This document shows, piece after piece, positions 1-64,000 of a stretch of 64,000 bases of DNA. The notes beneath the pieces were generated by a model. That model worked only from the letters and a program-made list of their open reading frames with translations. It ran no database searches and had not been told where the DNA came from. Positions within the stretch are counted from its first letter, which is position 1, and each line of letters opens with the position of its first letter. The stretch lies in the IMG/VR virus record IMGVR_UViG_3300025671_008697, one strand, 5' to 3'. Position numbers and translations under genes: made by a program. The stretch comes from a virus. Lineage: Duplodnaviria > Caudoviricetes.

Positions 1-40
1 TATTTATGGCGATATGAATTGTAAATAGTCCAAAAGTAAT

Positions 41-87
41 GTAGTACTTTGGTACTACTTGCACAATAATGATAAATCTGTTATAAT
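41..87 (+). promoter_or_regulatory. sigma70-type promoter (TTGCAC-17-TATAAT) with abutting 18 bp palindrome GTAGTAC-TTTG-GTACTAC
   Basis: Palindrome 41-58, -35 at 59-64, -10 at 82-87, upstream of ORF 112. Confidence 0.75.
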
Positions 88-111
88 ACAGTTTTCCAAG
101 AAGGATCAAAA

Positions 112-1272
112 ATGGCTACAGTAGCAAGCGTTAAAGTAAAAGCAAAAAAACCCCGGGCAGTATCGTTTCACAGTAAACCCACAGACGGACCAGTTTGGGA
201 CACCGAACGGGCACGGGAACTGCCACAGGAAGAATTTGACCATTTGCTACGTAAGAGCATGAATTACTACAATTACCACTATAGTCAAAAAGATTTGAAA
301 AAGTATGTGGTTGAGTGGATGCGTTCAGGCGGTGAGTTCACTAAGGAAGAAGTTAAAAAGTTCGAGCGTAGTAGCGACAGGTTACTGAGTATGACTGCCT
401 GTAGTTTGGTTATGGCACATCGTCAAGGTATGCCATTCCGTGAACGCCATTTAGAGTTTTTGGACACAGAACTGACCCGTGTTTTGGAGGCTGTCACGGA
501 GGACGAGCCTGCGGAGCAAAAGACCGAAGAGGTTGCAGAAGCCTACAAGCCAACTATTCAAGATAGACTACAGGAAAAGACCAGCGAATTAATTGGCGAG
601 ATAGAAGGCTATTACGATGAATTAGTTACTAACGGTAAAACTGAGTTCAAACCCTACGACTTCTTAAGTGGTAATAATGTAGTGCAAAGCCAATTGGGCA
701 AGTACGAAGCACTATTCCAAGCACGCCGTGAAGAACTGGAACTGGCGCAGAAAAAAGCAGATCCGCAATTAGTTGAAGGATACAAGCACTACAAGGCACA
801 GGACTATAAGCGACTGATTGCTTGGATTGACAAACTGTTAGAAGCAGTTGAGCAGTATCGTGGTGTTAAAAAGGCTACCAAAAAAGCCCGTGTTAAGAAA
901 GCACCCAGCAAAGAAAAGCAAATCAGTAAACTCAAATACTGCAAAGAAGATAAGACACTCAAGTTGGTTAGCGTTAATCCTGCAGAAATTATTGGTGCCT
1001 CTGAGTTGTGGGTCTACAATACCAAGACACGCAAACTGGGCAAATACATTTCGGCACCCTACAAACAGTTGGGCGTCAAAGGAACCAGTATTGAAGGCTT
1101 TGACATCGACAAGAGTGTGTGTAAAACACTACGCAAGCCTGAGGAAAAACTTAAAGAGTTTGCCAAAGCAGGCAAGGTGCAGTTACGTAAATTCCTCGAA
1201 GATATTAGAGCAACCGAAACTAAACTTAACGGCAGAATCAGCGCAGATGTGCTGTTACTAAAAGTTGCCTAA
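112..1272 (+). CDS. Conserved phage hypothetical protein (Lys/Glu-rich, helical)
   Basis: 386 aa ORF with RBS (aagga) and upstream sigma70 promoter; no recognisable catalytic motif. Confidence 0.8.
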   Translation: MATVASVKVKAKKPRAVSFHSKPTDGPVWDTERARELPQEEFDHLLRKSMNYYNYHYSQKDLKKYVVEWMRSGGEFTKEEVKKFERSSDRLLSMTACSLVMAHRQGMPFRERHLEFLDTELTRVLEAVTEDEPAEQKTEEVAEAYKPTIQDRLQEKTSELIGEIEGYYDELVTNGKTEFKPYDFLSGNNVVQSQLGKYEALFQARREELELAQKKADPQLVEGYKHYKAQDYKRLIAWIDKLLEAVEQYRGVKKATKKARVKKAPSKEKQISKLKYCKEDKTLKLVSVNPAEIIGASELWVYNTKTRKLGKYISAPYKQLGVKGTSIEGFDIDKSVCKTLRKPEEKLKEFAKAGKVQLRKFLEDIRATETKLNGRISADVLLLKVA

Positions 1273-1278
1273 AATCAC

Positions 1279-1315
1279 AGTCCTGTTGGCTAAATAAGGT
1301 TAACAGGACTTTTTT
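1279..1315 (+). terminator. Rho-independent terminator hairpin whose loop contains a late promoter (TAAATA 1291-1296)
   Basis: AGTCCTGTT/AACAGGACT 9 bp stem followed by T-run. Confidence 0.7.
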
Positions 1316-2497
1316 ATGGCTACAGACAATACAGTAATTGTTCCCGACTTACAAACTGACGGCAGTGTAAGAACGCAAAATCTTGGCATGGCTGGATTTA
1401 TCAGCCAAGAAAGTGCCATTGCCGCTAACGAACAAATACAAACACTCAATCAGCTACGCAACGAAATGATTGACTACATTCGTTTGCGTTTAGGCGATCA
1501 AATCGTTGACGTTGAATTAGATAAAGAACATTATGATTTGGCTATCAAGCAGGCCCTGACCAAGTATCGTCAACGTGCTCAAAATAGCACAGAAGAAAGT
1601 TATGTATTTTTGGATCTAATTCCCAATGTACAAGAATACATCCTACCCAACAACATTATGGAAGTGCGCCAAATCTTTCGTAGAGGAATTGGTAGCACAA
1701 CTGGAACAACCGCTAGCCAGTTCGAACCATTTGCTTCAGGTTATTTAAACACTTACATGCTGGTAGCGGGACGTGTGGGTGGGCTGACTAACTACGAACT
1801 GTTTACTGCTTACCAAGAACTGGCCATGACCATGTTTGGTGGTTACATCAACTTTAACTGGAACCGTGTAACTAAGAAACTAACCCTAGTTCGTAAAATT
1901 CCCTACGATGGTGGTACTGACGTTAAACCAACTGCACTAACAGCCGCAAGCACAGCCACTGGTGCAGTGATTACAATTACACTACCTACCAGCGCAACAA
2001 CGTACCAGACTAACCTTGCAGTAGGAGACAGCGTTTATATTCAAACCTGCCCGGTACAAGGCTATAGCAGTCAATATCGTATTGCCAGCATTAACAATGA
2101 TAAGACCGTAATTACAGTTTTGGCTAATCAAACACTAGGTGATATAAGCGTAACAGGAACTAATTTATCCGCAACCACTTTCTTTATTCCGGAACCATTT
2201 TACGATGGAAACCAATTAGAAAGTGTGCTACTTTGGGTAAACAACTACAAACCAGACAGTATGTTGCTTAGTGACCCGCAGGTTTATCCTTGGTTGCAGG
2301 AGTATGCACTAGCATTTACAAAATCTATTTTGGGACAGGCCCGTGGAAAATTTGCCAGTATTGCAGGACCTCAGGGCGGCACACAACTTAATGGTGCTCA
2401 ACTATTGCAAGAATCACAGGCGGAAATGCTTCAACTTGAAGACGAACTCAAACGTTACATTGATGGCAGTCAACCATTGACATGGATTACAGGTTAA
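1316..2497 (+). CDS. gp13: Neck protein, T4 gp13-like, with a ~110 aa beta-rich insertion
   Basis: Motifs 'IDYIRLRLG..VDVELD..HY..AI..AL..Y', 'W..EY..A..K..LG..RGKF..I.GP.GG..LNG..L..E'; position before the dNMP kinase and sheath. Confidence 0.75.
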   Translation: MATDNTVIVPDLQTDGSVRTQNLGMAGFISQESAIAANEQIQTLNQLRNEMIDYIRLRLGDQIVDVELDKEHYDLAIKQALTKYRQRAQNSTEESYVFLDLIPNVQEYILPNNIMEVRQIFRRGIGSTTGTTASQFEPFASGYLNTYMLVAGRVGGLTNYELFTAYQELAMTMFGGYINFNWNRVTKKLTLVRKIPYDGGTDVKPTALTAASTATGAVITITLPTSATTYQTNLAVGDSVYIQTCPVQGYSSQYRIASINNDKTVITVLANQTLGDISVTGTNLSATTFFIPEPFYDGNQLESVLLWVNNYKPDSMLLSDPQVYPWLQEYALAFTKSILGQARGKFASIAGPQGGTQLNGAQLLQESQAEMLQLEDELKRYIDGSQPLTWITG

Positions 2498-2506
2498 TGT
2501 ATAATA

Positions 2507-2529
2507 AGGACTCTTAGGAGTCCTTTTTC
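2507..2529 (+). terminator. Terminator-like hairpin
   Basis: AAGGACTC-TTAG-GAGTCCTT followed by T-run. Confidence 0.65.
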
Positions 2530-3126
2530 ATGATTATTGGAATTTGTGGTTTAATTGGCGCTGGCAAAGATACTGCCGCAGACTATTTGGTAAATTGGCA
2601 TGAATTTCGTCGTGACAGTTTTGCCGCAACTTTGAAAGATGCTGTTAGTGCAGTATTTGGTTGGGACCGAGAACTTCTAGAAGGACGTACCAAAGCCGCA
2701 AGAGAATGGCGTGAACAGATTGACACTTGGTGGGCCAATCGCTTAGACATGCCAGATTTGACCCCACGCTGGGTCTTACAGTATTGGGGTACAGATGTAT
2801 TCCGCAATCATTTCCACCAAGATATTTGGATTGCTAGTTTGGAAAATAAACTGCGTCAGACCCGAGACAATGTAGTAATTTCAGATTGCAGGTTTCTAAA
2901 CGAAGTTGAAAGCATTCGCAGGATTGGTGGCAGAGTAATTAGAATCGTTCGAGGACAAGATCCAGAGTGGTTTCATTTAGCACGAACTGATCCGCAGAGT
3001 ATGCCTGCCCGATATCCCGGAGTTCATGCCAGCGAATATAGTTGGGCACCCACAGAATTTGACCACATTGTAGAAAACAACAGCACTATCGACGAATTAT
3101 ATCGTGAACTTAAAAATCTGGTGTAA
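2530..3126 (+). CDS. gp1: Deoxynucleoside monophosphate kinase (T4 gp1-like)
   Basis: N-terminal P-loop GLIGAGKDT, 'SFAATLKD', 'PRWVLQYWGT', 'VVISDCRFLNE', 'HASE'. Confidence 0.9.
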   Translation: MIIGICGLIGAGKDTAADYLVNWHEFRRDSFAATLKDAVSAVFGWDRELLEGRTKAAREWREQIDTWWANRLDMPDLTPRWVLQYWGTDVFRNHFHQDIWIASLENKLRQTRDNVVISDCRFLNEVESIRRIGGRVIRIVRGQDPEWFHLARTDPQSMPARYPGVHASEYSWAPTEFDHIVENNSTIDELYRELKNLV

Positions 3127-3457
3127 TAGCACTTTCACGCCAAGCACTACCTGATTGTTGTAGTTCTACCCTACAGTTTAGACATACAGTTTTTAAGTTA
3201 AACTCGTTATTGTTTTTTAAATTTCCATCTAAGTAAAAGACCGACATCTGACGATCAGGATACTTTGCCCTAAACCCGCATTTATCGCATACAGGTTTTT
3301 TTCTAAAGCCTGCCTTATACCAAGCAGGTACTGGTTTTAATTTTTTACCTTTGCGTAAACAAATGTCGCAGAGTTTTCTATACCTTGTTTTACCGTTACT
3401 GTGATAGTTAATTGCTGCTAAATTTAGGTTACAGGTCTGACATAAGGGTCTTTTCAT
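3110..3457 (-). CDS. Zn-finger protein with degenerate HNH domain
   Basis: Four CxxC pairs; 'VFYLDGNLKNN..NL..VC.NC' HNH-like motif lacking the His residues; minus-strand TAAATA at 3463-3468. Confidence 0.7.
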   Translation of the reverse strand: MKRPLCQTCNLNLAAINYHSNGKTRYRKLCDICLRKGKKLKPVPAWYKAGFRKKPVCDKCGFRAKYPDRQMSVFYLDGNLKNNNEFNLKTVCLNCRVELQQSGSAWRESAITPDF

Positions 3458-3557
3458 AAAGTTATTTAACTGTAAAACCTTTCGAAAGGGTAACCAAACT
3501 GGTAATATTTAAGGACTTCCGATAAATATCTGTATAAGTTTTATGAGGAAGTGAAAC

Positions 3558-6500
3558 ATGGCACTAGTTTCCCCAGGCGTACAAGTCAGTGTAATTGACC
3601 AAAGTTATTACGCACCAACACAATTAGGATCTGTTGCTTACATTTTAGTAGCAACAGCACAAGATAAAATTGCTCCGGGCGGCCTTACAATTGCCCCTGG
3701 AACAGATGTCGACAATGTAGGAACTATCTACAATATTACAAGTCAACGAGACCTGGTAACCACATTCGGTACCCCAGTGTTTCAAACAACTTCCACTGGA
3801 AGTGCAATTAACGGAAGTGAACTAAATGAATACGGTCTGCTTGCGGCCTATAGTTTGTTAGGTGTAAGTAACTCGGTTTATATTCAACGTGCAAATGTTG
3901 ACTTGGGCTCTTTAAATGGCACAACAAGCAGACCATTAGCAGAACCAGCAACTGGCGCTTTGTGGTTAGATACAACTACAACGAATTGGGGTATATATGA
4001 ATGGAATTCAGTGAATCAAGCATTTACTGCGGTTACTCCTATTGTTGTTAACAGTAGTACTGACCTAGTAAGTAATTTAGCACCTAATGTTGGTATAGGA
4101 ACAATTGGTAGTTATGCAGTAAACACTGTAGCGAATACTAGTCCAGTTTACTATAAAACATATGATAATACTTGGCAACTAGTTGGTAATGTAAGTTGGG
4201 AAGCTAAAATTCCAACAATTACCGGTACCACAAGTAGTACTGGTAACGTTATCACTGCTAACAGTAATATTACAATTAACACCACAAACGTTACAGTAGC
4301 AATTAATGCTAATTTAACAACAGTAGCGGCAAATATTAATACTGCTGCTATTGCAGGTGTTACTGCTCGTGTAAGCAGTAGTAACCAATTAGTAATTCAG
4401 GTTACAAGATTAAGTGAAAGCGATGGCGCCACTGCAGACGGTAAAATTGCAATCAGCAACGGCAATAACACACCTTTGTCAGATTTAGGTATTACTGCTG
4501 GAACTTACAACGGACCATCAGTACAAATTAGTCCTTATTATAGCGTACCAGAATTTCAAAGTTCTAATTTGGCAGCTGGCACAGGAAGACCAACAAAATC
4601 TGTATGGCATAAAGCAAGTAGAACTGGCGCAGGCCTAACTGCCGCAGTCAAACAATATAATGCAAGCACAGATACGTGGAACACACTTACAGTAAATGAT
4701 TATGCAAACGTGTTTGCTGCAACATTTGCTTTAGATCCAACTGGAGGTGGTAGTAATATATCTGAAGGTGCAGTGTTTGCACAATATGATCCTTTTGGAA
4801 CTACAGAACCTGGCGCTTTGTTATGGTATAGAGATGCAACCAGTCCAATGACTATTACTGGTAACACCACATCACCAAGTGCAGCCAACGTTGGCGCAAG
4901 TTTTACACTAAAAACTCGTGCAAATGCTAGACTTGGCACAACAACAACTTATACAGTAACAATTAGTACTGCCACAGTTGCTGGATTCGTGGATGCAGTA
5001 AGTGCTGCAACTATTCCAAATGTCAGTGCAGCAATCAGCAGCACAGGCGCAATGACTTTAACTCATGATTTGGGTGGAGACATTGAACTAGTTGACGGCG
5101 CAGGCACACCACTAGCCAACGTAGGTATTGCTGATTCAGGTTCGACAAATGTCTACTACCTACATAGTAATGTTGGAGTAGAAACTTCTACTATTATTGG
5201 TTCTAACTGGAAGCCAATTGATAGAAAAAATTACTCAGTAAGTGCAACACAGATCTTTATTGCTCCTGATAACAACACTTATTGGTACTACAACACACCA
5301 AGTCGTGCTGATATCATGATAAGCAACGGCAGTGCTTGGGTAGGCTACAGAACACTGAGCAGTGATATCAGAGGTTATGATTTAACAACTACAAATAGTA
5401 CCGGTCCTATCATTAGTGCTACAGAGCCAACATTACAAGATGATGGTACCGCACTTGTGTACGGTGATTTGTGGATTGACACCAGTGATTTAGAAAACTA
5501 TCCTGCACTTTACAGATGGCAAAGTGTCAGCGGCGTAGATCAATGGGTCGCAATCGACAACCAAGACAACACCGGCACCGATGGCATTATTTTTGCTGAC
5601 GCACGTTGGGACACAGACGGCACAACCAATCCAGTGACAGGCTCTATTCCTACTATTGCTGCACTTGGATTAAGCAGTTATGTTGACTTAGATGCTCCAG
5701 ATGCAGCACTTTATCCACGTGGTATGTTGTTATGGAACACAAGAGCCAGCGGATATAATGTTAAACAGTACAAGACAAACTACTTTACTGCTGCTGCATA
5801 TCCAGGCGAAAGTTTGCCTAGTGTAGCCAATACTTGGGTAACTGCCAGCGGATTTGACAGCACAGGTGTTGTACCAAACTTTGGGCGCAATGCACAACGT
5901 GGAGTTGTTGTTGCTGCACTTAAGAGTGCAATTGACAGCAGCACTGCACTACGTGAAGACAGCAATGCATTCAACTTGATTGCTTGCCCAGGCTATCCAG
6001 AGTTGATTCCCAACATGGTTGCACTGAATGAAGACAAAGAAAACGTTGCTTTTGTAGTAGGCGACACGCCAATGCGCCTAGCAGCAACTGGTACAGCAAT
6101 TCAAGCATGGGCAGATAACACCAACGGTGCAACTGCTACAGGGGAAGATGGATTAAACACAAGTAGTCCGTACGTTGGACTATACTATCCAAGTGCATTG
6201 ACGAACGATTTGGCTGGTAATCAAGTGGTTGTTCCTCCAAGTCACGTAGCACTACGTACCATTGTTAAGAGCGATAACATCAGCTATCCATGGTTAGCAC
6301 CAGCAGGCACACGCCGTGGATTAATTGATAATGCAAGTGCAATTGGTTATGTTGATGCAGACAGCGGACAGTTTGTGAGTATTGGTGTAAGCCAAGGCAT
6401 ACGTGATGTGTTGTATGAAAACAAGATCAACCCATTTACAAACTTGCCAGGAACAGGGTTAGTGGTATATGGTCAGAAGACTATTGCTACAGAACCAAGT

Positions 6501-6860
6501 GCATTGGATAGAATCAATGTTTCTAGATTGGTAAACTACTTACGTAATCAATTAAACATTGTGGCCCGTCCATTTGTGTTTGAACCAAATGATCCAATCA
6601 CACGTAACGGACTGTTAGCAACAGTTAACAGTTTACTAAATGACTTGGTGGCCAAGCGCGGTATTACAGATTACTTAAGCGTATGTGATACAACAAACAA
6701 TACGCCAGAGCGTATTGCAAGAAACGAACTGTATGTAGACGTTGCCATACAGCCAACTAAGGCAGTAGAATTTATCTACATACCAATTAGATTGAAGAAT
6801 CCAGGAGAAATTCAGGATGGCAATCTAGCAGCGGTAGCGAATCCAGGAACAGGAGCATAA
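3558..6860 (+). CDS. gp18: Tail sheath protein (T4 gp18-like), 1100 aa with large insertion domains
   Basis: N-terminus 'MALVSPGVQVSVIDQS', C-terminal 'YPWLAPAGTRRG', 'GQKT', 'LDRINVSRL', 'FVFEPND', 'ELYVDVAIQPTKAVEFIYIP'; TAAATA at 3523. Confidence 0.95.
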   Translation: MALVSPGVQVSVIDQSYYAPTQLGSVAYILVATAQDKIAPGGLTIAPGTDVDNVGTIYNITSQRDLVTTFGTPVFQTTSTGSAINGSELNEYGLLAAYSLLGVSNSVYIQRANVDLGSLNGTTSRPLAEPATGALWLDTTTTNWGIYEWNSVNQAFTAVTPIVVNSSTDLVSNLAPNVGIGTIGSYAVNTVANTSPVYYKTYDNTWQLVGNVSWEAKIPTITGTTSSTGNVITANSNITINTTNVTVAINANLTTVAANINTAAIAGVTARVSSSNQLVIQVTRLSESDGATADGKIAISNGNNTPLSDLGITAGTYNGPSVQISPYYSVPEFQSSNLAAGTGRPTKSVWHKASRTGAGLTAAVKQYNASTDTWNTLTVNDYANVFAATFALDPTGGGSNISEGAVFAQYDPFGTTEPGALLWYRDATSPMTITGNTTSPSAANVGASFTLKTRANARLGTTTTYTVTISTATVAGFVDAVSAATIPNVSAAISSTGAMTLTHDLGGDIELVDGAGTPLANVGIADSGSTNVYYLHSNVGVETSTIIGSNWKPIDRKNYSVSATQIFIAPDNNTYWYYNTPSRADIMISNGSAWVGYRTLSSDIRGYDLTTTNSTGPIISATEPTLQDDGTALVYGDLWIDTSDLENYPALYRWQSVSGVDQWVAIDNQDNTGTDGIIFADARWDTDGTTNPVTGSIPTIAALGLSSYVDLDAPDAALYPRGMLLWNTRASGYNVKQYKTNYFTAAAYPGESLPSVANTWVTASGFDSTGVVPNFGRNAQRGVVVAALKSAIDSSTALREDSNAFNLIACPGYPELIPNMVALNEDKENVAFVVGDTPMRLAATGTAIQAWADNTNGATATGEDGLNTSSPYVGLYYPSALTNDLAGNQVVVPPSHVALRTIVKSDNISYPWLAPAGTRRGLIDNASAIGYVDADSGQFVSIGVSQGIRDVLYENKINPFTNLPGTGLVVYGQKTIATEPSALDRINVSRLVNYLRNQLNIVARPFVFEPNDPITRNGLLATVNSLLNDLVAKRGITDYLSVCDTTNNTPERIARNELYVDVAIQPTKAVEFIYIPIRLKNPGEIQDGNLAAVANPGTGA

Positions 6861-6863
6861 GAC

Positions 6864-7481
6864 ATGGCAGTATCATCCTTAACAAGATTTACAGTACCTT
6901 TAGGCGGAGACCAAAGCGCCTCCACCCAAGGTCTGTTAATGCCAAAACTCAAATTTCGCTTTAGGGTGACATTTGATAATTTTGGTGTAAGTAACCCTAA
7001 AACAGAATTGACCAAACAAGTTATGACGTTTGCTCGACCACAGTTGACGTTTGACCCGGTAGAAATTCCTGTTTACAACAGCCGTGTTTATATTGCAGGC
7101 AGACCAACATGGAGTGTGGTAAGCACAAGCCTACGTGATGACGCTGGCGGTAATGTAACACGTCTTGTTGGCGAACAGTTGCAGAAACAGTTTGACTTCA
7201 TGGAGCAAGCAAGCGCAAGCAGTGGCATTGACTATAAGTTTATTACAAAATTAGAAATGCTAGATGGCGCTAACGGCAACATTGAACCAGTTGTACTAGA
7301 AACATGGGAAATGTATGGTTGCTTCTTAACAGATGTTAACTACAATGAAGCCGATTATGGAAGCAATGATCCAATGACGATCACAATGCAGATTCGTTAT
7401 GACAATGCTATCCAAACAACAACACCAGGAGGCGTAGGCAATGATGTTGTCCGTGGCACTGGTACTGTTGTAACAGGTTAA
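6864..7481 (+). CDS. gp19: Tail tube protein (T4 gp19-like)
   Basis: Directly follows sheath; 'KFRFRVTF', 'W..YGCF...VNY...DY.SND...ITM.IRYDNA'. Confidence 0.9.
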   Translation: MAVSSLTRFTVPLGGDQSASTQGLLMPKLKFRFRVTFDNFGVSNPKTELTKQVMTFARPQLTFDPVEIPVYNSRVYIAGRPTWSVVSTSLRDDAGGNVTRLVGEQLQKQFDFMEQASASSGIDYKFITKLEMLDGANGNIEPVVLETWEMYGCFLTDVNYNEADYGSNDPMTITMQIRYDNAIQTTTPGGVGNDVVRGTGTVVTG

Positions 7482-7500
7482 TTTAAAACTTACCGTGACA

Positions 7501-7526
7501 AAGACCCACTTACGAGTGGGTTTTTT
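7501..7526 (+). terminator. Rho-independent terminator
   Basis: ACCCACT-TACG-AGTGGGT followed by T-run after the tube gene. Confidence 0.75.
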
Positions 7527-7544
7527 GTTGAATAAATATTATAT

Positions 7545-10010
7545 ATGGCTACCTTATATAACAGCGATTTGAAACCTTTGGCATCTGGTGAGTACACACA
7601 CTACTACGATCATGCCACAAAGTTGTTTCTTGCTGACAATTTTAGACTAGCACCAAAACAAAAATTCCTTTACTATGTTTGTATAAACATAGATCAAAAT
7701 GCTGTGCAAGGAATAATTCCTGGGTTTGGCGGCAACGACCCTGCCAGTAGTCAAACTCTAATAGAACAATATGAAACTGGTTTGTTAGCCAAAAGAGTAG
7801 AACTTCCAAGGTTTGATATTAATACAAAAACTTATAATGCTTACAATAGAAAAAATATCGTTCAGACACAGTTACGTTATCAACCGTTAAACATAACTTT
7901 TCATGACGATGCAGCAGATACAGTTACCAGATTTTGGAATGATTTTTATACATATTATTATAGAGATAGTGATTACGATGCTCAGTTATATAATGTACCA
8001 CATAAATATCAGCCAAGGCCCAGAGAAGGATGGGGTTTTAGTCCACGAAATAGTAGTTTAAAACCTTTCTTACGTAACATTCAAATTTTCAGTCTACATA
8101 ATAAACGTTTCACAGAATACCTGCTAATAAATCCAATTATTGCTTCTTGGCGTCACGGTGACCATGACAGTTCTGCCAGCAACGAACTTATGGAAGCAAC
8201 AATGCAAGTAGAGTTTGAAACTGTCAAATATAGAACAGGATATGTAAATCCTGTTGATGTAAATGGTTTTGCTACAATACACTATGACGATACGCCTAGT
8301 CCAATTAGTAACAGTGTTACTAACATTTACAATGATGCAGGGCTCATTGGAGTTCTTACAGAAGGAAGTCAAGATTTAGCACGGCCAGATGGTACAGGCA
8401 GTGGTCAAGGTATATTAGGTAGTGTGCTTGCTGCCTACAGGTTTTATAACAATCTTAAAGATACAAATTTTAATCAACTTGGAAAAATTGTACTAGGTCA
8501 AGTTGGGGCAAGTATACTAGGTGGTGCAGTTAACAGTGCTGCACAGTCGATATTTTTTCCAACATTGTCGGGTACACCAGGATATGGTGCGACTTATGGC
8601 GGAAGTCAGACAGCAATTCCTACTGGATTAGCAGGTGCAACGGCAAGTACGTCTGCTGGGATTCCTCCTTTAAGTAATAGTGCAACAATTAATGGTCAAT
8701 CAGCAAGTATCGTTGGCGGTGCGGCAACCAGCATTGTATCAGGATTAATCAACGATTATACAAGAGGTGTACAAATTGGAGGATCTACCCCGCCAAATTC
8801 ATTAAGTACAGCAGTATATAGAGTTCAACAAACTAGTCCTTCGATTTCTGTAGATGCAAGATCTGGCCAACCGGTAACCAATGAGTACACTGCTTTTATT
8901 ACAAATGCTGAAGGTACAGAAGTTATACAAGAATTTACTACAGTAGGAACACAAAGCGGAGGATATGATAGCACGAACCCAGGATACAATGTAAAGTATG
9001 TCAGGGAAAGCGTGGATCAAAACGGACAAATTATAAGAACATACCAATATCAAGATGAAACTCTTGTAACTTTTAATGCAGCAGGTGACGCTATTCAAGT
9101 CAGTCCTGGTACAGGTGTAAATCCAAACAATACAAACACAAACCCAGAAAGCACAAGGGATTTAGTAAGTGAAGGAGCCACAGTAAGTCCCACCGCAACA
9201 CAATATTACACTGATCCTAATACAGGAATTACAAGGGTAGTAAATGGAGGTGTAAGTGGCCTAGTAAGAAATACACTTAGTGGAGGAGTTGGCACATTGT
9301 CTGGTTTGTATGTTGGTGGGCAATTATACGGCGGCCTTAAAGATGCTTTTGGTAGTGGTTTAATAGGTTCTACGGTAGCAGCAGGAATATCAGGAATAGC
9401 AGCAACAGGAATTGGTGTAGGAGTTAATAATTTAGTACAGGGTGGGTTCGATTATTTCATGGGCACTCCAGGTCAATCCTTTAATCCACAGACAGGCACA
9501 GTTAGTAACATGGTAGGCACACCGATTGTTAGCAAAGGCCAGTACACTCCTCAGTATCCCAGTAACAACATTATCAGTCAAACTGATAACGGAGATGGAA
9601 CTAAAACTGTTTACACTGCGGATGGTGGTTCTAGTGTTGTTAACAAGTCTGATGGAAGTATTGTTAGTTCGATAAAAGGCGCATACAACAACTTTACTAA
9701 TTGGCTTGGTAGCTTTGGATCAAATCAAGATGCTAGTATCTTACTTCCAGATCCGGGAACCGGGGTATGGGTGGATGGTTCAGGAAACCCTGTCCTTGCA
9801 GCATCTGGCGGATCAGTGTATACTGGATCTGGACCTTCTTATGATGCAGGAACATTAGAAGCATGGTCAGCTTATGAAAATCAGTCAAATTATTTAGACG
9901 AATTGGGCCCAAGTTGGTCTACATCAGTAGTAAGTTATGATAGTGGTTACGAACTTGATTATTTTGGTGATACATCAGGATGGTCTGATGCAGATTATTA
10001 TTATGTTTAA
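7545..10010 (+). CDS. Tail-tube-fold baseplate/tube-initiator protein (gp48/gp54-like N-terminus) with long Gly/Ser-rich extension
   Basis: N-terminal ~230 aa resembles the tube fold ('ELPRFDI.T..YNAYNRK..VQT...Y.P..ITFHDD'); TAAATA at 7533; remainder low-complexity with Gly-rich hydrophobic segments. Confidence 0.6.
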   Translation: MATLYNSDLKPLASGEYTHYYDHATKLFLADNFRLAPKQKFLYYVCINIDQNAVQGIIPGFGGNDPASSQTLIEQYETGLLAKRVELPRFDINTKTYNAYNRKNIVQTQLRYQPLNITFHDDAADTVTRFWNDFYTYYYRDSDYDAQLYNVPHKYQPRPREGWGFSPRNSSLKPFLRNIQIFSLHNKRFTEYLLINPIIASWRHGDHDSSASNELMEATMQVEFETVKYRTGYVNPVDVNGFATIHYDDTPSPISNSVTNIYNDAGLIGVLTEGSQDLARPDGTGSGQGILGSVLAAYRFYNNLKDTNFNQLGKIVLGQVGASILGGAVNSAAQSIFFPTLSGTPGYGATYGGSQTAIPTGLAGATASTSAGIPPLSNSATINGQSASIVGGAATSIVSGLINDYTRGVQIGGSTPPNSLSTAVYRVQQTSPSISVDARSGQPVTNEYTAFITNAEGTEVIQEFTTVGTQSGGYDSTNPGYNVKYVRESVDQNGQIIRTYQYQDETLVTFNAAGDAIQVSPGTGVNPNNTNTNPESTRDLVSEGATVSPTATQYYTDPNTGITRVVNGGVSGLVRNTLSGGVGTLSGLYVGGQLYGGLKDAFGSGLIGSTVAAGISGIAATGIGVGVNNLVQGGFDYFMGTPGQSFNPQTGTVSNMVGTPIVSKGQYTPQYPSNNIISQTDNGDGTKTVYTADGGSSVVNKSDGSIVSSIKGAYNNFTNWLGSFGSNQDASILLPDPGTGVWVDGSGNPVLAASGGSVYTGSGPSYDAGTLEAWSAYENQSNYLDELGPSWSTSVVSYDSGYELDYFGDTSGWSDADYYYV

Positions 10011-10021
10011 ATAGAATAGAT

Positions 10022-10405
10022 ATGGCAGATACAACTTATAATCCTCAACAACCTAGTAACTTAGACAGTACTGGAACAAATAAAACTACAAGGTATTTTA
10101 ATAATTACTTTACTCCGACAAACACAGTTAGCAGTAATGTTAATGATGCAATTACCAGTTATTTTGAAGAACAAACAGGAAATCTAGAAAGTGCAAAACT
10201 GCTGGCCCAAGCAGTAATCGACACAGCACATGCACAGCGTGAAGACCCTATGAGTGTGCTAACACAATTTCAACAATTGTCTAACAATGAACTAAGTCCA
10301 TTTTTAGCACTATATTTGAATACTACCAGAGTTCCTACAAGTTTTTTAGGTATTCAAAATACTACACAAACATCGCCCTACATCAGTAGAAACATTCTTC
10401 CATGA
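10022..10405 (+). CDS. Hypothetical virion-module protein
   Basis: 127 aa ORF, tightly packed in the late operon. Confidence 0.7.
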   Translation: MADTTYNPQQPSNLDSTGTNKTTRYFNNYFTPTNTVSSNVNDAITSYFEEQTGNLESAKLLAQAVIDTAHAQREDPMSVLTQFQQLSNNELSPFLALYLNTTRVPTSFLGIQNTTQTSPYISRNILP

Positions 10406-10836
10406 GCAAATATGCACAAGGCAAGTTTCAAATACAAAATCCCAATAAGTACGTAGGCAAAGGTACACCTACTTACAGAAGCAGTTGGGAATTTGCTTTT
10501 ATGCAGTTCTGTGACAACAATCCTGCAGTGCTACAATGGGCCAGTGAAGCCATACACGTTCCCTACAAAAATCCTTTTACAAATAAAAACACAATTTACG
10601 TGCCTGACTTTTTGGTAATTTACGAAGATAAAAATGGCAAGCGGCACGGCGAAGTAATCGAAATTAAACCCAGTAAAGAAACTACCATGGAAGCTGCTAG
10701 AACAGTGAAGGACAAAGCCGCAGTAGCACTGAACATGTTTAAATGGGAAGCAGCCCGTCATTTTTGCAAAGCACATGGCTTAGTTTTTAGAATAGTCAAC
10801 GAACAAGACATTTTCCAAGGAACCAAAAAACGTTAA
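10402..10836 (+). CDS. gp4: Head completion nuclease (T4 gp4-like, TnsA N-terminal fold)
   Basis: 'YRSSWE..FM.FCD.NP.VLQWASE...VPY', 'YVPDF', 'IEIKP', 'KW.AA..FC'. Confidence 0.88.
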   Translation: MSKYAQGKFQIQNPNKYVGKGTPTYRSSWEFAFMQFCDNNPAVLQWASEAIHVPYKNPFTNKNTIYVPDFLVIYEDKNGKRHGEVIEIKPSKETTMEAARTVKDKAAVALNMFKWEAARHFCKAHGLVFRIVNEQDIFQGTKKR

Positions 10837-10844
10837 ATAGTAGC

Positions 10845-11354
10845 ATGACTAAGAAATTAGAAGAACTGTTTAATCTGCCTGAGCCTGAAGACAACGAGCC
10901 TGAGCAAACTGTTAGCCCAGAAGAAGCCCGTGCAGCCATAGAGGCTAATCGCAGCGAACTTGCAGACATAGACACTGCTATCGACAAAATTGACCAAGCA
11001 CTGCCCACAGTAAGAGACCTAAGTGCCAGCGACCAAGAGATGGACGAACTGGCAGAATTAGCCAAAGACAAGTTCAATGATCTTATGGATTTGGGTATGA
11101 ACATGGAAGCACGTTTTAGCGGCACAGTGTTTCAAACTGCTGGCACATTGTTGGGGCATGCTATCACAGCCAAGCAGGCCAAGTTGGATAAAAAACTGCG
11201 TATGGTGGATTTGCAGTTGAAAAAAATGCGGTTGGACCATCAGATTAAGAAAGATCAGCAGTCAGGAGACGTGCCAGAACACGTTGAAGGGCAAGGAGTA
11301 GTGCTTGATAGAAATGCACTCTTGGCTGAAATTTTGAATAAACCCCGGCATTAA
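10845..11354 (+). CDS. Hypothetical helical protein, possible terminase small subunit
   Basis: 169 aa coiled-coil with own TAAATA (10834); size and helical character only suggestive. Confidence 0.45.
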   Translation: MTKKLEELFNLPEPEDNEPEQTVSPEEARAAIEANRSELADIDTAIDKIDQALPTVRDLSASDQEMDELAELAKDKFNDLMDLGMNMEARFSGTVFQTAGTLLGHAITAKQAKLDKKLRMVDLQLKKMRLDHQIKKDQQSGDVPEHVEGQGVVLDRNALLAEILNKPRH

Positions 11355-11393
11355 TTAGTCAAAAACGCTAAATATCGTATAATAGGAACAATT

Positions 11394-12011
11394 ATGAAAA
11401 GTTTTAAAGCCTATCTAACAGAATCAACACGCACCTATGATTTTAAAGTGCGTATTGCAGGCGACCTTACAACAGAAGATGTTGATAAGATTAAAGTTGC
11501 ACTTGAACAGTACAAAGTTGTCAGTGTAAGCAAACCAAAAAGTTCTCCAATTCACGAAACAGAACTATTTCCCAACATGGGCCCTGTGGCTATTAATGTA
11601 ATGGAAGTCAGTGTTGCTTATCCTGCAAGAGATGACATGATCCGTGCAGTCATTAACACAGGTGCTGGCATCAGCGCAGACAGAATTCGTGTTAACGGTC
11701 CTGACGGTGCTTTTGAAAGCATGCTGGCAGGCACAGAGCAGAGCAATCAACCAACAGATGCTCCAGTGCTTGAAACACCAGACATGAAAGCAGCCGAAGT
11801 ACCCAAAGACTTTACTGGCGATGCACGTATCCCTAGTTTGATTAAGGAACTAGAAGAAACAAAGAAATATGAATATCCCGAAGCAGCAGGCGGTGACACA
11901 CCTGCAGCACAAACCACTAACGAGTTGCCAGTGGGTGAACTTAGTGCAATGGGCAGTACAAAACCAAATATACCTGACCCAATGAAAATGAAAGCAGGTA
12001 ACGGAAAGTAA
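11394..12011 (+). CDS. Late hypothetical protein with capsid-targeting-like N-terminus (MKSFKAYLTE)
   Basis: TAAATA at 11369; N-terminus resembles the T4 internal protein leader. Confidence 0.7.
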   Translation: MKSFKAYLTESTRTYDFKVRIAGDLTTEDVDKIKVALEQYKVVSVSKPKSSPIHETELFPNMGPVAINVMEVSVAYPARDDMIRAVINTGAGISADRIRVNGPDGAFESMLAGTEQSNQPTDAPVLETPDMKAAEVPKDFTGDARIPSLIKELEETKKYEYPEAAGGDTPAAQTTNELPVGELSAMGSTKPNIPDPMKMKAGNGK

Positions 12012-12015
12012 AACT

Positions 12016-14202
12016 ATGAGCAGCAACATCTATGACATCTTAAACAAGTTTAGCAGTTTAGAACAGCAACCTGAACCTAAGGTAGAACAAAAACCTCAAG
12101 TAAAATCTAAATTGCAAGAAAGCATTGATAGCCTAAGTGAAAAATGGGCAGGAGATGCAGAAGTCAAACAAACAGGACAGTATGCAGACAAAACTACTGG
12201 CGAACTTAAAAAGATGTTAGGTAGTTTGCACAAAAGTGGTCCACACAAGCGTGGTAGTGCAGAAGACAAAAAACAAAAACAAATTAACTTTGCCTTAAGA
12301 GCCAAAGGTGGTTGGAAAAAAGGTGAAGGCGCTGCAATGAAAGAAGAAGGTGTGGCGGAAGGCAGTGGAGACAAACCCATTGAGCAAATGAGCCGTAGTG
12401 AATTGATAGATTATTTAGGTATGAGCAGAGAAGATGCTGCTGACATGACCAACAATGATTTGCGTGACATGGCCAATGACCAAGCAGGTGACTACGATGA
12501 AGATGACGGCCAACCAAGTTCCTACGAAGAGTATCAAGACTTGCATGGCGGTGACGATTCTGACTACGGTGACTTAGATGAAAAAGCACCTCCCGGCGCA
12601 AAAGCAGAGCGTATGGTCAAGCATATTAAAGCAGGCTATGCCAAAGACGGTAAACTAACAGACAAAGAACGCAGTATCGCTTATGCTACTGCATGGAAAG
12701 CACACAAAGCCGGTAAAGTAGAAGAAGCAGTTCAAGCACTACGTACTCTTGTTGATGCTGGTATGACACAACAACAGATCACAGAAGGCTGGGATGACAT
12801 GCTCAAGGCTGTTGAGAAAAAGCACCGGCAGGATAAAGAAGAAAAAGGTACTGGCAAGTTTGATAAAAAGAAAATATCAACAGGTACAGTATACACACGC
12901 AAGTATGATGCTGATGGCATGAGCAACACAGATGATGAAGTCAAACCAGAAGGTGAAAAACGTAAGCGTGGACGTCCTAAGAAGAATGCTTTTGAAAGCA
13001 AGTCTACTGCGGAAAAAATGATTGCTGAAGCATACACTGCAGAAGGTGGTCCGCAACTTGTAGACATTCCTGCTTATCAGCGTAAAGCCTCAGGACAAAA
13101 CTTTCCAATAGAAATTGCTGACTTAGAACCCAAAGGTGTAATCAGCAGCAAGCAAGGCTTAGCAGACTTAAAAGATAAATTAGGCATGCAAGAAGAAGAC
13201 GAAGTCAGTGCCCGTGAGCCAGAGGACATGAAAGAAGACAGTCAACTGTCTTATGAACAGGATCTGCTAAAAAAGGGTGTTGGCGATCAAATGTACAACG
13301 AAATCGAAGCAGGCATGCAAGATTCGAACTTTAATTTAACAGCCAATGAACCTTTGTATCATGCACTGTATGATTATTATACAGACAATGGCGAAATGCC
13401 CTACGATGTAGCAAAAGCACGTACAGGTACTCCTGATGAGTGGATCATAAACAAAATGCAGGAACTGTTTGGCAACACAGACCAAGAACAACAAAGACCA
13501 GAGGACAGCAACATGGATAAAGAACTAGAAGAAATGATGAGACTTGCCGGCATGCAAGTAGAAACAAAAATGTCAGAAGATGACATGGAAGAAGGCAATA
13601 AATTTTCAGGCGAATTAGAAAAAGCCAAATCTGCTGGCAAAAAAGAATTTGAAGTCGACGGAAAAACTTACAAAGTTACCGAAGGCGAAGAATGCCCAAA
13701 GTGCCATTGCGATCCTTGCGAGTGTGATGACGAAGACAAAGACAAAGTTGACGAGTGCGGTCCGGGATATGAAATGGATCAGGGCCAAGAAGGTCGCATG
13801 AACGTCAGCACTAACATGAGCAGCGACGGCAACAAGAGTGTTACTATTACTGCTGATGGTGAAGCCGCAGAAGAACTAATGCAGATGTTAGCACTTGCTG
13901 GTATGAAAGCCAAGCAGCCAATGCCACAAGAAGAAAACGTACATCAGCAAATGGCTGCAGTTGAGGAAGAAAAAGATCCTCGCTATCAGGCAAATACAAC
14001 TCCTGAAGAGGAAGTTATGCCTGTACAAACACAGACCAAAGGTGGCAACGGTGAAGTAGCAGGACAAGAGAAAAAGATGCACAAAGACGGCGCTGCAAGA
14101 TTTAGTGACAACCCACTTGCAATGAAAGAAGAAGTTGAAGATCTCGGCAACATGGGCATGGATCTAATGAAAGAATACGAAGCACTAAAGGTACAAAAAT
14201 GA
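12016..14202 (+). CDS. Acidic modular prohead core/internal polyprotein-like protein
   Basis: 728 aa of alternating basic modules and Glu-rich linkers. Confidence 0.55.
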   Translation: MSSNIYDILNKFSSLEQQPEPKVEQKPQVKSKLQESIDSLSEKWAGDAEVKQTGQYADKTTGELKKMLGSLHKSGPHKRGSAEDKKQKQINFALRAKGGWKKGEGAAMKEEGVAEGSGDKPIEQMSRSELIDYLGMSREDAADMTNNDLRDMANDQAGDYDEDDGQPSSYEEYQDLHGGDDSDYGDLDEKAPPGAKAERMVKHIKAGYAKDGKLTDKERSIAYATAWKAHKAGKVEEAVQALRTLVDAGMTQQQITEGWDDMLKAVEKKHRQDKEEKGTGKFDKKKISTGTVYTRKYDADGMSNTDDEVKPEGEKRKRGRPKKNAFESKSTAEKMIAEAYTAEGGPQLVDIPAYQRKASGQNFPIEIADLEPKGVISSKQGLADLKDKLGMQEEDEVSAREPEDMKEDSQLSYEQDLLKKGVGDQMYNEIEAGMQDSNFNLTANEPLYHALYDYYTDNGEMPYDVAKARTGTPDEWIINKMQELFGNTDQEQQRPEDSNMDKELEEMMRLAGMQVETKMSEDDMEEGNKFSGELEKAKSAGKKEFEVDGKTYKVTEGEECPKCHCDPCECDDEDKDKVDECGPGYEMDQGQEGRMNVSTNMSSDGNKSVTITADGEAAEELMQMLALAGMKAKQPMPQEENVHQQMAAVEEEKDPRYQANTTPEEEVMPVQTQTKGGNGEVAGQEKKMHKDGAARFSDNPLAMKEEVEDLGNMGMDLMKEYEALKVQK

Positions 14203-14609
14203 GAGCAACTCAATTCTTAGAATCTATTAGTATTGACGACAGTTTTGATATTGAGTTTGACGACTTTGTAATCGAAAGTCGTGTAATAGATTTTATGGAT
14301 GATGGTGTTGTCGTTGAAGCAGACGAAAAAGCACTGGTATTGTTGGGTGTAAGCGGTGCCTTGTTAGAAGCAGAATACCAAGGACGCAAAGTACAACTTA
14401 ACAAACCTATGCAGGGTGATGTTAAGAAGTTTAAAGTGTATGTAAAGAACCCCAAAGGTAACGTAGTTAAAGTTAACTTTGGTGATCCTAACATGCGTAT
14501 TAAAAAATCTAATCCCAAACGTCGCAAGAGTTTTAGAGCAAGACATCACTGCGACACTAATCCAGGACCAAAGCATAAAGCACGCTACTGGTCATGCCGT
14601 AAGTGGTAA
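14199..14609 (+). CDS. Small late protein with basic C-terminal domain (DUF6321-like)
   Basis: 'KKFKVYVKNP.G.V.KV.FGDP.M.IK..NP.RRKSFRARH.C..PGPK.KARYWSC..W'. Confidence 0.7.
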   Translation: MRATQFLESISIDDSFDIEFDDFVIESRVIDFMDDGVVVEADEKALVLLGVSGALLEAEYQGRKVQLNKPMQGDVKKFKVYVKNPKGNVVKVNFGDPNMRIKKSNPKRRKSFRARHHCDTNPGPKHKARYWSCRKW

Positions 14610-14610
14610 T

Positions 14611-14997
14611 ATGAAAATTAAAGACGTAATTACTGAAGCAATCGATCAAGCTGATATTACAGCACGTCAGCAAGAAGCCACACGGGGTTTACACAGATTC
14701 CAAGACATAAATGCAAGGGATAGAGTGTATGAACTATATCGTGTTATGTTGGCAGCAGCCTGCAGCAACGGTGTAGATGAAATACCTGATCATGTAGATC
14801 CAGAAAGTTGGGCAGGAAGATTCAATATTGCTGCACCACTAACGCAACAAGAACAAGACATGTTAATGGCTGCTTACAAAGCAATGGGCAGTCAGTACAC
14901 CGACATTAACAAGGGCGACTTGCGTAGTTTGGAATTGGGTTCTGTAAACAAGAAGAGTCCCGTAGCAAAACCAAAGAAAAACAAATACGGCGTATAA
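14611..14997 (+). CDS. Late hypothetical protein (start re-assigned to ATG 14611, MKIKDVITE)
   Basis: ATG directly after the preceding stop; leader resembles other late proteins. Confidence 0.7.
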   Translation: MKIKDVITEAIDQADITARQQEATRGLHRFQDINARDRVYELYRVMLAAACSNGVDEIPDHVDPESWAGRFNIAAPLTQQEQDMLMAAYKAMGSQYTDINKGDLRSLELGSVNKKSPVAKPKKNKYGV

Positions 14998-15206
14998 TGG
15001 ACGAAGTACAAGAAATTAAAATGCTGGCAGGCATCGCTAATCGTCCTCAATGGCAAGAATATACGCCTGTCCATGAAAAGAACATGAGTTACACTGGCAC
15101 CGAAAAATCTCGACTAATGAAAAAACATAAAATTAAACCAGGAACTGATGCCTGGTTTAAACTTTGGTTCTCTAAGCCATATATGACAGGCGAACGTCCT
15201 ATTTAA
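14997..15206 (+). CDS. Hypothetical protein
   Basis: 69 aa ORF translationally coupled (TAATG). Confidence 0.65.
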   Translation: MDEVQEIKMLAGIANRPQWQEYTPVHEKNMSYTGTEKSRLMKKHKIKPGTDAWFKLWFSKPYMTGERPI

Positions 15207-15726
15207 CGGGCACAGTCAATCCCAAATATTGATACCAACTATCGTGCGGCACATGCACTGCTCGCATTTTCCATTTGTTAATTAAATGAAAGTGATCAGG
15301 CCTAAACGGTTTCCGCAATGGTTTCCAATTCTTAGTGCCTTTTTTATGATTGCAGGGCTTGCAAGCAGTTACACAGTTTTCCCAGACAGTTTTCCCACCT
15401 TCTGCTCTGGGTACCACATGGTCAATAGTTAGTTCTTTTGCTTCAAACGTATCTGAACAATATTGGCATTGATACAAATCACGCAAAAATACATTTGAGC
15501 GACTGAACTTTGCAGCCTTTTTAAACTTAAAATAATCTTTGGTAACGCAGACAGCAGGAACCTTCATAGTTATGTATTCACTGTGAATATCCCAGTCTTC
15601 GTATTCTTCTAAAATTGTTACTCTATCCAAAAAATAAAGTTTGATAGCGTGTTGCCAACTAACGACACTTAGGGGTAGTACACTAATTGGATTGTAATCG
15701 CTGTTTAATAGTAGCGTAGTTGACAA
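15199..15726 (-). CDS. HNH endonuclease (McrA-like)
   Basis: 'RD.YQCQYC', 'LTIDHVVPRAEGGKT.WENCVTAC..CNHKKG'; minus-strand TAAATA at 15769-15774. Confidence 0.92.
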   Translation of the reverse strand: MSTTLLLNSDYNPISVLPLSVVSWQHAIKLYFLDRVTILEEYEDWDIHSEYITMKVPAVCVTKDYFKFKKAAKFSRSNVFLRDLYQCQYCSDTFEAKELTIDHVVPRAEGGKTVWENCVTACKPCNHKKGTKNWKPLRKPFRPDHFHLINKWKMRAVHVPHDSWYQYLGLTVPVK

Positions 15727-15794
15727 TTAAAACCTCATGGGGTTAGTTCATAAATATCTATTATATAGTATTTACTAACAAAGAGCAAGCAGAT

Positions 15795-17360
15795 ATGGCA
15801 AAAAGTTTGGAAGTTGTTTTAATCAAAAAACCAAACAGTGTTGAGTCCTATACAGAACAGCAGATACGAGAAATTGCACGATGTGCTGATCCTGCAACAG
15901 GACCACAGTATTTTCTTGACAACTATTTTTACATACAACATCCAACCCGCGGTAGAATGTTGTATAAGCCTTTTGAATATCAAAAAAGATTGGTAGACAC
16001 TTATCACGGTTTTAGATACAGTATTAGTTTGATGCCTAGGCAAACTGGAAAATCAACAACTGCTGCTGGCTACTTGCTTTGGTATGCCATGTTTGTGCCC
16101 GACAGTACTATTTTGGTAGCGGCACATAAGTACACAGGCTCACAGGAAATTATGCAACGTATTCGTTATGGATATGAGAGCGTGCCAGACTTTATACGTG
16201 CAGGTGTTACTAGTTATAACAAAGGCAGCATAGATTTTGACAACGGATCTCGTATTGTAAGTGCAACAACTACAGAAAATACAGGACGTGGTATGAGTAT
16301 TTCCTTACTGTACTGCGACGAGTTTGCGTTTGTGAGACCCAGCATTGCCAAAGAGTTTTGGACATCCATTAGTCCCACACTGGCCACAGGTGGTAAATGT
16401 ATCATTACCAGCACGCCAAACAGTGACGAAGACCAATTTGCACTTATTTGGAGACAGGCAAACAAATGCCTGGACGAATACGGCAATGAAACAGAATTAG
16501 GCATTAATGGATTCAAAGCATTCAGGAGTCGTTGGCAAGAACATCCTGACAGAGATGAAAAGTGGGAGATAGAACAACGAGCACAGTTAGGCGAAGAGAG
16601 ATTCAGACGTGAAATGGAATGCGAGTTTATTATCTTTGATGAAACACTGATTAATCCTATCGTACTAACTGAAATGGCTGGTATAGAACCTTTGGAAAAA
16701 CAAGGACAGGTTCGTTGGTATAAGCAACCAGAACGAGGTAAAACTTATGTAGTGAGTTTAGACCCGAGTTTAGGCACGGGCGGGGACTATGCTGCCATGC
16801 AGGTGCTTGAATTGCCTACGATGAAACAGGTAGCAGAATGGCAACACAATAAAACTCCTATACAGCAACAGGTAAAAATATTGGCAGAAATTACCAAAAC
16901 ACTAGTGGAAACTGCTGGCACAGACAATGACGTTTACTATAGTGTTGAAAACAACACCATCGGCGAAGCAACTCTGGTGGCTATTGCTGAATATGGTGAA
17001 GAAAATATCAGAGGTATATTCCTTAGTGAACCTGTAAAAGCAGGCGCAGCCCGTAGATACAGAAAAGGCTTTAATACCACAAACAGAAATAAATTGGCTG
17101 CTTGCGCTAAACTAAAAAATCTTGTGGAAAGCAAAAAAATCTTTTTGGCTAGTAAATCATTAGTAAGCGAACTTAAAGTGTTTGTGGCATCGGGCAGCGG
17201 ATTTGCAGCCAAAATAGGCGAACATGACGACTTAGTTATGGCACTACTGTTAGCAGTAAGAATGGCTACGTTTTTACGTGAGTTTGACCCCAATTTAGAC
17301 GATAAACTAAAAGATGCCAGTGAAGAACTTCTAATGCCTATGCCCTTTGTAATGAGTTAA
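15795..17360 (+). CDS. gp17: Terminase large subunit (T4 gp17-like)
   Basis: Walker A 'PRQTGKST', Walker B 'LLYCDEFAF', 'ITSTPN', RNase H nuclease 'SLDPSLGTGGDY', 'HDDLVMA'. Confidence 0.95.
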   Translation: MAKSLEVVLIKKPNSVESYTEQQIREIARCADPATGPQYFLDNYFYIQHPTRGRMLYKPFEYQKRLVDTYHGFRYSISLMPRQTGKSTTAAGYLLWYAMFVPDSTILVAAHKYTGSQEIMQRIRYGYESVPDFIRAGVTSYNKGSIDFDNGSRIVSATTTENTGRGMSISLLYCDEFAFVRPSIAKEFWTSISPTLATGGKCIITSTPNSDEDQFALIWRQANKCLDEYGNETELGINGFKAFRSRWQEHPDRDEKWEIEQRAQLGEERFRREMECEFIIFDETLINPIVLTEMAGIEPLEKQGQVRWYKQPERGKTYVVSLDPSLGTGGDYAAMQVLELPTMKQVAEWQHNKTPIQQQVKILAEITKTLVETAGTDNDVYYSVENNTIGEATLVAIAEYGEENIRGIFLSEPVKAGAARRYRKGFNTTNRNKLAACAKLKNLVESKKIFLASKSLVSELKVFVASGSGFAAKIGEHDDLVMALLLAVRMATFLREFDPNLDDKLKDASEELLMPMPFVMS

Positions 17361-17375
17361 CATAAATACTAAACC

Positions 17376-18761
17376 ATGCTTGAAATAGAAAAAGTCTCAG
17401 AAAATTTATTTGATAAGATTCGTAGCCGTTTTACCAATATTAATATTGGAGACGAAAACGCCAAGGCTACAGTCGACCCTACTAAGGCACGATTTTTTAA
17501 CTTTGACTTTACATACAACGGTGAAAATTATGGCAACATAACATTCAGTTTAGTAGATGAACAGGCAATTAAGGTATATTTTGATCAAGAGATAGACAAA
17601 GGCATGGACGCTGAGACACGTCAAGCATGGTACAGTTTTCTTAAGGACATCAGACTGTTTGCAAAAAGACACATGATGACTTTTGACATCAGAGATATAG
17701 CAAAATCAGGCTTAAACATAGCAGACCTAAAACACGCAAACAAAGACGCTGAAGTCTATGACGCAGGCGATATTCAAGTAACCGAAGGCAAACTTTATGG
17801 CACAACTCGCAGTTCCTATCAAAAGATGGAAAGTGTGAGAATCATAGCAAGGCATTCCAAGCCAGTGGACGAACAACAGCTCGGTGCAAGAGCACGAAAT
17901 ATTAGGGCACTCTACATTGAGAATTCTGAAGGCGAACGTTTTAAATTACCCGAAGGCACCACACTAAATGGCGCAAGAGCATATGCCAGACACGTTATGA
18001 ACGGCGGACAAGTGCATGACGAGTTCGGACAGCATATTGGTCAGATGATCAAAGAGCTAACTGATCTTAAGTTGTTCGCACGTAATTGTCGTGGCAGAAC
18101 TTTTGAGGATGCCGAAACTATGGCTATGGTTGAAGCAGCAGTTGATCATTATGGCACCTTGCACCGAGACTTATTTTCTCTCAGGGGACAAAAAGGTTAC
18201 ACAAACTATAAAGAATCATGGACAGCAACAGAAAGTTTAGACAACGTTGACCTAGAAGCACTGAAAGAAAAGTTCACACGCAAAGTGTTTGACGAGCGTT
18301 TAATGGATGCACTGCCTGTTGTACAGCGTGCCTATGAAGAACGTAAGAACAGAGTAGGCGAAGAATTTGAGCAGTGGGCCAACAGTGTTATTGAAGAAGA
18401 TGACGATGACAGTGTGTTTGCCAATTCACCCAACCCAGAACAAAGTGACTTTGATTTCAGCGGTGGTGATGCTGTGTTAGACAAACTGTTTACAGAAAAT
18501 GGATTCCAATTCAAATTTCTAGACGGCAAGTACTACTTCGAAAGCAATCAAGAAGTAGAACGTGCCAGAGACATTATTGCTGCTTACAATCCCAAAATGA
18601 AATTCCCGCCCATGGCTGTTTACAATTATGGCTACGGCACATATGGCAGTACCACAAACGATTACGAAACTGGTACCTACAGTTCTTTGGGAATGGAAGA
18701 AAGCGTACAAGAATCAGAAGATTTGAGTTTCCTCAAACGTTTGGCAGGTTTAGCCAAATAA
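17376..18761 (+). CDS. Late hypothetical (probable head-associated) protein
   Basis: 461 aa ORF with TAAATA at 17363; acidic C-terminus. Confidence 0.7.
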   Translation: MLEIEKVSENLFDKIRSRFTNINIGDENAKATVDPTKARFFNFDFTYNGENYGNITFSLVDEQAIKVYFDQEIDKGMDAETRQAWYSFLKDIRLFAKRHMMTFDIRDIAKSGLNIADLKHANKDAEVYDAGDIQVTEGKLYGTTRSSYQKMESVRIIARHSKPVDEQQLGARARNIRALYIENSEGERFKLPEGTTLNGARAYARHVMNGGQVHDEFGQHIGQMIKELTDLKLFARNCRGRTFEDAETMAMVEAAVDHYGTLHRDLFSLRGQKGYTNYKESWTATESLDNVDLEALKEKFTRKVFDERLMDALPVVQRAYEERKNRVGEEFEQWANSVIEEDDDDSVFANSPNPEQSDFDFSGGDAVLDKLFTENGFQFKFLDGKYYFESNQEVERARDIIAAYNPKMKFPPMAVYNYGYGTYGSTTNDYETGTYSSLGMEESVQESEDLSFLKRLAGLAK

Positions 18762-18825
18762 TTTGACGTTGCTCAAAAAGCACAGTAAACTACCGCTGTG
18801 CTTAAGAAAAAATTTACTTTTCCAG

Positions 18826-18855
18826 TTGACAGACTAAATACATTTGTTATACACT
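18826..18855 (+). promoter_or_regulatory. Overlapping sigma70 (TTGACA..TACACT) and late (TAAATA 18835) promoters of the ssb gene
   Basis: Both elements visible upstream of gp32. Confidence 0.55.
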
Positions 18856-18918
18856 TGCAAGGTGCAGTTGTATATCTAGGCACAACAAAGACCATCTTAA
18901 ACATAAAGGAAAATTATC

Positions 18919-19893
18919 ATGGCAACATCTTTAGCAGAAATTAGAGCAAAGCTCGCAAGTCAAGAAAACCGCGGTAGCGGTAACACAATGGGCGGTGACA
19001 ATGGCATTTATGCACATTGGAACATTCAAGAAGGTACTACAGCCCGAGTACGTTTCCTCCCCGACGCAAACACCAAAAACACTTTCTTTTGGGTTGAACG
19101 ACTAATGATCCGTTTGCCTTTTGCAGGCGTTAAAGGTCAGGTAGACAGCAAACCCACAGTGGTACAGGTACCCTGTGTAGAAATGTATGGCGACGCCTGT
19201 CCGGTTTTGGCAGAAGTACGTACTTGGTTTAAAGACCCCAGTTTGGAAGACATGGGACGTAAGTATTGGAAAAAGAAAAGTTATCTTTTCCAGGGCTTTG
19301 TACGTGACAATCCAATCAACGAAGATAAGACTCCGGAAAATCCAATCCGTCGTTTTGTTATCAGTCCGCAGATTTTTAACTTGGTTAAAAACGCACTGAT
19401 GGATCCGGAACTGGAAAACTTGCCCACTGACTACGAAGGCGGATTAGACTTTAACATCAAGAAAACTAGCAAAGGTGGTTATGCTGATTACAGCACCAGT
19501 ACATGGGCTCGTAAAGAGTCTGCACTAACGCAAGATGAATTGCAAGCAATTGAACAGTATGGACTATACAACTTGGGAGACTTCTTACCCAAGAAACCCA
19601 GCGACGCAGAGTTGAAGATCATCAAAGAAATGTTTGAAGCCAGTGTTAATGGCGAAGCATATGATGCAGAACGCTGGGGTGCATACTACAAGCCTGCAGG
19701 GTTCCAAACTTCCACAGCAGACAGTGCACCACGTACCGAAAGTGCTCCTGCACCTGCACCTCGTCCTGCGCCTGTAGTAGAAGATGTAGAAGAAGAAGCA
19801 AGTGAGCCAGTCGCATCGGCTCCAGTAGAAGCCAAACCCTCCAGCCAACGTGCTGAAGACATTTTGGCAATGATTCGTAACCGTCAAAAGTGA
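18919..19893 (+). CDS. gp32: Single-stranded DNA-binding protein (T4 gp32-like)
   Basis: 'RVRFLPD', 'VPCVEMYGDACPV', 'KYWKKKSY', 'G.DF.IKKT.KGGYADYSTS', acidic Pro/Ala tail. Confidence 0.92.
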   Translation: MATSLAEIRAKLASQENRGSGNTMGGDNGIYAHWNIQEGTTARVRFLPDANTKNTFFWVERLMIRLPFAGVKGQVDSKPTVVQVPCVEMYGDACPVLAEVRTWFKDPSLEDMGRKYWKKKSYLFQGFVRDNPINEDKTPENPIRRFVISPQIFNLVKNALMDPELENLPTDYEGGLDFNIKKTSKGGYADYSTSTWARKESALTQDELQAIEQYGLYNLGDFLPKKPSDAELKIIKEMFEASVNGEAYDAERWGAYYKPAGFQTSTADSAPRTESAPAPAPRPAPVVEDVEEEASEPVASAPVEAKPSSQRAEDILAMIRNRQK

Positions 19894-19918
19894 TCTAGTA
19901 GTCGCTTGTGTCAATTCA

Positions 19919-19945
19919 GTAGGGGAGACGGTCCCCTACTTTTTA
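19919..19945 (+). terminator. Rho-independent terminator after gp32
   Basis: GTAGGGGA-GACGG-TCCCCTAC followed by T-run. Confidence 0.75.
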
Positions 19946-19950
19946 TATCT

Positions 19951-20796
19951 ATGAATCATTCCCCGTTTATTATTACTCGATTCACACACGGATCTGCTGG
20001 TAAATTTTTAAGTACTTTATTGCAAACAAGTGATTCTGTTGATCACTGGTCTGAAACAATTCAAAAAAATAAAACTAATAGAGTGCTGACTCATGGCATT
20101 ACACTTGAATATGTTCGAAGAAGTTTTCCAGAAAATCATTCTTTACATTTGCGAAATGAACCGATGGTTCCTTACAATACAGAATTGTACAGTGCAGGCT
20201 TTGAAAGAGGAAATAATGTATCATATGAGGACTATATAAATTATGCAGTTGTAAATAATGATACTCGTTGTTTAGGATCGATAAAGAATAATTTATTTTT
20301 AAATATTATTTTTCATAAACCTATTATCCCTAATTTTTGTCATGGTGCAAAGGTTATTACTATTTTAACAACATCTGAGTATGAACAAACGTGGGTTAAA
20401 CGTGCGTTGCAACAAAAACATTTTTTAGAAACTGAGGATTCTATCCTATACATTCCGAATTCGCCTATGCACTGTAATTTTTCATCTTTGCCTGTTGTGT
20501 TACAATATCAAAATAAATTTAAGTTTAGTAAATCTGAAAAACAATTGTTAATCGATACAATAAATTCTAGTTATAAAAACCGAGATTGGTACACAAATTC
20601 TAACAGGTTCTCCGAATTTGACAAGTCATTGAATTTAGATAATCAATTTATAGATTTGTCTGATATATTAAACATAGAAAAATTAATACCAAAGTTAAGT
20701 TTTATTTTTAATTATTTTAAACTAGGTAAAATTGATGAAAAATTAATTAGAGACATGCATAAAATTTATTCTAAACATCATGAAACTTTTCGCTAA
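19951..20796 (+). CDS. AT-rich accessory protein, sulfotransferase-like fold suspected (start re-assigned to 19951)
   Basis: N-terminal 'RFTHGSAGKFL' loop resembles the PAPS-binding strand-loop-helix; ATG just after the terminator. Confidence 0.5.
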   Translation: MNHSPFIITRFTHGSAGKFLSTLLQTSDSVDHWSETIQKNKTNRVLTHGITLEYVRRSFPENHSLHLRNEPMVPYNTELYSAGFERGNNVSYEDYINYAVVNNDTRCLGSIKNNLFLNIIFHKPIIPNFCHGAKVITILTTSEYEQTWVKRALQQKHFLETEDSILYIPNSPMHCNFSSLPVVLQYQNKFKFSKSEKQLLIDTINSSYKNRDWYTNSNRFSEFDKSLNLDNQFIDLSDILNIEKLIPKLSFIFNYFKLGKIDEKLIRDMHKIYSKHHETFR

Positions 20797-21739
20797 AGAT
20801 TATTCAAACATTTTGAATAATAAAATTGATTTTAGTAGCCATACTGTACAGTTAGTAGATCATTTGGGGGGATTTGACAAAAATAATGAAAATTTAATAT
20901 TGAATTATTTAAATGATTGTAATATCAAGAATAAATTTAAAATTATGTACATAACCGATGACTTTAATGAAAGGTATCGGAATTTAGATATAAATTTTTC
21001 TGTAGATTTACAAAATAGATTGAATCTTCGACATTTTAAAAAATACAAAAATCACCCGGCAGTAAAAATTGAAAATTTTTTATGTAGTTTTAACGGTTCA
21101 GACCATGTAAGCAGACGACTACTAACGGCTATTCTTTATAAATTTGGATATTTTAAAAAAAACTATTGTAGTAAAAATTTTGTTTACTCATTAGATCAAC
21201 TAGAAGGCTATATATTTGGTTATTGCAAAGACCGCGAACAATTTTATAGAAAGTTTTTTTTATCCGAAAGTTTTGATACTTTCAATGAAACAATCTATTC
21301 TTTCGGTCACATACGGTACGATCATAGAAATAACATCTATAATTTAGAAAATAAACTAACTAAAAGTTTTATTCATATAGTAAGCGAAACATTGGCTACA
21401 AGTTATTATCCGTTTGTAACTGAAAAATTTTTGTATAGCATCGTTACTAGAGGATTGTTTTTATCATATGCACAACCAGATTGGCACCGACACATAGAAA
21501 AATATTATGGGTTTAAATTATACACAAAATTATTTGATTATAGATTCGACAGTATAAAAAACCCAGTAGAAAGATTGGTCGAATTAGTGACTATGATTTC
21601 GAAATTTTCAAAACTAAACAATGATGAACTGTATGATATGTATTTGATGGAGTTAGATACTATAGAATTCAACTATGATCATTATTTTAGTGGTCGTTAC
21701 TTGGAACAATTAAAACAGCATACCAACACATTTATTTGA
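20780..21739 (+). CDS. AT-rich accessory protein with GT10/fucosyltransferase-like C-terminus
   Basis: 'IVSET....PFVTEK....I....FL', 'YGFKLYTKLFDY.FD' pattern. Confidence 0.5.
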   Translation: MKLFAKDYSNILNNKIDFSSHTVQLVDHLGGFDKNNENLILNYLNDCNIKNKFKIMYITDDFNERYRNLDINFSVDLQNRLNLRHFKKYKNHPAVKIENFLCSFNGSDHVSRRLLTAILYKFGYFKKNYCSKNFVYSLDQLEGYIFGYCKDREQFYRKFFLSESFDTFNETIYSFGHIRYDHRNNIYNLENKLTKSFIHIVSETLATSYYPFVTEKFLYSIVTRGLFLSYAQPDWHRHIEKYYGFKLYTKLFDYRFDSIKNPVERLVELVTMISKFSKLNNDELYDMYLMELDTIEFNYDHYFSGRYLEQLKQHTNTFI

Positions 21740-21875
21740 TCAAAGTACAATATTTGACAAAAAAACTTTTTTAAATGAAATCAAAAAATTATATTCTTTA
21801 TTAGATTTGGATGATTTTAATGAAGAGGCTACTAGCATTTTTTATACAAAGTATGCTATACTACACAACATATAA
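21714..21875 (+). pseudogene. Start-less C-terminal remnant of a lost accessory gene
   Basis: 53-codon open frame NSIPTHLFDQSTIFDKKTFLNEIKKLYSLLDLDDFNEEATSIFYTKYAILHNI*, bounded upstream by TAA 21711 and with no start codon. Confidence 0.45.
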
Positions 21876-21884
21876 GGAACTATC

Positions 21885-22961
21885 ATGGCAAAACCATTTG
21901 ACGTAAGCAAATTTAGAAAAACAATCACAAAAAGTATTGACGGTATCAGTATTGGATTTAGGGATCCAGATACTTGGGTTAGTACAGGTAACTATGCTCT
22001 CAACTATTTGATTAGCGGACAGTTTGACCGAGGAGTGCCAATTGGCAAAGTTACAGTATTTGCAGGTGAGTCAGGTGCAGGCAAAAGTTTTATCTGTAGT
22101 GGTAACTTGATTCGCAACGCACAGGAGCAGGGTATCTATGTTATCTTAGTTGACACTGAAAACGCCTTGGATGAGAAATGGCTGCATGCACTTAATGTAG
22201 ATACGTCAGAAGCAAAATTATTAAAACTAAACTTAGCAATGATTGATGATGTTGCTAAACTAGTAACTGATTTCGTTAAAGAATATAAGACCTTGCCAGA
22301 AGATGATCGTCCCAAGGTATTGTTTGTATTAGATTCATTGGGCATGATGTTGACACCAACTGATGTTAATCAGTTCGAATCAGGTGATCTAAAAGGCGAC
22401 ATGGGCCGTAAGCCTAAGGCACTAACAGCATTAGTGCGTAACTGCGTGAACATGTTTGGTGACTTGAACATTGGTTTAGTAGCAACTAACCACACCTATG
22501 CCAGTCAAGATATGTTCGACCCAGACGACAAGATCTCAGGCGGACAAGGCTTTATCTACGCAAGTAGTATTGTAGTTGCCATGCGTAAACTCAAACTCAA
22601 AGAGGACGAAGACGGCAATAAAGTGTCAGAAGTTAAAGGTATTCGTGCTGCCTGTAAAATTATGAAAACACGTTATGCCAAGCCTTTTGAAAGCGTACAG
22701 GTAAAAATTCCTTACGAAACAGGCATGAATCCCTACAGTGGGCTAGTTGATCTGTTTGAAAGCAAGAGTTTGTTGGAAAAAGAAGGCAATCGGCTTAAAT
22801 ATGTCTTAGCAAATGGTACTGAAATCAAACAATTCCGTAAGGCTTGGGAAAAGAACGAAGACGGGTGTTTAGATCAAGTTATGGAAGATGTAGTTAAAAA
22901 TCCGCATAAAGATCGAGGACAGGCCATTTCTCTTGAAGAGGAAACTACTAATGACGATTGA
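21885..22961 (+). CDS. uvsX: RecA-like recombinase UvsX
   Basis: Walker A 'GESGAGKS', 'VDTENA', 'VLDSLG', 'NHTY', 'SGGQG..YASSI'. Confidence 0.95.
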   Translation: MAKPFDVSKFRKTITKSIDGISIGFRDPDTWVSTGNYALNYLISGQFDRGVPIGKVTVFAGESGAGKSFICSGNLIRNAQEQGIYVILVDTENALDEKWLHALNVDTSEAKLLKLNLAMIDDVAKLVTDFVKEYKTLPEDDRPKVLFVLDSLGMMLTPTDVNQFESGDLKGDMGRKPKALTALVRNCVNMFGDLNIGLVATNHTYASQDMFDPDDKISGGQGFIYASSIVVAMRKLKLKEDEDGNKVSEVKGIRAACKIMKTRYAKPFESVQVKIPYETGMNPYSGLVDLFESKSLLEKEGNRLKYVLANGTEIKQFRKAWEKNEDGCLDQVMEDVVKNPHKDRGQAISLEEETTNDD

Positions 22962-23181
22962 TGTTGAAGTTTTGACAGAAACTTATTCAACCCTTAAACA
23001 ATATATTCCACAAAAAGACAGGCAAGAAGCCAGCGATACTCTTATGAGTATCCTGGTAGACTATCTTGGCGACACTGAAATTAAAGAGTTCAGTGGCATT
23101 GACGCATATACAAAACGTAGTTACGATGAGTATGCAGGTCAGTTTGATGACGATGAGGAATACGAAGACTACGAAGACTAA
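22951..23181 (+). CDS. Small acidic hypothetical protein
   Basis: ATG at 22951 overlapping the uvsX end; acidic tail. Confidence 0.7.
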   Translation: MTIDVEVLTETYSTLKQYIPQKDRQEASDTLMSILVDYLGDTEIKEFSGIDAYTKRSYDEYAGQFDDDEEYEDYED

Positions 23182-23183
23182 CC

Positions 23184-23636
23184 ATGTGGTATAATCGAGT
23201 GGTTCAAGACTTGGGTAACATACCTGAGTTTATTAATTTTTACGAAAACGAATTACAAGAAGCCAAGTACGACTGCGGTGTCAAAGGACATTTGGAACGT
23301 AACATTGCAAACTTACCTGGTATTACTGAACACAGGTTCAATCAACTGCAAGAAATAGAAGCAGTGTTAAACTTTCTTAACATACAGTTACGCAAAATTC
23401 GCAAAAAGCATTTTCAAAAGTATCTTGAAAACTATGCAAGAGCATTAAGCAGTCGCGATGCTGAAAAGTATGTTGACGGTGAAGATGAAGTTATTGACTT
23501 TGAAACTATTATCAACGAAGTAGCACTTGTTAGAAACAAATGGCTTGGCCTAATGAAAGGCCTTGAAAGCAAAAACTTTATGTTAGGACACGTTAGTAGG
23601 CTAAGAACAGCCGGTATGGAGGACATTACACTATGA
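23184..23636 (+). CDS. uvsY: Recombination mediator UvsY
   Basis: Helical 150 aa; 'YLENY.RALSSRDAEKYVDGE', 'K.LE.KNF.L' typical of UvsY; follows uvsX. Confidence 0.8.
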   Translation: MWYNRVVQDLGNIPEFINFYENELQEAKYDCGVKGHLERNIANLPGITEHRFNQLQEIEAVLNFLNIQLRKIRKKHFQKYLENYARALSSRDAEKYVDGEDEVIDFETIINEVALVRNKWLGLMKGLESKNFMLGHVSRLRTAGMEDITL

Positions 23637-24430
23637 TAAGTACTGATACCATGCAAGAAAAGGTAGTTTTAGTTACCGGAGGCTTTGATCCTTTACATTC
23701 CGGACACATAGAATACTTTAAGGCCGCCCGTGCTTTAGGTACTAAATTGATTGTGGGTGTAAACAGTGATCAATGGTTGGTGCGTAAAAAAGGACGACCA
23801 TTTATGCTACAGGAAGAACGCATTTTAATTATCAGTGCGTTGGCATGTGTAGATGAAGTCTTGGTCTATGACGATGAAGATGACAGCAGCATAGATGCTA
23901 TCCGACGCACATTAAAAAAATACCCTGCACATGAGATTGTTTTTGCCAATGGTGGCGACCGTACCAAAAGCAATATACCCGAAATGGCTATTGTAGATCC
24001 AAGAGTGGAATTTGTGTTTGGCGTTGGTGGCACAGATAAAATGAATTCCAGTAGTTGGATCTTAATGGACTGGAAAAGTCCCAAAGTAGAACGCAATTGG
24101 GGTTACTATAGAACTATCTATGAGCCTAACAAGCACGTTAAAGTAAAAGAACTTACTGTAATGCCTGGAGAACGTTTAAGTATGCAACGACATCAGGATC
24201 GTGCAGAACATTGGTTTGTGGCAGAAGGCACTGCTACAGTATATACTGTAAACCGCAGTTCAGACTATGAGTTGTTGGGTGAGTTTCACGAACATCAAGC
24301 ACTACACATCAGTCGTACTCAATGGCATCAATTGTGTAATGAAGGCGAAGTTCCGTTAAGGGTTGTCGAAATACAGTACGGTGAACGCTGTGAGGAAGAA
24401 GACATAGAGCGCAAACAAAAGGGGCAGTAA
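23633..24430 (+). CDS. Cytidylyltransferase-like (RfaE/TagD family) domain fused to mannose-6-P-isomerase type II cupin
   Basis: 'TGGFDPLHSGH', 'VGVNSD.WL.RKKGRPF', 'FANGGDR'; C-terminal 'R.WGYY', 'LSMQRH..RAEHW.V', 'EIQYG..C.E.DIER'. Confidence 0.88.
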   Translation: MISTDTMQEKVVLVTGGFDPLHSGHIEYFKAARALGTKLIVGVNSDQWLVRKKGRPFMLQEERILIISALACVDEVLVYDDEDDSSIDAIRRTLKKYPAHEIVFANGGDRTKSNIPEMAIVDPRVEFVFGVGGTDKMNSSSWILMDWKSPKVERNWGYYRTIYEPNKHVKVKELTVMPGERLSMQRHQDRAEHWFVAEGTATVYTVNRSSDYELLGEFHEHQALHISRTQWHQLCNEGEVPLRVVEIQYGERCEEEDIERKQKGQ

Positions 24431-24443
24431 TTGCCCCTTTTTG
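24417..24443. terminator. Bidirectional rho-independent terminator
   Basis: AAAAGGGGCA-GTAAT-TGCCCCTTTT between convergent genes. Confidence 0.8.
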
Positions 24444-24446
24444 TTA

Positions 24447-24536
24447 TTAGACGTACCAGTTTGACCTAGACTGATCAACTCTGGCTTGAGCTAGTTTTTC
24501 GCACCAGTTGAAGAACCAAGATTTAAATGCGGCCAT
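24447..24536 (-). CDS. 29 aa small protein MAAFKSWFFNWCEKLAQARVDQSRSNWYV
   Basis: Translated by hand; below the ORF-track cutoff; coupled to the upstream ORF. Confidence 0.5.
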   Translation of the reverse strand: MAAFKSWFFNWCEKLAQARVDQSRSNWYV

Positions 24537-24696
24537 GTTGTGTGCCTCCATAGTTACGCATGTCAAATTCACGCATTAGTCGTTCAATATCTGCCACAGT
24601 CTGTGGTGCACGGCTAGAAATATAGTGGTCCATTTGACTTTGGTAAGTCGCAGTTTTTACGCCAAGCTTTTGTAAAGCCTGCTTAATTTTTTTCAT
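24523..24696 (-). CDS. 57 aa small protein (DUF3563-like)
   Basis: MKKIKQALQKLGVKTATYQSQMDHYISSRAPQTVADIERLMREFDMR...; 'Y.S..P...DIE...REFD' pattern. Confidence 0.6.
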   Translation of the reverse strand: MKKIKQALQKLGVKTATYQSQMDHYISSRAPQTVADIERLMREFDMRNYGGTQHGRI

Positions 24697-24717
24697 CATT
24701 TTGTGATTGTCCTTATA

Positions 24718-24858
24718 TTAAAAATCTAAAATTTTGTATGCTTCACGTGCATCAACTCCGCACTCAGGACAGTTGGCATACTTTGGTAAGTCATCAAACT
24801 TGCCCATTGTTTCTTCGTCGTGAACGTGTCCGCATATCTCGCAAACATATTGGTTCAT
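24718..24858 (-). CDS. Rubredoxin
   Basis: MNQYVCEICGHVHDEETMGKFDDLPKYANCPECGVDAREAYKILDF: CxxCG...F.DLP....CPxCG; RBS aggaac upstream. Confidence 0.9.
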   Translation of the reverse strand: MNQYVCEICGHVHDEETMGKFDDLPKYANCPECGVDAREAYKILDF

Positions 24859-24996
24859 TTTTGGTGTTCCTATATATTAGTAGAAACTATATCAGTGTTT
24901 CTACTGAGTATTTAGCTCAGTGTTTCTACTAATATAAGATATGATTATTCATTCTCCCTGTTCATTAATAAATATATTATTACTATACCAAGAAAT

Positions 24997-26016
24997 ATGA
25001 GATACCAAGAATTCCTTACAGAAGCAGTTCAAAAAGACCAAGTAGTTGCTGCATTAAAAAGTGCGGGTTTTGAAGACGTTAGAATTAAAGGCAATCTAAT
25101 TGCAGTTCTAGTTCAAATCCCAGCAAAGCAGAAAAAAGATGCGTTCAGAGTAGCACTATTACAAGACATTGAACGTGTCATGCAACAGGCATTTCCAGAA
25201 GATGGCGCTAAAATTGTGCAAGCTCAACGTTTAAAAAGCAGCATCGGCGGGGTTGTGTTTGATGCCAGTCCTATTGGTATTTTAGTTAAGGATATTGGTG
25301 CTCAGGGTGATCAAAGTGCCGGTGTTGCTAACGAAATTGAGTTGGCCAGTATGATTGAAAGTGTAATTCAAAAGTACGGTAATGCTAATGTTACATTTGT
25401 TGATCCAAGAGGTAAGGAACTTACACTTCAAAACTGCTCAGAAGTACAAATAGCAGGACGCGATACCAAAGGCAGAAAAAAAGCAGACGTGGTACTACGT
25501 AGCGAATCTGGTGATTTGCCCATCAGTATTAAGAAATTAAATGCAGATGCTTGGGAAAGTGCCGATAAACTGTTTGGTGGTAAGGCCAGTGCAGTATTGC
25601 AAAATCTTCAGGATCAGGGTGTTATCAAACTTAAGCAAAGCAAAGATGATGAAGGCAACACAATCTACAGTTTAGATAAAGAAATTGTAGTAGAGCCTAC
25701 TGAAGAAGAAAGCATGCAGGCAATATTTGGCAGTGATATCAATCCTGAAGGTGGTGTGGTAATTCAGACTTTCAAACCTGAGCACTTTAGACAAGATGGC
25801 AATAATGTATTTGTACAGTGCCATGCAATTATCAAAGAAAAAGCAGATATTCCAGAAAGCCACATGATGGTATGGTTAATTAGAAACGACAGAACTAGGA
25901 AAAATCCGCTACCAGGCCTGCGTACACTGGGTGTAACACTGAAACGTGGTATTGGCGCTCGGGGTGACAAACCTGTTATTTTGGTTGACCGATCTGGTAA
26001 TGTATTAAGGAGATAA
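24997..26016 (+). CDS. PD-(D/E)xK nuclease-like late protein with capsid-targeting-like leader (MRYQEFLTE)
   Basis: 'AG..NE', 'KKADVVL', 'ISIKK' arrangement; TAAATA at 24969. Confidence 0.6.
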   Translation: MRYQEFLTEAVQKDQVVAALKSAGFEDVRIKGNLIAVLVQIPAKQKKDAFRVALLQDIERVMQQAFPEDGAKIVQAQRLKSSIGGVVFDASPIGILVKDIGAQGDQSAGVANEIELASMIESVIQKYGNANVTFVDPRGKELTLQNCSEVQIAGRDTKGRKKADVVLRSESGDLPISIKKLNADAWESADKLFGGKASAVLQNLQDQGVIKLKQSKDDEGNTIYSLDKEIVVEPTEEESMQAIFGSDINPEGGVVIQTFKPEHFRQDGNNVFVQCHAIIKEKADIPESHMMVWLIRNDRTRKNPLPGLRTLGVTLKRGIGARGDKPVILVDRSGNVLRR

Positions 26017-26019
26017 AAA

Positions 26020-26295
26020 ATGTGGAAATCTACAGCAACCGTTACTAGTAGCACAGGATGGACATTAGAGCAAATTGCCGTCGCTGTTCAACTATTTGAA
26101 AAAGAATTAAACAATGGAAATATTGCAGAACCACCCCTGCCAGATGAACAAATAGGGTCTTTCGATGAAAGTGGATCTCAGTTTATAAGGTATTACCAAA
26201 CCGAGGCAGATGCAAATTATTGGATAAATTTATTTGAAACAACAGTGACTGACCATCCAACATACACTTGGGTCCTTGAAGAAGTGTCTGAGTAA
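26020..26295 (+). CDS. Hypothetical protein
   Basis: 91 aa ORF with RBS (aggag). Confidence 0.65.
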   Translation: MWKSTATVTSSTGWTLEQIAVAVQLFEKELNNGNIAEPPLPDEQIGSFDESGSQFIRYYQTEADANYWINLFETTVTDHPTYTWVLEEVSE

Positions 26296-26314
26296 TGTTA
26301 TCTGCAGTTAACTG

Positions 26315-26343
26315 TTGACATAAAATCCCCGTTACTATATAAT
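26315..26343 (+). promoter_or_regulatory. Consensus sigma70 promoter for the tRNA cluster
   Basis: TTGACA(26315)-17-TATAAT(26338). Confidence 0.9.
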
Positions 26344-26352
26344 AAGTCTATT

Positions 26353-26429
26353 GCGCTTGTAGCTCAGTTGGTTAGAGCAGTGGACTCATAATCCATTGGT
26401 CGCGGGTTCGAGTCCCTCCGAGCGCACCA
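26353..26429 (+). tRNA. tRNA-Ile2 (CAT anticodon, lysidine type; Met not excluded)
   Basis: Cloverleaf with CT-CAT-AA loop, Ile2-like context, CCA encoded. Confidence 0.85.
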
Positions 26430-26438
26430 GGTTAACAT

Positions 26439-26525
26439 GCCCGGATGGCGAAATCGGTAGACGCCTCAGACTTAAAATCTGATATCCGCATGGGTGTGCC
26501 GGTTCGAGTCCGGCTCCGGGCACCA
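26439..26525 (+). tRNA. tRNA-Leu (TAA)
   Basis: TCAGA-CT-TAA-AA-TCTGA, long variable arm, CCA. Confidence 0.93.
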
Positions 26526-26650
26526 CGAGATTATTATGAGTTTAGGTTCATTATACCTTTTGATTCAGTTCTTTAATAAACAAGAAATTTGTTTTTGGGA
26601 CATTCACCAAGATTAATTTTGGATAAGTACAGTACTTCAAGGAGAACTGT

Positions 26651-26797
26651 ATGGCAGCAAAATCGAAATTAGGTGAAAAACCCCAAGTCAAATTAAAAAT
26701 TGAAAAGCGTACCAGTCAAGGTGGCAAAGTCAAACGCTCGAGCATGAACAAAGGTCGAAAGCGTGGTTTTAAAGCATACCGTGGTCAGGGACGCTAA
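26651..26797 (+). CDS. 48 aa highly basic protein ending KAYRGQGR
   Basis: MAAKSKLGEKPQVKLKIEKRTSQGGKVKRSSMNKGRKRGFKAYRGQGR; RBS aggag. Confidence 0.75.
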   Translation: MAAKSKLGEKPQVKLKIEKRTSQGGKVKRSSMNKGRKRGFKAYRGQGR

Positions 26798-26807
26798 GTA
26801 AACACGT

Positions 26808-26884
26808 TCCCTGGTAGCTCAGTAGGTAGTAGCAACGGACTGTTAATCCGTGTGTCGTTGGTTCGAGCCCAACCCGGGGAGCCA
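26808..26884 (+). tRNA. tRNA-Asn (GTT)
   Basis: ACGGA-CT-GTT-AA-TCCGT, GCCA end. Confidence 0.93.
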
Positions 26885-26891
26885 TTATTTC

Positions 26892-26920
26892 TTGACAACT
26901 GTAGTTTTTGCATATATAAT
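26892..26920 (+). promoter_or_regulatory. Consensus sigma70 promoter
   Basis: TTGACA(26892)-17-TATAAT(26915). Confidence 0.9.
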
Positions 26921-26938
26921 ACAGACATAGAGAGATAG

Positions 26939-27014
26939 GCCGTCTTAGCTCAGCAGGTAGAGCAACGGATTTGTAACCCGTAGGTCGCCAGTTCGATTCC
27001 GGCAGACGGCACCA
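26939..27014 (+). tRNA. tRNA-Thr (TGT)
   Basis: Anticodon loop TT-TGT-AA, CCA. Confidence 0.92.
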
Positions 27015-27112
27015 TATTAAAGCATATCTAGTCGTATGTTGAGCCTATTAGGCCTACAACGGTGTACGATGAAATTGCTGTGTTGTAGTGGCATGGTATG
27101 CTTTAATATGGT
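27011..27112 (+). repeat. Inter-tRNA stalk element A (16 bp perfect terminal inverted repeat)
   Basis: ACCATATTAAAGCATA (27011-26) / TATGCTTTAATATGGT (27097-112). Confidence 0.85.
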
Positions 27113-27116
27113 AAAT

Positions 27117-27201
27117 GCCCCTTTGGCGTAATTGGTAGCCGCGCTGGATTTAGGTTCCAGTACCGAGAGGTGTGAGGGTTCGAGTCCCTTGGGGGGCACC
27201 A
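27117..27201 (+). tRNA. tRNA-Leu (TAG)
   Basis: CTGGA-TT-TAG-GT-TCCAG, long variable arm, CCA. Confidence 0.92.
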
Positions 27202-27209
27202 TATAGTGT

Positions 27210-27283
27210 GCAGGATTCGTATAGTGGTAATACCTCAGCCTTCCAAGCTGATGCGAGGAGTTCGATTCTCCTATCCTGCTCCA
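27210..27283 (+). tRNA. tRNA-Gly (TCC)
   Basis: TCAGC-CT-TCC-AA-GCTGA, TCCA end. Confidence 0.93.
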
Positions 27284-27286
27284 AGT

Positions 27287-27363
27287 CGGGGTGTAGCACA
27301 GCCTGGTAGTGCGCTTGGTTTGGGACCAAGATGTCGGAGGTTCGAATCCTTTCACCCCGACCA
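27287..27363 (+). tRNA. tRNA-Pro (TGG)
   Basis: CTTGG-TT-TGG-GA-CCAAG, CGGGG 5' end, CCA. Confidence 0.93.
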
Positions 27364-27370
27364 TTAAGTT

Positions 27371-27446
27371 GGATCGTTAGCTCAGATGGTAGAGCGTCGG
27401 CTTTACACGCCGAATGTCGGCAGTTCGATCCTGTCACGATCCACCA
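27371..27446 (+). tRNA. tRNA-Val (TAC)
   Basis: TCGGC-TT-TAC-AC-GCCGA, CCA. Confidence 0.93.
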
Positions 27447-27464
27447 TGCTAAATAATCTACCCT

Positions 27465-27538
27465 GGGGGATTAGTGAAGTGGGATCACGCCAGATTTGCA
27501 TTCTGGAATCAGGAGTTCGACTCTCCTATCCTCCACCA
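27465..27538 (+). tRNA. tRNA-Ala (TGC)
   Basis: CCAGA-TT-TGC-AT-TCTGG; G3:U70 identity pair present; CCA. Confidence 0.93.
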
Positions 27539-27540
27539 AT

Positions 27541-27587
27541 TAATACTTTAGTATTATATTGACAGTAATTCAGATTTCACATACAAT
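27541..27587 (+). promoter_or_regulatory. sigma70 promoter (TTGACA-17-TACAAT) with upstream palindrome TAATAC-TTTA-GTATTA
   Basis: Palindrome 27541-56, -35 at 27559, -10 at 27582. Confidence 0.8.
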
Positions 27588-27601
27588 ACACTTAAGTTGA
27601 C

Positions 27602-27656
27602 GCACATTAGAGATAAGACGGTACTGGTTCGAAACGGGACTCCTCGTCTAGTGTGT
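27602..27656 (+). repeat. Short stalk element B (GCACATTAGA / TCTAGTGTGT)
   Basis: 10 bp stem with wobbles sharing the GCACATT/AGTGTG core of elements D and E; interior contains GGTTCGAAAC. Confidence 0.55.
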
Positions 27657-27661
27657 TTCTT

Positions 27662-27736
27662 GCACGGTTCGTCTATCGGTTAGGACACTGGCCTTTCACG
27701 CCGGTAAGAGGGGTTCGATTCCCCTACCGTGTACCA
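27662..27736 (+). tRNA. tRNA-Glu (TTC)
   Basis: CTGGC-CT-TTC-AC-GCCGG, CCA. Confidence 0.92.
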
Positions 27737-27741
27737 AACAT

Positions 27742-27819
27742 AGTACGGTGGCAGAGTGGCCCAATGCACGGGACTGCAAATCCCGAAAACCGTCGGTTCA
27801 AATCCGACCCGTACTTCCA
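27742..27819 (+). tRNA. tRNA-Cys (GCA)
   Basis: CGGGA-CT-GCA-AA-TCCCG, U73 discriminator, CCA. Confidence 0.92.
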
Positions 27820-28035
27820 GAACGTTCCGTGTAGCAACGGATACTCCGACCCGGAGGATGAGAAGTGGTGTAGCAACCACGGGTGGTTCCAGTCCAACCG
27901 AACTGGCGCTGGCAATGCGATAACGGTCCCCGTCGGGGAGCGGGTGGAAGGCGTGCGTGATGGTATGCTGTTTAACCGAAAGGTGACAGGGTGCTTGATG
28001 CGCTATAATTACCGCCGGGGGATGCAGAGCATTTG
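27820..28035 (+). ncRNA. Candidate GC-rich structured ncRNA of unknown class
   Basis: Consecutive hairpins, two with the identical GTAGCA loop, and a GAAA tetraloop; no credible ORF or RBS. Confidence 0.6.
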
Positions 28036-28059
28036 TTAACTTAACAAAGGAGAAGATGT

Positions 28060-28308
28060 ATGCAGTTTATTACATTAAATCAAAGGCACCATCTAGGCCG
28101 TCGAGGTTTTAAATACGCATTTGTGTTTAAGACCTACTCTCAAGAACGGCCTAGCGAATATGCAATTAGTGAAATGGTAAGGAAAGCAGAAGGCATGGGG
28201 TATGATAACACATTCTATGGCAAGAGTCCTGGCAATTGCGAGCGCAGGCCTTACTACGTCGGATTTAACAACGAAACAACTGCAACATTGGTACAATTGC
28301 AGTTATGA
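28060..28308 (+). CDS. Hypothetical protein
   Basis: 82 aa ORF with strong RBS (aaggag). Confidence 0.7.
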   Translation: MQFITLNQRHHLGRRGFKYAFVFKTYSQERPSEYAISEMVRKAEGMGYDNTFYGKSPGNCERRPYYVGFNNETTATLVQLQL

Positions 28309-28323
28309 TAAAAGGAGAAAGCA

Positions 28324-28464
28324 ATGAAGCCAAAACAAATCGCTAGGCAACGTAACCGCTTCGTTGCTTTGGCATTAATGAGAAAAGCGGGCGCACATCG
28401 CAAGTCTAACAAGGCCTTGCGTAGACAACACAAAGCGTCCTTAGATCAGTCGGTAGAGCAGTAG
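28324..28464 (+). CDS. 46 aa basic protein (RKAGAHRKSNKALRR) whose 3' end reads through a tRNA-like 5' half
   Basis: RBS aaggag; translated by hand. Confidence 0.7.
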   Translation: MKPKQIARQRNRFVALALMRKAGAHRKSNKALRRQHKASLDQSVEQ

Positions 28465-28466
28465 AC
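28435..28466 (+). pseudogene. tRNA 5'-half remnant
   Basis: GCGTCCTTAGATCAGTCGGTAGAGCAGTAGAC has acceptor 5' strand and D-arm signature but no T-arm or 3' acceptor strand downstream. Confidence 0.55.
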
Positions 28467-28550
28467 CATATAAAAACACATCGTCCTAGAAGCAGTGAGA
28501 TGAAGACACAATAGGCTCACAAGGGGTGTCACGGTGTGTTTCTATATGGT
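28465..28550 (+). repeat. Stalk element C (20 bp stem, one mismatch, one G:U)
   Basis: ACCATATAAAAACACATCGT / ACGGTGTGTTTCTATATGGT. Confidence 0.8.
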
Positions 28551-28620
28551 TTGACAAAAGGTGGTATGTAGTCGTTGTCAATGCGGCGAGGACCGGGATT
28601 CCTTTCTCAGCAACACTGAG

Positions 28621-28722
28621 ACCATATTGAAGCACATTGCCCGCCGTGGTAGGGGAATCGCAAACAGATTGATCACTGTTGCCGATGAGTGGTTCGAATC
28701 CAACAGTGTGCTTCAATATGGT
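28621..28722 (+). repeat. Stalk element D (19 bp stem) enclosing a tRNA-like cloverleaf
   Basis: ACCATATTGAAGCACATTG / CAGTGTGCTTCAATATGGT; interior has TGGTA D-loop-like and GGTTCGAATCC T-loop-like motifs. Confidence 0.85.
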
Positions 28723-28725
28723 AAT

Positions 28726-28812
28726 GGAGATGTAGGAAAATTGGTAACCCCAGCGGACTGTAAATCCGCCGCCCGAAAGGCACTGTGTGTTCGACTCACA
28801 CCGTCTCCACCA
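28726..28812 (+). tRNA. tRNA-Tyr (GTA)
   Basis: GCGGA-CT-GTA-AA-TCCGC, long variable arm, CCA. Confidence 0.92.
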
Positions 28813-28886
28813 TATTGAAGCACATTCTAGGCACGATCTTTACTGCAGGTGCCGACGAAAAAGAGACGAGTGTGCTTCAATATGGT
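28809..28886 (+). repeat. Stalk element E (19 bp stem) joining tRNA-Tyr ACCA to the tRNA-Asp 5' GGT
   Basis: ACCATATTGAAGCACATTC / GAGTGTGCTTCAATATGGT. Confidence 0.87.
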
Positions 28887-28958
28887 CTGTTAGTTAAACG
28901 GTTATAATAATGGCCTGTCACGCCGTAGTCAGGGGTTCGACTCCCCTACAGACCGCCA
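28884..28958 (+). tRNA. tRNA-Asp (GTC)
   Basis: Anticodon loop CT-GTC-AC, GCCA end. Confidence 0.9.
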
Positions 28959-28964
28959 AATAAA

Positions 28965-28993
28965 TTTACATACTGATTATAAATCAGTATAAT
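28965..28993 (+). promoter_or_regulatory. sigma70 promoter (TTTACA-17-TATAAT) with palindromic spacer
   Basis: TACTGAT-TATAA-ATCAGTA spans the spacer and start of the -10. Confidence 0.7.
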
Positions 28994-29002
28994 TACTTTA
29001 AA

Positions 29003-29089
29003 GGAAGGTTGGCAGAGTGGTAATGCACCGGATTGCTAATCCGCCGCTCAGAAATGGGCGCACAGGTTCGAGTCCTGTACCTTCCGCCA
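29003..29089 (+). tRNA. tRNA-Ser (GCT)
   Basis: CGGA-TT-GCT-AA-TCCG, long variable arm, GCCA. Confidence 0.92.
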
Positions 29090-29093
29090 TATT

Positions 29094-29169
29094 GCGGGAT
29101 TAGCTCAGTTGGTAGAGCGAATGCTTGCCAAGCATTAGGTCGTCGGTTCGAACCCGATATCCCGCTCCA
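29094..29169 (+). tRNA. tRNA-Gly (GCC)
   Basis: AATGC-TT-GCC-AA-GCATT, GCGGGA 5' end, TCCA. Confidence 0.93.
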
Positions 29170-29184
29170 CTTTAGTTTATAACT

Positions 29185-30276
29185 TTGATTAATATATATT
29201 CTGCTGGTCATGTTTATGGTTTAGAGTTTTTGCCTGAATCTTATGAAATCTTTAATAATTTAGAAAAAATAAAACTAGCACCAGGCGCACGTCTTGCATT
29301 TATAAGCAACGCAGATATCTGGTATTCTTTACCAAGAGAATTTTTTGATGTAGTTGTTTTTTGGACAACTGAATCGTTATCTTGGGAAAGAACTCAAAAC
29401 AAACCCATTGTCCCTTTGTCAGATAAAGATATTATTTTCAGCAGTAGCAAAGGGCCAAACAATGATATGGATCTGCTTTATTGGTATGATTATGTATCTG
29501 GGATTTATAAATCAAAGTTTAAAAAATTTTTGCCAAGCCTTGAAATATCAAATCATAAGTTGTTTTGTAGTTTAGGTAAAGCCAGATTGCCAAGGACTTA
29601 TGCTTATTGTAAATTCCACGAATTAAATCTAATAAAATCTAATCATATAAGTTTTGTTTCACGTAAAATTTATAAAAATATAGAATCCCCTGACAATATG
29701 GATTTTGAAGGTCAATCTAAAATGGCAGATTTTGTTGCAAATTCTTCTATTGACCTACAAGAACCTATAAAAATTAATTTCAAAGATGATTGGAATATCA
29801 GTAAGAGGCAAAATGATTGGTATACAAAACTTAGAAATACAAACGTAAATGTTTCTGCAATTTTCCCAACTAAAGTGATAAATCAGTCTAGTTTGCTTTT
29901 TGTATTTGAAACGGAAATGCATAATTTAGAACACTTTTCAACAGAAAAAACAGTAAAGGCACTTATTAGTGGAAGACCATCTATTATAATTGCATCTCAA
30001 GGTTATCTTGATTATGTTAAAAAACTAGGGTTTAAAACATGGGACGGGATTATCGATGAAAAATATCAATATTATTCATGCCATAAAACAAGAATAGACA
30101 AAGCAATAAACGAAGCACAACGTTTTTTTTCAACCGATGTACTCGGTAGCAAATGCCTACAAAAACAAATTAAAGACATTGCAGTTTACAATAGGAATCA
30201 TTTATTTCAAACCGACTGGAAATATAACCAAAAAATTGCTTGGAACAAAATTTTAAAAAAACTGAAAAATAAATAA
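29185..30276 (+). CDS. AT-rich accessory protein with GT10-like C-terminus
   Basis: 'VFETE.....FSTEKT.KA...GRP.II....GYL..VKKLGFKTW..IIDE.Y'. Confidence 0.55.
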   Translation: MINIYSAGHVYGLEFLPESYEIFNNLEKIKLAPGARLAFISNADIWYSLPREFFDVVVFWTTESLSWERTQNKPIVPLSDKDIIFSSSKGPNNDMDLLYWYDYVSGIYKSKFKKFLPSLEISNHKLFCSLGKARLPRTYAYCKFHELNLIKSNHISFVSRKIYKNIESPDNMDFEGQSKMADFVANSSIDLQEPIKINFKDDWNISKRQNDWYTKLRNTNVNVSAIFPTKVINQSSLLFVFETEMHNLEHFSTEKTVKALISGRPSIIIASQGYLDYVKKLGFKTWDGIIDEKYQYYSCHKTRIDKAINEAQRFFSTDVLGSKCLQKQIKDIAVYNRNHLFQTDWKYNQKIAWNKILKKLKNK

Positions 30277-30277
30277 T

Positions 30278-30350
30278 CAATATTATAAAGGAGAACCACC
30301 AAATGGGGGCGCCGCGGTTGCAATTATCATGATAGTTCTTTATAATATTG
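30278..30350 (+). repeat. Stalk-like element F (13 bp perfect inverted repeat)
   Basis: CAATATTATAAAG / CTTTATAATATTG enclosing a GC-rich interior. Confidence 0.55.
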
Positions 30351-30372
30351 TAAAGAAATAAGGAGACACACT

Positions 30373-30546
30373 ATGAAGCAAGCAGTATATCGCAATGCTG
30401 TAAATCAGCGCGACGAATGGATTTGTGACGATCCTAAAAAGACCAAGTACATAGACGGTGTCCAATATCTTACGGTTCGCCGACCTGACAGTGAACGTCT
30501 AGTCCTTATTAGAAAGGACAGTTTAATTCGGGTACAAACCAAGTAA
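30373..30546 (+). CDS. 57 aa hypothetical protein
   Basis: MKQAVYRNAVNQRDEWICDDPKKTKYIDGVQYLTVRR...; RBS aggag. Confidence 0.7.
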   Translation: MKQAVYRNAVNQRDEWICDDPKKTKYIDGVQYLTVRRPDSERLVLIRKDSLIRVQTK

Positions 30547-30561
30547 CATTAAATATCTTGT

Positions 30562-31587
30562 ATGAGAATTATCGAAGAAGTAAAGTTGGATTTCAAAGAC
30601 GTACTCTTTGTTCCAAAACGCAGTACTTTGACTAGTAGACGTGAAGTTGACTTAGTTAGGAATTTCGAGTTTAAACACAGCAAATACAAATACAGTGGCA
30701 TACCCATCATGGCATCAAACATGGATGGAGTTGGCTCATTTGAAATGGCTCGAGCCCTAACTGAACACCAACTGTTTACCTGTGTAGTTAAAAGTAAAGG
30801 CTATGCTGACTGGGCTCAGAACTGGCCAGCATTAACCCAAGACACCGTGGCAGTAAGCACAGGTATCACAGAAGCGGACAGTAAGAGGTTAGACATAATC
30901 TTACAGCATTGTCCCGACATACAGTTTATCTGTATTGATGTTGCCAACGGTTATCACGAACACTTTGGCGACTTTGTAGAACAAGTCAGGCAACGCTATC
31001 CAAACAAAACTATTATTGCTGGTAACGTGGTTACCGCAGACATGACGCAAGAACTTATCATGAGAGGAGCAGACATTGTCAAAGTCGGAATCGGACCGGG
31101 ATCGGTATGTACAACTAGGTTTCAAACTGGGGTTGGTTACCCGCAACTTAGTGCGATTATTGAGTGCAGTGATGCGGCTCATGGGCTCAATGCCCATATT
31201 ATTGCTGATGGCGGTTGCACTAGCCCAGGCGATGTGGCTAAAGCATTTGGCGCCGGCGCAGACTTTGTCATGCTTGGGGGCATGTTAGCCGGACACACAG
31301 AAGGCGGCGGCGACATTGTTGACGGTAAGATCAAGTTTTATGGCATGAGTTCAGACACTGCTATGGACAAGCATAATGGCGGTGTTGCCAGTTACCGCAG
31401 CAGTGAAGGCAAAACTGTTACTATGCCGCACAAAGGTATTGTTGAACACACTGTATTAAACATACTAGGTGGACTACGTAGTACCTGCACTTACGTTGGC
31501 GCCGTTAACTTAAAAAATCTCAGTAAGTGTACCACCTTTGCAAGAGTTACACAACAAACAAACGACGTTTATGGAAAACCACAATGA
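30562..31587 (+). CDS. guaC: GMP reductase
   Basis: 'LDFKDVL..PKRS.L.SR.EV', 'IDVANGY', '[23 protein letters not shown]', 'FYGMSS', 'YRSSEGK'. Confidence 0.95.
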
Positions 31588-32558
31588 GTTTCAAAGAAGA
31601 AATTTTAAAATACAGTAGACAAGATCGGATTGCACCCTTAAGTGATTGGTTCGACAATGCGCTCAGTGAACTAATTGATTTTGATGTTTATCCTTATTCA
31701 GATAAACTAGATGAGATAGGTAAGATTCTAGTTAAAAATCTCGTAGCGTATAGAGAAAAATATAACGTCAATGATGTTGTAATTGGTATGAGTGGCGGAG
31801 TGGACAGTGCTCTTACTGCGGCCTTGTTTAAACGGGCAGGTTATACTGTATGGGGATTTACACTACCAATTCATCAAAAGCCTGAAGAAACAGAGCGTGG
31901 CATGGCAGCATGTCGGGCCTTTGACATTATTCATAAGCAGATTGACTTGACTGAGTCTTACGAATTTATGTTAAAGCAGACTCGACTGTTTGATCCAGAG
32001 ATCGACAATGAAGAGGCAAAATTACGTCGAGGTAATTTGCGTGTACGTCTACGTATGATGACCTTGTACAACATGGCCAGTGCCGTGCGAGGGTTTGTGG
32101 CCAGTACAGACAACTATAGTGAACTGGCTGCAGGTTTTTGGACATTACACGGTGATGTAGGCGACGTTAGTCCTATTCAAAGTCTTAATAAGAGTTGGGA
32201 GGTACCTAAACTAGCAGAGATCGCGGGCGTACCTCAAGAAACTGTGTTTGCTACACCTACAGACGGATTAGGTATCAGCAACGGTGATGAAGATCAATTT
32301 GGATTTAGTTACTTAGAGTTTGATATTGTTTTACATCGTATTGGACAGACTACTATTACCTCTTCCAACCGACAGGAGATTTTAGAATCACTAGCAGTGC
32401 CTGATGAGGACTTAGAAAAAGTAAATCGTATTTTAGATAGAATACAGTCAAGTGCATTTAAGCGAGCAAATCCATTTAACCTATTGCATCCCGCACAGCC
32501 CACAAGGTTTCAACAACTAGAAACCATTGACACGGCTGTGTGGAATCCTGTAAAATAA
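31584..32558 (+). CDS. nadE: NH3-dependent NAD+ synthetase (start re-assigned to 31584)
   Basis: PP-loop 'MSGGVDSA', 'NLRVRLRM', '[15 protein letters not shown]', 'PTDGL', 'EDQFG'; no glutaminase domain. Confidence 0.9.
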
Positions 32559-32579
32559 ATATTCTATCAACAATATTTT

Positions 32580-33014
32580 ATGATTTACGAAATACGAGAT
32601 GAACAAGATCCCTACAGTTATCTATTAGCAGAAGATCCAGTAAGGGCACACATTCCATTAGCAGAACGTTTTGGAAAAAATCGCCATGTATTTGCCTTGA
32701 CTGATGAAAATGTAGTAACTGCTATCGTATGTAGTAAGTTATGTCATGGTGTACCTGCCAGTGAACAGGAATTGTTAGCAGACAACGCAAACAATCCTAA
32801 CACTATTGTGTTTTATACTATCTGGAGCTATAAATCCGGATCAGGACAACAATTAATAGCAGAAGGTCTTAAAATTGCCAAAGAAGCATTTACTAATGTA
32901 GAGCGTTTTGTCACACTAAGTCCTCCGACGGAACTTGCACGCCGCTTTCATTTACGTAATGGTGCCACAGTGTTTAGAGTAAATCAAGATACTGTTAACT
33001 ACGAGTACAAATAA
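32580..33014 (+). CDS. Conserved phage hypothetical protein (GNAT-like features)
   Basis: 'FYTIWSY..G.G', 'FVTLSP.T..A.RFHL.NGA'. Confidence 0.55.
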   Translation: MIYEIRDEQDPYSYLLAEDPVRAHIPLAERFGKNRHVFALTDENVVTAIVCSKLCHGVPASEQELLADNANNPNTIVFYTIWSYKSGSGQQLIAEGLKIAKEAFTNVERFVTLSPPTELARRFHLRNGATVFRVNQDTVNYEYK

Positions 33015-33016
33015 TT

Positions 33017-33757
33017 ATGGTACAAATAAAAAACTATTTGGTAGGGTGTGTTAGGCCAGTAGTAAACTATTGGGGTTATTGGCAGGGAACAGGTCCAAAC
33101 CCAAATTGGGAAAAAGACTATAAAAGTTATGCTGACATGTATAAAATTAGTCGCCAAAGCGCCAAAAAGTTTCTACAAAGCACTTGGAAAGAAGTAGCAT
33201 TAAAATCTCCGGTGCTTGATGCACGAATGAATCAAATTGCAACATACTATGCAATTAAAGAAATGTGGCATCAAGAACCATGCAACATATTGTTCATGGG
33301 TTCAGACACTATGTTTATTAAGCCAACTGAATTTTTTGGAAAATACCGAGAAATGCGTTTGTTTAATTATACTGATCCTAAATCACACCCAGAGCATACG
33401 CACTATCTAAATGATGATATTAGATACTATCCTGCTACTATGGACTCTAGTGTTTGGGAACTGGGCGAACAACTTATGGCCAAATGGTTTAGTCATAAAG
33501 AAAGCGATTGGAGTTGGGGGCAACTTCTTCACAATCATCAGATCTGGAGTCAAGGACTGACTCCTGAGCAAATGATAGATCCTACTATGGCTTTTCAGGT
33601 AGTAAGTTTAGATGAAAATCATTCAAATTCATTTAATGGGTGTACTTTAGCAGAAGCAAAAGTCTTACATTTTCACGGCAGTAGAAATGCAGGAGAGCGT
33701 AATGCAGTAATGTTGGACATTGCAAAACAAATGGACATTGACGTTGATTCAGAATAA
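33017..33757 (+). CDS. Putative glycosyltransferase (GT-A-like)
   Basis: DxD-like 'GSDT', 'LNDDIRYY', C-terminal 'VLHFHGSR'; sits at the head of the sugar island. Confidence 0.55.
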   Translation: MVQIKNYLVGCVRPVVNYWGYWQGTGPNPNWEKDYKSYADMYKISRQSAKKFLQSTWKEVALKSPVLDARMNQIATYYAIKEMWHQEPCNILFMGSDTMFIKPTEFFGKYREMRLFNYTDPKSHPEHTHYLNDDIRYYPATMDSSVWELGEQLMAKWFSHKESDWSWGQLLHNHQIWSQGLTPEQMIDPTMAFQVVSLDENHSNSFNGCTLAEAKVLHFHGSRNAGERNAVMLDIAKQMDIDVDSE

Positions 33758-34709
33758 AAGATTTTTAATTACAGGTGCAACGGGTTTTATTGGCAGTCAT
33801 TTAGTAGAATATTTTTCTCAGCACAATAATCAAATTGTCTGCGGTGTAAGGAAAGACACAAAAAATTCGTCACGCCTGAAGCACATTGAAAATTTAGAAT
33901 TTGTTGAGTATGGTCTTAAAGAACCTTGTAATCATCTAAGATCACAATTACTTAACATAGACTATATTTTGCACGTTGCCGCAAACCCTAGTTCAGAAGC
34001 CAGCCTACAAGATCCAATTGGCGCAATATTTGATAATGTGGTGGGTACGGGATATATTTTAGAACTAGCACGAGAATTAAATCTTAAACGATTTGTATAT
34101 TACAGTACAGCAGAAGTATTTGGTCCAGTCAGATTAGGCAATGACAGCAAAGAAGATGATCCTTACAACTCTAACAATCCATACGGAGCAACTAAAGCCG
34201 GAGGTGAAGAACTTGCGGTTGCTTACAGTTCAAGTTTTGGCATACCGACATCAGTAGTCCATCTCAATAACTCGTTTGGTGAAAGATGTCAAAGCACTCG
34301 TTTCCCAGTAACCACAATTAAAAAGATATTAAACAACGAAAAACTTGTAATTCATACAGGTGCAGATGGACATATTGGTGGCCGGCGCTGGTATTATGTT
34401 AAAGATGTAGCCGAACATACTGATTTTATTTTACAAAATCAAAAAAGCCATTGTGAAAAATGGAATAGTGCTGGTGCTGAATTCATTGATAATTTATCGT
34501 TTGCTAAGATGATTGCACAAAGTTTGAAAAAAGAGTTACGTTATGATCTTGTGCCAGTAGACAGACCAGGACATGATGCTTATAATCTAGTCAATCCCGA
34601 TAAACTTTATCGTGAAGGATATAAGAACACCAGTACCACACAGGAAAAAATAGACAACATGGTAAAATGGTATTTAAATAATACTCAATGGTTGGAAAAC
34701 GTTCAATGA
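33720..34709 (+). CDS. NAD-dependent epimerase/dehydratase (NDP-glucose 4,6-dehydratase-like); exact start uncertain
   Basis: 'ITGATGFIG', 'STAEVFG', 'PYGATK' YxxxK, 'NNSFGERC', 'DRPGHD..Y'. Confidence 0.88.
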   Translation: MQNKWTLTLIQNKRFLITGATGFIGSHLVEYFSQHNNQIVCGVRKDTKNSSRLKHIENLEFVEYGLKEPCNHLRSQLLNIDYILHVAANPSSEASLQDPIGAIFDNVVGTGYILELARELNLKRFVYYSTAEVFGPVRLGNDSKEDDPYNSNNPYGATKAGGEELAVAYSSSFGIPTSVVHLNNSFGERCQSTRFPVTTIKKILNNEKLVIHTGADGHIGGRRWYYVKDVAEHTDFILQNQKSHCEKWNSAGAEFIDNLSFAKMIAQSLKKELRYDLVPVDRPGHDAYNLVNPDKLYREGYKNTSTTQEKIDNMVKWYLNNTQWLENVQ

Positions 34710-35647
34710 GTAAGAAGATTGTGTATGTTACAGGTTGCCTGGGATTTATTGGCTACCACGTAACTCGGGCCTGTTTAGAGCAAGGGTGGTATGTTAGAGG
34801 AGTTGACAAAGGCACTTATGCAGCCAATTGGAACTTATTACCAGAGTTACAAAAGTATAAAACTTTTACTTTTGAACATAAAGATATCAATGACATTGAC
34901 AGGATCTATGACAGTGACTATTTTATTAACACTGCTGCCGAAACACACGTAGACAACAGCATTGAAAGTTCAGACGAATTTGTACACAGTAACATCGATG
35001 GTGTTCATCATTTGCTCAAATTGATCAATCAAAAGAAACTGCAAAAACCGATATTTTTGCATTTTAGCACTGACGAAGTCTACGGTGATATAGAGCAGGG
35101 CAGTCATACAGAACAAGACTTGTTACGTCCTAGCAATCCTTACAGTGCCACCAAGGCCGCTGCCGACATGCTGGTGATGGCCTGGGGCAGAACCCATAAT
35201 TTGCCTTACATAATTGTACGCCCCACCAATAACTATGGCATAGGCCAGTATGTAGAGAAACTTATACCTAAAACTTGTAAATTTTTTACAATCGGCAAAC
35301 GAGTTGATCTACACAATAATGGGACTCCTGTTCGTACATGGTTACATGCTTCTGATACTGCTAGTGCAATTATTAAAATTATTGAATCTGGCGTAACTAA
35401 TGAAATTTATAATATTTCTGGTAATTTAGAATTACAAAACATTGAAGTGGTTAAAAAAGTTTCCAAAATAATGCACAACACCGACGATGTTTCCTCTTAT
35501 ATAGAAGATTCGGTTAGAAAAGGGCAAGATGTTAGGTACAGTATAGATGATTCCAAACTTAAAAAACTTGGATGGCGACCACAGGCAGAGTTTGACACGG
35601 AGTTGAAAAAAATAGTAAAATACTACAAGAACAATTTTATTTGGTAA
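34706..35647 (+). CDS. dTDP-glucose 4,6-dehydratase-like SDR
   Basis: 'VTGCLGFIG', 'AAETHVDNSI', 'STDEVYG', 'PSNPYSATK', 'NNYG..QY.EKLIP', 'RKGQDVRY'. Confidence 0.9.
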   Translation: MSKKIVYVTGCLGFIGYHVTRACLEQGWYVRGVDKGTYAANWNLLPELQKYKTFTFEHKDINDIDRIYDSDYFINTAAETHVDNSIESSDEFVHSNIDGVHHLLKLINQKKLQKPIFLHFSTDEVYGDIEQGSHTEQDLLRPSNPYSATKAAADMLVMAWGRTHNLPYIIVRPTNNYGIGQYVEKLIPKTCKFFTIGKRVDLHNNGTPVRTWLHASDTASAIIKIIESGVTNEIYNISGNLELQNIEVVKKVSKIMHNTDDVSSYIEDSVRKGQDVRYSIDDSKLKKLGWRPQAEFDTELKKIVKYYKNNFIW

Positions 35648-35648
35648 T

Positions 35649-36968
35649 ATGGAACACATTCTTAAACAGGTTCGCGAATACGTTGAACAAAAACAATCTA
35701 ATAAGTCCTGGACTGCAGGTAAAGACTTTGTAAACTATGCAGGCGCACACTATGATGCTGAAGAATACGTAGCAGGTGTAGAAAGTTTGCTTAACGGTTG
35801 GTTGGCAATGGGCACGGCAGGTATTGAGTTTGAACGACGGTTTCCTTCACAGTTCGGCAAAACACTGGGTATTGTGACCAACAGTGGATCCAGCAGTAAC
35901 TTGCTGATGATGGCTTCGCTTACCAGCAAACGTGGTTATAACTTGCCTAAAGGCACAAAAGTTTTGATGCCTATTGCAGGTTTTCCTACTACACTTAATC
36001 CTACCCTACAAGTAGGATTCTTACCTCAGTTTGTAGACATTGAATTAGACACATTAAACATTAATTTAGACCAAGTTGAACGTGCATTAGCCAATGATCC
36101 AGAAATACGTGTAATTACTTTTGCACACGTCTTGGGTAATCCTCCTAACATGGATCAGTTAATGGATCTTGTGCGTAAACACGATTTAATTTTGTTAGAA
36201 GACTGTTGCGATGCACTGGGCAGTACGTGGAACGGTCAACCTCTTGGCAGTTTTGGTTTAATGGCATCATGCAGTTTTTATCCTGCACACCATATGACCA
36301 TGGGTGAAGGTGGATTTGTTGCTACCAATGATCCACAACAAGAAGTTATATTACGCAGTTTCCGTGAATGGGGCCGCGGTTGTTACTGTGTTGGTCCAGA
36401 GGCAAACAAACTGAAATGTGGTACTTGCGGCAAACGATTTAGCGAATGGATTCCTGCCATGCCAGGAGAAATATTTGACCACAAGTATGTTTACGATGAG
36501 ATTGGTTATAACCTAAAACCCATCGAACTACAATGTGCCATGGGCTTGAAGCAGTTGGACAAATTGCCAGAAATACATCAACTACGCCGCCGCAACTACA
36601 AATTGTTACTAGACATTTACAAAAAGCACGAAGAATTTTTTATCTTACCTTATGCACAACCAGGCTCGGATCCATCATGGTTTGCTTTTCCCTTAACAAT
36701 AAGGCAGGGCGCACCATTTAGTCGTAGTGATATAGTAGACTATTTGGAAGAAAACCTTATACAGACACGCCCGTATTTTGCAGGCAATATTATGCTACAA
36801 CCTGCGTACAGCCATTTGATGGATCCGAATGTGGCCCGAAACTTAATGCCCAATGCTACACACGCCATGACTCATACTTACTTTCATGGCACCAGTCCTG
36901 TGATTACAGAACAGCAAATTCAGTACATTGGAGAAATTGTAGACGGCTTCTTAAGTTTGTTTAAGTAA
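35649..36968 (+). CDS. rfbH: CDP-6-deoxy-4-keto-hexose 3-dehydrase (E1; RfbH/DdhC family)
   Basis: 'SFYPAHHMTMGEGG' (His in place of the Schiff-base Lys), 'GRGCYC...CGKRF' Fe-S motif, 'DHKYVY..IGYNLK', 'TRPYFAGN'. Confidence 0.9.
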   Translation: MEHILKQVREYVEQKQSNKSWTAGKDFVNYAGAHYDAEEYVAGVESLLNGWLAMGTAGIEFERRFPSQFGKTLGIVTNSGSSSNLLMMASLTSKRGYNLPKGTKVLMPIAGFPTTLNPTLQVGFLPQFVDIELDTLNINLDQVERALANDPEIRVITFAHVLGNPPNMDQLMDLVRKHDLILLEDCCDALGSTWNGQPLGSFGLMASCSFYPAHHMTMGEGGFVATNDPQQEVILRSFREWGRGCYCVGPEANKLKCGTCGKRFSEWIPAMPGEIFDHKYVYDEIGYNLKPIELQCAMGLKQLDKLPEIHQLRRRNYKLLLDIYKKHEEFFILPYAQPGSDPSWFAFPLTIRQGAPFSRSDIVDYLEENLIQTRPYFAGNIMLQPAYSHLMDPNVARNLMPNATHAMTHTYFHGTSPVITEQQIQYIGEIVDGFLSLFK

Positions 36969-36988
36969 TAATATAGAAATGGTAACAG

Positions 36989-37648
36989 ATGATTAACAAC
37001 GCTATTGAAGTAAGAGAATATCAAGGAAACTCTTGGTACTGGCCCAAACAAGACGGTATTGATGAAAATTCTTGTTGGGACTATCTTACAAAACGATCAG
37101 AAGTTCCTGATAGAATAAGTGAACTAGTAAGCAATAGACAAGTGGTAGTACAAGCAGGTGGTAACTGCGGGTATTATGTTAAACCATATGCAAGAAACTT
37201 TCAAACAGTTTACACTTTCGAGCCAGACCCTACTAATTTTCTTTGTTTATGCATGAACGTTCCAGAGATTAACGTTATAAAAATGCAAGGGTGTTTAAGT
37301 AACAACCATGCACTATTAGGAATGGAAAATCATAAACTTGGACAAGATGTTGGAGCCGGACACGTAGTTCCGGGAGGAGTTTTCCCCTCATTTAGAATTG
37401 ACGATTTAGCACTAGAAGAATGCAATCTGATTCATTTAGATATTGAAGGCTTTGAGTTACAAGCATTGCGTGGTGCTGTCGACACTTTAGAAAAATTTAA
37501 GCCTGTGGTAGTTGTAGAAATTTTTGAAGACTGGGCTAATAGATACGATAGTAGTTTCATAAAATTAAAATCTTTTTTGTTCAGTTATAATTATGAACTA
37601 AAAACTCAAATTGATGGGGATTTAGTTTTTAAACATAAACAAGGATAA
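36989..37648 (+). CDS. FkbM-family SAM methyltransferase
   Basis: 'VQAGGNCG', 'FEPDP.NF', 'IHLDIEGFE..AL.GA..TL....P'. Confidence 0.88.
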   Translation: MINNAIEVREYQGNSWYWPKQDGIDENSCWDYLTKRSEVPDRISELVSNRQVVVQAGGNCGYYVKPYARNFQTVYTFEPDPTNFLCLCMNVPEINVIKMQGCLSNNHALLGMENHKLGQDVGAGHVVPGGVFPSFRIDDLALEECNLIHLDIEGFELQALRGAVDTLEKFKPVVVVEIFEDWANRYDSSFIKLKSFLFSYNYELKTQIDGDLVFKHKQG

Positions 37649-37651
37649 ACA

Positions 37652-38659
37652 GTGAGAGTATGTGATTGGATCCCCCAATATCTGCGTTCACAAGGAGTAG
37701 AACGTGTTCATGGCTTAATGGGCGGCGGTGCAAGCGGACTCAATGATGGATTTATTAAAGCAGGAATGCCTTATATTTGCTACCATCATGAGCAAGGTGC
37801 TGGACATGCTGCCATTGGTGAAACAAAGTTTACTGGCAAAGTCAGTGTAGTAAATCCTACCACCGGTTGTGCTGGTACTAACTGCGCTACCAGCGTGCTT
37901 AATGCTTGGCAAGACAGTGTGCCTGTAATCTTTATCAGCGGCAACGTTAGACTTGATGCCTGTAGTGGATATATCAACGAGCAACGTGGTATACAATTAC
38001 GCAAGTATGGCGTACAAGAACACCACATTGTGGACACGTATGCTACAATGACTAAATGGAGCGTGTTTGTTACAGATGTACGAGATGTTGCTTATACACT
38101 AGAACGTGCAATGTGGTTAGCACAGGAAGGCAGACCTGGTCCTGTTTGGATTGACATCCCCAGCGATATACAGAACGCTCCAATGCCAGAAGATGTTAAA
38201 CATTTCGAACCTCCTGCTAGTGCCAAACTTCCTGTAGACTTCGAGTTTGTAAAAAAATCTATAGAAATGAGCGAACGTCCGCTTATACTTGCGGGCTACG
38301 GTATTAGACAGAGCCAAACAGTTGACTTGTTCAATGAATTTATTGAACGATATGAAATACCATTTGCCAGTACGTATGGTGCAAGGGATTATACTCCTGG
38401 CAACCACCATTACAGCATGGGCACAGTAGGCATTAAAGGCAGTCGTGCAGGTAACTTTGCAGTACAAAATTGTGATTTATTGTTAATATTAGGTTGCAGT
38501 CTTGGCAGTAGTGTAGTAGGATATGATCCTAAACAGTTCAGTCCCTATAGTTACAAGATTATGATAGACATAGACAACAACGAATTGAACAAGGATATTG
38601 TGTCAATCGATGCTAGATATCTTTGTGGACTAGAAAAGTTTTTTGGAGCAATGCTATGA
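37652..38659 (+). CDS. ThDP-dependent enzyme (acetolactate synthase/YerE-like), N-terminal and central domains
   Basis: 'HHEQGAGHAA', 'TTGCAGTN', 'GRPGPVWIDIP.D.Q', 'G..G.RAGNFAVQNCDLLL'. Confidence 0.88.
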   Translation: MRVCDWIPQYLRSQGVERVHGLMGGGASGLNDGFIKAGMPYICYHHEQGAGHAAIGETKFTGKVSVVNPTTGCAGTNCATSVLNAWQDSVPVIFISGNVRLDACSGYINEQRGIQLRKYGVQEHHIVDTYATMTKWSVFVTDVRDVAYTLERAMWLAQEGRPGPVWIDIPSDIQNAPMPEDVKHFEPPASAKLPVDFEFVKKSIEMSERPLILAGYGIRQSQTVDLFNEFIERYEIPFASTYGARDYTPGNHHYSMGTVGIKGSRAGNFAVQNCDLLLILGCSLGSSVVGYDPKQFSPYSYKIMIDIDNNELNKDIVSIDARYLCGLEKFFGAML

Positions 38660-39405
38660 CAAGAACAGAATGGTTAGCTAAATGCCTACACTGGAAAACT
38701 AAATGGCCTGTCATGCAGCCCGAATACCGTGCTGACAATGAAACTAACTCTTTAAACATTTATGCAGTTTTAGATTGGGTTAACAAGCATAGTGATTCAA
38801 AACAAGTACTAGTAGGTGATGCTGGTAGCATTAGTTACGCAGGACCTACCGCACTGGAAGCAAAACCGGGACAACGTTTGGTATTCAGTCCTGCACAAGC
38901 AGACATGGGCTGGGCAGTACCTGGTGCTATTGGTGTTGAACTAAACAATGGTGCAGGTAGAGGAACAATATGCATTACCGGCGATGGCAGTTTTATGAGT
39001 AACTTACAGGAACTGGCTGTAATTAGAGAACATAATCTCAATGTGCAGATTGTTATCCTAAACAACGGCGGCTACCTCAGTATCAAAAATACACAAAGCA
39101 AATACTATGAAGGTCGTGTATTTGGAACTAGTGCTGGAAAAGGTCTTTGGTTCCCCGACTTTGCTAAAATAGCAGACTCATTTGGTTTTGAATATTTTCA
39201 ATTAAAGAGCAAGGACGACTTAGATCGGTTTGCATTTAGAATGAGTAAGACTGGCGGTCCTATTATATGGGACTGTGTTTGCCATATGGATCAAGAAATA
39301 TTGCCTGCACAAGGATTAAAAGATGGACGTCAGGCAGGCCTACACGACTTGGTACCATTCCTACCAGAAGAAGAACTTAAGTCGGAATTACTTGTAGATT
39401 TGTAA
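38656..39405 (+). CDS. ThDP-dependent enzyme, C-terminal ThDP-binding domain (separate gene)
   Basis: 'ADMGWAVPGAIG', 'TGDGSFMSNLQEL', 'LNNGGY.SI'; ATGA overlap with the preceding gene. Confidence 0.88.
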   Translation: MTRTEWLAKCLHWKTKWPVMQPEYRADNETNSLNIYAVLDWVNKHSDSKQVLVGDAGSISYAGPTALEAKPGQRLVFSPAQADMGWAVPGAIGVELNNGAGRGTICITGDGSFMSNLQELAVIREHNLNVQIVILNNGGYLSIKNTQSKYYEGRVFGTSAGKGLWFPDFAKIADSFGFEYFQLKSKDDLDRFAFRMSKTGGPIIWDCVCHMDQEILPAQGLKDGRQAGLHDLVPFLPEEELKSELLVDL

Positions 39406-39412
39406 ATACTGT

Positions 39413-39802
39413 ATGAGTTATACAGACCCTTTTGTAAAAGTCGCATACGACTTAATAATGGAAGGGGAAGAATTAGCAAATTGTGTACTGCCTAATTCAG
39501 TAGAAGAATATGTTGTGCTTATGTTTGCCAAAAACTTCCAGCGTACAGACATTGGTGTAAATCCAGTAGCAATACAGATGTTAACGGCTTGTCAGCATAA
39601 GGGCACAGACCAATACCAACCAATAGCCGACGAGTGTTTGTTAATCCACAGTTATCCATTAAATCGTAAACGTTGGCCCACAAAAACTTATTATATGGAA
39701 ATGGGTATGACTGCCTATGGTTTGGCTAATATCGAAATAATGGAGTCAAACTTTGAACCTGCCAGTCGTGTGCTACGCAGAGTGTTCAAAAATTTTGGTT
39801 AA
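39413..39802 (+). CDS. Hypothetical protein
   Basis: 129 aa ORF; TAAATA just upstream. Confidence 0.65.
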   Translation: MSYTDPFVKVAYDLIMEGEELANCVLPNSVEEYVVLMFAKNFQRTDIGVNPVAIQMLTACQHKGTDQYQPIADECLLIHSYPLNRKRWPTKTYYMEMGMTAYGLANIEIMESNFEPASRVLRRVFKNFG

Positions 39803-39810
39803 ACTACAAT

Positions 39811-39839
39811 TTGACACATAATCTATAATATGCTATTAT
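39811..39839 (+). promoter_or_regulatory. sigma70 promoter
   Basis: TTGACA-17-TATTAT. Confidence 0.7.
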
Positions 39840-39870
39840 TACACACTCAACTATCCATTGAAGGTGTAAT

Positions 39871-40026
39871 ATGTTTGAATCTATCGAAATTCGCAAAGCC
39901 GCAAACGGTTTTATTCTTGTAGTTCATACTGAGGATGAAGACAAAGAATTTGTCTATGATACCAGCCGTAAAGCCATGCGAGTAATCAAACAGTATTTGG
40001 AAGCAGATCGCCAGGCTGAAGACTAA
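39871..40026 (+). CDS. 51 aa hypothetical protein
   Basis: MFESIEIRKAANGFILVVHTEDEDKEFVYDTSRKAMRVIKQYLEADRQAED. Confidence 0.7.
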   Translation: MFESIEIRKAANGFILVVHTEDEDKEFVYDTSRKAMRVIKQYLEADRQAED

Positions 40027-40058
40027 TACTTTAGTACTAATACCTAAGTATTACACCG

Positions 40059-40084
40059 GGTGTTGCTGAAAAACAACACCTTTT
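40059..40084 (+). terminator. Terminator-like hairpin
   Basis: GGTGTTG-CTGAAAAA-CAACACC-TTTT. Confidence 0.5.
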
Positions 40085-40098
40085 CGGCGTGAAAAACG

Positions 40099-40145
40099 GT
40101 AGTACTAAGGTAGTACTTGCTCGAAATTCCCTATTTCGCTATAAT
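40099..40145 (+). promoter_or_regulatory. sigma70 promoter (TTGCTC-17-TATAAT) with abutting GTAGTAC-TAAG-GTAGTAC box
   Basis: Near-duplicate of the 40444 cassette. Confidence 0.8.
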
Positions 40146-40177
40146 TATGGCATAAGTTAACGAAACAGGAGCAGACA

Positions 40178-40447
40178 ATGACCCAAGTATATGACCAACT
40201 CACTGATAGACAAAAGCGTGAAGTTCGTATGTATGGCGTTACCGAAGCAGGTATGCGTGAAGCAGTAGAGTCCAGCATCACTTTTAAGCACTCTGGTCCT
40301 GCTATGATGGCGGCAAGTTTGATAAGCGATGCCCAAGAAATGGTTAATACTGAATACGGCGAAGTTGACTATATGCGAGCAGAAGATGCCCGCCAGGCGC
40401 TGAATCGTGCCAAGTGGATCTTGTTTGAATATGTTATGGAAAAGTAA
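40178..40447 (+). CDS. Early hypothetical protein
   Basis: 89 aa ORF, RBS aggag, own promoter. Confidence 0.75.
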   Translation: MTQVYDQLTDRQKREVRMYGVTEAGMREAVESSITFKHSGPAMMAASLISDAQEMVNTEYGEVDYMRAEDARQALNRAKWILFEYVMEK

Positions 40448-40490
40448 TACTAAGGTAGTACTTGACGATAATTCGCCATTTTGCTATAAT
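40444..40490 (+). promoter_or_regulatory. sigma70 promoter (TTGACG-17-TATAAT) with abutting GTAATAC-TAAG-GTAGTAC box
   Basis: Near-duplicate of the 40099 cassette. Confidence 0.8.
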
Positions 40491-40523
40491 TATGGCATAA
40501 CGTAACAGAAGTAGGAGCTGACA

Positions 40524-41543
40524 GTGAGTACATACATCGAGATTGTTGAAGGCACTTATCGCAACCAGAATTGTGCTGGCATGCAGTTTGAACTGGTTAA
40601 ACAGTTTGAGCGTGGTGCTAAGAAAAGTTTTGTAACAGTCAAAAATCAAGGTCAGTTTCCTGGCTGTCCTGAGAGCATTCGCATTGCCTGCGAAGGTCCA
40701 ATGAGTTATCAATTTGTAGGAGATGCACCTGTGCAGAGTGAAGTAAAAGATCCTACCGTTCAAGAAACGGATGAGGAAGCAATCAGTCGCATCCGTGAGC
40801 GATTTGAAATCCTTACGGAGATGACCAAGGCGGCTACCACTGGTAGCATTCGTGCTATGATTGTCAGCGGCCCTCCCGGCGTTGGCAAGAGTTTTGGCGT
40901 TGAGCAAGAAATTGAAAAGGCTACCTTGCTGGATCAACTGGCTGGACGCAAGATCCGTGCTGAAGTGGTTAAAGGTAGTGCAACCGCTCTTGGCTTGTAC
41001 AGTACTTTGTACAAGTATTCGGACGAGAATTGCGTGGTTGTGTTTGACGACTGTGACAGCATTTTGTTGGATGACGTCAGTCTTAACCTGCTGAAAGGCG
41101 CATTAGATTCGGGCAAGAGTCGTAAGATTTCTTGGTTAAGTGACAGCCATTTGTTGCGCCGTGAAGGCATTCCGGACAGTTTCCAGTTTAAGGGTTCGGT
41201 AATCTTTATTACCAACCTCAAGTTCGACTCAATGAAGTCGCAGAAACTTCGGGACCACTTGGACGCACTGCAAAGCCGTTGCCACTATTTGGACCTGACC
41301 TTGGACACCATGCGTGACAAGATCCTCCGTATCAAGCAGATTGCCAGCGATGGCGAACTATTCCGTGATTATGAGGAGATTGAAACTGTGGCACAGGACG
41401 AGATCCTGGCGTTTATGGACGATAACAAGAATCGTCTGCGTGAGATGTCGTTGCGTATGGCGCTGAAGATTGCTGACTTGCGTGTCAGTTTCCCCGAGCG
41501 TTGGCAAGTAATGGCTCGTACTACTTGCATGAAGCCGGCTTAA
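40524..41543 (+). CDS. Early AAA+/P-loop ATPase of unknown function
   Basis: Walker A 'GPPGVGKS', Walker B 'VVVFDDCD', 'IFITN', Arg finger 'ALQSR'. Confidence 0.85.
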   Translation: MSTYIEIVEGTYRNQNCAGMQFELVKQFERGAKKSFVTVKNQGQFPGCPESIRIACEGPMSYQFVGDAPVQSEVKDPTVQETDEEAISRIRERFEILTEMTKAATTGSIRAMIVSGPPGVGKSFGVEQEIEKATLLDQLAGRKIRAEVVKGSATALGLYSTLYKYSDENCVVVFDDCDSILLDDVSLNLLKGALDSGKSRKISWLSDSHLLRREGIPDSFQFKGSVIFITNLKFDSMKSQKLRDHLDALQSRCHYLDLTLDTMRDKILRIKQIASDGELFRDYEEIETVAQDEILAFMDDNKNRLREMSLRMALKIADLRVSFPERWQVMARTTCMKPA

Positions 41544-41633
41544 ATACAAGAACGGGAGACTTGGGGCTCATATCAAATATCCCCTCAGTCTTAAACAACC
41601 AACTGGTGTCCCTAAACAACTTGAGATTCAATT

Positions 41634-42314
41634 ATGGCAACTAAAACTAAATCTGAACAACACGAAGAACTTATCCAAACTCTTAAGTTCACACCCCGAA
41701 CATATCGTGTAAGCCTAACTGGCTATGGTGGCGAGATTGTTCTTGGAAGTGTGCCCCGAGAGACCTATGAGTACTTTCGTGACAATGAAATTGATGTAGA
41801 AGAATATGCTGGCGGCGGATGGGGTTGGGATGATGACGAAGACAGTCCTGAAGTTCCAGAAGAGCATCGTTTTGTAGAACCTGGCAGTTATTATGATTGC
41901 GATGACATTGCTCATGAAGTAGGTTGCGAGTTTAGCGAATACAATTACATTACTATTTCGGATGAAAATGGTGATGAAGTTTGGAGTTGCAAACTGGATT
42001 ATGAAGAATTGGAAAAGCACGGTGTTGAAGTCGAATACACCGAAGAGTTCATGTGCAGTGACAGGCCGGACAGAGAAAACACTGTGGGCTTTATTGGTCA
42101 GAGTGTAGAAAAAGGTACATTCTTCGATGGCGATTTAGGTTTAACTGCACCATTGGATCTAGCCAAATTAAAAATCTATGTCTACGAAGTTGAAGGTTGG
42201 GAATTAATTGCCAACGTAACTTACGGCGATGAAGACATTGAGGGTACAGATGGATATGATACTCGCGGTAAAAGCATGGAAATGAAATTTTACGACACTG
42301 GAGACGAGGATTAA
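41634..42314 (+). CDS. Acidic hypothetical protein
   Basis: 226 aa Asp/Glu-rich ORF. Confidence 0.75.
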   Translation: MATKTKSEQHEELIQTLKFTPRTYRVSLTGYGGEIVLGSVPRETYEYFRDNEIDVEEYAGGGWGWDDDEDSPEVPEEHRFVEPGSYYDCDDIAHEVGCEFSEYNYITISDENGDEVWSCKLDYEELEKHGVEVEYTEEFMCSDRPDRENTVGFIGQSVEKGTFFDGDLGLTAPLDLAKLKIYVYEVEGWELIANVTYGDEDIEGTDGYDTRGKSMEMKFYDTGDED

Positions 42315-42358
42315 GTTTAGGGTTGCCAATATTCAGTCAGCTCCTGAGGCAACCTTTT

Positions 42359-42392
42359 TAGGCCCTGTCATTTTTATGGCAGGGCTTTTTTT
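42359..42392 (+). terminator. Rho-independent terminator overlapping the next -35
   Basis: GCCCTGTCAT-TTTT-ATGGCAGGGC followed by T-run; TTGACT-17-TATAAT at 42391-42419. Confidence 0.75.
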
Positions 42393-42424
42393 GACTTCTT
42401 TACTAGGATAAATTATAATACTGT

Positions 42425-43489
42425 ATGGAGCAAACTTTTCTTTACGTAGAAGACTACATCGAATTTATTTCTGGTTGGCGTACTCGTGGCGGCAAATTGT
42501 TAGGCTTGTTTCAAAATCAACAGAGTCCACTCAGCCTTGCCAGATATGATGTGCAGATTTTATCCAGTCTGGGCGAACAAACTGCACTCAGCCAGAAACC
42601 TTACACAGACAAACAGGCAGCTCTTGCAGTAAAGATTGTTACCAAGTATCGTAAACAGTTAGGCAATTTACCCGATCCTGTTTACATTCCTGAAGTGTTA
42701 GATAACTTCAGGTTAGGTATTAGACAAGTAGATAGAAGTCGCAAAATTTATATTGAAGACGATAAAATTATTGTTCGCTTTCCCTTTGATGGTTCATTGA
42801 TCGAGCAACTACGAGACTTGGCCAAACTAAGTCAAGGTGAATGTAAATGGAATCCCGTTCAAAAGGTGTGGTGTGGTGCCTTAACAGAATTTAATGTAAA
42901 CTACATTGTGGCTTTAGGTCGAGCACAACAGTTTGAAATCAGTGATGAAGTATTGGCACTGCAACAACAAATTCAAGCGGCAGAACAAACTGACTATCGC
43001 ATTGAACTGGTCCGGGATCGCGATGGGTGCTACACTATTACAAATTCAGAACAATCATTAATAGACTATTTGGAGCAACAACTTGGTAGTCACTGTTGGA
43101 CCAACTTGGTCGGATTGTGTGATTATGCACAAGTGTGCGGTTATGCGATAAGTACAGAAGTAGAACAAGAACTTGCAGACAAAGTCAAACCTGACTATTA
43201 TCGAGAAACTGTAAACTTTATTAAGAACAGAAAATTTGGCATTGCCAAAGAAGAGTTCAAACACGTTTTAGAGTATGCACGGTTGACCAACAGGTTGCCT
43301 GTGTACTACTATGATCCCACTTCATTGGATAAAACAGATACTGAAGAGATTGTTTATCTTAATATTGGAAGTCGTGATCCGGAATTAATGAATAAAATTA
43401 AACTGTTGGTAACTCATAGCAGTTTATTAATTGGTAGCAGACGTCAGGGTTGGGCGCAAAATGCAGAAAAGGTAATTGAATTACTATAA
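42425..43489 (+). CDS. Hypothetical protein upstream of UvsW
   Basis: 354 aa; segment 'IVRFPFD..LIE..R......WNP.QKVW' resembles helicase-associated (HARP-like) domains. Confidence 0.65.
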   Translation: MEQTFLYVEDYIEFISGWRTRGGKLLGLFQNQQSPLSLARYDVQILSSLGEQTALSQKPYTDKQAALAVKIVTKYRKQLGNLPDPVYIPEVLDNFRLGIRQVDRSRKIYIEDDKIIVRFPFDGSLIEQLRDLAKLSQGECKWNPVQKVWCGALTEFNVNYIVALGRAQQFEISDEVLALQQQIQAAEQTDYRIELVRDRDGCYTITNSEQSLIDYLEQQLGSHCWTNLVGLCDYAQVCGYAISTEVEQELADKVKPDYYRETVNFIKNRKFGIAKEEFKHVLEYARLTNRLPVYYYDPTSLDKTDTEEIVYLNIGSRDPELMNKIKLLVTHSSLLIGSRRQGWAQNAEKVIELL

Positions 43490-44943
43490 TGGAATGTAGA
43501 TTAATTATTCGTGACGAAGTTAATGTTAAACTGGAAGGTTTAGACTTAGTCACACGCAAAACACTGGTAAACAAATTCAAGTATGAAATACCTGGAGCAC
43601 GTTACTTGCCAGCAGTGAGACTGGGACGCTGGGATGGTAAGGTTCCCTACTTTAATTTAGGTGGCACAACCTACATCAACTTACTGCCCGACATCCTACC
43701 TGAACTTGAAAGTCGTGGCTATGACATTGAAGTAGATGATGTCCGTGACTACAGAACTACATTCGAGTTTGACAAAGTAACAGAGTCAACGTTTGCAGAT
43801 ATTGCTTGGCCCAAAGGACATCCTGCGGCAGGTGAGCCTATTGTATTACGGGATTACCAAATTGAAATTATCAATAAGTTTTTAGAAAATCCACAGTGTA
43901 TACAGGAAGTGGCCACAGGCGCAGGCAAAACTATTATGACCGCGGCGCTAAGTGCAAGTGTGGAGCAGTATGGTAGAACTATTGTTGTTGTGCCCAGTAA
44001 GAGTTTGGTCACACAGACAGAAGCAGACTATGTCAACATGGGTTTAGACGTTGGTGTGCTGTTCGGTGACCGTAAAGAATATACAAGAAAGCACACAATC
44101 TGTACTTGGCAAAGTCTAAACGCATTACTAAAAAATACACGCAACTACGAAGCAGATGTTACAATACAGGAGTTTGTGGAAGACGTAGTCTGTGTAATGG
44201 TAGACGAAGCACACAGTGCCAAAGCAGATGCACTAAAAAGTTTGCTGACCACAGTGTTTGCCCGCATACCTATTCGTTGGGGACTAACTGGTACCATACC
44301 TAAAGAAGATTTTGCTTTTCAGGCACTGAACTGTTGTATTGGTCCTGTGGTAGGAAAACTTAGTGCCAGCGAACTTCAAGAAGCAGGACACCTCAGTAAC
44401 TGTCACGTAAATATTGTACAGTTATCGGATTACGTAGAATACAAAGATTATCAAAGCGAACTGAGATATCTATTAGAAACAGATTCCAGACTAGATTACG
44501 TCAGTGAACTTGTAAACCGTATTGCAGAATCGGGCAATACATTAGTTCTTATTGACAGGGTGGGTCCTGGCAAGGAACTGGCAAGTAAAATCAACAACGC
44601 CGTTTTTGTCAGCGGCGCAACCAAAGCAAAGGATCGAAAGGACGAATATGACGAGATTGCTACTAGCACCGATAAGGTTATTGTTGCGACTTATGGTGTG
44701 GCCGCTGTGGGTATTAACATTCCTAGGATTTTCAATTTGGTTCTTGTGGAACCCGGAAAGAGCTTTGTACGTGTTATCCAGTCAATTGGCCGAGGCATTA
44801 GAAAGGCAGAAGATAAGGACTTTGTCCAGATCTGGGACATTACTTCCACCTGTAAATTTGCCAAAAGACACCTCACTAAACGAAAACAATTTTACCGAGA
44901 TGCACAGTACCCATTCGCCGTTGAGCGAGTAGATTGGCAGTAA
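43489..44943 (+). CDS. uvsW: SF2 DNA helicase UvsW
   Basis: 'LRDYQ', 'ATGAGKT', 'VDEAH', 'GLTGT', 'GINIPRI', 'IQSIGRGIR'. Confidence 0.92.
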   Translation: MECRLIIRDEVNVKLEGLDLVTRKTLVNKFKYEIPGARYLPAVRLGRWDGKVPYFNLGGTTYINLLPDILPELESRGYDIEVDDVRDYRTTFEFDKVTESTFADIAWPKGHPAAGEPIVLRDYQIEIINKFLENPQCIQEVATGAGKTIMTAALSASVEQYGRTIVVVPSKSLVTQTEADYVNMGLDVGVLFGDRKEYTRKHTICTWQSLNALLKNTRNYEADVTIQEFVEDVVCVMVDEAHSAKADALKSLLTTVFARIPIRWGLTGTIPKEDFAFQALNCCIGPVVGKLSASELQEAGHLSNCHVNIVQLSDYVEYKDYQSELRYLLETDSRLDYVSELVNRIAESGNTLVLIDRVGPGKELASKINNAVFVSGATKAKDRKDEYDEIATSTDKVIVATYGVAAVGINIPRIFNLVLVEPGKSFVRVIQSIGRGIRKAEDKDFVQIWDITSTCKFAKRHLTKRKQFYRDAQYPFAVERVDWQ

Positions 44944-45600
44944 ATGATATCACGTGATAAATTTATACGTTATTTAGAAACAGTAGATTACCTTTACGTT
45001 GGTAATATATCTGCTGATTGGAATACAATTCTGGATGAATGTTATGCATTAGTTGACAAAAGTCCAACTTATTGGAATTCAGTATGTGCAGAAGGTTTGA
45101 AAGATTGGGGAGGAGTCCAAGGTGCAGAAAAGTGGACCGTAACAACAGATGGTGCCGCCGCAGTTGGATACACAAGCCAAAATACTAAATCATGGGGCAC
45201 AACACACGACAAACCACAGTTGCATATGGAATGGGAAAAAATTGTAAAAGATTGGTTGCCATTAGAGCATGCTATAAGCAGACCGTCTTTGCAAAAACCT
45301 GGCAATGTTTTGCCATGGCACAGAGACTATTTTGTGATGTTTAAAAAACATTATCCAGAAGAATCTGAATATGTAATTAGATTTATTGTTTTTATGAAGG
45401 ATTGGGAGCCCGGCCATATGTTTAATGCCGGCGACTCTATTTTTTCAAATTGGAAGGCAGGAGATGCTATTGTTTATCATCCTACTAGATACCACATAGG
45501 CGCGAATGCAGGAATGACAGACAAATGGACTCAAAATGTTACTGGTGTTCTTAAAGAGCAAATAAATTTTCCAGCATTAGATTTAGGTAAAATATGTTAA
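44944..45600 (+). CDS. Cupin / 2OG-Fe(II) oxygenase-like accessory protein
   Basis: 'PG.VLPWHRD' HxD and distal 'YHIGANAG'. Confidence 0.65.
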   Translation: MISRDKFIRYLETVDYLYVGNISADWNTILDECYALVDKSPTYWNSVCAEGLKDWGGVQGAEKWTVTTDGAAAVGYTSQNTKSWGTTHDKPQLHMEWEKIVKDWLPLEHAISRPSLQKPGNVLPWHRDYFVMFKKHYPEESEYVIRFIVFMKDWEPGHMFNAGDSIFSNWKAGDAIVYHPTRYHIGANAGMTDKWTQNVTGVLKEQINFPALDLGKIC

Positions 45601-46448
45601 TAGGTCATAAACCATTAATTATTCCGGAAATTATAAATTTTATTGATAATATTTTTCCTAATATTACTTGGGAAAAACTAATGCAAGTGGAGCAGCAAGA
45701 TTTAGATCTTGCTTGGAGAACTTGGTTAACTGATAGTCCATGTCATGAAATTAAAGGTTTAGATCAATTTAAATTAAGTTCTTTTTGCCCGGGTACCAGT
45801 GATGCATTCGGTGAATTTATTGCAAGATATCCAAACAGGACAGTAAGGGTAAGTAGAAGCGATTTTATTTTAACTAAAATACTTTGCAAAACTTGGAATA
45901 GAAAACTAGTGTATCTAGAGGATGCACCGCTTGAAATAAACGACTGTATAATTTTGAGTATGCCATATAGCGGAAATGGTAGCGAACTACCCGATCAGGA
46001 CCAATTATTGGACAATGCAGATAAATTAAATGTTCCTGTGTTTGTGGATGGAGCTTATTTCGGAATCTCAACCTCAGTAATTTATCCATTAGATAGAAAA
46101 TGTGTAACCGACTTTACTACAAGTTTAAGTAAAAATATGGTAAGTGATCCTTTGCGATTAGGTATAAGATTTACCAAAGAAAAAATAGATGACGGTATTA
46201 CTGCTACTCTATTGGGTAGTAATGTTTTTGATAGACTTGGTGCATATTTGTCTATACAACTCTTAAAAAACTTCCCCCATAAATGGTTGATTGAAAAATT
46301 CCATAACAAGTCATTAAAAATCTGCCAAGATCTTAAATTACGACCCACCAAAACAATTACTTTAGCGTTGGGACCGGAATCAATGATAGAATTCCAAAGA
46401 GGTGATTATGTTCGAATCTGTTTAACAGACGAATTAATTGCAGATTAG
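45594..46448 (+). CDS. PLP-dependent (fold type I)-like accessory protein
   Basis: 'VPVFVDGAY', 'SLSK' Lys, 'LRLGIRF'. Confidence 0.6.
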   Translation: MLIGHKPLIIPEIINFIDNIFPNITWEKLMQVEQQDLDLAWRTWLTDSPCHEIKGLDQFKLSSFCPGTSDAFGEFIARYPNRTVRVSRSDFILTKILCKTWNRKLVYLEDAPLEINDCIILSMPYSGNGSELPDQDQLLDNADKLNVPVFVDGAYFGISTSVIYPLDRKCVTDFTTSLSKNMVSDPLRLGIRFTKEKIDDGITATLLGSNVFDRLGAYLSIQLLKNFPHKWLIEKFHNKSLKICQDLKLRPTKTITLALGPESMIEFQRGDYVRICLTDELIAD

Positions 46449-46502
46449 ATATTGACATATTTTTATAAGAGTGTATACTTTGCGTAACACTATTAATATT
46501 AT

Positions 46503-47006
46503 ATGAGACTATTAACATTAGACAATACCAGTTACGAATTAAATGATATACCAGAAGAAGTAGATGACATACGTTTTTGCGTATTAGATAATTCAGATCC
46601 CAAAGACCCTGACTACTTTTTTATTCCTTTAATCTTTTTAGAAAGTTTTAACAGCCCTGCTCTCGTCTTAAAGATAGGCAACGCTACTATAAAAATGCCA
46701 ATTGATTGGCAACTGCTAATAGGCGAAAAGGACTTGGGCGACTTAGAAGTAGTTCCTCTTACTAGCATCAACGACAGAGGATTTAGTGCGTTTGCTTTTA
46801 ATCCATTAACAAGTTTTAGGCCAGACTTCTTTCCTGTAGAAGTTGTTGACATCTATCAGGACGTTAAGTGGTACTTTCCTAAACTAAAACCAGGACAGAT
46901 GTTGGCCGTTCCTTTAGAAACAGGCGTAGAAAAACCTATGTGTGTTTATTTTGTTAAAGACATCAGTAGGCAAAGTGAGGTTGTTAACTATACAAAAGTA
47001 TGGTAG
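46503..47006 (+). CDS. Conserved beta-rich hypothetical protein
   Basis: 167 aa; TTGACA-16-TATACT at 46452. Confidence 0.75.
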   Translation: MRLLTLDNTSYELNDIPEEVDDIRFCVLDNSDPKDPDYFFIPLIFLESFNSPALVLKIGNATIKMPIDWQLLIGEKDLGDLEVVPLTSINDRGFSAFAFNPLTSFRPDFFPVEVVDIYQDVKWYFPKLKPGQMLAVPLETGVEKPMCVYFVKDISRQSEVVNYTKVW

Positions 47007-47007
47007 T

Positions 47008-47271
47008 ATGAGCGACTTAACTGAAAGACCGTACATTTACGAATCGCCGGATGGCGGTAAAACCATATACAGGCGATATGCAGGCGAAACTGCGAGGGAG
47101 TTAATTGGTTACAAATACGAACCAACTGACCAAGAACAGTTAGAAGTTTACCGAGAAATGATGGTTTTGGCTCGGACACATCCAGGCTTGGCAGAAGAAT
47201 TAGAACGTGTTAAAATGTATTACTATCTGTTAAAGCAACAAAACAATGAAGTTTTTTGGCATCCAGTATAA
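47008..47271 (+). CDS. Hypothetical protein (start re-assigned to 47008)
   Basis: 'YIYESPDGGKTIYRR' motif. Confidence 0.7.
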   Translation: MSDLTERPYIYESPDGGKTIYRRYAGETARELIGYKYEPTDQEQLEVYREMMVLARTHPGLAEELERVKMYYYLLKQQNNEVFWHPV

Positions 47272-47735
47272 TGGACAAACTATCGATTAACAATGAAATG
47301 GCTCAGTTCGACACAAAGAACAGACAGTTCTATGACGAACTTACACCAGAAGAACAAAAGAAGTTTAGCACTTACTTGATGCTACGTTATGGTGCCAGCG
47401 TAGAGGGTAGTGCTGACTTTCAAGAATGGTACTTACGTGTAACTAACGAAAGGTTGAATGTAAACTTTTTTGATTTAAATAAACATCCTAAACTGCAATG
47501 GTTATTGGCTACCACAGTTAGTCCGGGTATGGGTCGGCAACGACATTATTGGCAGGCTGCAAAAAAGAAAGAAGGATCAAACAGTAAAGCAGTAAAGTTT
47601 TTGCAAAAGATATATCCAGAACGTAAGCAAGATGAAATAGAACTACTAGCCGCAATCAATGATACTAAGTCTTTAAAACTGTTGGCACAAGAGTCTGGCA
47701 TGACAGACCAGGACATTAAACGGGAATTAGGGTGA
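47271..47735 (+). CDS. Possible clamp-loader small subunit (gp62-like)
   Basis: 'FSTYLMLRY', 'HPKLQW.L..TVSPG.G...W' loosely match the gp62 pattern. Confidence 0.45.
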   Translation: MDKLSINNEMAQFDTKNRQFYDELTPEEQKKFSTYLMLRYGASVEGSADFQEWYLRVTNERLNVNFFDLNKHPKLQWLLATTVSPGMGRQRHYWQAAKKKEGSNSKAVKFLQKIYPERKQDEIELLAAINDTKSLKLLAQESGMTDQDIKRELG

Positions 47736-48415
47736 CGTATACCTGTAGGTATTGCAACAAAAGTTACAGTAAAGAAAGCACATTGGCTGCACATCTTTGC
47801 GAGCCCAAGCGCAGGTATCAACAACAGAATGAACAGGGAGTACAGATAGGATTTAAAGCCTATTTGAGATTTTATGAACTTACACAGGGTAGTGCAAAAC
47901 TAAAAACATATGAAGATTTTGTTGGCAGTCCTTATTATATGGCTTTTGTTAAATTCGGCAGACATCTTGTGGCAATACGTTGCATTAATACTGCCAGCTT
48001 TATTGATTGGTTATTAAAAAACAATAAAAAGATTGATCACTGGACCAAAGAGTCCATGTACACAGAGTGGATGTTAGAATACATTCGTAAAGAAAATGTT
48101 AAAGACGCATTAGAACGTGCTTTACGTGAAATGCAGTTACTAGCAGACACAGATGAAAAATTGAAGGGAAATTTTAATGACTACTTTAGATTGGCTAGCA
48201 GTAATCGTGTGGTTAAGCAAATTTGTGATTGTCGTGTCACTGCTTGGATTGTGTTTAATTGCGATAGCGGAATACATTTCCTCGAAACGCTCAACGAAGA
48301 ACAAGTCGGAATGATCTTGCCTTACATTGATCCAGACTTTTGGCAACGTCGTTTCACAGACTATGTTGCAGACACAGAGTGGGTCAAAGATATACTAGCA
48401 AAGGCAGGCCTGTGA
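47732..48415 (+). CDS. C2H2 Zn-finger-led hypothetical protein in the replication operon
   Basis: 'YTCRYCNKSY..E.TL..H.C'. Confidence 0.7.
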   Translation: MTYTCRYCNKSYSKESTLAAHLCEPKRRYQQQNEQGVQIGFKAYLRFYELTQGSAKLKTYEDFVGSPYYMAFVKFGRHLVAIRCINTASFIDWLLKNNKKIDHWTKESMYTEWMLEYIRKENVKDALERALREMQLLADTDEKLKGNFNDYFRLASSNRVVKQICDCRVTAWIVFNCDSGIHFLETLNEEQVGMILPYIDPDFWQRRFTDYVADTEWVKDILAKAGL

Positions 48416-49293
48416 TGCTAATGCCGTACTTGATATTGGAAATAGATTTTGTAGGCGGAACCCATGGTAATTTCTTAGAGTTTATTCTTAACCTGTGTTT
48501 AACGAATAAAAAATTGGGGATGCCTTTTACTCAAATAGGAACCAGTCATAAAAAAAGTTATGTGGAAAAAGCGCAGTCAGTTCACAGCGACCATTATATG
48601 ACAGAAAAAATTCCGTTTAAAGGAAATAATATTATTGTTATAGAGATTGATAAAAAAGTTAACTTACTTAATTTACAATCTATAATATTATACCGTGCTG
48701 GCGATAGAAAAATAGAAACTCACGATTTACACATCAAAACTTTTCATAAATTAAACATTAAAATGTATAAATCTCTACTTCAAAATTTATGTAAAAGTTA
48801 TAATGTAAATTTGTCCGAATTGGAACCTAACTGTCCTAGACATATTCTAAGAGAGTTTTTTAAACACGCATATAGAGATAACAGTTTATTTGGTCCGACA
48901 GACGGACAAGAAGAGTTCATTAATTCTTTAATCAAAGAAGGAAAAAAATTATATAGATTTCCAGTTTCATCGTTTTATAATTACGAAAATTTTGACAGGG
49001 AAATTAAAAACATCCAACAATTTTATAATTTTAATTTTTTAAATTATGAATATAAAGAAGAGCACCGAGAATTTTTGCATTATTTAGAATATTTCTTAAG
49101 TTTAAATATCCTACCGGATAAAATAATAAATGCAGTTGAACATGAGTTAGATCTAGAATTTGATAATTTGACTATTTTACAAGAAAGTTATATTAACGGA
49201 AATCTAGAACGTATTTTTAATAAAGAAATGCCATTTTTACAAGAAAAATATTTTATCAACACAAGACAAATTATCGATTACTTGAAAACATGA
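48415..49293 (+). CDS. AT-rich accessory protein, sulfotransferase-like N-terminus suspected
   Basis: 'IDFVGGTHGNFL'; coupled at both ends to core genes. Confidence 0.5.
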   Translation: MLMPYLILEIDFVGGTHGNFLEFILNLCLTNKKLGMPFTQIGTSHKKSYVEKAQSVHSDHYMTEKIPFKGNNIIVIEIDKKVNLLNLQSIILYRAGDRKIETHDLHIKTFHKLNIKMYKSLLQNLCKSYNVNLSELEPNCPRHILREFFKHAYRDNSLFGPTDGQEEFINSLIKEGKKLYRFPVSSFYNYENFDREIKNIQQFYNFNFLNYEYKEEHREFLHYLEYFLSLNILPDKIINAVEHELDLEFDNLTILQESYINGNLERIFNKEMPFLQEKYFINTRQIIDYLKT

Positions 49294-49871
49294 AATTTCG
49301 TTCAGACATTGACATTGACTTTGCAGACAGAACAAAGATCTTGGACATATTGCCACATACTAGTGCCAGTATAATTAAGGATGGTTCCATCTCAAAACAC
49401 AACACAGGTGTGTACTTTACAGAAATACCGCAAGATCCATTTACAGGATATGCCAGCATAGACTATGAACGAGCAGAAGATTTGGGATATTTAAAGTTAG
49501 ATTTTCTTAATGTAAACCTGTACAGTCAAGTCAAAAGCGAACAACATCTATTAGAGTTGATAGAGCAAGAACCTGAGTGGGACAAACTGTATGATAGAGC
49601 ATTCTGTGAGCAGTTAATTCACATAGGTAATCATTACGATACACTGATCAAGATGCCTGAAGCAGTTAACAGTATTCCTAGAATGGCCATGTTTATCAGT
49701 GTAATCAGACCTGCCAAACGCCACTTAATAGGACAGGCCTGGGGTGAAGTTAGGAAAACTGTGTGGCAACGTCCCGAAGACGACAGTTATTATTTTAAGC
49801 AGAGTCACGCAGTTGCTTATGCTACACTGGTAGCAGTCAACATGAATTTGCTAGGGAATTCTGCGGACTAG
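49290..49871 (+). CDS. Miniature DNA polymerase III alpha (DnaE)-like catalytic core
   Basis: 'SDIDIDF', 'KHNTGVY', 'GYLKLDFL', 'YFKQSHAVAYA' in DnaE order within 193 aa. Confidence 0.85.
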   Translation: MKFRSDIDIDFADRTKILDILPHTSASIIKDGSISKHNTGVYFTEIPQDPFTGYASIDYERAEDLGYLKLDFLNVNLYSQVKSEQHLLELIEQEPEWDKLYDRAFCEQLIHIGNHYDTLIKMPEAVNSIPRMAMFISVIRPAKRHLIGQAWGEVRKTVWQRPEDDSYYFKQSHAVAYATLVAVNMNLLGNSAD

Positions 49872-50225
49872 GGTAATACTACGGCGCTTACTGCGCTTTT
49901 GTGCATTTTCTTTTAGGCTGATTGTGGGCCCATACTTGATATCTACATCCTTGCTGATAAAAGTCTTTAAGCAGACCCTAAAAGGAGCCCAGTCTTGTTT
50001 AATGAAAAGATTTATAGGAACCATCCTATTACTTTCCCACCACCAAGTATCTGCTAGTTCCAAATAAACCTGCTTTTCTTCTTGGGTTCTTAGGATACCA
50101 TAGTCGTAGATAGTAGTAATACTGTCGTCACAATTCTGAATTATGCCTATGTATTCATTGCCGCCGTAGGTCAAAAGACTTAAAAAAGGATACTCTTCTA
50201 GTAGTTTTTGGTAGTATTCTTCCAC
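49851..50225 (-). CDS. Conserved hypothetical protein
   Basis: 124 aa; 'WWWESNR..PI..F', basic C-terminus. Confidence 0.75.
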   Translation of the reverse strand: MEEYYQKLLEEYPFLSLLTYGGNEYIGIIQNCDDSITTIYDYGILRTQEEKQVYLELADTWWWESNRMVPINLFIKQDWAPFRVCLKTFISKDVDIKYGPTISLKENAQKRSKRRSITLVRRIP

Positions 50226-50288
50226 AGTGATATTTATAGTTCGAAAATAAGTCAGAACTTACTTATGGCGAATCCGCTAAATACACTA

Positions 50289-50810
50289 ATGCAGCAAATC
50301 TACAGTTATCTTTATGACAATACTATCAACGTCCAGTATGACATAGACCCTACTGTTGAGCAAAGGAATCGTGTAGTGTATACCAGAACTATTAATTTGT
50401 ATAAAAATATAGACAACATTGTCAAACTCAAGGTATTGAATTCGGACCAAAAGCCTGTGAATATTACAGGCTATACATTGACCTTTAACATGGTGGATGA
50501 TTATGTGTATGCTAATGCCAACGTAGTTCTACAAAGTAATGTTACTATCAGTAATGCTAATTTGGGATTATGTACAGTTACAATAAGTAGCAACGATTTG
50601 GTGCAATTAGATAGAGAAAAATACACTTTCAATGTATTGGTAGATAATGGTAGTGCAAACATTGCTGCTTATGTAGATGATAATTGGGGCGCATCGGGAC
50701 AAATATTTTTAAGTAATTCAGCCTATCCTATTAATCCTCCAGTAAACTTAGACCTTGGACAAGTTGGTGATGGAGTTACCAGTGCTACATTTAATTTTGG
50801 GAACATATAA
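50289..50810 (+). CDS. Baseplate/tail-fibre-associated Ig-like protein (start re-assigned to 50289)
   Basis: TAAATA at 50278 precedes this ATG; 'VLNSDQKPVNITGY.L.F' BppU-N-like. Confidence 0.55.
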   Translation: MQQIYSYLYDNTINVQYDIDPTVEQRNRVVYTRTINLYKNIDNIVKLKVLNSDQKPVNITGYTLTFNMVDDYVYANANVVLQSNVTISNANLGLCTVTISSNDLVQLDREKYTFNVLVDNGSANIAAYVDDNWGASGQIFLSNSAYPINPPVNLDLGQVGDGVTSATFNFGNI

Positions 50811-51934
50811 TGAGTAAAGTTGTACAATGGAAACGTGGTAACGTTACAGTAAATGACAGTTATACTGGCGCTGCTGGCGAAATTACCATCGACACAGATA
50901 ATTGGAATCTGCGTGTTCATGATGGAAGCACTGCAGGAGGCTATACGATCGACAGTACCAGCGGCGGAAGCAGTTTCAGCAATTTAAGTGTATCGGGGTT
51001 TGGAAATATTGGTAACGTTGTTATAACAAACAATCAAGTTTATGCTAATACTGGAAATATTAAACTACAGTCCAGTAACACTAGTGTAGACGGAATATTC
51101 ATTCGCGGCGATAACGGCAGAATCGGTTTTAATACTGAACCTTGGGAAGATGGCGTTGGTTATGATGTTACTTTTGGTAATAGTTCTTTGTATTCAAGAG
51201 AATATTGGGCATCAGCCAACTATACAAATGGTTACCAATTCTTAACTCCAGAAGGAAGGACTGGATTTAGTCATGCCTATGATACATCACAAGGCAACGT
51301 TAGTTTAATTCAACTTAGACATGATAGTACAGTAGTAGCTAAATTTCAAGACAACAATACTTCACAATTGACAGGGAACCTTGTTGTCACATCCGATGGT
51401 TCAACATTTGGTTCATTCCCTAATGCTTTTGTGCAAATGTATGGTAATGTCGACAGTTATCAACAACTGGTAGAACAAAACCTAAGTGACGGCACTAGTG
51501 CCAGCACAGATATTGTAGCAACTGCTGACAACGGTGACGACAATATGCATTTCATCGACATGGGTATTGATGGTAGTAATTACAGTGATCCTGCATTCTT
51601 TGGTGACGTTGCAACTAAAAACGATGGTTACTTATATGTGGTAGGCAATGATGTCACAGGTCCAAGCCTAGGCAACGTAGGTAACCTAATCTTAGGCAGT
51701 ACCAATGGTTTGGTAAAAACTTTTGTAGGTAATATTGCACAGGCAAACGTTGTTACAACTGCTAGTGAGTCAGGATTTACAGTAAACAAAGGTGCGTTTG
51801 TGGTTGCAGCCAATAGTGCTCCTGCTGCTAACAACAGTACAGGAGTTGCCGGTACTATTGCATGGGATGGTGACTATGTTTATGTTTGCGTGGCCACAGA
51901 CACTTGGAAGCGAGCCAACCTTAGCACCTGGTAA
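50810..51934 (+). CDS. Tail fibre/spike protein with Mtd-N-like attachment motif
   Basis: 'VQWKRG......YTGAAGEITIDTD...LRVHDG.TAGG'; C-terminal 'G..G.IAWD..YVYVCVATDTWKR'. Confidence 0.75.
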   Translation: MSKVVQWKRGNVTVNDSYTGAAGEITIDTDNWNLRVHDGSTAGGYTIDSTSGGSSFSNLSVSGFGNIGNVVITNNQVYANTGNIKLQSSNTSVDGIFIRGDNGRIGFNTEPWEDGVGYDVTFGNSSLYSREYWASANYTNGYQFLTPEGRTGFSHAYDTSQGNVSLIQLRHDSTVVAKFQDNNTSQLTGNLVVTSDGSTFGSFPNAFVQMYGNVDSYQQLVEQNLSDGTSASTDIVATADNGDDNMHFIDMGIDGSNYSDPAFFGDVATKNDGYLYVVGNDVTGPSLGNVGNLILGSTNGLVKTFVGNIAQANVVTTASESGFTVNKGAFVVAANSAPAANNSTGVAGTIAWDGDYVYVCVATDTWKRANLSTW

Positions 51935-51954
51935 ATACTAAAACGGATAGCAAA

Positions 51955-52248
51955 ATGAAGATAGCAGAAATACTTAGAGCAGTTGCTGACATTATCGACT
52001 TAGCACAACAAGATACAGTGCCACAAGAGCCTGTGGTTGCCGTTGTAGACAACAGCCAAGAAAATCAAGAGATTGATCAGTTAGCCAAGTTGGCAGGTAT
52101 CACACAGGCCAGCACCACACCAGACGAACAAGTATTTCCTGTAGTAGCCAGTTTTCCTGCAGGCACAGACATGCACCGCAGTAAAAATCCCGCAGACATG
52201 CGTAGCGACAGTGTAAGTTTATATCCAGGTTATGGAGCATGTGACTAA
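51955..52248 (+). CDS. Late hypothetical protein
   Basis: TAAATA at 51932. Confidence 0.7.
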   Translation: MKIAEILRAVADIIDLAQQDTVPQEPVVAVVDNSQENQEIDQLAKLAGITQASTTPDEQVFPVVASFPAGTDMHRSKNPADMRSDSVSLYPGYGACD

Positions 52249-53438
52249 TGGCAGCAATTGATGTAGTCTACAAAGGTCTTACAGGCTTATACAGTACACT
52301 AAGTTTAGACACTGCTAATACACTAGCAGAAGTACGCACGGCTGCTATTTCAGACGAAACACTGGACAGCAGTTACTACGGTAACTTAATACTGTTGGCC
52401 AATAACTCAGTCGACAGTGGACTATTGGGTTCCAGCACACTAGCAGACGTTGGATACACTGCTAACTCTGTATTTTTCTTTCACACCATACAAACAGGTA
52501 ATCTGCAACTACGTCAAGAACGTAGGTTAGACATACAACAACTAAAACGTCGTGGAGGCACCGCAGCAAATGTAAACATTCCTGCTTACAGAAACAGAAA
52601 TACCTATGACGTTGACACACTGCCTGCCAAGTATGTGGGCAACGTCAGCACACCAAATGTTCATCCAGACGGCCTATTGGAAGGACGTCCATGGGCCACA
52701 GTTAGTTTAATCAGCAATCCAACATCAATTAGTGAAGGTATTGACAGTGACACACTGTTGACATTTGAAGTTTGGTATGATGCAGCAGATACCAGTACGC
52801 TTATCCCCAGTGCCACAGACGAAGGACAAATCACACAATGGACTGATAAGTCTGGCCAAGAACATAATGCCAATCCAGATGGCGGCAGTGCTAAACCAAC
52901 TTACGAAAACACAGAAACACTTAACGGTTATGGTTATATAGAATTTGATGGTACAGACAGTCTGACAGTTAACCCATTTACAACACTGGCCAGCAAAGCA
53001 GGATATACTGTGTTTATATTAGCCAAACAGAGCACAACTTCGGGTACACAAACATTAACAGTTACTGATGAAAGCGATTTGCTGATCAAAGGTGGTACTG
53101 GCAACTTTATTGTAGGTATGAATGGTGCTACAGGCGACAGTGGAGTTGCTGCAAACACAAGTTGGATTATTCACAGTTTGGTCTACGATGGTACAGGATC
53201 TACCAACAGTGATAAATTACTGTACCGTATCAACAAGGCCAACACCAGTCTATCATTTACAGGCACCATTGCTGGTAATACCAGTGCCAGCAACAAGGAA
53301 TTGTTTATTGGAAACGATGAAGGCGGCACCAACGGATTGGCAGGTAATGTAGCAGAAGTAATTATGTTTAGTAAAACACTGAACAACATTGAGTACAGGA
53401 ACGTAGAAAACTATCTATCAACCAAGTGGGGATTGTAA
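52248..53438 (+). CDS. Virion protein with LamG/ConA-like C-terminal domain and possible beta-grasp N-terminus
   Basis: 'WYDAAD', 'QW.DKSG', 'IEFDG', 'LFIG', 'G.VAEVIMF...L.......E.YL..KWG'. Confidence 0.7.
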   Translation: MAAIDVVYKGLTGLYSTLSLDTANTLAEVRTAAISDETLDSSYYGNLILLANNSVDSGLLGSSTLADVGYTANSVFFFHTIQTGNLQLRQERRLDIQQLKRRGGTAANVNIPAYRNRNTYDVDTLPAKYVGNVSTPNVHPDGLLEGRPWATVSLISNPTSISEGIDSDTLLTFEVWYDAADTSTLIPSATDEGQITQWTDKSGQEHNANPDGGSAKPTYENTETLNGYGYIEFDGTDSLTVNPFTTLASKAGYTVFILAKQSTTSGTQTLTVTDESDLLIKGGTGNFIVGMNGATGDSGVAANTSWIIHSLVYDGTGSTNSDKLLYRINKANTSLSFTGTIAGNTSASNKELFIGNDEGGTNGLAGNVAEVIMFSKTLNNIEYRNVENYLSTKWGL

Positions 53439-53441
53439 ACC

Positions 53442-55007
53442 ATGGCAACTAGTGCAAATACTACACCCTACATACACCCTTTCCCCAACTATCAACTAAA
53501 TGACCTGCATCAAAGCATGGAATACAATGCTGCTGGTCAGCCTATTATACGCACCGGAGTGGGCAGTATAAATGCACTCAGTGCGTGGGGAGAAAATTTA
53601 ACTGTAGCTCTACAACCAATTTTGCAATTGGATGCACTATACGGCTTGGACGCAGATAGATTTCAAACCTACGCCGCCGGCGGCGGAACTGCGGTGTCTA
53701 ACAGTGATGAGATGTTTGAATGCACTTCAAGTGCCACACTCTACAGTTATGGTGTGCTACGTTCAAGGCGTTTTTTAAGATATAGAGCAGGACAGGCCAA
53801 TATGGCACGTTTTACTGCCATGTTCAGCGGCACAGCAGGCACCAGTCTTAGAGCAGGACTGTTTAATCAAGAAAGTGCACTGCAGGTCGGTGTTAACAAT
53901 GGACAGTTCGGTGTGTTACACTTCTATGGTGCCAGAGCAGAAATCAGACAACTCACTATTGCAACAGCAAGCTCGGGTGGTACAGCCACTGTGACCGTAA
54001 ACAGTGTGGCCTATAACGTCACATTGGTCAATGGTGAAACCGCAATTCAAACAGCAGCACGTATTGCTAGAGAATTAGACGGTGTGGCCACTGGCTGGAT
54101 CGTAGAATCCAAAAGTGCTAAGGTAGTGTTTTTAAGTGAGGCTACCGGTCCTTTAGCCGGCACTTACAGTTATTCTTCCACAGGCACAAGCACAGGCACG
54201 TTCAGTCAACTAGAAGCCGGAGTTGTGGGCACAGAAAACTGGATTTATCAAAGTGATTTTAGCCTAGATAGTTTGGACGGCACCGGGCCCAGTGGTATGA
54301 CCATTGATACAACAAAACTCAATGTGTTCCAAATTGATTTTAGATGGCTTGGCGCAGGCAGAATAAGATTCAGCATTGAAAACAGTCTGACCGGTGGCAT
54401 AATGCCATTTCATGAAATCAGTTGGAGCAATGAAAACACTTTACCCTGGAGTCATAATCCCAATTATAAAATAGGCTATGTGGCCTACAACATTGGCGGC
54501 TCAGAATCGGCTTGGGTGCGTGGTGCTTCCATGGGCTGTTTCAACGAAGGCTTTACTACCAAAAACGACTATACCAGAAGTTTCAGTAACTCAAAAAGCA
54601 GTTTATCCAGCGGCACTATACATCAACTGTTTTCAATTCGCAACCCAATCACTGACAATGAAATCATTAACACCAGAGAAATCATTATACAGGATGTTTC
54701 GGTTGCACACCAAGGCAACGACCCTATAGAAATATTGTTATTTCTAAATGCCAATTTGGCCACAGGCACACAGACTTACATAGAACTGCCGGAAGCCATT
54801 CCCACAGTCAGTACCACAACAGGCACATTTACCACCACCAACAACACACCAGTAGCCAGTTTTGTTGCTGGCATTAATGGATATCAACAATACAATTTGG
54901 AACCATATAGAATCACTGTGGCTGCTGGAGATTTTGTGTCGGTGGCAGTGCGATCTGCACAGTCAATTAGTCAAATTGCTGGTGCCATAGTTTGGATAGC
55001 AGACTAA
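53442..55007 (+). CDS. Putative tail fibre/receptor-binding-associated protein
   Basis: 521 aa beta-rich; 'RYRAGQ', 'IDFRWLGAGRIRF'. Confidence 0.5.
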   Translation: MATSANTTPYIHPFPNYQLNDLHQSMEYNAAGQPIIRTGVGSINALSAWGENLTVALQPILQLDALYGLDADRFQTYAAGGGTAVSNSDEMFECTSSATLYSYGVLRSRRFLRYRAGQANMARFTAMFSGTAGTSLRAGLFNQESALQVGVNNGQFGVLHFYGARAEIRQLTIATASSGGTATVTVNSVAYNVTLVNGETAIQTAARIARELDGVATGWIVESKSAKVVFLSEATGPLAGTYSYSSTGTSTGTFSQLEAGVVGTENWIYQSDFSLDSLDGTGPSGMTIDTTKLNVFQIDFRWLGAGRIRFSIENSLTGGIMPFHEISWSNENTLPWSHNPNYKIGYVAYNIGGSESAWVRGASMGCFNEGFTTKNDYTRSFSNSKSSLSSGTIHQLFSIRNPITDNEIINTREIIIQDVSVAHQGNDPIEILLFLNANLATGTQTYIELPEAIPTVSTTTGTFTTTNNTPVASFVAGINGYQQYNLEPYRITVAAGDFVSVAVRSAQSISQIAGAIVWIAD

Positions 55008-55036
55008 TTGACTATTCACGGTTTTTGCTGTATAAT
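55008..55036 (+). promoter_or_regulatory. sigma70 promoter for primase/helicase
   Basis: TTGACT-17-TG-TATAAT. Confidence 0.8.
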
Positions 55037-55044
55037 TACAATTA

Positions 55045-56061
55045 ATGTTTAATACTGTACAAGACGCAGTCCTCGGTTTACTACCTCCGAAACGACGTCG
55101 TAGCCAAAGTGGTTGGTTAAGTTTCAACGCGGTCTGTTGCAGTCACAGAGGTGAATCAGCAGACACACGTCAACGTGGTGGTGTAATGACACAGCCCGAT
55201 GGTGCAGTCAGTTATCACTGCTTTAACTGTCAGTTCAAAACTGGCTACAAGCCAGGAGCGCCTTTGGGATTCAAATTCCGACGTTGGCTCAAATGGTTGG
55301 GCGCTGATGATGCAGAAGTAAACCGTTTGGTCATTGAAGCACTGAGAGTCAAAGACTTGGTGCAGCCAGAGAGCCAAGAGCCCGAACCCATAGACATAGA
55401 ATTTGAAGCCAGACAGTTGCCCAGTGAAGCCAAAAGTTTTATGGCCCTAGCAGACTTTTATGAACTCAATGAGTGGCGTGATGTGCCCACAGCCTACAAA
55501 GACAGTGTGGCCTATGTACACAGTAGAAACATAGACATGCAACGCTATGAGTTTTACTGGACTCCGGCAGTAGAACACAAACTCGGCCATAGAGTCATAG
55601 TGCCGTTTTACTATAAAAGAAAAATTGTGGGCTGGACTGCTAGAGCACTTAACAGCGGTATAAAACCCAAGTACCACAGTGACCATCCCAGCAACTTTGT
55701 GTTTAACTTGGACCAACAACTGTACGACAACAAGTTTGTCATAGTCTGTGAAGGCGTGTTTGATGCACTAGCCATAGATGGTGTGGCAGTGTTGGGCGCA
55801 GACATCACAGAGACACAGGCAGAACTGATTGAAAGTTTAGGTAGAGACATAATCGTTGTACCAGACTGGGACTCTGCAGGCAGCAAACTCATAGACAGAG
55901 CTGTAGAGTATGGATGGGCGGTAAGTTTTCCCTTATGGAGAGAACAGGCCAAAGACATCAGTGAAGCAGTTGCCAAGTATGGAAAACTGTATGTGTTAAA
56001 AGACATATTAAATAACAAACAGACAAACAATCTTAAAATAAAAATAATGAGTCGTCAATGA
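55045..56061 (+). CDS. gp61: DNA primase (T4 gp61-like)
   Basis: Zn ribbon 'CCSH...HCFNC', 'RVIVPF', TOPRIM 'CEGVFDA', 'PDWD.AG', 'KDISEA'. Confidence 0.9.
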   Translation: MFNTVQDAVLGLLPPKRRRSQSGWLSFNAVCCSHRGESADTRQRGGVMTQPDGAVSYHCFNCQFKTGYKPGAPLGFKFRRWLKWLGADDAEVNRLVIEALRVKDLVQPESQEPEPIDIEFEARQLPSEAKSFMALADFYELNEWRDVPTAYKDSVAYVHSRNIDMQRYEFYWTPAVEHKLGHRVIVPFYYKRKIVGWTARALNSGIKPKYHSDHPSNFVFNLDQQLYDNKFVIVCEGVFDALAIDGVAVLGADITETQAELIESLGRDIIVVPDWDSAGSKLIDRAVEYGWAVSFPLWREQAKDISEAVAKYGKLYVLKDILNNKQTNNLKIKIMSRQ

Positions 56062-57488
56062 GCAAAGAGTATACACCAGAACTACAGAAACTATTTTTAG
56101 AAATGGTCATGCAAAATCCTGAAAGTTATTTGAGGGTGCAGAACATTTATAACTTTGAAAACTTTGACAGAACACTACGCAGTGCTGCCAAGTTTATCAG
56201 CGAACACGTCAAAGACCATAACGCCATGCCCACTGCTGAGCAGGTCGAAGCAGTGACACAGGTACAGTTACGACCAGTACCAGACTTGCAGGACAATCAT
56301 TATGATTGGTTTATGACAGAGTTTGAAGGATTTACTCGCAAACAGGAACTGGAGCGAGCAATTCTTAAATGTGCGGACATGCTGGAAAAAGGTGACTATG
56401 ATCCAGTAGAAAAAATCATCAAAGACGCAGTGCAGATCAGTCTGACCAAGGACATGGGCACAGACTATTTTGAAGATCCCAGAGCCAGGTTAATGAAGAT
56501 CAAAAGCAACAACGGACAGGTAAGCACTGGCTGGCCCACAATGGACAAACGTTTGTTTGGTGGTATGAATCGAGGCGAACTCAACATCTTTGCAGGTGGC
56601 TCGGGTAGTGGTAAATCGTTGTTTATGCAGAACATTGCTATTAACTGGATCACACAGGGACTGAACGGTGTGTTCTTAACACTGGAACTTAGTGAAGAAC
56701 TGTGTGCTATGCGTATGGATAGTATGGTAGCAAATGTCAGTACTAAGGAGATTTTCCGAGACTTAGACACTATCGAAATTAAACTAAAGATGGTGGGCAA
56801 GAAGTCTGGTAAAATGCGTATCAAGTACATGCCAGCACAGAGCAACGTAAATCAAATACGTGCTTACCTAAAAGAACTGGAAGTGCAGACAGGACAGCGA
56901 ACAGACTTTATCATGGTAGACTACTTAGATTTGGTCATGCCAGTCAGTGCCAAAGTGTCGCCCAATGATTTGTTTGTTAAGGACAAGTATGTATCGGAAG
57001 AACTTAGAAACTTGGCTAAGGAGTTTAACATCTTAATGGTAACTGCAAGTCAGTTGAATCGTAGTGCAGTGGAAGAAATTGAATTTGACCATAGTCACAT
57101 CAGTGGTGGTATCAGTAAGATCAATACTGCTGACAACGTGTTTGGTATCTTTACAAGTCGTGCAATGCGTGAGCGTGGTAGGTATCAGATACAGTTGATG
57201 AAAACTCGTAGTTCAAGCGGTGTAGGACAGAAAGTAGACTTGGACTTTGACCTAGAGTGTTTGCGTATCACAGATCCAGGTGAAGAAGCACAGGGTACTC
57301 CGGGCAGTTTGAAGCCACAGACCGGCAGTATCATGGCACAGATCAAAGCCAAGAGCACAGTAGACGAAGATACTGATACAAAACCACAACGTGCTACAGG
57401 AACACCTGTGTGGGAACAACAACCTCAGGTAGCAGGTGAAGCACAGAGTACAAAACTCAAGCAGATGTTAGCAGGGCTTAAAAAGTAG
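56058..57488 (+). CDS. gp41: Replicative helicase (T4 gp41/DnaB-like)
   Basis: 'AGGSGSGKS', 'TLELSE', 'MVDYLD', 'TASQLNR', 'MKTR'. Confidence 0.93.
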   Translation: MSKEYTPELQKLFLEMVMQNPESYLRVQNIYNFENFDRTLRSAAKFISEHVKDHNAMPTAEQVEAVTQVQLRPVPDLQDNHYDWFMTEFEGFTRKQELERAILKCADMLEKGDYDPVEKIIKDAVQISLTKDMGTDYFEDPRARLMKIKSNNGQVSTGWPTMDKRLFGGMNRGELNIFAGGSGSGKSLFMQNIAINWITQGLNGVFLTLELSEELCAMRMDSMVANVSTKEIFRDLDTIEIKLKMVGKKSGKMRIKYMPAQSNVNQIRAYLKELEVQTGQRTDFIMVDYLDLVMPVSAKVSPNDLFVKDKYVSEELRNLAKEFNILMVTASQLNRSAVEEIEFDHSHISGGISKINTADNVFGIFTSRAMRERGRYQIQLMKTRSSSGVGQKVDLDFDLECLRITDPGEEAQGTPGSLKPQTGSIMAQIKAKSTVDEDTDTKPQRATGTPVWEQQPQVAGEAQSTKLKQMLAGLKK

Positions 57489-57492
57489 AATA

Positions 57493-58497
57493 ATGTTAAG
57501 ATATGAAGACATAAAACAAGTCCATTTAGAAATTTCTTCACTATGCAATGCTAGGTGTCCTTTATGTCCTAGAAATTTTCGTGGCTATAATTATAACGAT
57601 GGATATATTGAAAGGAATCTAACGTTAGATGACGTAAAAAAAATATTTCAAGTTGACTTTTTAAAACAATTATCTAAAATACGAATTAACGGGAATTTTG
57701 GAGATATCGTTATGAATCCAGAAGGACCAGAAATTGTCAAATATTTTAAATCTGCTAATTCTAAACTTCAAATTACTATAAGCACTAACGGAAGTGGCAG
57801 ATCTAAGAATTTTTGGCACCGGCTTGCTGAAAATGCAGAGATAGATTTTTGTTTAGATGGGCTAAAAGACACTCACACATTGTACCGGCAAAATACAGAT
57901 TGGAAAACTATTATAAAAAATGCACAACATGTTATTAAAAACAATGGTGTAGCCAACTGGAAATTTATTTTATTTGACCACAATAAACATCAAGTCGAAG
58001 AAGCAAAAAAACTAGCAATGGACCTTGGATTTAGACAATTCAAACTCGTCGATCATGGAAGGAATACGGGACCCGTTTTTGATAAAAAAGGAAATTTATC
58101 GCATGTAATTGGAAATTATAAAGGAGAGACTAGTTTTCCAATTTTGTTTCATAAGAAAAAAACAGACATGGTTCTTGTTGAAGATATTATAGAAAACAGA
58201 GAACCAAAATTTAATATAAAATGTCAAACAAAAAAAGATTCAGAAATTTATATAACATCAACTGGTGAAGTTTATCCTTGCTGTTTTACAGGATTTAGTC
58301 CTAGGACATATGGGCACGGAGAATATCATGAAGCCGTTAATCAACAGATAAAAGATTTGCTACCAAAAAATAATAATGCTTTAGAAAATACATTAGAGGA
58401 ATGCGTTAGTTGGTTTAATAAAATTCAAAATAGTTGGAAAATTCAGTCATATGAGCAGGGAAGACTTATTGTTTGTGATGATAATTGTGGATTATGA
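57493..58497 (+). CDS. Radical SAM protein with SPASM/twitch domain (AT-rich insert)
   Basis: 'CNARCPLC' CxxxCxxC, 'TNG', C-terminal 'GEVYPCC' and 'C...C'. Confidence 0.88.
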   Translation: MLRYEDIKQVHLEISSLCNARCPLCPRNFRGYNYNDGYIERNLTLDDVKKIFQVDFLKQLSKIRINGNFGDIVMNPEGPEIVKYFKSANSKLQITISTNGSGRSKNFWHRLAENAEIDFCLDGLKDTHTLYRQNTDWKTIIKNAQHVIKNNGVANWKFILFDHNKHQVEEAKKLAMDLGFRQFKLVDHGRNTGPVFDKKGNLSHVIGNYKGETSFPILFHKKKTDMVLVEDIIENREPKFNIKCQTKKDSEIYITSTGEVYPCCFTGFSPRTYGHGEYHEAVNQQIKDLLPKNNNALENTLEECVSWFNKIQNSWKIQSYEQGRLIVCDDNCGL

Positions 58498-58527
58498 TAC
58501 TAAATATAACTAATCCGGAGTGAATTA

Positions 58528-58776
58528 GTGCAACGCAAGACTCGTAGCATATTAGAAGAATTAGACACCTTTAGATCGCCTAAAGACCGTGAAAATCTAA
58601 TAGAATCACGTGCAAATCACGTAATTCAGGGTGCTATCAACCTCATAAATTTCATTCGTGAAAACTATGACGCCACTCAGTCTGAAGAGTTAGAACGTAG
58701 ATTGCTTAACAGTATCAGAGCACAAGATTCTTCCAAATTCAGCCGTGGCGTAAAACGTATCAAAAATGAAAATTAA
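58528..58776 (+). CDS. Late hypothetical protein
   Basis: TAAATA at 58501; GTG start. Confidence 0.7.
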   Translation: MQRKTRSILEELDTFRSPKDRENLIESRANHVIQGAINLINFIRENYDATQSEELERRLLNSIRAQDSSKFSRGVKRIKNEN

Positions 58777-59398
58777 AGACGTTATTGTAGAACAGGGTGT
58801 AGGTCAAGAACTGTGGCGTCGAGCTACACTGCGTCCTGAGCAAAAACGGGAACTCGAGCAACTTGAAACAATGTTAGTAAGATTAACAAAACTACCGTTG
58901 CAACGAGTACAAAAGAACAGTAAAGATATTTTAAAGCAATACAAAGAACTTTTGAATCGTAACGATGATTGGGAAAAAGATCCTATTGGCAGAGAAGTAG
59001 CATTAGCAAAAGCAATTAGTCCTTATTATCCGGATACGGCCGAGCAAATTATCGCTGCGTATAGTGGTGAGAAAAAAGAAATAAACAAAACGCAGCAACA
59101 GCCATCAGCCGCAGTACAGACAAAACAACCGGCACAACAAACTAGACAATCGGTTATCCCTAGAGAACAAGGATTTGTTACCACTGTGATTGCACCAACA
59201 GCAGGTGGTGATAGAAAGTTCTGGTATGATGGAAAAAACTGGAAAGAATATTTTGGGTCAAATTGGCCAAACGATCTTCAAACATCGCAATCAGTGACAG
59301 ATGACAGAGTAATTGATTACATCGCAAAACAAGTTGCATTAAAGAATACCAGTAAAGTTCCTTACGGAACAACTAAACAAACTAAAAGAAAATCATGA
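58766..59398 (+). CDS. Late hypothetical protein with MKIKDVIVE leader
   Basis: 210 aa ORF. Confidence 0.7.
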   Translation: MKIKDVIVEQGVGQELWRRATLRPEQKRELEQLETMLVRLTKLPLQRVQKNSKDILKQYKELLNRNDDWEKDPIGREVALAKAISPYYPDTAEQIIAAYSGEKKEINKTQQQPSAAVQTKQPAQQTRQSVIPREQGFVTTVIAPTAGGDRKFWYDGKNWKEYFGSNWPNDLQTSQSVTDDRVIDYIAKQVALKNTSKVPYGTTKQTKRKS

Positions 59399-60663
59399 AG
59401 TTATTTGAAATCCGTAACACGGCCCCTCGTTGGCAACTGTGCGAAGCTGCAGAAGGTAAAAATCTACACCTTGAACATATTGAGGATTTGGTATTCAACG
59501 AAGGATACTTGGGCGCACAACGTGCTTTAAACTATCTTGAAAGCCTGCGTCAAATGTTAGCAGAAGGTGCTGGCCCTGCTAGTGCTCGTATTACAGTTAA
59601 ATGGGACGGTGCTCCGGCAATTATCTGCGGCACAGATCCTGTAGATGGTCGTTTTTTTGTGGGCACTAAGTCTGTGTTTACAAAAACAGAGCCCAAGGTC
59701 TGCAAAACACCAGGAGACATTAAAAAGTTTTATGGTGATAGACCCGAACTGTCAGAAAAACTCAGCCTTGCCTTAAAGTATCTGAGCAAATTAGGCATTG
59801 GCGGTGTGCTACAGGGCGACTTAATGTTTACACCTGGTGACATTGAACAAACACAAATTGACGGTGAAGATGTCTATGTGTTTACACCCAATACTATCAG
59901 TTACGCAGTACCTGTTAACAGTGAATTAGGTCAGCGCATCGCTAGTGCCAAAATAGGAATTATTTTCCACACTGCTTATGATGGCAGCAGTCTACCAGAA
60001 ATGACTGCCAGTTTTGGCGCTGAGGTATCCGGGCTTAACCGCAGTCGTGATGTGTGGTTTGATGACGCTACATACAAAGATTTGACTGGTGTTGCCAGTT
60101 TAACACCACAAGAAAATAGACAGATTGCGTCAGTGTTACGTGCTGGTGCTACTACACTACAAAAATTACAGAAAAACAAGTTCGACGTCATCTTAGGTAA
60201 TCCAGAGTTTAGTCAGTATATCAAGCCTTTTATCAACAACATGGTCAAAGGTGGAGAACAGGTTGGAGAGCCTATTCAGTTTTTAAATGACTTCTTGGAA
60301 TTTTATCGTGGCAAGATGCAAGACCAAATCGAAAAACTAAAAGGCGGACCTGAAAGCCGAGCAGCCCAAGCACGTATTGAAAAGATCCAGCAAAACGAGC
60401 AGTTTGTGGAAGATAACACCAACACACTGCTGGGTATATTAGCAGTCTATAAACGTATTATTGAGGCAAAAATGCTGATTTTACGCAAACTACAGACTAT
60501 AGAAAGCATTGGCACTTTCTTAAAAACCGACACAGGCTATAGAGTTACCGCACCAGAAGGGTTTGTTGCCATAGGACACGATGGTGGCGCAGTTAAACTG
60601 GTAGACAGAATCGAATTTAGCCGTGAAAACTTCCTGGCCACCAAAGCCTGGAGCAAAACCTAA
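59395..60663 (+). CDS. ATP-dependent ligase-superfamily (RNA ligase-like, DUF6267-like) protein
   Basis: Motif I 'VKWDG', 'FFVGTKS', III 'LQGDLMF', IV 'PEGFV', V 'VKLV'. Confidence 0.65.
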   Translation: MKLFEIRNTAPRWQLCEAAEGKNLHLEHIEDLVFNEGYLGAQRALNYLESLRQMLAEGAGPASARITVKWDGAPAIICGTDPVDGRFFVGTKSVFTKTEPKVCKTPGDIKKFYGDRPELSEKLSLALKYLSKLGIGGVLQGDLMFTPGDIEQTQIDGEDVYVFTPNTISYAVPVNSELGQRIASAKIGIIFHTAYDGSSLPEMTASFGAEVSGLNRSRDVWFDDATYKDLTGVASLTPQENRQIASVLRAGATTLQKLQKNKFDVILGNPEFSQYIKPFINNMVKGGEQVGEPIQFLNDFLEFYRGKMQDQIEKLKGGPESRAAQARIEKIQQNEQFVEDNTNTLLGILAVYKRIIEAKMLILRKLQTIESIGTFLKTDTGYRVTAPEGFVAIGHDGGAVKLVDRIEFSRENFLATKAWSKT

Positions 60664-60740
60664 CCTATCCCAACCATTTTTTTCCAAAGGCATAAATAAT
60701 TGTATGCGTTTCGACGCAGACTTTTTAAAGGAATAAGAAA

Positions 60741-61127
60741 ATGGCAGTATTTACACGTACAAATGGTAGCGCCGAAACAGTAGTAAGCGTTGGTGCAGTT
60801 TCTGTTAGCGCAGAAACATCCAGTACACCAATCATGGTTGGTGTTGGCCCAAGCCCAATTGAATTCAGAACCCTAGTAGCAAACGCTACAATGGCCGCTG
60901 AAATGGGTACAGGCGAAGCAGTTGAAGCTCTACTCAAGTGGTTAGGCACAACTTCGACAATCCTAGGATACCAAGTTGACACAACAACACTAAGTGTTAT
61001 GACACAAGCAGCCGACACAACAAGTTGGACAGCAGCAAATGCTAACACCGCTCTAGACGGTGATAGTATTATTAACATCCGTGTTCAAAGCGTTAACGAC
61101 ACAGGCTTTAAACTAGCAACAAGTTAA
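60741..61127 (+). CDS. Small Ala/Thr-rich structural protein (possible head decoration)
   Basis: TAAATA at 60693, strong RBS, own terminator. Confidence 0.6.
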   Translation: MAVFTRTNGSAETVVSVGAVSVSAETSSTPIMVGVGPSPIEFRTLVANATMAAEMGTGEAVEALLKWLGTTSTILGYQVDTTTLSVMTQAADTTSWTAANANTALDGDSIINIRVQSVNDTGFKLATS

Positions 61128-61146
61128 TTTTACGGAAATTAGCAAA

Positions 61147-61173
61147 GAAGGCAGCAATTATGCTGCCTTTTTT
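61147..61173 (+). terminator. Rho-independent terminator
   Basis: AAGGCAGCA-ATTA-TGCTGCCTT followed by T-run; TATAAATA follows at 61180. Confidence 0.8.
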
Positions 61174-61188
61174 GTTGGCTATAAATAT

Positions 61189-61596
61189 TTGACCATGCGT
61201 GATATATTAATGACCACACTGGTAGACATTACCAACACTGGTGTAATCAAAGGTGAAAGCCCGGAACGTGATCAAATGCGTAACTGGCAGTCAGTGCTAC
61301 AGGTCTTGGGACTGCGTACACAAGTAAATGTTATAGCAGGTCCTGAAGTGTTCCAGTTAGAAGACCTTGAAGGTTTAGACTTTGGTGAAGATTATCGGGG
61401 ACAGCACAACGTATGGGCCATGCGTTTTTGTGAAATGGACGCCAACGACATTTATTCAGTCAAAGAACTTAGAGAAGATTTCAATGAAGTGCCTGTTATT
61501 GTAGGATTAGAAGAAACTGCACGCTTCATGCTGCCTATATTTTTCAGCTACGGCACACTAAAAAACATACACTTTAGATATAACGAGCACAGATAA
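61189..61596 (+). CDS. Late hypothetical protein
   Basis: 135 aa; 'TLVDITNTG', 'Q.RNW..VLQVLGLRTQ'. Confidence 0.75.
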   Translation: MTMRDILMTTLVDITNTGVIKGESPERDQMRNWQSVLQVLGLRTQVNVIAGPEVFQLEDLEGLDFGEDYRGQHNVWAMRFCEMDANDIYSVKELREDFNEVPVIVGLEETARFMLPIFFSYGTLKNIHFRYNEHR

Positions 61597-61685
61597 ATAT
61601 TAGTTGATGCTACGGCACCACTAGGCACTCTTTATGGCTCACACTGGCTTACTAAAAAAGCATCGTATAACTATACGAGAATATA

Positions 61686-61946
61686 ATGTCATCTACAGAG
61701 ATAGAGAAAAAGAACCTGGAGGCGCACGTAGAACTATGTGCTGAAAGGTATGAAGCTTTGGACCACAAATTAACAAACTTGGACAACAGGTTAACCAAAG
61801 TCGAAGAGCACGTTATTGCGATACGTGATAACATCACTCAAAAAACAGGTGGCATTAACAAACAGACAATCACAATGTTAAGTGGAGTAGCCGGAATACT
61901 GCTAACTACTATACTAGGATTGTTATTACACTTGGCAACCAAATAA
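61686..61946 (+). CDS. Coiled-coil protein with C-terminal TM helix (holin/XhlA-like)
   Basis: 'LEAHVELCAERY..L', hydrophobic C-terminus. Confidence 0.55.
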   Translation: MSSTEIEKKNLEAHVELCAERYEALDHKLTNLDNRLTKVEEHVIAIRDNITQKTGGINKQTITMLSGVAGILLTTILGLLLHLATK

Positions 61947-61947
61947 C

Positions 61948-62166
61948 GTGAAGATCGTCGAAGTAACCAAATCATTCTCAGTGGCTATCACTAACGAAGA
62001 AGCAGACTTGTACATCAAGTTTGACACAGATACGCCCATGATGAAACGTCATGAAATGACTGAGCAACAAATAATAACGGCCAATCAACTAGTAAACAAA
62101 GATTTATTAATACGTAAAAAGAATGAAGACGGCCAAATCATCTATAGAAAAAGAAGTAGCAGGTAA
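61948..62166 (+). CDS. Hypothetical protein
   Basis: 72 aa ORF, coupled. Confidence 0.65.
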   Translation: MKIVEVTKSFSVAITNEEADLYIKFDTDTPMMKRHEMTEQQIITANQLVNKDLLIRKKNEDGQIIYRKRSSR

Positions 62167-62653
62167 ACTGCTGGTAGACGTTGCGTTTGAACGAGCACAT
62201 CGTTGGACAGAACGCGAGTTCAATCAACTAAGATACAAAGAAGATTTTATCATACATGTACCCATGTCTAAACGTTCGTGGGCAGTGGGCAAATTTGATC
62301 TAACCTTAGTGGGCGATCATCGTTGGCACTTAACTGATAGAGACCGAATTGACCTAACGTTTTACAGCAGAAAAGCCGCAGTATTTTATGCGTACTTTAC
62401 TCAACGTCGACAGTACAAATTAGCGGATCCTCTGGTTAGATCGGATCAGGATGTTGCCAAATACAGAGATGAACTAGAATTTTATAGCCAAAAACTTGCA
62501 AAACAATTGAAAAATAAAAAAATAACATTTGACACACAACTGTATCAAAGCAGGTATTTAGAAAGTCGAGCACGGTACAATAGTGCTAGAAAAGAACTAG
62601 AAAAAACTCTAAACCAAACTAAATATACTAAAGTTTGGGACCAAATATTATGA
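62123..62653 (+). CDS. Hypothetical protein
   Basis: 176 aa ORF. Confidence 0.65.
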   Translation: MKTAKSSIEKEVAGKLLVDVAFERAHRWTEREFNQLRYKEDFIIHVPMSKRSWAVGKFDLTLVGDHRWHLTDRDRIDLTFYSRKAAVFYAYFTQRRQYKLADPLVRSDQDVAKYRDELEFYSQKLAKQLKNKKITFDTQLYQSRYLESRARYNSARKELEKTLNQTKYTKVWDQIL

Positions 62654-63348
62654 ACTTAAAAGAATTAGCACCAAAGCCTACAAAGCGATTTAACAAAGTT
62701 ATGGAAAGCCGTTTCGGCTTCGCCATCGACTATGACAACCTAAGTCCAGTTAAGGCACAAAAGATGAGTTTCGCCATTGGCGAGCAACTAACAAAAATCC
62801 GTCAAAGTTACGGAGCACATACCGCAGAGCAAAACCCCAAGTATATGGAAATGCTCATGGTACGTGAAGGCTTAGATGCTTGGTTGGCAGAAAACTTTGA
62901 TGGAGAAGTTGAGCCTCAACAGCAACTAACAGAAGGTGAATTAGAAACCGCTGAAGTAGTATTGGCTGCAAAAGACATGCAGGACAGTGTACAGGCAATG
63001 GTTGAAGACGCCAGCAAGATGCTTAACGAGCAATTGCCCCCATTGTTAGATACCATCCGTGACCAAGTTGGTGTAGCACAAGGTGATCAGTTTAGAAATA
63101 CTGTAGCACCAGCACTGCAAACACTATTAGATCAGTTAAACACAGCACGTGACACACTAGATCAAGCAAGCCGCGCACTAGCAGGTGAGCAAACTGCTGA
63201 GCCAATGTCCATGGGCGGTGAAGAACCCGCTGCCGAATTACCTGGTGGTGATGAAGACTTAAGCGACCTAGACAGCGAAGATGATGGTTTTGCTACCAGC
63301 GACGCTGCTGCAGGTGGTGAAGAAGAAATGGGCAGAGAGCGCCGCTAA
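62650..63348 (+). CDS. Probable prohead core/scaffold-type helical protein (start re-assigned to 62650)
   Basis: TAAATA at 62620; helical with acidic tail. Confidence 0.5.
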   Translation: MNLKELAPKPTKRFNKVMESRFGFAIDYDNLSPVKAQKMSFAIGEQLTKIRQSYGAHTAEQNPKYMEMLMVREGLDAWLAENFDGEVEPQQQLTEGELETAEVVLAAKDMQDSVQAMVEDASKMLNEQLPPLLDTIRDQVGVAQGDQFRNTVAPALQTLLDQLNTARDTLDQASRALAGEQTAEPMSMGGEEPAAELPGGDEDLSDLDSEDDGFATSDAAAGGEEEMGRERR

Positions 63349-63725
63349 TGCGTCTAAGCGAATTTGCAGGAGACAACCCAGACAGGAGCAGTGACTTATA
63401 TGCAAATGTAGTCACTGCTCTTAGTCTCATGCAGAATCAAATTAAAGATAAAAAACTTAAAGCAGAAATTCCCACAGAACTGGTATTACGATATATTCGT
63501 AATACTGGAATGGCTGGTTTTAGTTATCAGGACCTTGTTGCTGCTAATTCCCAAGAGCCAGCAATGAAATCAATAGTAAAAAATATCACACCAGACACTG
63601 TTACTGTAAACACTGACACTGCTGCAGACGTTGAAAATCCAGACGAAGTAGCGCAGGCAGTAGACAACCCAGAACAAGTTGTTTCGAACATGGCCAAAGA
63701 CGCCATGGCTCGTAGACAAGACTAA
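63348..63725 (+). CDS. Late hypothetical protein
   Basis: 125 aa, coupled TAATG. Confidence 0.7.
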   Translation: MRLSEFAGDNPDRSSDLYANVVTALSLMQNQIKDKKLKAEIPTELVLRYIRNTGMAGFSYQDLVAANSQEPAMKSIVKNITPDTVTVNTDTAADVENPDEVAQAVDNPEQVVSNMAKDAMARRQD

Positions 63726-63761
63726 TTAAATACTGTATAATATTTTTTTTAGGAAGATACT

Positions 63762-64000
63762 ATGGCGTATTCTGATAAAGTTCTGGACCACTATGAAAAC
63801 CCCCGTAACGTAGGCAGTTTTGCCAAAGATGAGCCAGGCGTTGGCACGGGCATGGTTGGTGCTCCGGCTTGCGGTGACGTCATGAAATTACAGATCAAAG
63901 TAGACAACGGTGTAATCACAGATGCACGGTTTAAAACTTATGGGTGCGGTTCGGCAATTGCAAGTTCCAGCTTAGTTACAGAGTGGGTCAAAGGAAGAAC
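63762..64000 (+). CDS. iscU: Fe-S cluster scaffold IscU (5' part, runs off window)
   Basis: MAYSDKVLDHYENPRNVG...GAPACGDVMKLQIKV...DARFKTYGCGSAIASSS; absent from the ORF track because truncated. Confidence 0.95.
   Translation, partial: MAYSDKVLDHYENPRNVGSFAKDEPGVGTGMVGAPACGDVMKLQIKVDNGVITDARFKTYGCGSAIASSSLVTEWVKGR

What the first reader, a model, noticed from the sequence alone, without database searches (positions are those of the whole stretch)
27011..28886. Family of conserved-stalk / variable-cargo RNA elements between tRNA genes that pair the tRNA ACCA end
Seen: at least four elements (A 27011-27112, C 28465-28550, D 28621-28722, E 28809-28886), plus a short relative (B 27602-27656), share related 16-20 bp terminal inverted repeats. 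The consensus is ACCATATT(G/A)AAGCA(C/T)A ... T(G/A)TGCTT(C/T)AATATGGT. The arms differ between copies by compensatory changes: A has TAAAGCATA/TATGCTTTA, D and E have TGAAGCACA/TGTGCTTCA. This points to selection on pairing rather than on sequence. The 40-66 nt interiors are unrelated to each other but each is itself structured. In A and E the left arm starts with the upstream tRNA's own ACCA, and in E the right arm ends in the first GGT of tRNA-Asp. Established: ~20 bp stems are RNase III-type processing stalks (rRNA operons, T7 early RNA). Inference: a repeat-and-cargo system that either gates tRNA 3' maturation or releases a set of small RNAs from the tRNA transcript, or a MITE-like unit that uses ACCA as its target. 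I recognise no named family for it.
Basis: partly seen in the sequence, partly recalled or inferred. Interest (0 to 1): 0.85.

Follow-up and report, generated by a model that had tools for sequence, protein, structure and literature searches.

The report
Clamp-stem RNA cassettes between phage tRNAs
Between the tRNA genes of this uncultured freshwater phage sit four hairpins that share one nearly invariant 18-base-pair stem, which begins on the CCA end of the preceding tRNA and encloses a different insert each time. They belong to a large, apparently undescribed, phage-only RNA family whose function is still unproven.

Summary
Elements A, C, D and E are real hairpins with an 18-bp stalk (ACCAUAUUGAAGCACAYU / AGUGUGYUUCAAUAUGGU). 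B is only a weak, partial relative.

In 120 bacterial-genome places with the same 16-mer, only one had paired arms.

Of the 150 copies, 70 start exactly on a tRNA's discriminator+CCA, and 19 end in the first three bases of the next tRNA. Ten of the 18 stalk pairs covary. G·U wobbles follow the tRNA strand (p = 6e-9), and cargo is never inverted, so the hairpin most probably acts as RNA.

Cargo is hypervariable: 116 sequence clusters among 150 copies. Yet whole elements are at least 90% identical between phages whose flanks are unrelated, so they are discrete units exchanged horizontally.

Rfam has no match. Cultured relatives (PA5oct, DLP6, T4) lack the elements. Five large records, one of them complete, encode no RNase III, dsRBD, Ro60 or CCA-adding enzyme.

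My best reading (0.4) is a processing and insulation stalk, cut by a duplex-specific nuclease such as host RNase III, that frees the flanking tRNAs and a small cargo RNA. The rivals are a protein-binding scaffold RNA and a DNA-level mobile cassette.

This scan has already found the same family on other DNA.

The parts
27011..27112 (+). Element A. An 18-bp stalk plus 66-nt cargo. Its first 4 nt are the ACCA of tRNA-Thr, and tRNA-Leu(tag) starts 4 nt after it.
   Evidence: 58.1 bits, E 3.9e-15. The cargo is conserved at 93-95% in L083, L085 and L111.
28465..28550 (+). Element C. A stalk variant (ACCAUAUAAAAACACA / UGUGUUUCUAUAUGGU) with an A·C mismatch at position 9 and a 50-nt cargo. It follows a truncated tRNA 5' half, not a full tRNA.
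   Evidence: 52.4 bits. The same stalk variant lies mostly behind tRNA-Lys in other phages.
28621..28722 (+). Element D. A consensus stalk plus 66-nt cargo that carries a weak T-arm-like GGUUCGAAUCC hairpin. tRNA-Tyr starts 3 nt after it.
   Evidence: 64.3 bits, E 5.3e-17.
28809..28886 (+). Element E. A consensus stalk plus 42-nt cargo. It starts on the ACCA of tRNA-Tyr, and its last 3 nt (GGU) are the first bases of tRNA-Asp.
   Evidence: The relative L083 lacks it; there Tyr and Asp are 5 nt apart.
27599..27659 (+). B, a doubtful relative. It has only the top 7 bp of the stalk (GCACAUU / AGUGUGU) around a 41-nt insert. It lies just downstream of a promoter-like site and upstream of tRNA-Glu.
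   Evidence: z -0.5; E 1.8, model positions 9-85. It is identical in L111. One RNA-library contig covers 27591-27740.
26939..27014 (+). tRNA-Thr(tgt). Its discriminator and CCA form stalk pairs 1-4 of A.
28726..28812 (+). tRNA-Tyr(gta), flanked by D upstream and E downstream. Its acceptor stem differs from that of the relative L083.
28884..28958 (+). tRNA-Asp(gtc). Its first three bases pair in the stalk of E.
28434..28464 (+). A tRNA 5'-half remnant (acceptor strand, D arm, start of the anticodon stem). It overlaps the end of a 46-aa ORF and stops where C begins.
   Evidence: (repeat family D8, 86% to tRNA D arms).
28551..28620 (+). A conserved non-tRNA module between C and D. It ends in a 5-bp minihelix (loop CAACA) followed by the ACCA that opens D.
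   Evidence: The same module, with compensatory stem changes, precedes elements in L039, L118, L034 and L001.

Best explanation
The elements are RNA modules inside the polycistronic transcript of the phage tRNA array.

Each spacer folds into an 18-bp duplex. Its 5' strand starts with the discriminator and CCA of the upstream tRNA or tRNA-like RNA. Its 3' strand ends at, or a few bases before, the 5' end of the next RNA. The stalk abuts the upstream acceptor stem with no unpaired base between them.

I propose that the duplex works as a processing and insulation signal:
1. It keeps neighbouring RNAs from misfolding into each other.
2. It holds the CCA end paired.
3. A duplex-specific endonuclease cuts it in its A/U-rich middle. 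Host RNase III is the likeliest candidate, because the phages carry none.
4. Exonucleases then trim the upstream tRNA back to CCA.
5. RNase P removes the short leader of the downstream tRNA.
6. The cargo, capped by the top of the stalk, is released as a small RNA.

Because every element carries the same arms, cargo and whole elements can be exchanged between arrays and between phages.

Shown: the anatomy, the RNA-type conservation, the tie to tRNA ends and the horizontal exchange.
Inferred: the cut, the enzyme and the fate of the cargo.
For: Anatomy:
- 70 of 150 elements start exactly at a tRNA discriminator+CCA. 19 end in the first 3 nt of the next tRNA. 26 touch tRNAs on both sides.
- Many of the others follow tRNA-like 3' ends or minihelices that also end in NCCA.
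- In precursor folds the stalk follows the acceptor stem directly.

RNA-level selection:
- 97.4% of stalk cells are paired, and 10 of 18 pairs change on both sides; 0 of 500 shuffles reach this.
- Pairing falls to random beyond pair 19.
- G·U against A·C follows the tRNA strand (odds ratio 14, p = 6e-9).
- Model scores are higher on the tRNA strand.
- Cargo is never inverted: 52 same-orientation pairs and none inverted.
- Changed cargo pairs stay paired in 24 of 42 cases, against 0.28 expected (p = 5e-5).

Specificity:
- Arms occur only as pairs, and only in the tRNA region, of five large phage records.
- Only 1 of 120 bacterial-genome control places has paired arms.

Enzyme:
- There is no RNase III, dsRBD or CCA-adding gene in five records, including a complete 400-kb genome. 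A host enzyme is therefore the economical candidate.
- 97% of the array tRNAs encode CCA.

From my own knowledge, not tested here: ~20-bp stems flanking rRNAs and the T7 early RNAs are RNase III sites, and RNase III takes part in processing the T4 tRNA cluster.
Against: - There is no expression or end-mapping evidence. The only RNA data were assembled contigs, mostly from other organisms' tRNAs.
- A structural signal for RNase III does not by itself explain why the sequence is nearly invariant across very different phages. Nor does it explain the conserved wobbles at pairs 12 and 17, or the recurrent A·C at pair 9. These point to a sequence-specific reader.
- Only about 7% of the array tRNAs are followed by an element. 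A close relative does without C, D and E. The stalk is therefore not needed for tRNA maturation as such.
- An 18-19-bp helix is at the short end for RNase III, unless it stacks on the acceptor stem.
Confidence: 0.4

Rival explanations
1. Scaffold or decoy small RNAs. The stalk is the binding site of a sequence-specific, probably dimeric, RNA-binding protein from the phage or the host. The cargo is the working part: a tRNA mimic, a decoy for a host nuclease or defence protein, or a tether. This would resemble Y RNAs, whose conserved stem binds Ro60 while a variable module does the work.
For: - The stalk is conserved in sequence, not only in pairing.
- It has fixed wobbles: G·U at pair 12 (42%) and U·G at pair 17 (79%). 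Each G lies at the 5' end of its strand, which gives a two-fold arrangement. An A·C recurs at pair 9.
- Cargo families are 90-99% conserved between phages with unrelated flanks and show compensatory changes.
- 8 of 144 cargos carry a T-arm, against 0.13 expected. T4 rnaC has the same kind of T-arm.
- High cargo turnover and horizontal exchange are typical of arms-race functions.
Against: - There is no Ro60/TROVE or dsRBD gene in five records.
- There is no YrlA match at E < 1.
- No neighbouring protein family is shared by more than 21 of 82 loci.
- Cargo folds only slightly better than shuffled sequence (mean z -0.46).
- Cargo at the same array position differs completely between phages.
- A cargo-less 45-nt copy exists (L095 2148-2192).
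Confidence: 0.25
2. A DNA-level mobile or recombination cassette. The arms are terminal inverted repeats, or portable homology in the manner of the PeSL motifs of T4-type phages. Through them elements are inserted, lost and swapped in tRNA arrays. The RNA hairpin is then a by-product.
For: - In 43 of 49 same-cargo pairs the elements are at least 90% identical. In 22 of these one flank is at background identity (0.59), and in 10 both flanks are.
- The blocks of identity end at the stalk ends.
- The same cargo lies behind different tRNAs.
- There is presence/absence polymorphism between the window and L083.
- HNH endonuclease genes recur in these arrays.
- 6 of 150 elements are followed at once by a sigma-70-like promoter, against 0.3 expected, which is PeSL-like.
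Against: - The strand-specific G·U bias, the fixed cargo orientation and the compensatory changes in cargo are not expected for a purely DNA element.
- Copies within a genome do not share interiors.
- No target duplication could be inferred from the one filled/empty pair. No transposase family turned up among the ten commonest neighbouring protein clusters.
- The start coincides exactly with the tRNA discriminator in 70 copies.

This rival does not exclude the best explanation. Exchange at the DNA level and function at the RNA level can both hold.
Confidence: 0.2
3. Spacer hairpins with no function of their own, homogenised by gene conversion. Their loops are filled with decaying tRNA fragments.
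For: - Cargo is only weakly structured.
- There are T-arm fragments and a half-tRNA remnant.
- Part of D's cargo is a 13-nt antisense piece of the tRNA-Glu 3' end.
- The elements are dispensable in relatives.
Against: - The 18-bp sequence is nearly invariant across PA5oct-like, T4-like and 400-kb phages.
- Covariation keeps the pairing.
- The wobble positions are conserved.
- Elements are better conserved than the neighbouring tRNAs between divergent phages.
Confidence: 0.1

Closest known systems
RNase III processing stalks (stems flanking 16S/23S rRNA; phage T7 early-RNA sites R0.3-R1.3)
   Same: A duplex of about 18-20 bp, formed by sequences that flank or separate stable RNAs in a polycistronic transcript. 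Several related copies occur per genome.
   Different: Here the stalk encloses the spacer, not the stable RNA. It starts exactly on a tRNA CCA end. Its sequence is nearly invariant across unrelated phages. It has no internal loop. Cleavage is untested.
Phage T4 small stable RNAs rnaC and rnaD (species 1 and 2), and the stable RNAs of the T5 tRNA region
   Same: Non-tRNA small RNAs of unknown function encoded inside a phage tRNA cluster on the tRNA strand. rnaC has a terminal stem and a T-arm next to its 3' strand, like some cargos.
   Different: T4 has no shared clamp stem, no CCA-anchored hairpin and no exchangeable inserts. There is no sequence similarity.
Bacterial and phage Y RNAs (YrlA/YrlB, Rfam RF02553; Chen et al. 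2014, PMC4201824)
   Same: A conserved closing stem with a variable module that can mimic tRNA.
   Different: No match to the YrlA model. No Ro60/TROVE gene in five records. Most cargos are not tRNA-like. The elements lie in tRNA arrays, not next to rsr.
PeSL promoter/stem-loop cassettes of T4-type phages (PMC2839356, PMC4122927)
   Same: Short conserved motifs repeated in variable regions of large myoviruses, marking the borders of exchanged modules.
   Different: PeSLs are composite terminator/promoter motifs that flank ORFs. Only 6 of 150 elements here are followed by a promoter. The conserved part here is an inverted repeat under RNA-type selection.
MITEs and integron attC sites
   Same: Inverted-repeat ends with a variable centre, and discrete units found in unrelated contexts.
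   Different: No target duplication could be inferred, and no transposase or integrase was found among the neighbours scanned. Interiors are not shared within a genome. The mismatch pattern is strand-specific. The cargo has RNA-type compensatory changes.

Membership tests
Any Rfam 15 family | Match to a curated covariance model at its gathering score. | tested here: not met
   In window 25500-30000 only tRNA passes. In L043 5300-6100 and L015 8200-9300 there are only tRNA hits and miRNA-precursor look-alikes at 18-25 bits, against cut-offs of 52-90.
RNase III processing stalk | Uninterrupted dsRNA of about two helical turns, formed by sequences flanking stable RNAs. | tested here: inconclusive
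   The helix is 18-19 bp, with 97.4% of cells paired. It abuts the acceptor stem in precursor folds. It reaches two turns only if it stacks on that stem.
RNase III processing stalk | Staggered double-strand cleavage by RNase III. | not testable with these tools
   Only assembled RNA contigs were available, and they show no ends.
Y RNA (YrlA type) | Ro60-binding stem, with a Ro60/TROVE gene in the same genome. | tested here: not met
   PF05731 is absent from five records, one of them complete. There is no RF02553 hit on any element.
Y RNA (YrlA type) | tRNA-like module (T arm, D arm). | tested here: not met
   A T-arm-like hairpin occurs in only 8 of 144 cargos.
MITE | Terminal inverted repeats, plus near-identical interiors in multiple copies per genome. 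| tested here: not met
   Inverted arms are present. But the four window cargos are unrelated, and 150 copies fall into 116 cargo clusters.
MITE | Target-site duplication at filled against empty sites. | tested here: inconclusive
   Only one pair could be compared. The empty site is CCA|TATTT|GGT and the filled site is CCA|TATT...AATAT|GGT, between phages about 88% identical.
PeSL | Composite stem-loop plus early promoter, flanking ORFs. | tested here: not met
   A promoter follows 6 of 150 elements. The elements flank tRNAs and small RNAs.
Self-cleaving ribozymes next to phage tRNAs (HDV-like, hammerhead) | Conserved catalytic core. | tested here: not met
   No Rfam ribozyme hit. The only conserved part is a regular helix.

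The most novel reading that the evidence does not exclude
The stalk is the common 'socket' of a cassette system for small RNAs, shared among phages. The cargo is processed through the same clamp stem and swapped between unrelated phages through the identical arms. This would be an RNA counterpart of integron gene cassettes. The cargos would serve fast-evolving tasks, such as decoys for host tRNA-targeting defences.
Probability: 0.25. Interest if true: 0.9.

Novelty: new variant of a known kind. Interest (0 to 1): 0.8.

Why it matters
Phage tRNA arrays are usually read as codon-supply or anti-defence tRNA sets. This family shows that they also carry a standardised, horizontally exchanged module that clamps tRNA CCA ends and carries many different small RNAs.

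If the stalk is a processing signal, it defines how these long precursors are matured. It would also be a ready-made scaffold for expressing small RNAs.

If the cargos are functional, they are a large untapped pool of phage small RNAs.

The conserved 18-bp duplex, with its fixed wobbles, also predicts a reader that has not been identified: a nuclease or a binding protein.

Tried and rejected
- RNA evidence. Three metatranscriptome runs were laid on 26300-29300. They hold assembled contigs only, mostly other organisms' tRNAs. A few clean contigs cover 26526-26803 and 27591-27740. There is no cover of C, D or E, and no ends. This says nothing either way.
- Antisense targets. Cargo matches within the window are 11-13 nt, about the chance level.
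- GenBank phages. BLAST of the region and of E found only tRNAs or chance matches. The one candidate, in LR756502, is not an element.
- Cultured phages. The model found nothing in PA5oct (nearest cultured relative, TerL 57%), in Stenotrophomonas phage DLP6 or in the T4 tRNA region.
- Partner protein. No RNase III, dsRBD, TROVE or CCA-adding genes were found. A PF04308 RNase H-like gene lies inside the arrays of 21 of 82 loci. It is absent from the window and from the complete 400-kb record, and it is present in DLP6, which has no elements. It is therefore not the specific partner.
- Small ORFs in the array have no Pfam match.
- Top-of-stalk-only elements like B are not enriched on the sense strand.
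- Split or permuted tRNA around C and D. I looked by eye for matching 3' halves and found none. The 5' half at 28434-28464 is a remnant.
- Stalks enclosing tRNAs (the right arm of one element pairing with the left arm of the next). This is possible only for tRNA-Tyr here and is rare elsewhere.
Full report
**What is in the window**

The window comes from an uncultured large myovirus. It has a tail sheath gene at 3558-6860 and a large terminase gene at 15795-17360. The terminase is 57% identical to that of Pseudomonas jumbo phage PA5oct. Its DNA is found in freshwater metagenomes. No whole genome is held.

Fifteen tRNA genes lie on the + strand between 26353 and 29169.
- A, 27011-27112
- C, 28465-28550
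- D, 28621-28722
- E, 28809-28886

Their arms are 16-20 nt inverted repeats. The arm 16-mer occurs 9 times, against about 1 expected. The hairpins fold far better than shuffled sequence, with z from -3.9 to -6.9.

A and E begin with the ACCA of tRNA-Thr and tRNA-Tyr. E ends in the GGT that opens tRNA-Asp. B (27599-27659) shares only the top 7 bp of the stem, and it is not significant.

**It is a large phage family**

Allowing 3 mismatches per arm, 150 paired elements (144 distinct) were found in 82 sources.

The same scan of bacterial and archaeal genomes served as a control. It also hit its limit, but only 1 of 120 places had a paired arm. That place is a 1.5-kb contig binned with a Planktophila MAG.

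In five large phage records (100-400 kb) the arms occur only as pairs and only in the tRNA region, 1-4 elements each.

A covariance model built from 70 elements finds exactly A, C, D and E in the window. It also finds more divergent copies in the loci.

Nothing in Rfam 15 matches. GenBank phages gave no hit. PA5oct, Stenotrophomonas phage DLP6 and T4 have no such elements and no CCA-anchored hairpins at all.

Literature searches found no description of the family.

Other readers and agents of this scan have met the same family on at least four other genomes and also found it undescribed. I did not rely on their notes. Every point above was tested here.

**Anatomy of the stalk**

The helix is 18 bp: ACCAUAUUGAAGCACAYU pairs with AGUGUGYUUCAAUAUGGU. 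A 19th pair often forms, and pairing is random from pair 20 on.

On the 70-sequence alignment, 97.4% of cells are paired. Ten of the 18 pairs show changes on both sides (56 cells). No shuffle out of 500 and no slid register comes close.

The sequence is also conserved in itself. Part of this is forced by the search pattern on one arm. Pairs 17 and 18 and the opposite arm were not forced.

Three positions stand out:
- Pair 12 is G·U in 42% of elements (otherwise G-C or A-U).
- Pair 17 is U·G in 79%.
- Pair 9 is A·C in 12% and never G·U. The A·C goes with the stalk variant seen in element C.

The two wobbles at pairs 12 and 17 each have the G at the 5' end of its strand, four pairs apart. That is a two-fold arrangement.

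**Tie to tRNA ends**

All tRNAs of a locus lie on one strand. Relative to that strand:
- 70 of 150 elements start exactly at the discriminator base, so stalk pairs 1-4 are N73-C-C-A.
- 19 end in the first three bases of the next tRNA.
- 26 touch tRNAs on both sides.

Many elements with no called tRNA upstream still follow something tRNA-like: a T arm plus acceptor strand, or another recurrent small module that ends in NCCA. One example is the conserved 70-nt module between C and D.

97% of the 1091 array tRNAs encode CCA. About 7% of them are followed by an element.

In folds of the Thr-A-Leu and Tyr-E-Asp precursors, the stalk follows the upstream acceptor stem with no unpaired base between them.

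**RNA or DNA?**

Several results point to selection on the transcript of the tRNA strand:
- Elements with only G·U or only A·C mismatches split 79 to 21 in favour of G·U when read on the tRNA strand (Fisher p = 6e-9).
- Model scores are 8-14 bits higher on that strand.
- Related cargos are always in the same orientation: 52 pairs, none inverted, although the arms are inverted repeats.
- Where related cargos differ at a predicted pair, pairing is kept in 24 of 42 cases, against 0.28 expected (p = 5e-5). Paired sites change less than unpaired ones.

Direct expression evidence is lacking.

**The cargo**

Cargo length runs from 9 to 123 nt. The 150 cargos fall into 116 sequence clusters, of which 92 are singletons. 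The four window cargos are unrelated to one another.

As a population, cargos fold only slightly better than shuffled sequence (mean z -0.46). For the window they are A -1.3, C +1.05, D +0.5, E -0.5.

Eight of 144 cargos carry a T-arm-like hairpin, against 0.13 expected. T4's stable RNA rnaC has the same feature.

No antisense targets beyond chance were found.

**Horizontal exchange**

L083 and L085 are close relatives of the window phage. They have the same tRNA order and about 88% nucleotide identity. They keep A but lack C, D, E and the two small ORFs. Their Tyr-Asp junction reads CCA|TATTT|GGT.

Across loci, elements that share a cargo are at least 90% identical in 43 of 49 pairs. Yet in 22 of these one 150-nt flank is at the background identity of unrelated DNA (0.59), and in 10 both flanks are. 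The blocks of identity end at the stalk ends, and the elements are better conserved than the neighbouring tRNAs. The same cargo is found behind different tRNAs.

Elements are therefore discrete units that move or are swapped between phages. Those phages range from PA5oct-like to T4-like, judged by neighbours such as T4 RNase H, dCMP deaminase and Hsp20, and include a 400-kb phage.

**What reads the stalk?**

Five large records, one rated complete, encode no RNase III (PF14622, PF00636), no dsRBD, no Ro60/TROVE and no CCA-adding enzyme.

No neighbouring protein family is shared by more than 21 of 82 loci. The commonest is a PF04308 RNase H-like gene that sits inside the arrays. It is absent from the window and from the complete record, and it is present in DLP6, which has no elements.

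**Verdict**

The most economical mechanism is a processing and insulation stalk, cut by a duplex-specific nuclease, that frees the flanking tRNAs and a cargo RNA (confidence 0.4).

That reading does not account for the near-invariant sequence or the fixed wobbles. These keep a sequence-specific protein-binding scaffold in play (0.25). The clear horizontal exchange keeps a DNA-level cassette mechanism in play as well (0.2), and that mechanism may coexist with an RNA function.

No defining feature of any named family is met. The nearest analogues are RNase III stalks, the T4/T5 stable RNAs of tRNA clusters, Y RNAs and PeSL cassettes.

Noticed in passing
window 27820-28010: A 190-nt protein-free stretch after tRNA-Cys. 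It holds two hairpins with the same 8-nt loop UGUAGCAA (stems UCCG/CGGA and GUGG/CCAC). The stretch 27538-27951 is 97% identical to L083, where the rest of the region is about 88%. There is no Rfam hit. It may be another small RNA.
   Followed up: partly
window 28551-28620: The 70-nt spacer between C and D is a conserved module (GGUGGUAUGUAG ... GAGGACYGGGAUUCC ... minihelix with loop CAACA, then ACCA). It also lies between stalk elements in L039, L118, L034 and L001, with compensatory changes in the minihelix. It occupies a tRNA-like slot but is not a tRNA.
   Followed up: partly
window 28324-28464 and 28434-28464: A 46-aa very basic ORF with a strong Shine-Dalgarno site ends inside a tRNA 5'-half remnant that stops where element C begins. 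Two more small ORFs sit inside the array: 26651-26797 (48 aa, basic) and 28060-28308 (82 aa). None has a Pfam match.
   Followed up: partly
L080 8256-8720 and 20 other loci; Stenotrophomonas phage DLP6 (L242 6992-7474): A PF04308 RNase H-like (YkuK-type) gene lies inside phage tRNA arrays, on the tRNA strand, in 21 of 82 loci and in cultured phage DLP6. It is not tied to the stalk elements. It may have a role in tRNA-array biology.
   Followed up: partly
L015, L018, L007, L040; L010, L118, L079; L015, L118, L043 (upstream of elements): At least three further recurrent 60-75-nt sequence modules, none of them a tRNA, directly precede stalk elements in several loci. These arrays hold more kinds of small conserved RNA than tRNAs and stalk elements.
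   Followed up: no
window 28648-28660 against 27716-27728: Part of D's cargo is a perfect 13-nt antisense match to the T-arm/acceptor 3' end of tRNA-Glu in the same array, and 92% to tRNA-Asp. It is either a scrambled tRNA fragment or a pairing site. The chance level is about 0.05.
   Followed up: partly
window 27040-27058 against 28501-28519: The cargos of A and C share a 9-nt perfectly complementary stretch (GAGCCUAUU / AAUAGGCUC) in predicted loop regions. This could be a kissing contact, or chance (roughly 0.01 per cargo pair).
   Followed up: no
L083 / L085, between element A and tRNA-Leu(tag): The relatives carry an insertion of about 990 nt where the window has only 4 nt. L111 has further insertions of about 1.2 kb, including a duplicated tRNA-Pro. 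The array is a hot spot for indels.
   Followed up: no
window 27198-27212 and 29086-29096: Two short tRNA-tRNA spacers also start CCA-UAU: Leu(tag)-UAUAGUGU-Gly and Ser-UAUU-Gly. The empty Tyr-Asp site of L083 reads UAUUU. Across all loci, UAUU is the commonest 4-mer after CCA only because of the elements.
   Followed up: partly

What the first reader, a model, noticed from the sequence alone, without database searches (positions are those of the whole stretch)
27820..28035. ~210 nt GC-rich multi-hairpin RNA starting immediately after tRNA-Cys CCA
Seen: TCCGT-GTAGCA-ACGGA (27826-41) and GTGGT-GTAGCA-ACCAC (27865-80) have identical loops on different stems. Further hairpins are CTCCG/CGGAG, CCAGT/ACTGG, TCCCC/GGGGA and ACC-GAAA-GGT. 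A longer stem carries opposed GAT/GAT (tandem-GA, k-turn-like) motifs, and GGTGG could pair with CCGCC. The region is much more GC-rich than its flanks and lacks the hallmarks of tmRNA, RNase P, SRP or 6S. Established: phage tRNA clusters can host large ornate RNAs (GOLLD, ROOL). Inference: a structured ncRNA with duplicated protein-binding loops.
Basis: partly seen in the sequence, partly recalled or inferred. Interest (0 to 1): 0.72.

Follow-up and report, generated by a model that had tools for sequence, protein, structure and literature searches.

The report
New structured RNA in phage tRNA array
The flagged stretch is a real, strongly conserved, folded non-coding RNA gene of about 216 bases in the tRNA gene array of an uncultivated giant phage; it belongs to a family found in well over a hundred such phages and in no RNA catalogue searched, and its job is still unknown.

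Summary
Window 27820-28035 (+) is a genuine structured ncRNA gene. It starts at the base after the CCA of tRNA-Cys. In its closest relatives it ends exactly at tRNA-Tyr. Rfam 15 gives no match, even at E<=10.

A covariance model built here finds one copy in each of 113 IMG/VR contigs recovered with a short motif, plus others, giving 112 distinct sequences of 176-249 nt. A complete 348-kb phage genome has one copy. PA5oct and T4 gave no match to the model, blastn found no relative in the collection of sequenced phages, and a motif scan of bacterial genomes found none.

A curated fold of 49 pairs is 96.4% paired, against 77.6% in shuffles, and 35 pairs show compensatory changes.

The TCCCC/GGGGA hairpin is wrong: that strand pairs long-range with 28018-28025. 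The two identical GUAGCA loops occur only in this subfamily. In most members the same two loops are complementary, which indicates a kissing contact rather than duplicated protein sites.

The most likely reading is a stable trans-acting RNA cut out of the tRNA transcript by tRNA-processing enzymes. Its target is unknown.

This scan had already met the family on other DNA (e1-5375737, e1-5342656).

The parts
27559..27587 (+). sigma-70-type promoter-like site (TTGACA-17-TACAAT) upstream of tRNA-Glu, tRNA-Cys and the RNA
   Evidence: 11 of 12 matches. No terminator-like site lies between it and the RNA. Function is inferred.
27662..27819 (+). tRNA-Glu(UUC) 27662-27736 and tRNA-Cys(GCA) 27742-27819 with encoded CCA. 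The RNA starts at the next base.
27820..28035 (+). the ncRNA gene as a whole (216 nt)
   Evidence: Homology limits. Covariance model match 218 bits, (the window is in the model's seed). G.U pairs fix the + strand.
27826..27841 (+). P1 hairpin UCCGU-GUAGCA-ACGGA
   Evidence: All 5 pairs show compensatory changes; 99.2% of cells paired.
27844..27856 (+). P2 hairpin CUCCG-ACC-CGGAG. Loop plus closing pair GACCC is the same in 77 of 79 sequences.
27865..27880 (+). P3 hairpin GUGGU-GUAGCA-ACCAC. Its loop is the inferred kissing partner of the P1 loop.
   Evidence: 48:59 is GC/AU/UA and 49:58 is GC/CG/AU. Loop complementarity.
27881..27887 (+). invariant single strand GGGUGGU (J3/4). Inferred docking site for the ACC-containing loops of P2 and P4.
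   Evidence: Invariant in every member, including those found without this motif in the pattern. The pairing is inference only.
27889..27906 (+). P4 hairpin CCAGU-CCAACCGA-ACUGG. The loop ACC is 99% conserved.
   Evidence: 70:87, 71:86 and 72:85 covary.
27907..27919 (+). P5 hairpin CGC-UGGCAAU-GCG (loop URGCAAU)
   Evidence: Never varies, but it was part of the search pattern. It is also present in members found by other routes.
27925..27931 (+). P6, 5' strand GGUCCCC. Pairs long-range with 28018-28025.
   Evidence: 106:184 to 112:177 are 94-100% standard pairs with 4-5 pair types. This helix was not in the model that made the alignment.
27940..27947 (+). P6b, 5' strand GCGG-G-UGG. Pairs with 28009-28015.
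   Evidence: 122:173 is CG/UA/AU, 100% paired.
27950..28004 (+). P7 arm: C-stem, box C/D-like k-turn (GUGAUGG / CUUGAU), and an extension capped by GAAA (27978-27981)
   Evidence: The C-stem has 6 of 6 pairs with compensatory changes.
28009..28015 (+). P6b, 3' strand UUACCGC
28018..28025 (+). P6, 3' strand GGGGAUGC
28026..28035 (+). conserved 3' tail AGAGCAUUUG. In relatives the next base is the first base of a tRNA.

Best explanation
Window 27820-28035 encodes one member of a large, uncatalogued family of 176-249-nt structured non-coding RNAs. These phages carry it once, inside their tRNA gene arrays; they are uncultivated jumbo phages, and the window's own large terminase is only 57% identical to that of PA5oct.

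Biogenesis (inferred). The RNA is transcribed with tRNA-Glu and tRNA-Cys from the promoter-like site at 27559-27587. The host tRNA-maturation machinery then frees it. The 5' end would come from an endonuclease cut after the upstream tRNA's CCA (RNase E or RNase BN/Z type). Where a tRNA follows directly, the 3' end would come from RNase P cleavage at that tRNA's 5' end.

Fold (shown by covariation). Five short hairpins, P1-P5, are followed by a long composite arm. That arm is closed by two long-range helices, P6 and P6b, and ends in a variable k-turn arm, P7.

Compaction. The P1 and P3 loops kiss, which is shown statistically across the family. In this subfamily the contact would run through the quasi-palindromic GUAGC. 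The invariant strand GGGUGGU probably docks the invariant ACC-containing loops of P2 and P4; this is inference.

Action (inferred). The mature RNA acts in trans as a stable compact particle. Given its fixed company, the most likely target is a component of the tRNA or translation apparatus. What it binds is not known.
For: Conservation beyond the coding neighbours. The first 132 nt are 97-98% identical in contigs whose adjacent protein is only 73% identical.

Not coding. Homologues differ by 1- and 2-nt indels inside conserved blocks.

Family size. Every one of the 113 new loci carries exactly one model match, at E from 1e-11 to 1e-42. A complete 348-kb genome carries one copy.

Structure.
- 96.4% of cells form standard pairs, against 77.6 +/- 0.4 in shuffles and 34-43% with slid partners.
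- 35 of 49 pairs have compensatory changes.
- The covariation score is 0.433, against 0.14 in shuffles.
- P6 and P6b were found by mutual information although the aligning model lacked them. They were replicated on 33 new sequences.
- Kissing loops.

Context.
- 74 of 87 loci have a tRNA within 1.5 kb.
- 48 of 87 start 0-1 nt after a same-strand tRNA 3' end, with nine different tRNA identities.
- 21 of 87 end 6 nt or less before the next tRNA, and 16 do both.
- In L002-L004 and L066 the RNA fills the Cys-Tyr gap exactly.
- No neighbouring protein family is shared by more than 15 of 87 loci.

Presence in RNA libraries. Metatranscriptome contigs from three runs (each filed under its own study code) hold close relatives of 27817-27963.

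Promoter-like site.
Against: - No direct evidence shows a discrete, stable transcript or its ends. The RNA-library contigs could come from precursors or from contaminating DNA, and two of them (X15 record 1, X16 record 6) carry upstream tRNA sequence joined to the RNA.
- The processing enzymes are assumed from E. coli and T4 knowledge.
- No partner is identified. No L7Ae-type k-turn protein was found in the complete relative.
- The GGGUGGU-to-ACC docking rests on invariant bases and so has no covariation support.
- In the window's own subfamily the P1-P3 loop contact needs two wobble pairs and an A.A mismatch.
- 13 of 87 loci have no tRNA within 1.5 kb. Tight tRNA linkage is therefore usual, not obligatory.
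Confidence: 0.6

Rival explanations
1. It is a cis-acting part of the tRNA transcript: a folded spacer that guides or times processing, protects neighbouring tRNAs from exonucleases, or sets their stoichiometry. On this reading it has no life of its own after cleavage.
For: - It abuts tRNA ends at 0-1 nt in 48 of 87 loci.
- No partner protein is conserved nearby.
- RNA-library contigs still join it to the upstream tRNA.
Against: - A spacer role does not need about 60 near-invariant unpaired bases, a kissing-loop contact and two long-range helices.
- There is one copy per genome, although the arrays hold 15 or more tRNAs.
- 13 of 87 loci have no tRNA within 1.5 kb, and in L068 the nearest is 6.7 kb away.
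- The upstream tRNA identity varies freely.
Confidence: 0.12
2. It is a decoy or sponge used in phage-host conflict. It would soak up a host factor that attacks phage tRNAs or translation, such as an anticodon nuclease or another RNA-sensing defence, or titrate a host RNA-binding protein. This is a special case of trans action.
For: - It sits with phage tRNAs, and in relatives also with a phage tmRNA. These are commonly read as counter-measures to host tRNA depletion.
- It is restricted to phages as far as tested: the only bacterial-genome search, an exact-motif scan, gave hits at chance level and none of them matched the model.
Against: - It resembles no tRNA, anticodon arm or known host RNA.
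- Extreme conservation across distant phages is unusual for an arms-race component.
- No defence-related neighbour is conserved.
Confidence: 0.13
3. It is a ribozyme, for example a self-cleaving RNA that cuts at its own 5' edge and so frees the upstream tRNA's 3' end, or an RNA that acts on tRNAs.
For: - The 5' boundary is exact against nine kinds of upstream tRNA.
- The core is very conserved and knotted, with many invariant unpaired bases.
Against: - No match to HDV-like, hatchet, hammerhead, twister, pistol or RNase P models at E<=10.
- The covariation-supported topology of serial hairpins plus one long arm is not the nested double pseudoknot of HDV-like ribozymes.
- A self-cleavage product would leave a cyclic phosphate on the tRNA's CCA end.
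- Tight spacing is normal in phage tRNA arrays.
Confidence: 0.06
4. It is a riboswitch or leader that controls the small ORF starting at 28060.
For: In the window an ORF with a good Shine-Dalgarno sequence starts 25 nt after the RNA.
Against: - That ORF lies in a 690-nt insertion absent from the nearest relatives, where tRNA-Tyr follows at once.
- In 21 of 87 loci a tRNA follows within 6 nt.
- No downstream gene is conserved.
- No riboswitch family matches.
Confidence: 0.02

Closest known systems
Phage T4 species 1 and species 2 RNAs (rnaC, rnaD)
   Same: They are small stable RNAs of unknown function encoded at the end of a phage tRNA cluster. They abut a tRNA gene and each other within a few bases, so they mature from the tRNA transcript (annotation; sequence).
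   Different: No detectable homology: the family model scores 4 bits or less on the T4 tRNA region. The T4 RNAs are shorter (119 and 139 nt), and rnaC ends in a tRNA-like T-arm and acceptor, which this RNA lacks.
GOLLD (RF02032) and ROOL RNAs
   Same: They are phage and prophage structured RNAs of unknown function, often beside tRNA islands. They are rich in kissing loops and other tertiary contacts and have no known protein partner (PMC12286853).
   Different: They are 2 to 4 times larger and form multimeric RNA cages. No sequence or structure match appears at E<=10. The oligomeric state of this RNA is unknown.
Kink-turn of the box C/D type (RUGAUGA / CUGA)
   Same: The P7 arm has a C-stem, a 3-nt bulge, tandem G.A/A.G and then U.U. 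Some relatives carry perfect GUGAUGA...CUGA.
   Different: This is a motif, not a family. There is no guide region or second C'/D' pair. No L7Ae-family protein was found in a complete related genome. The arm is missing or replaced in many members.
Bacterial and phage Y RNAs (YrlA, RF02553)
   Same: They are structured RNAs found among tRNA genes in some phages.
   Different: No YrlA match falls on the RNA; the only one, at 23.6 bits, lies on tRNA genes. There is no tRNA-like module. No neighbour family is shared by more than 15 of 87 loci, and none of the commonest looks like Ro60.

Membership tests
GOLLD / ROOL / other ornate large RNAs in Rfam | match to the family covariance model | tested here: not met
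   No match at gathering score or at E<=10 on the window, nor at E<=1 on seven diverse members.
RNase P RNA (bacterial A/B, archaeal, type T) | covariance-model match; P4 helix formed by conserved regions CR-I and CR-V | tested here: not met
   No match at E<=10. The long-range helix found here (P6) has different flanking conserved sequences, in a different order (the comparison with CR-I/CR-V is from my own knowledge).
tRNA / tRNA-like, tmRNA, SRP RNA, 6S RNA | detection by ARAGORN or the Rfam models | tested here: not met
   ARAGORN and Rfam find only the flanking tRNAs.
Self-cleaving ribozymes that cut at their 5' edge (HDV-like, hatchet) | covariance-model match; nested double pseudoknot (HDV-like) | tested here: not met
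   No match. The covariation-supported topology is serial hairpins plus one long arm. Cleavage itself cannot be tested with these tools.
T4 species 1/2 type RNAs | sequence and structure homology to rnaC or rnaD | tested here: not met
   The model run without filters on the T4 tRNA region gives 3.9 bits or less.
T4 species 1/2 type RNAs | non-tRNA RNA gene packed against tRNA genes on the same strand | tested here: met
   T4 layout
Kink-turn motif | C-stem, 3-nt bulge, tandem sheared G.A/A.G, then the non-canonical stem | tested here: met
   Window bases 27950-27961 and 27996-28004 fit the consensus, which recurs in about half of the members (43 of 79 by a simple pattern). This is sequence-level evidence only; the kink itself is not shown.
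Kink-turn RNP (L7Ae-type partner) | an L7Ae/L30e-family protein available to bind the kink-turn | tested here: not met
   PF01248 is absent from the complete 348-kb relative, while the control genomes gave matches. The host proteome is unknown.
The family defined here (model R1) | P1-P5, long-range P6/P6b, invariant GACCC, GGGUGGU, ACC and URGCAAU | tested here: met
   The window has all of them. It was one of the model's four seed sequences, so its own score is not independent.

The most novel reading that the evidence does not exclude
The RNA is a new class of RNA-only machine dedicated to the phage's tRNA or translation take-over. One version is a compact particle, possibly homo-oligomeric through its quasi-palindromic or complementary loops, as GOLLD and ROOL are. 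It would capture tRNA 3' ends or a ribosomal site through the invariant GGGUGGU strand. Another version is a new ribozyme acting on tRNA precursors.
Probability: 0.12. Interest if true: 0.92.

Novelty: new variant of a known kind. Interest (0 to 1): 0.7.

Why it matters
Structured RNAs this strongly conserved have repeatedly turned out to be ribozymes, riboswitches or cores of RNA-protein machines. Here there are dozens of near-invariant unpaired bases, two long-range helices and a covarying loop-loop contact, spread over more than a hundred distantly related phages.

This family is absent from Rfam 15 and from the papers I could search. It is restricted to large aquatic phages that also carry big tRNA sets and, in some relatives, their own tmRNA. 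That makes it a likely unknown component of how giant phages rebuild the host's translation system.

It also adds a compact, roughly 200-nt case to the unsolved problem posed by T4 species 1/2 RNAs and by GOLLD and ROOL: why phages keep elaborate RNAs beside their tRNAs. An RNA of 200 nt is far easier to study by structure probing, cryo-EM or crystallography and pull-downs than GOLLD.

Tried and rejected
- **Rfam**: nothing but tRNAs, at gathering score on the whole window and at E<=10 on 27500-28750. The same holds for seven relatives at E<=1.
- **Single-sequence folding**: z = -1.5 on + and 0.07 on -, too weak to decide. Its long irregular helix AAGUG/CAUUU and the local UCCCC/GGGGA hairpin were later refuted by covariation.
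- **Helix (a)**, GGGUGGU 27881-87 with ACCGCC: it pairs in 92-100% of sequences but has no compensatory change, and it is broken (U.U) in the six sequences where 173 is U. Helix (b), GCGG/CCGC, compensates there.
- **Coding reading** of the open frame 27653-28039: rejected by frame-breaking indels in homologues.
- **blastn against sequenced phages**, with the window and with a typical member: no relative.
- **PA5oct** genome (model with default filters) and the **T4** tRNA region (filters off): no match.
- **Bacterial genomes**: one exact-word scan found nothing. The motif scan gave 58 hits, about the number expected by chance in 596 Gb. They are unrelated to each other and negative with the model.
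- **Relatives of the downstream 82-aa ORF** in viral contigs: none.
- **Conserved neighbouring protein**: none in more than 15 of 87 loci.
- **L7Ae-family protein** in a complete relative: none.
- **A69/U69 with loop position 77**, as an extension of a GGU-ACC docking: no covariation seen by eye in three sequences.
- **Literature searches** found no description of this RNA. One search failed on a term with a slash.
- **RNA-library contigs** cover only part of the stretch and cannot show transcript ends. The parts without cover say nothing.

Full report
**Setting**

The window comes from an uncultivated myovirus with jumbo-phage relatives. It encodes a tail sheath and a large terminase. The terminase is 57% identical to that of Pseudomonas phage PA5oct and less to other jumbo phages. 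No whole genome is held for the window.

Positions 26353-29169 hold 15 tRNA genes on the + strand. Four near-consensus sigma-70-type promoter-like sites are interspersed, and no terminator-like site was found. One promoter-like site, at 27559-27587, precedes tRNA-Glu, tRNA-Cys and the flagged stretch.

**The observation**

- The stretch starts at the base after the encoded CCA of tRNA-Cys.
- It is richer in G+C than its flanks.
- It has no Rfam match even at E<=10.
- Folding the single sequence is uninformative: z = -1.5 on the + strand and 0.07 on the - strand.

**Homologues**

A search with the neighbouring 339-aa protein gave 40 related viral contigs. Three of them, whose copy of that protein is 73% identical, carry the element with its first 132 nt 97-98% identical. 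In those contigs it fills the gap between tRNA-Cys and tRNA-Tyr exactly; the metagenome contig L066, found by a motif scan, shows the same layout. The window differs by a 690-nt insertion with two small ORFs after the element, and by a longer tip on one hairpin.

Pattern scans and a covariance model built from these four sequences (R1) then recovered progressively more distant members. Searching whole related contigs added more; the only complete genome among them, 348 kb, has one copy.

All 113 new loci contain exactly one model match. This gives 112 distinct sequences of 176-249 nt.

The same motif hits 58 places in 596 Gb of bacterial genomes. That is roughly the chance expectation. The hits are unrelated to each other and negative with the model.

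blastn against sequenced phages and the model run on PA5oct and on the T4 tRNA region show nothing.

**Not coding**

Homologues differ by 1- and 2-nt indels inside conserved blocks. The open frame listed is therefore accidental.

**Structure**

I computed mutual information with average-product correction over all column pairs of the 79 distinct sequences of alignment A5. I then checked candidate helices.

| Helix | Window coordinates | Note |
|---|---|---|
| P1 | 27826-41 | hairpin |
| P2 | 27844-56 | hairpin |
| P3 | 27865-80 | hairpin |
| P4 | 27889-906 | hairpin |
| P5 | 27907-19 | hairpin |
| P6 | 27925-31 with 28018-25 | long-range |
| P6b | 27940-47 with 28009-15 | long-range |
| P7 C-stem | 27950-55 with 27999-28004 | plus an apical stem |

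P6 and P6b were not in the model that produced the alignment. Their covariation is therefore not an artefact of model fitting, and it was reproduced on 33 further sequences.

On the curated 49-pair structure:

- 96.4% of cells form standard pairs, against 77.6 +/- 0.4% in shuffles and 34-43% with slid partners.
- 35 pairs show compensatory changes.
- The covariation score is 0.433, against 0.14 in shuffles.

The many conserved G.U pairs fix the + strand.

Two features of the first fold fail:

- The local hairpin TCCCC/GGGGA. Pair 109:119 is standard in only 34% and 20% of sequences.
- The long irregular helix AAGUG/CAUUU.

Of the two GGGUGG copies that could pair with ACCGCC, covariation at 122:173 (CG/UA/AU) selects the second.

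**The loops**

In the other subfamilies the P1 and P3 loops differ from each other but are complementary:

- UGUC/GACA
- AUCA/UGAU
- GUCA/UGAC
- AACG/CGUU
- UAACG/CGUUA

The mean longest Watson-Crick run is 3.4. It is 2.64 +/- 0.15 when loops are re-paired between subfamilies (0 of 2000). The same combinations recur in the 33 new sequences. This indicates a loop-loop (kissing) contact that knots the 5' domain.

GUAGC is quasi-self-complementary: G-C, U.G, A.A, G.U, C-G. Its predicted duplex energy is -2.4 kcal/mol, within the range of the other subfamilies. The identical loops of the window are therefore best read as that contact in a symmetric guise. A symmetric loop could in principle also pair between molecules.

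**The k-turn arm**

P7 has the box C/D-like k-turn consensus: GUGAUGR on the bulged strand and CUGAU on the other. Tandem G.A/A.G pairs and a U.U pair follow a 3-nt bulge. In the window these are 27956-61 and 27996-98.

About half of the members keep it. Others replace the arm by a plain hairpin or by a larger domain, so it is peripheral. No L7Ae-type protein is encoded by the complete relative.

**Invariant unpaired bases**

These include:

- GACCC (P2 loop)
- GGGUGGU (27881-87)
- ACC in the P4 loop
- URGCAAU (P5 loop)
- the joiner GAUGAGAA
- the 3' tail AGAGCA

GGGU-GGU is complementary to ACCC and ACC, which suggests loop docking. Invariant bases give no covariation, so this remains inference.

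**Context**

- 74 of 87 loci have a tRNA within 1.5 kb.
- 48 start 0-1 nt after a same-strand tRNA 3' end. The upstream tRNAs are Tyr, Ser, Cys, Asn, Gly, Asp, Ala, Pro and Arg.
- 21 end 6 nt or less before the next tRNA, and 16 do both.
- In one lineage the upstream 'gap' is a tRNA-like sequence that ARAGORN missed.
- No protein family is shared by more than 15 loci.

**RNA libraries**

Metatranscriptome assemblies from salt-marsh and aquatic samples contain 152-176-nt contigs. These cover 27817-27963 of close relatives, and two of them (X15 record 1, X16 record 6) are still joined to an upstream tRNA 3' half. This shows presence in RNA libraries. It does not show a mature transcript.

**Interpretation**

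Shown: a conserved, single-copy, phage-specific, intricately folded RNA gene treated by the genome as one more unit of the tRNA array.

Inferred from established tRNA-operon processing in E. coli and T4 (RNase P at tRNA 5' ends; RNase E or RNase BN/Z plus exonucleases at 3' ends): it is released by that machinery and acts in trans.

Unknown: its target.

Rivals are a cis-acting processing spacer, a decoy, a ribozyme and a leader for the downstream ORF. They are weighed in their own sections. The leader reading is contradicted by the comparative data.

**Comparison with what is known**

Functionally and positionally the nearest things are the T4 species 1 and 2 RNAs and the GOLLD and ROOL RNAs (PMC12286853). 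There is no homology to either.

It is a new family within the loosely defined kind 'elaborate RNAs of unknown function kept beside phage tRNA genes'.

Earlier notes of this scan on other genomes describe the same family. Two follow-up reports reached the same general conclusion. I re-derived the family, its size and its knot independently here. One earlier first-reader helix, GGUGGUAG with UUACCGCC, is disfavoured by my covariation test.

Noticed in passing
window 28036-28725: A 690-nt segment lies between the RNA and tRNA-Tyr. It carries two small ORFs: 28060-28308 (82 aa, good Shine-Dalgarno sequence) and 28324-28464 (46 aa, very basic). About 260 nt of non-coding sequence follows. The segment is absent from the closest relatives, where tRNA-Tyr follows the RNA at once. 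The 82-aa ORF has no PHROG match and no relative in viral contigs.
   Followed up: partly
window 26315-26343, 26892-26920, 27559-27587, 28965-28993: Four near-perfect sigma-70-type promoter-like sites (11-12 of 12 matches) lie on the + strand inside the tRNA array, and no terminator-like site was found. The array may be several short transcription units.
   Followed up: no
window 28631-28712; also 27011-27112, 28465-28550, 28809-28886: There is a weak tRNA-Sec-like match (20.4 bits, below threshold) at 28631-28712. I did not examine them.
   Followed up: no
L057 8974-9379 (-); L067 2888-3215 (+): Related phage contigs encode their own tmRNA inside the tRNA array, with tag peptides ANDEVYALAA and ANDELYALAA.
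   Followed up: no
L062 856-1083; L057 6618-6845 (-): A 75-aa ORF that looks like the RNA polymerase omega subunit (motif NRYDLVLIASRRARELS; recognised from memory, not tested) starts about 20 nt after the RNA in one lineage. A similar small family occurs downstream in 12 of 87 loci.
   Followed up: partly
L053 197-272: A tRNA-like sequence missed by ARAGORN (tRNA-Sec model 32.5 bits, below threshold) ends in CCA directly before the RNA.
   Followed up: partly
L251 (T4) 2909-3047 (-): T4 rnaC contains the motif GAGUAGCGU twice, plus GAACGUUCGGAUA. These loosely recall the window's GUGUAGCAAC repeats and its GAACGUUCCG...CGGAUA. The family model finds no relation, so this is probably chance.
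   Followed up: partly
L148 2488-2663; L100 3623-3798: In some short members the k-turn arm is replaced by a hairpin CCG-UAGCAAU-ACGG. Its loop copies the invariant P5 loop URGCAAU. The window's GUAGCA(A) loops resemble it too, so this loop type may be a reusable docking module.
   Followed up: no

Follow-up and report, generated by a model that had tools for sequence, protein, structure and literature searches.

In DnaE, a GxGRGS nucleotide-binding loop precedes the PDxDxDF strand, and in the cyanobacterial split-intein DnaE the products of dnaE-n and dnaE-c are joined by protein trans-splicing. A split minimal Pol III alpha in group 2.2 jumbo phages was described by Iyer, Anantharaman, Krishnan, Burroughs and Aravind (2021, Viruses 13:63, PMC7824862). 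According to that paper, the split enzyme accompanies a family B polymerase, is suggested to help in the synthesis of one strand or in repair, and is argued to give a glimpse of an ancestral form. Our literature search revealed no experimental work on split Pol III alpha later than Iyer et al.

We analyzed a 64,000-nucleotide stretch of DNA (hereafter the window) from an uncultured freshwater phage and found that one of its genes, which encodes a 193-residue protein (hereafter C-half), represents one half of the split enzyme that is already published, and is thus neither a complete mini polymerase nor new. Taken together, the evidence makes it very likely that C-half forms the C-terminal part of a minimal polymerase of the Pol III alpha type (C-family, Pol-beta fold) that is split by nature and is typical of group 2.2 jumbo phages, those like Rak2, 121Q, PA5oct and Atu_ph07. 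C-half resembles the C-terminal subunit of Iyer et al. in its membership of phrog_11778, in its size and in its location between a UvsW-like helicase gene and the primase and DnaB genes. The two systems are also alike in that, in relatives of the window, the N-terminal half (hereafter N-half) is encoded at a distance and a family B polymerase is co-resident. In contrast to the known cultured members, the window copy comes from an uncultured freshwater phage and shows a sequence identity of up to 49.5% to them, with Phosso as the top match. Three results reported below were not found in the text of Iyer et al., namely that natural fusions recur, that a co-fold with controls joins the two halves, and that a convergent 124-aa gene is tightly linked to C-half.

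Position and phage setting of the C-half gene

The C-half gene and the features at its two ends are as follows.

49290..49871, + strand: C-half gene, ORF of 193 aa; putatively the C-terminal subunit of the split minimal Pol III alpha, binding Mg2+ and the template
49290..49293, + strand: ATGA start/stop overlap of C-half with the upstream gene, read from the sequence
49851..50225, - strand: convergent 124-aa gene, phrog_11637 (PHROG match, E 5.5e-33)

C-half was found to be the final link of a coupled string, in which 47256-47735 is joined to 47732-48415 by GTGA, the latter to 48415-49293 by TGATG, and this gene to 49290-49871 by ATGA; the public gene calls match this string. The ATG of C-half at position 49290 overlaps the TGA of the upstream gene at 49291-49293, and the 3' end of C-half overlaps the convergent ORF by 21 nt. 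Both the coupled start and the adjoining convergent gene had been noted in the original prediction and were confirmed here.

Upstream of C-half, positions 46503-49293 (+) contain a row of small conserved genes of no assigned role: phrog_11279, phrog_11758, phrog_11058, whose N-terminus bears a C2H2-like zinc finger, and a 292-aa gene without a family. The final three genes of this row are translationally coupled to C-half. A good sigma70-like site (TTGACA-16-TATACT, 46452-46479) is located ahead of the row, although such sites are no commoner than chance regionally, and a promoter and terminator scan of the region gave nothing above chance. A 267-nt contig from a salt-marsh metatranscriptome matched the window at 49453-49719, apart from 3 differences, and two RNA-library contigs of 151 nt fell within the gene upstream of C-half. 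These contigs do not show transcription of C-half, since DNA can occur in such libraries.

The replication genes of the window include a UvsW-like helicase (43489-44943), a primase (55045-56061) and a DnaB-like helicase (56058-57488). Tail sheath, tube and large terminase genes are also present and, as judged from this gene content, the window shows a jumbo-myovirus setting. The gene order was found to be common to the window, 121Q, Phosso and Atu_ph07: a helicase, small unknown genes, C-half, the convergent small gene, structural genes, the primase and a helicase. A family B polymerase of 893-1013 aa was identified in all five relatives tested, and none was found within the 64-kb window. The T4-type replication background that had been proposed for this phage is in keeping with the UvsW-like helicase, primase and DnaB genes of the window together with the family B polymerase of its relatives.

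Some minor features were also present in the window. A radical SAM gene (57493-58497, +) directly follows the DnaB-like helicase gene and is itself followed by a gene for a DUF6267 protein (59395-60660, +; PF19782, E 1.5e-112). Two overlapping ORFs (37652-38659 and 38623-39405, +) match phrog_11199 at positions 13-323 and 363-554 of 568, respectively, and a frameshift, an error in sequencing or a gene in two parts could each account for this pair.

Comparison of C-half with the catalytic core of DnaE

The original prediction named four motifs, which we found in the 193-aa ORF in the order given there: SDIDIDF (residues 5-11), KHNTGVY (36-42), GYLKLDFL (66-73) and YFKQSHAVAYA (168-178). The elements that carry the comparison with DnaE are listed here.

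49305..49319, + strand: D-I-D-I-D, codons 6-10, the putative catalytic aspartates D6 and D8, plus D10, on the first beta-strand (from conservation and model alignment)
49494..49502, + strand: K-L-D, codons 69-71, the putative third catalytic aspartate D71 and K69 (invariant; aligned by HMMER with the KFD of KFDFLG)
49707..49718, + strand: R-P-A-K, codons 140-143, a finger motif corresponding to DnaE (F)RPG (aligns with ALFRPG of E. coli DnaE)
49794..49808, + strand: F-K-Q-S-H, codons 169-173, a finger motif corresponding to DnaE FNKSH (aligns at 2hnh 756-760)

Among 83 diverse full-length members of the C-half family, D6, D8, K69, D71 and P141 were invariant, and D10, H37, G40, R140, K143, K170 and H173 were conserved in at least 90%. 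A profile built from these 83 members was compared with the PDB and revealed Pol III alpha chains only, with E values of 8e-6 to 1e-4. In the profile alignment, K69 and D71 correspond to the KFDFLG motif (2hnh chain positions 553 and 555), IRPA to FRPG and FKQSH to FNKSH (756-760). By comparison, a single-sequence phmmer search of C-half against the PDB gave only chance matches to beta-glucosidase. The Pfam search of the C-half protein gave no match at E values up to 1, neither to the families that make up DnaE and PolC (PF02811 PHP, PF07733, PF17657, PF14579 and OB) nor to thumb or (HhH)2/clamp-binding domains. PF17657 (DNA_pol3_finger) matched 33 of the 83 family members individually, the window copy not being one of them, and PF07733 matched none of the 83. 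The best-fitting PHROG family was phrog_11778 ("DNA polymerase"; E 7.6e-66), with residues 2-189 aligned on profile positions 4-192 of 197, and long DnaE-like PHROG profiles gave weak side matches.

The AlphaFold2 model of C-half had a pLDDT of 96.7 and a pTM of 0.89. When this model was used in a Foldseek search, the best 15 PDB chains were all Pol III alpha, with a probability of about 1 and E values from 1.3e-3. Upon superposition, model residues 1-193 corresponded to residues 397-780 of E. coli DnaE, such that approximately 384 residues are reduced to 193. In the model, C-half is the second part of the palm with a stripped finger core; the thumb is gone, as are most finger insertions. The length of C-half and the range over which it aligns leave no room for the PHP, thumb, clamp-binding and OB regions of DnaE. 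The superposition on DnaE had been proposed as a check on the original prediction; together with the profile matches and the 2hnh alignment, it bears out the claims that the motifs correspond to those of DnaE, that they span roughly twice this length in DnaE and that these domains have been lost.

Compared with the structures of DnaE (E. coli 2hnh, T. aquaticus 3e0d and 2hpi, and M. tuberculosis 5lew) and PolC (G. kaustophilus 3f2b), C-half covers only the segment equivalent to E. coli 397-780, at half the length. It lacks the PHP, thumb, (HhH)2/clamp-binding, OB and tau-binding regions, and a second polypeptide carries the GRGS part of the palm. Whereas the palm of DnaE and PolC is complete on one polypeptide, that of C-half is not, and neither PF07733 nor PF17657 recognizes the window copy. 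The GxGRGS nucleotide-binding loop is absent from C-half, in which only 5 residues precede the DxD motif. The assertion that this miniature DnaE retains all catalytic landmarks was consequently too broad, since C-half does not contain the GRGS part of the palm, which relatives encode in a separate gene. Without this part of the palm, C-half is probably no enzyme by itself.

The separate N-half, natural fusions and the predicted heterodimer

PF07733 was found above its curated cut-off at exactly one locus each in Phosso, 121Q, Atu_ph07 and two IMG/VR relatives (G001 and G002), one of which is 97% complete. These loci are distant from C-half, and only profile positions 16-98 are covered. The corresponding N-half ORFs are 171-180 aa long, with C-terminal ends of the form ...GxGRGSSVxSYxLxxIGxHxxNSxxYxLxxxEFL(K)*, and they stop at the very point where the window C-half resumes with DIDIDF. 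A separate N-half gene was thus present in 5/5 relatives tested. In relatives G001 and W01-W03, no further gene for a PHP-less DnaE was found. Clustered at 90% identity, the N-half family numbers at least 8000 groups; they are all 170-175 aa long and contain PF07733, and the host-genus distribution of the family among cultured phages is that of C-half. Neither tblastn with three N-halves nor a GRGS motif scan found an N-half in the 64-kb window; by analogy with the relatives, the phage of the window would be expected to carry this gene elsewhere in its genome.

Both halves were also found as natural single-chain fusions, in which N-half is followed by a linker of approximately 10 residues and C-half. 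Three such proteins were identified: P0038 (375 aa), P0271 and P0272 (376 aa). Residues 10-180 of P0038 match the 121Q N-half end to end (E 2e-23), residues 190-372 match the window C-half, and the linker is located directly ahead of DFDID. P0271 and P0272 (78-81% identical) are two further clusters, from other assemblies than P0038. One fused gene is located as follows.

L097:1066-2193: fused N-half/C-half gene

The fusions are rare, with three clusters from separate assemblies. A word-index search for longer (fused) relatives of C-half found none, and the fusions surfaced by other routes. Their closest C-half relatives (51-59% identical) are split forms, which suggests that fusion is secondary. 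The fusions provide independent support for the association of N-half with C-half.

Trans-splicing through an intein was considered and rejected. No intein sequence was found; the N-halves stop at EFL(K)*, C-half starts with MKFRSDIDIDF, and the fusions bridge the two with only ~10 residues. As there is no space for intein segments at either end, the assembly of N-half and C-half must be non-covalent. The phage system is similar to the cyanobacterial split DnaE in that a C-family catalytic subunit is derived from two distant genes; in contrast to it, the phage proteins contain no intein sequences, would assemble non-covalently and are minimal rather than full length.

A co-fold was performed using the window C-half and the N-half of the closest large relative, whose own C-half is 79% identical to that of the window. 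The ipSAE was 0.91 in each of 3 runs, in sharp contrast to 0.00 for the best of 3 controls. Of 80 solved complexes, 58 attained the mark applied to this score, as did 2 of 110 mismatched pairs. The contacts agreed by at least 95%, and the partner had a pLDDT of at least 81. In the predicted interface, the DIDID strand of C-half (residues 1-12) lies on residues 132-145 of N-half, which form a strand and the GRGS loop, and the C-terminus of N-half adjoins the N-terminus of C-half. In silico, the two subunits thus appear to join to rebuild one palm, with the N-half taken from a relative. The high score may also stem from a resemblance to solved structures of intact DnaE. One of the two readings offered in the original prediction was that of one subunit of a fragmented C-family polymerase, and this reading is upheld by the N-half genes of the five relatives, the fusions and the co-fold.

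On the basis of these results, we propose the following mechanism for the split polymerase. As the sequence and structure comparisons show, C-half brings the beta-strands with the metal-binding residues D6, D8 and D71 and with K69, as well as a much reduced finger module (R140/K143 and K170/H173). As the relatives, fusions and co-fold suggest, the separate N-half of ~171 aa would add the preceding helices, one strand and the GxGRGS triphosphate-binding loop. N-half, through its end at ...EFLK, and C-half would pair non-covalently, and the beta-sheet of the palm would be completed across the interface. The resulting heterodimer of ~365 aa, which would have no PHP, thumb, clamp-binding or OB regions, might then perform two-metal, template-directed nucleotide addition with low processivity. 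Such a heterodimer could serve as an accessory polymerase beside the family B replicase, in repair, gap filling or the synthesis of one strand. Polymerase activity, template dependence and the biological role are what we infer for the family as a whole; a counterpoint is that there is no thumb or clamp-binding module to grip the primer-template DNA.

In an alternative reading, N-half and C-half do combine into one enzyme, but this enzyme is some Pol-beta-fold nucleotidyltransferase other than a templated DNA polymerase. Examples would be a template-independent terminal transferase or tailing enzyme, or an enzyme that produces a nucleotide signal or a modification. In favor of this alternative, C-half has none of the thumb, (HhH)2/clamp-binding and OB modules, and the phage group already possesses its own complete family B replicase. 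The functions of Pol-beta-fold enzymes are varied, and the weak Foldseek rows for the C-half model include the nucleotidyltransferases Cid1 and MenT, with E values above 0.6. We nevertheless consider a non-templated enzyme to be distinctly unlikely.

A self-sufficient 193-aa mini DnaE, acting as a stand-alone polymerase or nucleotidyltransferase, is very improbable. In its favor, C-half has all three catalytic aspartates as well as the finger motifs, none of which varies, and it gave a confident fold in silico when modeled alone; against this, the GRGS loop and the first palm elements are missing and are found in a separate conserved gene in every near-complete relative. Moreover, N-half and C-half co-occur and are sometimes fused, and the co-fold sets the partner on the DIDID strand that is exposed in C-half alone. 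The other reading in the original prediction, that of a repurposed stand-alone Pol-beta-fold nucleotidyltransferase, was not supported either.

If the split polymerase reading is correct, the two chains, with ~365 residues compared with more than 1100 in DnaE, would form the smallest known version of the catalytic core of the bacterial replicase and a natural minimal model for C-family polymerase catalysis. The 375-aa fusions, if they are polymerases, would be the smallest single-chain C-family polymerases known. In practical terms, the analysis allows correct annotation of the window gene.

Selection, the convergent gene and spread of the family

An intact C-half ORF of 183-204 aa was found in 153 of 160 environmental loci, the other 7 being cut by contig ends, and no internal stop was present in the C-half of any of the 160 loci. 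DxDxD and KxD were retained in 153/153 intact ORFs. The dN/dS of C-half was 0.064-0.072 against its three nearest relatives, and the median for the family was 0.096 (210 unsaturated pairs). Frameshifts, variable length or loss of the Asp triad in homologues had been named as signs of a pseudogene; none occurs, and the triad is invariant. The reading as a pseudogene or DnaE debris is thus ruled out by the intact loci, the constant length and the dN/dS, as had been anticipated from the clean gene boundaries, and the same invariant triad, intact loci and low dN/dS argue against a non-catalytic decoy. As judged from these sequence comparisons, C-half is a genuine, strongly conserved gene under selection. 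It is therefore scarcely credible that C-half is a non-catalytic decoy or inhibitor mimicking the host Pol III alpha, or decaying debris. In favor of such a reading, C-half matches only part of a large enzyme of host type although the phage group has its own replicase, and the window copy is unrecognized by Pfam; but the catalytic residues are invariant in more than 80 diverse members, the family forms 419 representative clusters at 50% identity, the length does not vary, the dN/dS is ~0.07, and 153 intact loci show no frameshift or stop.

We also found that the convergent gene accompanies C-half. A homologue of phrog_11637 was present in 145 of the 160 C-half loci and was adjacent and convergent in 122, and such a gene is also located behind the fused form on L097. 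The phrog_11637 protein ends in a basic tail, KRSKRRSITLVRRIP, and its AlphaFold2 model had a pLDDT of 84.9. A fold search with this model revealed no convincing match, with only a weak likeness to small beta-barrels (Sm/SH3-like). As a tentative and rather doubtful suggestion, the phrog_11637 product could be a third dedicated component of the polymerase, either as a stand-in for the thumb and clamp-binding parts or as a regulator. If this is true, the minimal C-family polymerase would consist of three parts, and not of two as published.

The sequence searches showed that the C-half family is widespread. In tblastn searches, C-half was found at a coverage of at least 80% in 96 phage records, all of which were jumbo myoviruses. 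The cultured carriers are Phosso, Atu_ph07, the PA5oct group, the 121Q/Rak2/K64-1/GAP32/CBB group and XacN1. The homologous genes encode proteins of ~190 aa, and their annotations vary among "DNA polymerase", "DnaE-like DNA polymerase III alpha" and "hypothetical". An exhaustive phmmer search of 1.84 billion representatives revealed the 419 C-half clusters (50% identity) at E values up to 1e-3, with full-length members of 183-220 aa, and further hundreds of relatives were found in IMG/VR and the JGI metagenomes. The contig of the window itself was absent from IMG/VR, where the best match was 81%, and from the metagenome collection, where it was 85%. The split family is thus exceedingly common among environmental jumbo phages.

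A search of 185,579 species genomes gave one C-half match, which was 67% identical and located on a 6.3-kb contig in a Polynucleobacter MAG (L180, CAYVBV010000107.1). This contig is probably a mis-binned phage fragment, and with this single match the C-half family is essentially phage-only. The window stretch itself occurs in 22 freshwater metagenome runs, and these runs, together with the contig binned with Polynucleobacter, hint at a freshwater betaproteobacterial host for the phage of the window.
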